From the NCBI RefSeq assembly GCF_963853765.1, contig NC_088854.1:24304001-24368000 (forward strand): 64,000 nucleotides of DNA, given 5' to 3'. Both the position numbers and the translations under genes were made by a program. Positions within the stretch are counted from its first letter, which is position 1. The number at the start of each line of letters is the position of its first letter. Below are positions 1-64,000 of the stretch, piece after piece. The notes under the pieces are model-generated. The model searched no databases, was not told the origin of the DNA, and saw only the letters and a list, made by a program, of their open reading frames with translations. The DNA is from Magallana gigas. Taxonomy: Eukaryota.

Positions 1-13990: not shown

Positions 13991-14727
13991 AGATGGATTA
14001 CGCCACCGACCGTGCCGACAGTGACAATTTATAATTGTGAGATAACACTCTGAAAATCATGAACTGCTCTTCAATGCGGCCCCTGACTACACAAACAGTT
14101 ATCAGCGTTTGTACGCCATCAATTGACTGTTTTCTCTGTCACATCTGGGTAAAGTAAAGGATGTGTAAAAGGAATGAAAAACACCCCAATGAAAACTTTA
14201 AAAAATAAATTGCCTTAGGTTTATTGTCAGATATTCTCATAGCCACAACATTTTGAGGCAAATTAATGAATTGTTTGCTAATTGGAGAAGAGAAACAACT
14301 CCTATATATATATAGCATATTATAATCTGTTTATTATGAGATTTCTAGGATGTACATGTATGTCTATCTTTCCATGTCAAATAAATGCTACTTTGATTGA
14401 ATGGACATTTTTTAGAATGAGATTCTGAATATAAAATCAAACTCAACAAAAGACAAACAGGGTAAAAGAAACGAATTAAATGAATGAAGTAACAACAATT
14501 ACTTTGATACTGTACATAAGTCAACATAAAGATACGAAAAAACACATACATGTAAAAATCCAATTATGCTTACTTTTCAAAAAATTCTGCTTACTTCTAA
14601 TCGGCAAGTAATGATTTGCACATATCATAGAGCTACAGATGAACAGGCCTCATCAAAATCACACATTCAATACAGAAATTCATATAACATTAATCTGAAT
14701 TACCTATTTTCTGTAAAAATATAAAAA

Positions 14728-14731
<4 letters not shown>

Positions 14732-14766
<35 letters not shown>
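14732..14766. repeat. (TC)n microsatellite
   Basis: Pure TC run. Confidence 0.95.
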
Positions 14767-14768
<2 letters not shown>

Positions 14769-15937
14769 TAATATATTAATTAAAAAAATAAAAATGAAAT
14801 AGAACATGCTGTATACAAAATGAAATACATGTAAAATAAATTTTCAAGGAAACTAAAGCATATTTTCATTATAGTAAAAATTTGTACTATGTTTTACAGT
14901 TCAATAATTAAGAACTTAATTTTTCAGTAGGTTTTCCCATACTAGTATCTTATAAGTATTTCAATTGTCAGCTCATAGCATTTAAATACTGTTGATATTT
15001 CAGCCAAAAAATAAATTGAAAACTGAATTAGAAGGCTTAAAGCTTTACTATATATTTAGATATGTATAATAGGTTGGCAATTTTGTACAAATGTATTAAG
15101 AAACTTTGCAAGTGTATGCTAATAATGTCACCTCAAAGGTACTCTCTAAACAAGGGAAACTTCAAAGGTAATAATATTCCACCAGACTTCTAATTTCATG
15201 TAAATAACATGTATTTTTGTGTATCTTATAAAAACTTTTATTTCTATAAATGGATATTTCTTTCTTCTAGGAAAAGAAAGATGAAGTCTAAAAAATGCAA
15301 TAAAAAAATATCACAATAAAACATTAATCAATGTTGCATTTTGCATTTGGTGACTTTAAGTGAATCTTCTGTGATACATCCTGATCATAACATGCTATTT
15401 GATTGGCTAAAAAAATCTAAACTAAATAAAATATAAGGCTTGACAATATAACAATGTTACTTCAATTAAATACATGTGTACACTTATATATTTGGCACTT
15501 TGAATGACAGGATTTTATACAATTTATTGTAATTTGTGAGGACAAATTATGCCATATTTTGTGAACTCAAATATAAATGTGGAAAAGTAGATAAAATTCT
15601 GTCCCTTTCACATTTTCACTGGACTAAGATTAATTTTTGCAGTACCAGTACTTGCCAGCACATAGTTTTGCTAATGACATTTCATTGCAAGGGCAAGAAC
15701 TTATGGTATAACCATACATGTATATGGTGAGAATTAATTTAAGGCCAAAATAGTAGCAAAATCTACCAGGCAAGTTTAAACAGTTTTTGTATTCAATAAA
15801 TTCCTGATTAATGTAAATATTCAAACATTGCATGCAGAGAACAAAGAAAAATACATGATTGCACAGATATGTGACTGTTGGTAAAATGACTGATATGATC
15901 AAATTTGCAATGGAGGGCATCTTATCTCTGGCCTCAC

Positions 15938-18107
15938 TTACAGCTTGGAGTGGGGCCGAACACTCACACTGCGGCCATTTCTGCTGATCTTGATGGCAAC
16001 TTCCAATCCTTTGCAGATCTGGTCTAGAACATGGAACGGTACAGACTTGTTGACTGGCAAGTACACAACGTGGTCTATAAGATAGCGAGCCTCATGGGGG
16101 TAGTAATGAATCAGGGGGGCAAAGTAGTCCAGGTGGGGGTTCCACTTCTCTGGTTCAATTATGTTCAACTGCGTGGCGCCTCGATATGCATCAATGCCCA
16201 TGGCATTCAAAATCTTGACTATAGTATCAGGATTTTCCTATGAATAGAAACATACTGTTTTATATGCCACAACTACCAGGTATACTTATTGTATTGGTTC
16301 TCATGTCCCCCTACATTAGATCAACTGCTGCAGCATTGAGTTATTTCATTGCAATATTTATCTTGCAAAAAAATTGTTTTCCTTATTAATTTTATCTTGC
16401 TTGAAAATTAAAAGATTAATGAAATTGCTATACTAACCACTAATATAGGGTAAAGCCAGTAATTGTTTACTGAACACTCTCCCCCTACCAGTGTCACACA
16501 GTCTGGCAGCCGCTCACGGACATACTCTCCCTTTATATTTGACGTTTTGAACTCCGCTGGCTTGAAGTTTTTGAGTCTGTGTAGTAGGGTATACAGAAGG
16601 GCAGCAGACGGCTGTTGGCGAATTCGGAGAACCATGTCACTTGGAAAACCCCTCAACATTTTTATAACGTATTGTTTGTGGTCTATATTGAGTGTCCGTG
16701 TGAGCCACATGGCTGGTTTGACCACTTGAGGACAGTCCAATAGCAAGTATACCAGAAAATATTTGGTCAACTTCTTGAAATATTCCCGCTGCTTTTGCAC
16801 AGGATATGCAGAGTTTCGTCTTGACATTTTCTCATATAATTCATCATCCCTGATTTTTGCTATAGCACCACCGAAGGCTGTTGAAGGTTTAATCACACCA
16901 AAACTAAAAAGAGCTAAATCTGTCCGCGGGTTTCCTAACCAATCAAATCCACAGAAAGACTCGGCACAATCCTCTATAACGAATATATTGCGTTCCCGGG
17001 CAATGTCTATTATGCTATCCATCTCTACTAACTTTCCGTATATATGAGCTACTAATATAGCTACTGTTCTGTCTGTTATAAGGTGCTTCAGCTGATCTAG
17101 CTTGGGACTCGTTCTCTCTATATCCACATCCCATGGAACAACCTTGTCACAATTTTAAAAAAGATTTTATATTATTTTTGCTGAGTGGTTTGGTATTGAC
17201 ATTATTTCTATTAAACAAAAATGAAACATTGTTTTTGGTAAATGATGAAAACAACTTATAAATCAATTAAAAATAGCTTCAGCATGAATACTTCCTGCTT
17301 GGCAGAATTTACAAATATGTATTCTGTCTAATTTTTTTAAAATATATCTACTCAGTCTTATCCACTGGCTGTGAGGGGGATAACTCTTTTATTTATCCAA
17401 TGACTGGGTCCATTTCTGTAGGAATTTCCTGGGGAAATGGTCCATATCAAGGGTTTGATGAAAGAGCCTCATGTATCCTCTACTCATATTCAGTGAATAA
17501 TTTTTATATAATGCATTCAATCATTGTCTAATGAATTGAGAAACAGATCAAAATAGCATTAAACTAATCATATATTTGAAACACAGTATTTGATCTAAAA
17601 GAATCATACAAATTATCTTTCGATAATTCAATGAAGTTATTATGGATATCTTCTGAAAAGAGTGTCAACATAGAGAAATCACCACCCATTATCAAGGCAC
17701 AGGAAATTTTTACCAGGTACACATGTAATGTAAGAATCCAATTGTGAAAATGGTTTAAATTTTATCTGACAGAAGTCAGTGGAAATATAAATGTACTATA
17801 ATGGCAATGTCAAATGTTTGACTATGTGTGCCTTATTTCTGTGTATGTACCTTCAGTCCGTGGTGTTTAATGATGTATACCATGTCTGGAATATTGATGG
17901 CAGACATAATGACCTCTGACCCTGGAGGATAATTTTTCACTTGTAAAAACAAGTCTAAACCAGTTCTAACTGACAGGCAAGGGAGTACACAGTTCTGATT
18001 GGTTGGAGTGGTCCACATCTGTTTCAGCTCTTGGACTGCTTGTTCTCTGTTGCCACAACATTTCAGGCACCGTGATGCTGCTCCAAAAATGTCTGCAAAT
18101 TCTGCAT
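15938..18107 (-). CDS. DegT/DnrJ/EryC1/StrS-family PLP-dependent aminotransferase-like protein with C-terminal SKL; 5' exon(s) not resolved
   Basis: Exons 18107-17851, 17142-16438 and 16237-15938 join in phase via GT-AG introns (at least 420 aa). Family motifs: SVRTGLDLFL, PPGSEVIMSAINIP, VVPWDVD, AILVAHIYG, VIEDCAES (PLP-binding Asp), FSFGVIKPSTAFGGA (Schiff-base Lys position), YWLYP, GID, YLPV. Ends PHSKL-stop. The first recognised exon starts in phase 1, so the start codon lies further upstream. Confidence 0.88.
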
Positions 18108-20230
18108 CTAGTTAAAAAAAAAGAAGGATGAAAAATAACCCAACTTGCTTACCACATTAAAAAGAAATTATAGATTTTATTCCCCCATTGAAGAAAAAAG
18201 TTTGATTTTGGTTCCAGGGAGCAAATGATCTTTATAGTATACACTATGTACATTTTTTTCAGAGTTTGAATCTTTTATTGTTAAAGTTATTCAAAACACA
18301 TCTACTGGTACACATCATGCAAGCTTTTAAATTCATCATTTGAATAATAAAACACAAATATTTTAAAACCTCTCCATTTAAATTCATTTGTCAATTTGAG
18401 ACATGAAATGGTTGTTTGAGCACATAAATCTGTGCTAAAAGTGTAACGCAAATCAATACATTTCTGCTGGTTAAAACAATCCACATACCAATGTATACAC
18501 ACGTGTAAGGCAAAATAGAACTGGCAGATTTATCTCTGAAAGCCATTATAGGTTTTGTCTTTTTCCTTGGTTTCAGCCAGTTCCTGAATTCAATGATAAA
18601 AAAAATAGCAGGTTAAGTTAAAATTTGAATGAAAATGATTCTCTTTCAAACTACACAAACTATAGTATTTTGCTATGTTAATATAAATCATAGAAATGTA
18701 CATACAAAAGGCTTACCAGGTAAATAATTGATATTAAAGCTTAACTGGGGTGGAGAAACTGATTAAATTATGCAGGGGTATCCTGCATCAATTATAACAA
18801 TATATGGTTTTCCATGCACCACGGAGTAATATAGGTTTTCCTTTACGTACATAGTTATTTACCAAGTCATGGTAGTGAAATTACTTTGAATTGTTACTCA
18901 AAAGCACTGTTTAGATAGATATTAGACAGTAGGATATAGTATTCATTGCAACAACTCATGTCAAACTGCACTGTGAAATTGTCATAATAAACACAAAGCT
19001 TTTGCCTATTGGGAATTACCAGTACTGCTACATTTATATTTTCCCCAACAAACACAGATAGACAGTAAGTGTGCGATTAGCTTCATCACATGTACATATG
19101 CACATCTGCTATAATTCATTCAGAGTACTCAAGTACTCATGCAAAAGCATTACTGATAAGTAGCTTCAAGTTGGCAACTATTTCAATCCACAGTTATGTC
19201 ATTATTTTGAATGTCTAAAAAAATGTGTTGTGTTAATTAAGATTTAGTTAGGTTAGTTGTTGTTCTCTTTGTAAAAACTTTCACTCTGGACAAAATAAGC
19301 TAGTACCTCCACGATTTTCTGAACTGCCAAGATGTAAATTTAATGTTTTTTTGTTGTTAATGGAACAAAGCAACTTGCTACACATGTACTTTATGTGTCA
19401 TGTGGTTTATCTAAGAACTTAGCTGAGTGTTCTCATAAATGTTCAATTTTAAATGATGAGTCAAATACAATATACATGCTGCATTTTCATATACAATATA
19501 CATCTACAAAGTATCTAGTATTATCTTGGTACACATCATCTTCCCAAGTTAAGGGTTTCTGATCCACACCTCTCCTCACAAAGAGGGGAGCAGAGTGCAC
19601 AAAATGCCCTTGGCTAGCAAACTTTAAGATGGGTACACATGTACATATTATGTTGAATATATCACAACTTCATTGCTACTTATTTGGTGGAGTATGTTTC
19701 ACATTATACTGGTACTAAATGTTTGGTATTATTATACTGCATGCTATATAATGCCTCTAAACTTGTGGTTAGTGCATGCATGTACTTAATTCACAACCGG
19801 CATTTTACATTTTTCTCTCAACTATTTCCCAAAATTCTAAAATACTAGTATGATGTCAGTAATTCAGATGACATAAAAAACAATTATTGTTGCAAATGTA
19901 AAAATAATTCATAAAAAAAAATTACTATTTAATAAGATATTTCAATTGTAATTAAAACATAGAACAGTTTCAGAGTTACTATAGATATCTGCCAAAGAAG
20001 ACCCTTTAAAGGCAAAAAGTAATGCCATAAGTTCGCAATAACATGACAGCATTTTTTTTTTTAAGGTTAAGGAAGTAACTTTCTTATCATATAATATGCA
20101 AATAGCTTTTTGGGAGAAAATGACATTTATTGAGCAAACTACTTTAAACACATTATGCCGGAATATGTAAATTGAAGAGCAGAAGAGCTGAAATACATGT
20201 ATCTACAACAGTTATGATGTAACAGGTTTT

Positions 20231-20973
20231 TTTGTTATACTTTCATGTTAAATACTGAAATCTGATTGGTTAAGACGAAGTTCATAATCTGTTCTATTAC
20301 CCTCAGCGTTAGCAACGCACTTAGCAACGGGTAACATTAAAAAATGTTACATGCGCGAAAATTATGCGCGTACGGTTTGCTGTAGAATTCACGTTATTCC
20401 TATATAAAAGCAGTAAAATTTTCTTAAAAATTAAGACATTCAGTATTATATAAATAGTGCCTGTTTGGGAGGGTAACAGTTGAAATTGACACCCCGAGAA
20501 AACCATTGTCAACCGACGCGAAGCGGAGGTTGACAATGGTTTTCGAGGGGTGTCAATTTCAACTGTTATCCTCCCAAACAGGCACTATTTATTTTGTTAT
20601 ACTGAATGTCTTTTTTAAAATTTTTAAGAAAATTTTACTGCTTTTATATAGGAATAACGTGAATTCTACAGCGAACCGTACGCGCATAATTTTCGCGCAT
20701 GTAACATTTTTTAATGTTACCCGTTGCCAAGTGCGTTGCTAACGCTGAGGGTAATAGTATTTATTATTAACTGCGTCTTAACCAATCAGATTTCAGTATT
20801 TAACATGAAAGTATAACAAAACAAAATAAATAGTGCCTGTTTGGGAGGATAACAGTTGATATTGACACCCCTCGAAAACCATTGTCAACCTCCGCTTCGT
20901 GTCGGTTGACAATGGTTTTCTCGGGGTGTCAATTTCAACTGTTACCCTCCCAAACAGGCACTATTTATATAAT
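20231..20973. mobile_element. Palindromic/hairpin non-autonomous element (about 590-bp palindrome plus an inverted second copy of its central hairpin)
   Basis: 20231-20820 reads as an inverted repeat (tttgttatactttcatgttaaatactgaaatctgattgg ... ccaatcagatttcagtatttaacatgaaagtataacaaa) centred on ccgacgcgaagcggag (20513-20528). 20812-20973 is the reverse complement of the inner module about 20446-20600. Confidence 0.8.
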
Positions 20974-20975
20974 AT

Positions 20976-20979
<4 letters not shown>

Positions 20980-21022
<43 letters not shown>

Positions 21023-21049
21023 CTTTCTCTCTCTCTTTCTCTCTCTCTC
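20980..21049. repeat. (CT)n microsatellite, imperfect
   Basis: CT run directly abutting the hairpin element. Confidence 0.95.
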
Positions 21050-21816
21050 CACTTACCAACAACATTTGACAGAACTGCTCTACTAGCTGTTGTTTACCAT
21101 CTCCAATATATTTTCAGGGATCACTGAAAAAGATACTACATAATTTATATTCTGGTTCTTTGCCTCACACATGAATTGGCAATGTCAAAATTAAAGGTCT
21201 TTAATGTATAATGTCATCTACTTTATATACTCATCCAGGGTATAGCAGCTTTTCTGCAACAACGGTAACAAATATACATTTTTTTTCACAATTAAGTTGT
21301 CAGAAGTACATTTAAAGATATAGATCAAAATAGAATAAAAAAAAACTCAGTAGAGTTATGCCTGAACTTACACCAACGGCATATAATTAATCTTTTTTAA
21401 GTGGCATTGTTTCACTTACAATAAAAATAATCTTTGAGATATGTTATATAACATACAAAATTATCACAGTGATGCATAAATATATATACATAATACATGT
21501 ATAGGGACTGGATCAATAAACATTCTTTCAGGATATATACATGTACAGCCAGGTTATTTTTATGTTAAATCCTGATACATATTAATAATAGATTTTGATT
21601 AACGGTATCAATACAAATATTAAAAATGTTCTAAACATGCTCATAATTTTTTCCCCTAAATTTCCAGTAGAATTTCAACACATGTACCAGGTAATATATG
21701 TATATATCAAGCAAATAAAACCTCATTTAAAGAGGGAATGCAATACAAAACTATAAGAACTATAATGCACAGTACAATGTACTTGAATACTCAGTGCATG
21801 TAATAAACTGTAAGAG

Positions 21817-22150
21817 TTTGACGACTGGTTTGAATACCAGCACCGGATAGCTCAGTGGGTAGAGCACCTGACTAGATATTCAGGGGGTTCGGTTTGAATC
21901 CCCGTCTGATCTTCATTATTTCTCCCCTTCCCCGCCGACCCTGGAACTTACAGCTTAACTCCTACCAGGGTACAGAGCCTGGGGTGACCTTCAAGGGCAA
22001 AGATCATATAAGGGAGGAGGAATGCAATGATCAGTGTTCTGCGAATACCGACGCAAAATAGCCTATTGGGTAGAGCACTTGACCAAACTAAGAACTCGGA
22101 GAACTGTGTTCAAATCCTGGTCTAGTCATTATTTTTCCCATCCCGTTACA
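21817..22150 (+). mobile_element. Degenerate TRIM (miniature LTR retrotransposon) with tRNA-like LTRs, Helenus-like
   Basis: Two diverged direct repeats (about 21817-21930 and 22023-22150), each with an A-box-like ...GGGTAGAGC and a B-box-like motif (GGTTTGAATCC; TGTTCAAATCC). A polypurine tract AAGGGAGGAGGAA lies immediately before the second repeat, which runs TG...TTACA. No PBS or TSD could be recognised. Confidence 0.65.
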
Positions 22151-22226
22151 ATATCAATTTACCTTTTCATAATTATAGCTCAATATGATGCCTTCAATAT
22201 TTTAATCACTGCAATCATTTATCGAT

Positions 22227-22800
22227 AAACAACAAGAAAAAAGCTGTCAATGTGACGGCAAACAGGGATTTCTTTTACGTGAATTACTGTATTCATAATC
22301 CATGTAAACCCTGAATTGATACACACTACCTATCCGGAGAAATGGAGTACCCTATACACAATATTCTGCGAGAAATGACTAAGTAAGTTCAACAGCTGGT
22401 ATTTTTTTTATATATTATCAAAACTCAAAATCCAAGTAATATGCACATCTCTATAATATATGTACAATTGATCTGTAAAACAACAACTTCCTATCTCGAA
22501 AACTGTAGGAGGGGATATCCGTACAATAAGGTTACCCTAAATGCAATATTTTACAAGAAAATGAGTAAGTTCAACAGCTGGTATTTTTTTCATAAATTAT
22601 CAGAAATCAAAATTCTAGCAAAATGCACACCTCTGATATATGTACAATTGATCTGCAAAAGAACGACTTCCAATCTTGAAAACTGTAGGAGGAGTTATCT
22701 GTACAATATGGGTACCCTTTTGGCAGCCGTCCACTTGCCTAAACGCCATTTTCACCATTTCAATGACTTTTTCCTTTGGAAAACTTGGTTAACAAAATAC
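22227..22800. mobile_element. Helentron/HINE-like non-autonomous element with internal about 182-bp tandem repeats
   Basis: taagttcaacagctgg recurs at 22384 and 22566, and aaaactgtaggagg at about 22499 and 22679. Starts aacaag...agctgtc and ends in a cctttggaaaacttggttaa hairpin-like tail. The family assignment is by resemblance only. Confidence 0.55.
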
Positions 22801-24198
22801 TTTCTTTGGTGATTCATGCGGGATATGAAGGTGGCAACATTGCAGAAAAAATATGTAAGCCAACTGTTAGAGGGTTTTGTAAATTTTTACTGCAATGATC
22901 GCTACCTTCATAACCCGCATGAATCATCAAAGAAAGCATTTTATTGTTTATAATTACATCTTTCTTGTAACAAATCAAATCAATTTACTGTTAGTGTACA
23001 CCAGTACATTAGCTAAGAAAAGCCAAATTGTTTCCTATGGAAATTTGAGTCTGTCAGTGACATCATCACAATTATTTCATGCAACTCATGATTTTTCTTA
23101 GGTCTCTGCAGCCTGCATATTTCAGTCCTATCTGTTCTATAGAGCTAATCTAATTTATTCAATTATATCTGATATCTAAAATTAAAGTAAACTAATAAAT
23201 TAAATGGGATGAAATAAAACATTAGACAAATAAGATCCTACTTGAATTAGATATACATGTCGATGATGAACACTAAATATTTCAATAAATAACATTCAGA
23301 ATACAAGTAAAAGGCCATATGTAAAAATAAGAATGCCAATTACTTGTATATCTTCAAGGCACATATTGACAAAACAGATTAAACTCTTTTATTCGATCAT
23401 TGTACATAGATATTAGAACAGGTCAAAATATTTTATGAGGATTTGGTGCTCATTTAGGGACATATGCTAGAAAGAAGATTGGGGAAAGTCCTTAAAACTT
23501 GATCTGAATTAATTGTCTTTTTAAAATAGCTGTGAAAATTTTAAAAAGTTTATTACCATACATCATGTGTAATAATCTATTTAATTGTGAAGAATTTTTT
23601 AAACAAAGACATTTTTAAAGCAAATTAAAGGTACACATTTCATGACTTTGAATAAAAGATGAACAAACTTAAAAAAGATATATCAAACCTGTTGATTAGA
23701 TAAAGCATTTGATTTGTGGTTTATGTGTAATAGCCGGTATGTTTCATATTCATTCAGAATTTCCATTTATGATCGTCTCAAAAGCGCCACATTAATTACA
23801 GTAGCTTAAGGTAAATTTACTACATCCGCCATCAAAACTGGACTCCTTACTATTTATAATATAGTGTTGACCACCTTTTATAACAAATTATGTCATATTG
23901 TCTATATGTGACTCAAACTGTTCGTCAGTCAATGACGACCAACATAACTCCGATATATTTTTTTTATACTCAACCAGATAATTATGAAATAGAAAGTCAC
24001 AGTTTCTAATCTTACCTTCATTTCCTCAAGTTTACATCTGTCAGGATTTAGCCCATATTAGAGCGATGTAGACTAAGCCAGTCTTGACCTCAGAGTGAAG
24101 TTGTCAACTTCCCAATTTCGTGGATTAGTTGAATCCCTGAATATCAAACCCGATAAACAAGACATCGGGATCGGTATTCAAGAGGGGACTTAGAGAAC

Positions 24199-47214: not shown

Positions 47215-49831
47215 CTAGTCACGTTGTGCTATCACCTCGGAGCGCGCAATAGAGGAGCCAGGCTTCTGCATCAACGGTCTACCGTACCGATCTGTGACGG
47301 TAAAGATATCCATGGAATCGGGGTATTTCTTCGTCCCCGAGGCACCATTGGAATCGTCTAATTGTCGTGCCACAATAACTCGAACCTGCATAGAAGGTTA
47401 ACGAATATCAATATACGTACTAACTTCCAAACGAAAACACATATAAATGTGGTCACTGATGGTTAAACTGTAATGTAAATAATCTACTTTTTAGAGTGTG
47501 TACCTGGGTGGTTCTGATTGGGGCACAACAACAACATATGGAGGCTGAAGCAATGGCAAACACCAACTCATTGAAAGCAAAGCATGCGACCAGAATAGGC
47601 ACCATCCAGCGGTAGGAAGTCGGCTCCAGTTCCTGGCGCTGACAAAGAAAAACTACTCATATAATCAGATATATAATCTTGCAACTGTAGTCTTTGAAGT
47701 TAATATATTCAAGAGTTAACGACGTTTTATGTCTTTCAGAAATTCATTTTCCATTTTCTATAAAAAAAAAATAAAATAAAAGAAAGCTCACCAAAACTGC
47801 CAAAACAATGTTGATGATAAAACACACTGGAGCAAACAACGCAGAACACAGGATGCTAAGCACCAAAAACGTCATTTTCTAGAAGTGAAATAAAACAAAT
47901 TCACAAAGGTAGATAAGAATTATAAGTATAGCGTGTATATATTAAAGGAAATACTATGGCGGTGAACAGTAAGACACGGTTTTAACGAACACGTTTATAA
48001 TGAATTGACGCTTACAGCGCAGTGATTTTCGTTCCACCGTGACTTATACATGTTGTAAACTTGACAGATATAACGAATTAAGCTTACAATGAAGCAAAAT
48101 CTCCCTTCCCTGGTTCTTCGTAATAACCGTGTTTTACTGTAATTCAGTTGGTGAAAAGTGTCAACTACTTGTATTATAGAGATTTAACGTTTAATAAGAA
48201 TTTGGTAGTGAGTGTTTAAAATGCCATTGCCCATTCCATACCGACATCTGATTCACAAGTAACGCTGTATAGACCAAAAGAAAAAACCAATGTAGACATT
48301 AAAAGGCTAAAATACACCATCCTTATACTGACAAATTTCATCTGTGGAGATCAGCAAATTGATAAAATAAAAATAACAATCTTACCACAAGTGAAGGTCT
48401 AGGAGATAATCTACTTCAACAGTTAAAACGGAATTTATACAATGAACCACATTTCTAAATGTTCACCCAGCATAATGTATAAACTATACGAAATAAGCGC
48501 ATTTATTTTTCTTGCCGTCAGCGTGACTAATTTCCACTAAACTTTCAAATTGTTAAGAACGATACATTTTGGCCTTGACTTCTGTTGCGACCTGGGACCT
48601 TAACATTTGCTTAATATTCCAAACACTTCCGGTTAGGTTAAAATCGCACAGCATTTGGAATCATTTGTTTTAAGTTACCGATGGAAAGGACCTTACACAT
48701 AATTATGGAAGTTATATCAAAATAATGTTTCCTTCGGATTGCTTCTTATTCAAACAATGTCGAGGACAAAATAAAAAGTAAATATAATGTGAGTACAATA
48801 TGTTGTAGAAACAATTCAGACACCTATACATGAATTCCAACAGTTCTGGCTGTTTTCTCAAATGTCGTTTTGGCCACAATTATTGTTTGTCTGTGCATGT
48901 GATAAAAATACATCAGTTTCGAAATGTTGAAAATTTTACATTATTTCATTTTGCATTTTCAAATTGTTCTATTTATCAGGGTGAACACCTAGGAGTTTTC
49001 ATGAGCGCGTTTCATACGAATAAGCCTTACGTCTAAGTCTGATAGTTTCGGACCAGGAAACAGATAAATCAAACTTCTCAAAATAGTGTTACATGTTTGT
49101 TTACATCCTCACACCGACGAGGATTTTAAGTCAGTTTATCTAACAATTCAATGGTTAGACCACTTATATTTTAAATTTGATATAAACACAAAATGATGTA
49201 CAGCTTTAGAAGCGTGCACAAAGTACAAGCATATATAAATATATGACGAACGTTGAAGAATACTTACAAAATAATTCAGGTTGGACTTGTTTCGTTTGTT
49301 CATACACGCCGCCATACAACCAGTAACACTTAACTATTAAAAAAACGTTGGAATGTATTCATATTTTGGATTTATCAACCCTAATCGTTTCATAAAATAT
49401 TCTAATGTTAAGTAGTTAAAGGAGCTTTTATTACTTTTTCAAAATGACCTTATGCATAGAAATATCCATTGATACGCATATACTAGTATATAAGATTTAG
49501 GAGAAATGGGCTCTTAAAAAGCCGAGCTACATGTAACCCTTATTTAAGGCACCAAAGGGGTTAAGCAAGACTGAAGTCCTTACCCAGAGTCCGCACCAGA
49601 TGGGTAAGGAAGCGATGGTTAGCGTCATCAGCGCGCTGTCCCCCGCCGTCGCCAATTGGTCATCGTCCTTAAATATATACAGGAGAAGATCCAACAGACC
49701 TAGCACAAGACACATGACCCCCAGGCCGATCTGCACCGCCCCCAGGGCCTTGATGGCGGAGTAGGGGACGTTTTCTATGTCCGAGGTTTCCACCCCTCAA
49801 TTTCAGTGAACCGAAGTTTCGACTTCTCCAT
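47215..49831 (-). pseudogene. CD20/MS4A-like tetraspan gene, copy A, with a -1 frameshift in exon 1 (pseudogene or assembly error)
   Basis: Exons 49831-49584 (248 nt), 49333-49268, 47878-47792, 47638-47504 and 47385-47215. A G-run at 49793-49796 has 4 G against 5 in copy B, giving ...GAG GGG TGG AAA CCT CGG ACA TAG. All splice sites and other exons are intact. Confidence 0.75.
47967..48139. mobile_element. Tc1/mariner (pogo-like) MITE in intron 2 of copy A
   Basis: cagtaagacacgg ... ccgtgttttactg followed by TA. Confidence 0.75.
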
Positions 49832-51095
49832 TTCGCTTCAGAAACTAGTCGAGGGGACCTAAGATTCTGAACATAAAAGATCAACGTGTGATTGCAATTG
49901 GAAATTAAAATTACCGGCATACTGTATAAATAAATATATACGTATAAAGGATGGTCTCTTGATGATGACGGAACTATCTAATGAAATGGTCCGTAAAGAG
50001 ACTTTAATCATCGGGTTCTATTGTGTTGGGCGGTTGTATAGTGGGTGTTACACGGGCCTAGAATGCTGGATATCCTATCATCAATATTTATAGTAACAAG
50101 GTCCTTATAGAGGCCCCGACTGACAAAATAGTGAGCATGCGCAAAAAAGTTACAGTACAGCGGTTTTTTTGTCAATGATGTTTATAGAAACTTATAGAAA
50201 TATCGACCACACAAAAAAAATTGTGGGCATACGATGAAAAAAGAGAATTGTCTTCATCACTAATAGAAAACGATCATTTTATTAATAAAAATAAAATATT
50301 AATAATATTAATAATTAAATATTAATAAAAAACGATCATTTTCAGTATGGATTGCCAAAGAGTACACTACAAATGGAAATTATAGCATGGAATACAATTA
50401 AAAAAAATGAGAAAAATAAATTTAAAAAACACCGTGTACATCGAATGACAGCCGTTGGTTTGATAACAAGGAAGCCATCTTTAAAAAAAAAAACATTTTA
50501 TAGAGGCACTACGCCGACAGCTTGGGAACTGATGAATTTGTATTATGGAAGTCCTAAACTCGGTCCTAAATAGGCTCAATCATGGAAAGCCTAGTTTCAA
50601 ATTATATATATGGATTCTAACAATACATATACTATAGAATACTTGTACGTAAGAAAATGTTAATATTTTTCATGGATTTTTTGTTATCACCTTTCCAAAA
50701 TGTGAACCCCTTTGCAACAATTATCATAACAATGTAAGTTTTACGTATATCCAATTAATGTAATGTAAGTTATCTTCAATTTTACATATATGAAGCGAGA
50801 ACTTTGATTGGATGTTTTAAAAAAATATTTAATTTTTTGTGTAGAGGGAGCATTTGGTAATTAATTTAATAGACAAGTTTATTGATTTTGCACAGAGCAG
50901 AGACAAATTGGTTTGTAAACTTTTATTTTATATTGATTTTGCACAGATCATAGACAAATTGGTTTGTAAACTTTTATTTTATTATGCTCTCATAAATCAA
51001 AACAACTTATCAATCTTCTTGAAATTGATACAAAAGGAAAATGTATAATGAGAATTAATGACTCAGGTATTTAAAATATAATAACAAGAACCGAA

Positions 51096-51612
51096 TTCGG
51101 GACCTAGACACGATTTGAGATCAAAATTTTATTTTTAATTTTTTTGTTTAAAATGTTTTTACTTGTGCATTAATTTTTTGAATGATTGACAAAAATTGAA
51201 ACGTTAGAAATCAAGTTACAAGCGGGGTTCAGAAGTAAGAAATCATTAATATAAACAAAGCTCGAGCCTTATATTTGTTTACAAATAATGTAAATTAAGG
51301 AAATTACATTTTATTTGACAAAATGTCTCGTGACAAACAAAATAAAATGGTTAAAAAAATAATGCTATCAGCAAAAAAAAAAAAAAGCTGCATTTGATTA
51401 ATTTAAAAGCTCATACCGATATCACACATAGAAACGATAACAAGACTCCAGCTTTGTTTACATAGCAAAGAACTCTGGATCAGGCTTGCAACTTAATATT
51501 TAACTTTCAAACTTTAAAGAATCATTTAAAATACGCCCGTTTAATATTCTAGATACTTAAAATGGAAAAAAATTAAATTTTTAAAAATTGTGTCCAATGC
51601 AAGTCCTTTTAA
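51096..51612. mobile_element. Kolobok-like MITE, duplicated copy in unit B
   Basis: Collinear with 45840-46369 and has the same flanks. Confidence 0.6.
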
Positions 51613-51913
51613 CACAGGTAAACCATGTCGTACCTTTAGAATATTTTGTGCATTGTAAAAGACGTGGCAGAAAAAAACCATTTGACTATTAAACACAAAA
51701 CAGTGTTCGATCGAAAGACTATCTTTTAAAAATAATTTCAATGCACTTTGCAATGCAAATATGACGTATCACAGTTCTTAAGCTTTGACGGACAACACGT
51801 GTTGTTTCACTTGGACAAAGGGCTTCAGCAAAGCACGCAATTAAAAAAAAACAATAAATATGCCGGCTCTTTAATGATATCACCCTGCGTAGAATAGGGT
51901 AAAAGTTTTATAA

Positions 51914-54654
51914 CTAGTCACGTAGTTCTATCATCTCGGAGCGCGCAATAGAGGAGCCAGGCTTCTGCATCAACGGTCTACCGTACCGATCTGTGACGGT
52001 AAAGATATCCATGGAATCGGGGTATTTCTTCGTCCCCGAGGCACCATTGGAATTGTCTACTTGTCGTGCCACAATAACTCGAACCTGCAGAAAGGGTTAC
52101 GAATATCAATATCATACTAATTTCCAAACGGAAACACATATAACTGTGGTCTCTGATGGTTGTACTGTTATGTAAATAATCTACTTTTTAGAGTGTGTAC
52201 CTGGGTGGTTCTGATTGGGGCACAACAACAACATATGGAGGCTGAAGCAATGGCAAACACCAACTCATTGAAAGCAAAGAAGGCGACCAGAATTGGCACC
52301 ATCCAGCGGTAGGAAGTCGGCTCCAGTTCATGGCGCTGACAAAAAAAACTACACATATAATCAGATATATAATCCTGCACCTGTAGTCTTTGAAGTTAAT
52401 ATATTCAAGTGTAAACGACGTTATATGTCTATCAGAAATTAATTTCCCATTTTCTATAAAAAGAGTAAAATTTAAAAAAAAAAAGCTCACCAAAATTGCC
52501 ATGGCAATGTTGATGATAAAACACACTGGAGCAAACAACGCAGAACACAGGATGCTGAGCACCAAAAAAGTCATTTTCTAAAGAGTAAAATAAAACAAAT
52601 TCATAGAGGTAGATAAGAATTATAAATATAAAGTGTATATAAAGAAAATACTATGGCGGTGAAGAAAATCATATTCGGTGAACAGTAAAACACGGTTTTA
52701 ACGAACACGTTTATAATGAATTGACGCTTACAAAGAATTGATTTTCGTTTCACCGTGACTTATACATGTTGTAAACGTGACAGATATAACGAATTACGCT
52801 TACAATTAAGCAAAATCGCCCTTCCCTGGCTCTTCGTAATAAGCGTGTTTTACTGTTATTCAGTTGGTGAAAAGTGTCAACTACTAGTATTATAGAGGTT
52901 TAACGTTTGATAATAATTTGGTAGTGAGTGTTTAAAATGCCATTGCCCATTCCATACCGACATCTGATTCACAAGTAACGCTGTATAGACCCACACATAA
53001 GAATGTTGATAATTGTTTCTTCCCTAAAAGCGTCAGAAAGATTTGTTGGAATCATGGATAATACATGGTAATATACAGACACAAGCTGTCAACTAAAAAA
53101 CCAATGTAGACATTAAAAGGCCAAAATACACCATCCTTATACTGACAAATTACATCTTTTAAAGATCAGCAAAGTGATAAAATAAAAATAACAATCTTGC
53201 CACAAGTGAAGATTTGAGAGATAATCTACTTAAACAGTTAAAAAGGAATTTATACAATGAACCATATTTCTAATTTTTCACTCAGCATAATGTATAAACT
53301 ATACGAAATAAGTGCCTATATTTTTCTGCCGTCAGCGTGACTAATTTCCACTAAACTTTCAAATTGTTAAGAACGATGCATTTTTGCCTTGACTTCTGTT
53401 GCGACCTGGGACCTTGACATTTGCTTAATATTTCAAACACGTCCGGTTAGGTTGAAATTGCACAGCATTTGGATTGTTTTAAGTTACCGATGTCAAGGAC
53501 GTTACACATAGTTATGGAAGTTAAATCAAAATTATGTTTCCTTTGGATTGCTTCTTATTCAAAACAATGTCGAGGACAAAATAAAAAGTAAATATAATGT
53601 GAGTACATGTACAATATGTTGTAGAAACAATTCAGACACCTATACACGAATTCCAACAGTTCCGGCAGTTTTCTCAAATATCGTTTTGGCCACAATTATT
53701 GTTTGTCTGTGCTTGTGATAAAATACATCAGTTTCGAAATGTTGAAAATTTTACATTATTTCATTTTGCATTTTCAAATTGTTCTATTTATCAGGGTGAA
53801 CACCTAGAAGATTTCATGAGTGTGTTTCATACAAATAAGCCTTACGTCTAAGTCTGATAGTTTCTGACAGCAAGGAAACAGATAAATCAAACGTCTCAAA
53901 ATGGTGGTACATGTTTGTTCACATCCTCACACCGACGAGGATTTTAAGTCAGTTTATCTAACAATTCAATGGTTGGACCACTTATATTTTAAAATTTGAT
54001 ATATACACACAAAAAGATGTTCAGCTTTAGAAGCGTGCACAAAGTACAAGCATATATGAATATATGACGAACGTTGAAGAATACTTACAAAATAATACAG
54101 GTTGGACTTGTTTCGTTTGTTCATACACGCCGCCATACAACCAGTAACACCGAACTATTTAAAAAACGTTGAAATTATCCACGTATTCACATTTTGGTTT
54201 TACCAACCCTAATCGTTTCATAAAATATTCTAATGTTAAATAGTTCAAGGAGCTTTTATTACTTTTTCAAAGTGACCACAAAAATATCCATTGATACGCA
54301 TATATACGTTGTATAAGATTAAGTAGAAATATGTGCTCTCTAAAAGCCGAGTTAACCCTTATTTAAGGCATCAAAGGGGTTAAGCATGACTGAGGTCCTT
54401 ACCCAGAGTCCGCACCAGATGGGTGAGGAAGCGATGGTTAGCGTCATCAGCGTGCTGTCCCCCGCCGACGCCAATTGGTCATCGTCCTTAAATATATACA
54501 GGAAAAGATCCAGCAGACCTAGCACAAGACACACGACCCCCAGGCCGATCTGCACCGCCCCAAGGGCCTTGATGGCGGAGTAGGGGAAGTTTTTAACGTC
54601 CGAGGTTTCCACCCCCTCAATTTCAGTGAACCGAAGTTTCGACTTATCCTTCAT
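51914..54654 (-). CDS. CD20/MS4A-like four-transmembrane protein, copy B (236 aa)
   Basis: Exons 54654-54403, 54154-54089, 52577-52491, 52335-52201 and 52084-51914, all phase 0 with GT-AG introns. ALGAVQIGLGVVCLVLG, SSPIWCGLWFGVTGCMA, TFLVLSILCSALF and LVAFFAFNELVFAIASASICC match the CD20-like four-helix pattern. No specific orthologue can be named. Confidence 0.85.
52683..52855. mobile_element. Tc1/mariner (pogo-like) MITE in intron 2 of copy B
   Basis: cagtaaaacacgg ... cgtgttttactg, at the same position as in copy A and absent from copy C. Confidence 0.75.
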
Positions 54655-56549
54655 TTCGCTTTAGGAACTAGTCGAGGGGCCCTAAGTTTCTGACCATAAA
54701 AGATCAACTTGTGAATGCAATTGGAAATTAAATTCACCGGCATACTGTATAAATAAATATATACGTATAAAGGATGGTCTCTCGATGATGACGGAACTAT
54801 CCAATGAAAGGGTCCGTAAAGAGGACTTTAATCATCGGGTTCTATTGTGTTTGGCGGTCGTATAGTGGGTGTTACACGGGCCTAGAATGCTGGATATCTT
54901 ATCATCGATATTTATAGTAACAAGGTCCTTAAAGAGGCGCCGACAGACAAAATAGTGAGAATGCACAAAAAAGTTACAGTACAGTGGTTTTTTGTCATCG
55001 ATGTTGATAGAAACTTATGGAAATATCGACCACACAAAAAATTGTGAGCATTCGCTGAAAAAAAGAGTACTGTCTTCATCATTAATAGAAAACGATCATT
55101 TTCATTATGGATTCCAAAGAGTACAATACAAATGTTAATTATAGCATAGAATACATTTAAAAAGATGAGAAAAAAAATAATAAATTTTTTGTTATCACCT
55201 TTCCAAAATATGTACCCCCTTGCAAAAAATTGACGATGACCAAATTTGCAAAATGTCGGTTTAAAAAAAACCATAAATATCCATTAATGGTAAATAAGAA
55301 CTGTTCTATATGTTTGTTGTTTGACATAATTTTACAAAATTGTTATCAATATTACCAACGTTTCCATTGGATTCCTATTGGTACCATTGGTAAGTATGCC
55401 AAAACTATTGAGGCACAATTGGTACAATTGGTTCCATTGTCATCCAACTGCACCAATGGTTTAGTTGGACTCACTGGTAAAACTATGAACGCACCTACAG
55501 CCCTTTAATAACTTTTAAAAAATTTAATATCGGAAGCAAAATCATTATGTCCGTTCAATGAGCTATTCATTCATTCAATCACCTTTCCTTTAAAAACTCT
55601 ACGTTTGTATCGAATAAGAGATAGAATTGATTGAAGTTAAGAAACTCGATTATGTAAACAGAAAAATGAAAAACTGACGAGATTTCTCAGGATAGAAATG
55701 CACCGATTAACCAAGATCTTAGGTATGCTTTATATACTTGTAACCAAATTGAGACCTACATGCATAGTTACTAGCTAACAAACTGAAGCTAGCTAAAGGG
55801 GAATGCATATAAATGACAAACCAAACCATTTCTCACATTTTTCTATTGATATAATTTATTATTTAATTAGTATAGTGACCCTTACACCTTCATACAAATA
55901 TGAATAACAATTACTACGGTAAAATAGATTGCAGGAAAACATTAAATTAAGATAAAATCGATCGGATTATTGTAAATTGCTACCATCACACTGATCCACG
56001 AAACATAATTTACCAAACTTCATTATGATTACACTGTCTGCACTATAATTGAACCCTTTTTCATTTTTTCTTTTACTTAAACAAGAAAATTTTTAGAGAC
56101 AGGTGCTATTTGGTATTTAATTAATCGTTTATTAACTAATGTTCAAAAGATTCCAACATTGATAACAGAACAAAGCGGAAAACTATAACAAAATATAATT
56201 TTTGCGCAAATCTTTCTTCAAGGTTTACTTACATGCAATTTATTTTACCAAATTTTTTTTGTAAGATGTCATTCTATAGAAAAAAAAACCATTAATTTAG
56301 GTTTGAGTCCATAAAAATAGTTTAAAATGACCGAAATTGACACGTGTATCTGATTTTGTTCGTCTTGTATTCTGATATGTCAGACCCCCAAAGTGTACAA
56401 TTTGCGCCAAAATATTGACGTGATATGGTTTAAACAAAAGTTTATACTCTATACCAAACAGCAACAACATTTTCACCATGTTTTGCACCCTAATCGTCAT
56501 AGTGAGAGGGTAAATCGGTTCCCCGAAACCGGAATCTAATGTCTTGATA

Positions 56550-57512
56550 TTTGCCGCCTTGTCTGTAACAAGTTTTGACTTCATTTACCAGTACTTCCGA
56601 CAGTCTAGATCGTCTGCAGAAAAACATACCACTGGCGTATGAAGATAGGAAAGGTGAATGGATGAATAACGCTATTGATAGAACTCATTTTAGGAGAAGA
56701 AATAAACAGACACTTACCCGTACAAAGATTATATTGTACCGCTATAGAGTAAGATAATTATATAGTTAATTTAGACGATGTTATGTTAGGAAAAGAAACA
56801 TCACTCAGGGTAGCTATACCATACACAGCCATGTATTCAACCTTACCAGCAAAGCTTAGAACCATGGAAGTTACCATTAACAACAATCTTAATTTAAACC
56901 ATAACATAGACTATGTGTGTACGAAGACAATCTCCAACACAGCCTTTCTTCAAAGGAACCTGTCGTCTTGTCCCGGAAAACGAAGGAGTTGTGTTACACA
57001 ATGATCAGACACCAGGTAAAATACTCTTGTTCAGTGTGGGACCTTCTACCTAGACCAACACCTAACAAACTGGAAAGTGTACAGCGCTCGGCTGCAAGAT
57101 ACGTGCTGACCGACTACCAGACCACCAGCAGCGTTCCATCTATGATCCAACAGCTGGGGTGGAAACCACCACAACAAGTAGCAGTGTAAGTGTACAAGAT
57201 TTTACACTCTTTACTGGTCATTCCATCCTCAGCATTAACATTGATTGCTGTTCACTTAGATCAGAACAGAGACATCTGGAATTCTCCTGTGGAACACATT
57301 ACAATTTAGTGTTATAGAGACTCAGTCCCTTGACCTGTTAAAGTCAAGACTGAAGACATGAATAAGTATAAATTAAATGACTGTACCCCTCATTTTAGTC
57401 CAATATCAATCTGTAAATATAGGACTACCTACCCGTTGTGCTTAAATCCCTTTTAAAACATAGTGCGACGATGCCTACATTGTGCCCTGTACTCTATCGG
57501 AAGAGGAAGAAT
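56550..57512 (+). mobile_element. Decayed 3' fragment of a CR1/L2-group LINE (reverse transcriptase C-terminal region)
   Basis: Broken frames read TSTSDSLDRLQ, TISNTAFLQRNLSSCP, RKTKELCYT, YSCSVWD, KLESVQRSAARYV, SSVPSMIQQLGW. Ends in a GAAGAGGAAGAA tail. Confidence 0.85.
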
Positions 57513-57678
57513 CGTCCCACACACAATCTGTAACAAGGAAATGTCACCATCTTTGGGCAGACATAACTTTCCCATATCTGTCCACAGAGGATGGAGAATC
57601 ATACGTTAAATAATTTTCATAACAAGCGAACTTCATTTAAAATGGAACAAGAATTTATGGTGAAATAAAAAACAAAAG

Positions 57679-57683
<5 letters not shown>

Positions 57684-57741
<58 letters not shown>
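57684..57741. repeat. (AG)n microsatellite
   Basis: Pure AG run. Confidence 0.95.
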
Positions 57742-57745
<4 letters not shown>

Positions 57746-57932
57746 CTTGCATACCGTCAATGAACATGCTTAGTAAATAAATGCAAAACAAGTGACATGT
57801 ACAATGAAATTCTTTTCACCTCAAACTCAATGAAACGCCAAACGGTAACGTTATATTGATTATGGATTATTTACAGTCATGTTTTAGAACCTAGCGCATA
57901 GACAAGACCCCGTGGATAATTTCAAAAGTACT

Positions 57933-58431
57933 TTAAAGGGGCATGGTCACGATTTTGGTCAAAAATTATTTCACCGATTTGAATGTTTACAATGCTTCAG
58001 TAAGGCATTTTTAATATGCAACCAACATTTGAGTGTCATTTGTTGAGTTATAAACGTGTTACAGAACTTACAATTCTTTGCTATGTAAACAAAGCCTTTG
58101 TTTACATTTTGAATGTTGAAGTGAAAATTACAGTTTCAGACCCAAAAAATTGTGTTAAACGTCAAGGACTGTTTGTTTATGCTTAAAATGAATAAGATGA
58201 TAGACGAATCAGTTTGAAAAAGATTTTTACTGGTATATTTAACAAATGTAAACAAAAACAGGGCACGAGCCTTGTTTACATTTCAATGAGTTTTGAGCCA
58301 TGTATCTTGCTTATACCTCAACGATTGACTCTCAAAATTTATTTGATAATTAGAAATGCATACCTAGAGCATTGTAAATAATAAAAACAGAAAAATAAAA
58401 TTTTACCAAAATCGTGACCATGCCCCTTAAA
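57933..58431. mobile_element. Kolobok-like MITE at a TTAA site
   Basis: TIRs ggggcatggtcacgattttggt ... accaaaatcgtgaccatgcccc flanked by ttaa. The paralogous empty site is visible at about 43552-43565 (caaaagtacttta). Confidence 0.8.
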
Positions 58432-59029
58432 GCCTTTTGAAAGGAATGTAATGTATAACTACAAATACATTAGGAACTGTACAAAGTTAAAGAGCATGTA
58501 CAAGTTTCAGTCACTGGCGCCATAGCTGCAGCCTAGTATAATACCTTAGTTCAGTTATCTTGTATTTTAACCAACCATGCATCAACCCACACTACCAATA
58601 CTCCTGAACGGAAACCCACACACATTTCAGTATGTACCCCGCTACATGTATATTCTGGAATTGTTTTATCTTTTTTTGTTAGGAGACGTTCTTGAAGTAT
58701 AGCTAGACATTACTGTACACTAAACCATACACAGTTTAACGATATTGTTGAAGTACATGTAAATGTATACTCGTATCATATTTGTAAGTTTTACGTATAT
58801 CAAATTGATGAAAAGTCAATTGTCTTTAATTTTACATATATATAAGGCAAGAACTCAGATCGCAAGTTGAAAGAAAAGTTTGTGGGTTTTTTTGTTTTTG
58901 TATTTTTTTGGGGGGGGGGGGGGGGTTAGAAATTGAATAGTCAAGTTTATGATTTTGAAACTTTACACAAAACGAAGACGAATTGGATTGCAAACTTTTA
59001 TTAGGTTCTCATGAATCAGGTTAGAAACC

Positions 59030-60022
59030 GATCAATCTTGTGATGTAAAATCATAATCTTGTGATATATTTTCAATGTCTTGTGTGATGCATGTTCAAAA
59101 TCTTGTGACGTATATTCCAAATCTTGTGATGTATATTCTATAATCTGGTAATGTTTGTTCAGTGTGTTGCAATGTATATTCAAAATCTTTTATGTTCAAG
59201 ATATTGCACACACACACACCACACGATTATAGAACATAAATTACAAGATTTTGGATACTGTAGATTCCTAATTAAACGCGAGTAACTAATATCCGCGTAA
59301 AATCGCGAGAAGCACCCTTCGCAGATTGAAAAATCTCGCCATTATTTTTCTTAGAGTTGAGAACTATGAAAATAAGGGTAAAAGTTCCGCGTTCGCGATT
59401 TTATATTCTCGCGATTTGATACAAAACAGCGGGATCGCGGAACTTTAAAAGTACTCGCGAAATATAAGGAATTTACAGAATGCATCACAAGATTTTGACG
59501 TTGCATCACCCTAGGTATTTAACATACTATATGTCACAAGATTTTGAAACCACGCCACAAGTTTTTAGACATACATCACAAGATTTTAAACATACATCAC
59601 AAGATTTTAAACATACAATATTATAAAAATATTCACAACAAAATTTTTGAATAAAGTAATGTTTATCACACCATTGATAATAAATTGCTTTTAGATATAA
59701 TAAAAGTTCCGCGTTCGAGATTTTATATTCTCGCGATTTGATACAAAACAGCGGGATCGCGGAATTAAGTACTCGCGATATATAAGGAATTTACAGTATG
59801 CATCACAAGATTTTGACGTTGCATCACCCTAGGTATTTAAAATACTATACGTCACAAGATTTTGAAACCACGCCACAAGTTTTTAGACATACATCACAAG
59901 ATTTTAAACATACATCACAAGATTTTAAATATACAACACAATCTTATGAAAATATTCACAACAAAATTTTTGAATAAAGCAATGTTTATCACACCATTGA
60001 TAATAAAATGCCTTTAGATATA
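59030..60022. mobile_element. Foldback-like repeat (atcttgtgatg / catcacaagat arms) with an inserted mariner-type MITE (59258-59478) and a 322-bp tandem duplication (59379-59700 / 59701-60022)
   Basis: About 20-bp subrepeats occur in opposite orientation on either side of a ctgtagattcc...ggaatttacag MITE. Both duplicated segments begin taaaagttccgcgttcg. Confidence 0.7.
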
Positions 60023-60542
60023 ATCATATTAGAAAACTGTCTTCAAAGCAAGTCATTAGGTATTTCAGTTTTCTGTTAAATATTTTTGTGTCATTCTCAT
60101 GTTTCAAACGATAAAATAAAAAAAACAAGATGAAATGTCAAATGCATATAATTTTCAATTATGAATGACATTTGTTTAGGAAAGGTTAACATATTTTAAG
60201 TATGAAGTACCTGTACAATAGGGGTAACTGTAAAAGACATGGCGGTATACGAAAAAGTATTTGTCTATAAAACACAAAAACAGTGTCCGATCATAAAACT
60301 AACTCTTAAAAATAATTAAAATGCATTTTGCAGTTCAGAAAAACAGTTCTGCACTCGTTAATTATGTTAATGTAAAAATGTCGTATAACAGTTTCTAAGC
60401 TTGGACGGACAGCACTTGTTGCTTCACTTGGACAAACGGTTTTAGCTAAGCACACAAAAACCGCAATAAATAAAACGATGATTAAAATTACATATTTGGA
60501 GTCTCTTCAAATGATATCACGCCGCGTAGAAAGGTATTAGTT

Positions 60543-63104
60543 TTAGAACTGGTCACGTGGTTCGATCTCCTCGGTTCGCGGAAAGGATGAGCTAGGCAGC
60601 ACCAAGCGTTTCATCTTGTCATAACTTGACTCCTTGGTGTACGGCCTGTAATCGTTCTCGTCCGGCGGTGCAGCTGGTGGCGATTTTTTGGTGGAGCCCT
60701 TTGGCGGAATGACGACTTTCGGTGGTTCCGCGGATTTAAAGTTGTCTGTGGTTTCGTTTGGCGGGGACGCTTTCAGCGGTCTGCCGTGCCGATCTGTGGT
60801 GGTAAATATATCCATGGAATCGGGACTTTTGTTCGTCCCCGAGGCACCAATAGAATTCATGTCCTTGGAATCGTCTACTTGTCTCGCCATAACAACTCGA
60901 ACCTGTAGAAAAAGGTTGTAGGAGTATCTTGCAAACGAAAACACATATAAATGTGGTCACTGATGATTAAACTGTAATGTAAATAATCTATACTTGTTAG
61001 AGTGTGTACCTGTGTAGTTTTGATTGGGGCACAACAACAACATATGGAGGCTGAAGCAATGGCAAACACCAACTCATTGAAAGCAAAGAAGGCGACCAGA
61101 ATAGGCACCATCCAGCGGTAGGAAGTCGGCTCCAGTTCATGGCGCTGACAAAAACAAATTGGCAACAGTTTGATATTTGGGCATGCTGGTTTATATGACT
61201 ATTTTTGCATCGGTGGTTTTTAATGTAAATAAATGTTCTACAATGATCCAGGAAATCTCACCAGAACTGCCATGGCAATGTTGATGATACAACATACTGG
61301 AGCAAACAACGCAGAACACAGGATGCTGAGCACCAAAAATGTCATTTTCTTGGAATGAAATAAAAGAAGACATGATGATTCATAGAGGAAGATAAGAATT
61401 ATAAGTATAGTGTGTACTTAAAGGAAATGCTGTGAAATTTTAGTCGAAATGTTCCTTATCATTTTTTATAACAACAAAGAATCAATTACTTTATGTTCGG
61501 TATATTCGGTTGGTAAAATGTGTCAACTATTAGACGTATAAAGTTTAATAAAAATCTGGTGGTGAGTGTCATAGTCGGTTTCAAACAGATATCTGATTCC
61601 CGAATAACGCCATATAGACCCACACAGAAGAATTTTGATAATTTTATCTTTCCTAAAAGCGTCAGAAAGATTTGTTGGGATTATGGTTAATACATAGTTA
61701 TACAGATACAAGCGGTCAATTGAAAACCAATGTACATGTAGACATTTAACGGTCAAAAACACACCATCTTTTTACCGACAAATTACATTTTTGGAGACTT
61801 CTGTTCGTTTTTTCATAAACTCTTGTTTCAAACATAATTACGATTGGTCAAAGAATTTAAGGACATAATTATGCATCTTTGGAAACTTCACTAATTACCA
61901 CTATACAACCATGTCTTATGCCTTCATCTCGGATAGGGGTGGAATGGGTTATACAAGTAAGAAGGATATTCTATATAGACATCATGTGCTTCAGCTTTTG
62001 CGATCGTCAATAATTGATGACTAAGCGATGTGTACTAAAACTAACATAAGTTTTCCAATTTTGATAAATTGCTGCTATATTGAAATCGTTGTAAGACTTT
62101 AATATTGCATCTGGTAACACCTGATAAAGGGATTCCCCATAGGACTTTCTTTAAAGAGACAATCGAGATTAGATCAGCAAAATGATCAAATGGAAAATCC
62201 AATCTTGCCACTAGTGAGGGAATGAAGAAAGAAATCTAAGAGATAATCTACTTAAACAATTAAAAAAGCAATTTATATAATGTTTAATGTGGATAAGTAT
62301 CCAAGGTTCGTCACACGTCTAAGCCAGATAGCTTCTGGACAGGAAACAGATAAATCAAACGTCTCAAAACGGTGTTACCTGTATGTTCACAACCTCAAAC
62401 CGGCGAGGAATTTAAGTCAGTTTATTCGAACAATTCAGTGGTCGTTTCATTTATCTTTTAATATCAAGACAAAAAGATGCGCAGTTATAAAAGCATGCAT
62501 ATACTGCATGCATATGAAATTCATATAACAAAAAAAAAATAACATTGCAGCATACTTACAAAATAATTAAGGTTGGACTTGTTTCTTTTGTTCATACACG
62601 CCGCCATACAACCAGTTACACTAAACTGTGAAAAAAGACGTTGAAATTATCCACGTATTCATATTTTGGTCTCAACTATCCCAATCGTTTCAAAAATGTT
62701 TTAATGTTAATGTTTATGACCTTTTCAAAATGACCTTAGAAATATCCAATGATAGTTTGTATATAAGATTGTGTTGAACTATATTCTCTTAAAAAGCCGA
62801 TTTAACGCTTATATTAGGCATCAGAGGGGTTAAGCATGACTGAGGTCCTTACCCAGAGTCCGCACCAGATGGGTGAGGAAGCGATGGTTAGCGTCATCAG
62901 CGTGCTGTCCCCCGCCGTCGCCAATTGGTCATCGTCCATAAATAGATACAGAAAAACGTCCAGCAGACCCAGCACCAGACACGTGACCCCCAGGCCAATC
63001 TGCACCGCCCCCAGGGCCTTGATGGCAGAGTAGGGGAAGTTTTCTATGTCGGTGGTCTCCACCCCGTCAATTTCCGTGTACCGGAGTTTTGATTTTTCTT
63101 CCAT
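60543..63104 (-). CDS. CD20/MS4A-like four-transmembrane protein, copy C (299 aa, long proline-rich tail)
   Basis: Exons 63104-62853, 62625-62560, 61348-61262, 61144-61010 and 60902-60543, all phase 0 with GT-AG introns. Same four-helix pattern as copy B. Confidence 0.87.
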
Positions 63105-64000
63105 TTTGCTTTAGGAACTGGTCCAGGGACCCTATGACTATGAACATAAAGATTAACGTGTGAATGCAGCTGGAAATTAAATTTCTTTAATAGCTTGAGA
63201 GTAGATTTCGCCGGCATCATAAAATGATGGCATTGAAGCAATAACATCAAGAAAGAAGTCAATATGCATTGCAAAGTGTCAATTGTTAATTTGATAATGA
63301 TTGACAAAATTGGACTTTCTTGTTTATTTCAGATCTTGCAACAAATAGCAACATCAATTTTGTGTTGGATCTAAAACAATAAAAAAAATTAGAATGACAT
63401 TTGCATTTTTGCTGGCAACTTGCAAGTAAAAAAGAAACTGATGCTTCTTTCTTTCTAGTCTTCAAAGAAGGTTTTGGTATTTCTATTCTATGTTCTTTAA
63501 ACAAGCAACAATGTAATAAAGTAACGAAATGACTTTGTTTATTGCAAAAAGTATTTTAAACTGTGGCTACATTGACTAGTGAGTTTGACCTTGGTCTTCA
63601 TAAATGAGCTTGAATTGACTAAAATACAAGTACAAAATATTTTGTTTTGTTATTTTTGATTGAAGGAGGAAGTTTTTAAAATGACAGGAAGATTAGAAAA
63701 ACCATATGATAACTAGTATAATTTTCGATTTCTGAGACATAAAATAAAACATATAATGCTCAATTTTGGTGTAATTCGATTTATCTTAAAGCTTTACACG
63801 GATATTGGTCCCAACTTTTTAAAATCGGAAAACACAATAAAACACAATATTACTTTGTTGTAGATGACGCATTAAAACGGGTCTATAAACCTGGAATGTG
63901 TATTCTTGGGGAATCTTTACTGTTGTTAAGAGACCAATTCATCACAAATTACCGATTAACTCGACGGCTGAAATCCCTCTGTAATTCCACGCGTGTTCGA

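What the first reader, a model, noticed from the sequence alone, without database searches (positions are those of the whole stretch)
15938..18107. Intron-containing, bacterial-type DegT/DnrJ sugar-aminotransferase-like enzyme carrying a peroxisomal SKL signal
Seen: a spliced gene retaining the PLP Asp (EDCAES) and the Lys motif (FSFGVIKPSTAFGG) and ending PHSKL-stop. Established: DegT/DnrJ/EryC1/StrS enzymes (ArnB, PseC, WecE and antibiotic deoxysugar enzymes) transaminate keto-sugars mainly in prokaryotes, and -SKL is the canonical PTS1. No nucleotide-aminosugar pathway of this kind is known to me in animal peroxisomes. Inference: an uncharacterised peroxisomal amination reaction in invertebrates. 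One speculative substrate class is the keto-bearing acyl/alkyl-DHAP intermediates of ether-lipid synthesis, which are peroxisomal. Canonical introns argue against contamination; ancient horizontal transfer versus vertical retention is unresolved.
Basis: partly seen in the sequence, partly recalled or inferred. Interest (0 to 1): 0.72.

Follow-up and report, generated by a model that had tools for sequence, protein, structure and literature searches.

The report
Peroxisome-tagged DegT-like PLP aminotransferase gene
An oyster gene encodes a bacterial-looking vitamin-B6 aminotransferase whose peroxisome address tag is conserved from sea anemones to amphioxus and into protists, which points to an unstudied amination reaction in peroxisomes, possibly on glycerol-phosphate-type lipid precursors.

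Summary
A five-exon, minus-strand oyster gene has its CDS at 18546..15938 and encodes 439 aa. RNA contigs and reads confirm all the introns. The protein passes Pfam DegT_DnrJ_EryC1, keeps the Schiff-base Lys190 and Asp163, folds confidently as a DegT-type enzyme, and ends in -SKL on a disordered tail.

The gene is single-copy and is neither contamination nor a recent transfer. Homologues form one eukaryotic clade whose animal part follows the species tree. Two of the three oyster coding introns sit at the same codon and phase in Nematostella.

A strict PTS1 ends 48 of 55 full-length eukaryotic homologues but only 1 of 123 bacterial relatives. Peroxisomal import is therefore strongly implied, though untested. 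No characterised sugar-aminotransferase model reaches its cut-off, and I found no paper on this clade.

The new lead concerns the substrate. The bacterial sister clade shares a private active-site signature with the animal proteins. It is repeatedly fused to, or in operons with, glycerol-3-phosphate-oxidase-type FAD enzymes, DprE1-like oxidases and PlsC-type acyltransferases. The substrate remains an inference.

The scan's earlier notes hold only this same stretch, not another copy.

The parts
21058..21296 (-). 5'UTR exon. Its 3' end at 21057/21058 is fixed; its upstream extent is approximate.
   Evidence: RNA contigs of X1 and X2 continue 200-239 nt beyond 18584. Their first 30 letters map uniquely to 21058-21087. 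The donor is GTAAGT, and an in-frame TAG lies 63 nt upstream of the ATG.
18585..21057 (-). First intron (about 2.47 kb), in the 5'UTR. It contains the palindromic repeat that others noted at 20231-20973.
18489..18584 (-). Exon holding the start codon (ATG 18546..18544). It codes residues 1-19 plus the first base of Asp20 (phase 1).
   Evidence: The N-terminus MAFRDK... equals that of P0114.
17851..18107 (-). Coding exon for residues 20-105. It holds the subfamily motif LSVRTGLDL (Val66-Arg67).
   Evidence: The junction 18107/18489 is seen in RNA contigs.
16438..17142 (-). Coding exon for residues 106-340, the PLP core. It holds EDCAES (Asp163 at 16971..16969) and FSFGVIK (Lys190 at 16890..16888).
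   Evidence: Pfam PF01041 E 8e-20. Junctions 17142/17851 and 16438/16237 are seen in RNA. Lys190 aligns to the catalytic Lys position of perosamine synthase.
15938..16237 (-). Last coding exon, residues 341-439. SKL codons are at 15949..15941 and the TAA stop at 15940..15938.
   Evidence: RNA contigs run through it into the 3'UTR. The tail 430-439 is disordered in the model.
15492..15937 (-). 3'UTR, at least to 15492 and possibly to about 15018. AATAAA signals lie at 15528 and 15242.
   Evidence: contig pieces and read depth; polyadenylation signals

Best explanation
The locus is a single-copy, expressed oyster gene for a 439-residue PLP-dependent fold-type-I enzyme. [quoted passage not shown] Shown: the gene model, its expression, family membership, retention of the catalytic Lys and Asp, the fold, the -SKL end on a flexible tail, conservation of that PTS1 across eukaryotic homologues, and vertical descent within animals. 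Inferred: PEX5 imports the folded enzyme into the peroxisomal matrix. There it acts as an aminotransferase, because the Lys is kept and not replaced by His as in the family's dehydratases (general knowledge of ColD/E1). It would convert a carbonyl compound into an amine, using an amino acid as donor. The most likely acceptor class, still an inference, is not a nucleotide sugar. It is a small C2-keto glycerol-phosphate-type compound such as DHAP or its peroxisomal acyl/alkyl derivatives, giving serinol-phosphate-type products. The reason is that the bacterial sister clade shares the same private active-site signature and is repeatedly fused to, or co-operonic with, glycerol-3-phosphate-oxidase-type and DprE1-like FAD oxidases (alcohol to ketone) and PlsC-type lysophospholipid acyltransferases. 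My odds: real peroxisome-targeted PLP aminotransferase about 0.75; DHAP-type substrate about 0.3.
For: Gene and expression. Single DegT-family locus in the 564-Mb genome. Family: PF01041 at 94.6 bits against a cut-off of 19.8 for P0114, and 71.8 bits for the window's middle exon. Catalytic residues are invariant in 56 sequences: R67, D110, E162, D163, S185, F186, K190. Fold: AlphaFold pLDDT 92, pTM 0.91, tail 430-439 below 50. The top Foldseek hits are all DegT enzymes (ArnB, perosamine synthase, WecE), TM 0.6-0.78. PTS1: 48 of 55 full-length eukaryotic homologues end in [SAC][KRH][LM], against 1 of 123 bacterial relatives. Further PTS1-ending representatives include a centipede, a sea spider, a basal nematode and an oomycete. 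Vertical descent: the eukaryote clade has support 99-100 and the animal part follows the species tree. Introns 1 and 3 lie at the same codon and phase in Nematostella. Substrate lead: P0358 and P0368 are DegT-like plus DAO plus DAO_C, with the best NCBIfam hit glycerol-3-phosphate dehydrogenase at E 2.5e-75. P0348, P0401 and P0410 add FAD_binding_4/ALO, closest to DprE1. P0345 and P0283 add a PlsC acyltransferase, and the four fusions whose DNA was fetched (P0358, P0368, P0345, P0410) are single ORFs. Operons: L099 has acyltransferase-LGT-fusion. L100 has CdsA and a CDP-alcohol transferase nearby. L086 has acyltransferase, DegT-like and GlpD-like genes in a row. L061 and L040 have adjacent oxidases. 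Signature shared by animal and bacterial clades but absent from canonical DegT: V66, R67, D71, H102, G187, G196, R269, P283, W334. Chemical precedent: Cj1437 and the RtxA N-domain transaminate DHAP to serinol phosphate (PMC11800397, PMC3222319).
Against: There is no localisation or activity data for any member. The animal and bacterial clades are only about 30-35% identical, so the substrate may have changed. Most bacterial members are stand-alone genes with no conserved neighbour (at most 7 of 80 loci share any neighbour family). The fusions and operons are therefore a minority (about 8 fusions and 5 adjacencies seen). The fused oxidases are of two unrelated types, so 'a ketone made by an oxidase' is better supported than 'DHAP' specifically. 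The GlpD-like parts score below the equivalog cut-off (254 against 360 bits). By sequence and fold the nearest solved structures are nucleotide-sugar and inosose aminotransferases. Tunicate orthologues and an echinoderm paralogue lack a PTS1.
Confidence: 0.68

Rival explanations
1. It is a classical sugar or cyclitol aminotransferase acting on an NDP-4-keto-6-deoxy-sugar or on scyllo-inosose, as the automatic database names suggest (ArnB-like, GDP-perosamine-synthase-like, glutamine:scyllo-inosose aminotransferase-like). It would make an amino sugar for an invertebrate glycan or metabolite.
For: The closest solved structures and profiles are perosamine synthase, ArnB, the inosose aminotransferases BtrR and related enzymes, and WecE. 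Source names are listed. The catalytic Lys and Asp are kept.
Against: Every characterised equivalog model scores 39-56 bits against cut-offs of 375-650. The subfamily replaces canonical active-site positions (G-T to V-R, SFH to SFG, EGG to F/LGG). It is the only DegT-family gene in the genome. No nucleotide-sugar pathway is known in peroxisomes (general knowledge). Bacterial relatives are not in glycan clusters.
Confidence: 0.12
2. The enzyme performs other PLP chemistry, as a lyase or decarboxylase. One option is the still unidentified metazoan C-S lyase of ovothiol biosynthesis ('OvoB'). Another is a phospho-amino-acid decarboxylase like Cj1436.
For: Metazoan OvoB is reported as not found except in Hydrozoa. 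OvoA has a broadly similar distribution, being widespread in marine animals and lost in vertebrates, most arthropods and nematodes (PMC8433421). No hydrozoan appears among the named hits. Cj1436 is reported to decarboxylate L-serine phosphate (PMC11800397), which shows that a PLP enzyme of the same serinol/ethanolamine pathway does non-transaminase chemistry on a small phosphorylated substrate.
Against: This rests only on a resemblance of phylogenetic profiles, a loss pattern shared by very many genes. Known OvoB and EgtE are class I/II or class V enzymes, not DegT-like. No OvoA link was established here. The bacterial fusions point to oxidase-transaminase-acyltransferase logic.
Confidence: 0.07
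3. The -SKL does not direct the protein to peroxisomes in vivo, and the enzyme works in the cytosol or is dual-localised.
For: Tunicate orthologues and an echinoderm paralogue lack a PTS1 yet are retained. No experimental localisation exists.
Against: The tripeptide is kept while the preceding residues vary freely across cnidarians, lophotrochozoans, ecdysozoans, deuterostomes and protists (48 of 55). It is essentially absent in bacterial relatives (1 of 123). The tail is predicted to be disordered and exposed. There is no N-terminal extension relative to the bacterial proteins.
Confidence: 0.1
4. It is bacterial contamination of the assembly, or a recent lineage-specific horizontal transfer into oysters.
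For: Bacterial-type family; the nearest non-eukaryotic relatives are from Planctomycetota, Cyanobacteria and Chloroflexota.
Against: It has four spliceosomal introns confirmed by RNA and lies between innexin genes on a chromosome-scale contig. AT-rich composition matches the surroundings. Orthologues occur in more than ten animal phyla in species-tree order. Intron positions are shared with Nematostella.
Confidence: 0.01

Closest known systems
DegT/DnrJ/EryC1/StrS sugar aminotransferases (ArnB, GDP-perosamine synthase, WecE, PseC, BtrR)
   Same: Pfam family; fold-type-I two-domain architecture; Schiff-base Lys in the SF-x-x-x-K motif; Asp to the pyridine nitrogen in the EDxA motif. They are the top sequence and structure matches.
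   Different: Only 16-21% identity over the structural alignments. The C-terminal domain is not recognised by the Pfam model. Signature positions differ (V-R for G-T, Gly for the SFH His, Gly for the EGG Glu, extra Arg269, insert with Pro283, Trp334). No equivalog cut-off is reached. The protein is eukaryotic, intron-bearing and PTS1-tagged.
Bacterial sister clade of stand-alone and fused DegT-like enzymes (Planctomycetota, Cyanobacteria, Chloroflexota and others; uncharacterised)
   Same: 30-35% identity over the full length. Together they form one clade with support 100, apart from canonical DegT, and they share the private signature.
   Different: No PTS1 (1 of 123). No introns. Some are fused or adjacent to GlpD/GlpO-type or DprE1-like oxidases and PlsC-type acyltransferases. 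Their function is also untested.
DHAP aminotransferases Cj1437 (Campylobacter jejuni capsule) and the RtxA N-terminal domain (rhizobitoxine)
   Same: They carry out the proposed chemistry, PLP-dependent transamination of DHAP to serinol phosphate (PMC11800397, PMC3222319).
   Different: They work in polysaccharide decoration and toxin synthesis, not in lipid or peroxisomal contexts.
Alanine:glyoxylate aminotransferase (AGXT), the classical peroxisomal aminotransferase
   Same: A PLP fold-type-I enzyme imported through a C-terminal PTS1 (general knowledge).
   Different: AGXT is class V. Only a marginal Aminotran_5 signal is seen here (E 0.32 for exon B; none at E<=0.01 for the full-length P0114). 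It is a different subfamily and presumably has a different substrate.

Membership tests
DegT/DnrJ/EryC1/StrS aminotransferase family (Pfam PF01041) | Profile score above the curated gathering threshold | tested here: met
   94.6 bits against 19.8 for P0114, which is 97.5% identical to the window protein. The window's middle exon alone scores 71.8 bits. Only profile positions 44-214 are matched.
DegT/DnrJ/EryC1/StrS aminotransferase family (Pfam PF01041) | Catalytic Schiff-base lysine and the Asp that binds the PLP pyridine nitrogen | tested here: met
   Lys190 (FSFGVIK) aligns to the lysine of the perosamine synthase SFFGNK motif. Lys190 and Asp163 are invariant in 56 sequences and in the canonical outgroup.
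DegT/DnrJ/EryC1/StrS aminotransferase family (Pfam PF01041) | Fold-type-I (aspartate-aminotransferase-like) two-domain fold closest to DegT structures | tested here: met
   Model pLDDT 92. The 50 best PDB matches are all DegT-family enzymes, E about 1e-18, TM 0.6-0.78.
Characterised nucleotide-sugar aminotransferase equivalogs (ArnB, PseC, WecE, DesI, LegC, RfbH) | Score at or above the NCBIfam equivalog cut-off | tested here: not met
   Best 55.7 bits against a cut-off of 631 (ArnB). All seven models are far below cut-off.
Characterised nucleotide-sugar aminotransferase equivalogs (ArnB, PseC, WecE, DesI, LegC, RfbH) | Activity on an NDP-keto-sugar | not testable with these tools
   Needs an enzyme assay.
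PTS1-targeted peroxisomal matrix proteins | C-terminal tripeptide of the [SAC][KRH][LM] type at the extreme C-terminus of the real transcript | tested here: met
   -SKL followed by TAA. RNA contigs confirm this last exon.
PTS1-targeted peroxisomal matrix proteins | Evolutionary conservation of the signal and an accessible tail | tested here: met
   48 of 55 eukaryotic homologues against 1 of 123 bacterial. Residues 430-439 have pLDDT below 50.
PTS1-targeted peroxisomal matrix proteins | PEX5-dependent import into peroxisomes | not testable with these tools
   Needs a localisation experiment.
DHAP aminotransferases (Cj1437 / RtxA type) | Transamination of DHAP to serinol phosphate | not testable with these tools
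   Only indirect support from fusions and operons of the bacterial sister clade with glycerol-3-phosphate-oxidase-type enzymes and PlsC-type acyltransferases.
DHAP aminotransferases (Cj1437 / RtxA type) | Sequence kinship with Cj1437 or RtxA | not tested

The most novel reading that the evidence does not exclude
Animals outside the vertebrates and insects, and many protists, run an unrecognised peroxisomal branch that aminates C2 of DHAP or of the ether-lipid intermediates acyl- and alkyl-DHAP. The products would be serinol-phosphate-type (2-amino-2-deoxyglycerol) metabolites or amide-linked glycerolipids. The bacterial sister clade builds the same chemistry as an oxidase-transaminase-acyltransferase module, sometimes in one polypeptide.
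Probability: 0.2. Interest if true: 0.9.

Novelty: new variant of a known kind. Interest (0 to 1): 0.7.

Why it matters
Peroxisomal enzyme inventories come almost entirely from mammals, yeast and plants, all of which lack this gene. Here a PTS1-tagged PLP enzyme has been kept for more than 600 million years across most animal phyla and several protist lineages. That implies a peroxisomal amination step missing from textbook peroxisome metabolism. If the substrate is DHAP or an acyl/alkyl-DHAP, the enzyme would open a side branch of ether-lipid synthesis towards amino-glycerol lipids, in animals famous for unusual ether- and phosphono-lipids. It would also assign a function to more than a thousand uncharacterised bacterial proteins. 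The question is directly testable with a recombinant enzyme, a GFP fusion and lipidomics.

Tried and rejected
1. Gene neighbourhoods of stand-alone bacterial members were checked, and all ORFs in 80 GTDB loci were clustered. No neighbour family occurs in more than 7 of 80 loci. The two large 'clusters' were antisense shadow ORFs of the gene itself. The recurrent betaproteobacterial neighbours (TauD-family, TPP enzyme, GST, enoyl-CoA hydratase) look like synteny among close relatives.

2. The search for related loci with a mixed eukaryote-plus-bacteria alignment failed for lack of a conserved word. It was redone with bacteria only.

3. Ovothiol-lyase idea. I looked for OvoA in the genome. PF03781 gave three loci and PF12867 gave none. 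In 30 kb around the C7 locus, no minus-strand open segment ends in a PTS1. The OvoA gene model was not resolved, so the idea is left untested and ranked low.

4. Literature. Searches combining DegT, DnrJ or EryC1 with peroxisome, PTS1, oyster, or Metazoa and HGT found nothing on this clade. The patchy mitochondrial DegT of Andalucia (PMC7050145) is a different group. No paper was found on serinol-type phospholipids made by this subfamily.

5. The identity of PDB 7KZ3 could not be established, and PMC8524856 is not held. No claim is made about kinship to Cj1436 or Cj1437.

6. The long eukaryotic homologues (P0124, P0130, P0160, P0183, P0310, P0311 and others) carry no second Pfam domain, only inserts or extensions.

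7. The context of the Chromera fusion P0438 is not on record.

8. Contamination or recent HGT is rejected (see the rival explanations).

No complex prediction was run, because no protein-protein binding claim is made.
Full report
**Observation.** The finding lies on the minus strand of an AT-rich window (GC about 0.30-0.40). The genome has 564 Mb in 29 contigs.

Translating the minus strand gives a clean four-exon coding model: 18546..18489, 18107..17851, 17142..16438 and 16237..15938. This is 1320 nt, or 439 codons plus TAA, and every intron is GT..AG. EDCAES holds Asp163 at 16971..16969, FSFGVIKPSTAFGG holds Lys190 at 16890..16888, and the ORF ends PHSKL-stop.

**Transcript evidence.** Contigs of two oyster RNA runs and polyA reads of two further runs were laid on 15000-19500. 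They show exactly the three junctions 16237/16438, 17142/17851 and 18107/18489. The strandedness fits a minus-strand mRNA. Contigs continue from the SKL stop into a 3'UTR reaching at least 15492, so no other last exon is in use.

The contigs also splice from 18584 to a further 5' exon. Its first 30 letters map uniquely to 21058-21087. That exon carries an in-frame TAG 63 nt upstream of the ATG and no intervening ATG, which fixes the start codon. A protein assembled from public runs (P0114, 439 aa, 310 member sequences) is colinear with my model, with 11 substitutions and no indels.

**Family and fold.** The middle exon alone matches Pfam DegT_DnrJ_EryC1 at E 8e-20, and the full-length P0114 scores 94.6 bits against a cut-off of 19.8. 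Only the large PLP domain (profile positions 44-214) is recognised.

All NCBIfam equivalogs of characterised sugar aminotransferases score 39-56 bits against cut-offs of 375-650. The best PDB sequence matches are perosamine synthase, a Helicobacter aminotransferase and inosose aminotransferases, at only about 1e-15, or 1e-32 with a family profile.

An AlphaFold model built on a 56-sequence alignment is confident (pLDDT 92, pTM 0.91). Only residues 1-4 and 430-439 are disordered. Its 50 best Foldseek matches in the PDB are all DegT-family enzymes, with TM 0.6-0.78 and 15-21% identity. Lys190 aligns with the lysine of the perosamine synthase SFFGNK motif. Lys190, Asp163, Ser185 and Phe186 are invariant.

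This is therefore a catalytically intact DegT-superfamily enzyme, but it does not belong to any characterised subfamily. It is the only DegT-family locus in the genome.

**Distribution and descent.** Word searches found full-length homologues, nearly all called 'uncharacterized'. They come from:
- bivalves, gastropods and cephalopods;
- nemerteans and annelids;
- amphioxus, echinoderms, hemichordates and tunicates;
- a tardigrade;
- anthozoan cnidarians.

A profile search of 1.84 billion representatives gave 1078 proteins at E<=1e-30. Cluster look-ups added a centipede, a sea spider, a basal nematode (Romanomermis) and a sea urchin. They also added Chromera, the apicomplexan Cardiosporidium, the oomycete Hyaloperonospora, and MMETSP, Tara and EukProt protists. 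No vertebrate, insect or rhabditid nematode appeared among the named hits. Only part of the hit list is named, so this is suggestive and not proof of absence.

In maximum-likelihood trees rooted on canonical DegT proteins, the subfamily is one clade (support 100). The eukaryotes form one clade within it (100; 99 for 62 rows). The animal part (99) follows the species tree: cnidarians first, then deuterostome groups, ecdysozoans and lophotrochozoans, with the oyster next to mussel and scallop. A small second PTS1-bearing group, with the oomycete, sits nearer the bacteria, so the deep history is not settled.

Intron positions give independent evidence. In Nematostella, the first coding intron splits the Asp codon of the conserved ID pair after its first base. 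The last intron falls after the conserved LV, in phase 0. Both match the oyster exactly, whereas the oyster's middle intron is absent there. The gene already carried introns in the cnidarian-bilaterian ancestor. Contamination and recent transfer are excluded. The neighbouring genes are innexins.

**The peroxisomal signal.** I took 93 eukaryotic hits and kept the 55 that include the conserved C-terminal VYLPV motif followed by a tail of 25-110 residues.
- 48 end in a strict [SAC][KRH][LM] tripeptide: SKL 37, AKL 8, SRL 2, ARL 1.
- 51 end in a relaxed PTS1.
- The four exceptions are two named tunicates (Ciona, Clavelina), an unnamed protein with a tunicate-like N-terminus, and one Branchiostoma belcheri model whose congeners end in PSKL.

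The residues just upstream vary freely. Among 123 bacterial relatives only one ends this way. Many further representatives of the eukaryotic clade also end in PTS1. The tail is predicted to be disordered, and there is no N-terminal extension relative to the bacterial proteins. Selection has clearly kept the tripeptide. Import into peroxisomes is the obvious reading but remains an inference. Echinoderms also have a paralogue without PTS1.

**What it may act on.** Stand-alone bacterial members have no conserved neighbourhood. A minority of sister-clade members are nevertheless informative.
- Two proteins of exactly 1000 residues fuse the DegT-like enzyme to DAO plus DAO_C. Their best NCBIfam hit is glycerol-3-phosphate dehydrogenase or oxidase (E 2.5e-75, below the equivalog cut-off).
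- Three proteins fuse it to a FAD_binding_4/ALO oxidase closest to DprE1 and the sugar-lactone oxidases.
- Two fuse it to a PlsC-type acyltransferase, one at each end.
- The four fusions whose DNA could be fetched (P0358, P0368, P0345, P0410) are uninterrupted ORFs.

The genomic contexts agree.
- In L099 the fusion follows a PlsC-type acyltransferase and an Lgt homologue in a tight same-strand array.
- In L100, CdsA and a CDP-alcohol phosphatidyltransferase lie 3 kb away.
- In a Thermomicrobiales MAG (L086) the three activities are separate adjacent genes: acyltransferase, DegT-like, then GlpD-like.
- L061 and L040 have an oxidase gene 63 and 10 nt from the DegT-like gene.
- AhpC-type peroxiredoxins recur nearby (5 of 80 loci). 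In the alveolate Chromera the eukaryotic-clade enzyme is fused to a peroxiredoxin domain, and the Cardiosporidium homologue is annotated as a peroxiredoxin although only the DegT domain was detected in it.

The common logic is that an FAD oxidase turns a secondary alcohol into a ketone, with H2O2 as a possible by-product. The DegT-like enzyme then aminates the ketone, and an acyltransferase acylates the product. The glycerol-3-phosphate-type oxidase and the lipid genes point to a glycerol-phosphate backbone, that is DHAP or an acylated form.

The animal and bacterial clades share residues that canonical DegT enzymes lack: Val66-Arg67 in place of Gly-Thr, Asp71, His102, Gly187 for the SFH His, Gly196 for the EGG Glu, Arg269, an insert with Pro283, and Trp334. 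This makes some carry-over of substrate type reasonable.

PLP-dependent DHAP transamination to serinol phosphate is established chemistry (Cj1437, PMC11800397; RtxA, PMC3222319). By general knowledge, peroxisomes are where DHAP is acylated and converted to alkyl-DHAP. I put it at about 0.3, because identity between the clades is only 30-35%, the fusions are a minority, and two unrelated oxidase types are involved.

**Comparison and novelty.** The protein works like, and belongs to, the DegT superfamily. It fails the tests for every characterised sugar-aminotransferase equivalog. I found no paper that describes this clade or links DegT-type enzymes to peroxisomes. I class it as a new variant of a known kind: a PTS1-tagged, ancient eukaryotic subfamily of a mostly prokaryotic enzyme family, with a testable substrate hypothesis. 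The scan's earlier notes contain only this same stretch.

The only N run (43051-43181) lies far from the gene and was left alone.

Noticed in passing
window 2401-3732 (+) and 7189-8409 (-): Two single-exon-looking innexin ORFs of 443 and 406 aa (Pfam Innexin E 2e-66 and 1e-86) lie downstream of the gene, in opposite orientations.
   Followed up: partly
window 20231-20973: The palindromic or hairpin repeat noted by another first-stage note (s1-403281) lies inside the 2.47-kb 5'UTR intron (18585-21057) of this gene. A (GA)n run directly follows the intron's donor site at about 21040.
   Followed up: no
window 32744-34327 (-): A 527-aa open frame with no Pfam hit sits in a 2-kb stretch with strongly skewed composition (GC skew -0.27, AT skew -0.27). 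It may be a low-complexity or repeat-rich exon.
   Followed up: partly
P0313 (Antedon), P0322 and P0471 (Diadema), P0335: Echinoderms carry a second, well-supported paralogue clade of this enzyme that lacks the PTS1 and has N-terminal extensions. This suggests a non-peroxisomal copy.
   Followed up: partly
P0438 (Chromera velia), P0376 (Cardiosporidium cionae): In Chromera the eukaryotic-clade enzyme is fused to a C-terminal Redoxin/AhpC peroxiredoxin domain. The Cardiosporidium homologue is annotated as a peroxiredoxin, although only the DegT domain was detected. AhpC-type genes also recur near the bacterial homologues.
   Followed up: partly
L076, L022, L052, L087 (betaproteobacterial loci): The DegT-like gene is flanked by a TauD-family dioxygenase, a TPP-dependent enzyme, a GST and an enoyl-CoA hydratase. 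This may be lineage synteny, or a hint at organosulfonate or amine metabolism.
   Followed up: no
P0385 (Hyaloperonospora), P0359, P0394, P0403, P0420: A separate PTS1-ending protist group (an oomycete, Tara and EukProt sequences) branches nearer the bacterial clade than the main eukaryotic clade does. This could be a second acquisition or an unresolved deep branch.
   Followed up: partly
L099 8001-11003 with 11125-12882 (-); L101 876-2993 with 3127-4377 (+): A radical-SAM gene lies directly next to the DegT-like fusion in two unrelated metagenomic contigs.
   Followed up: no
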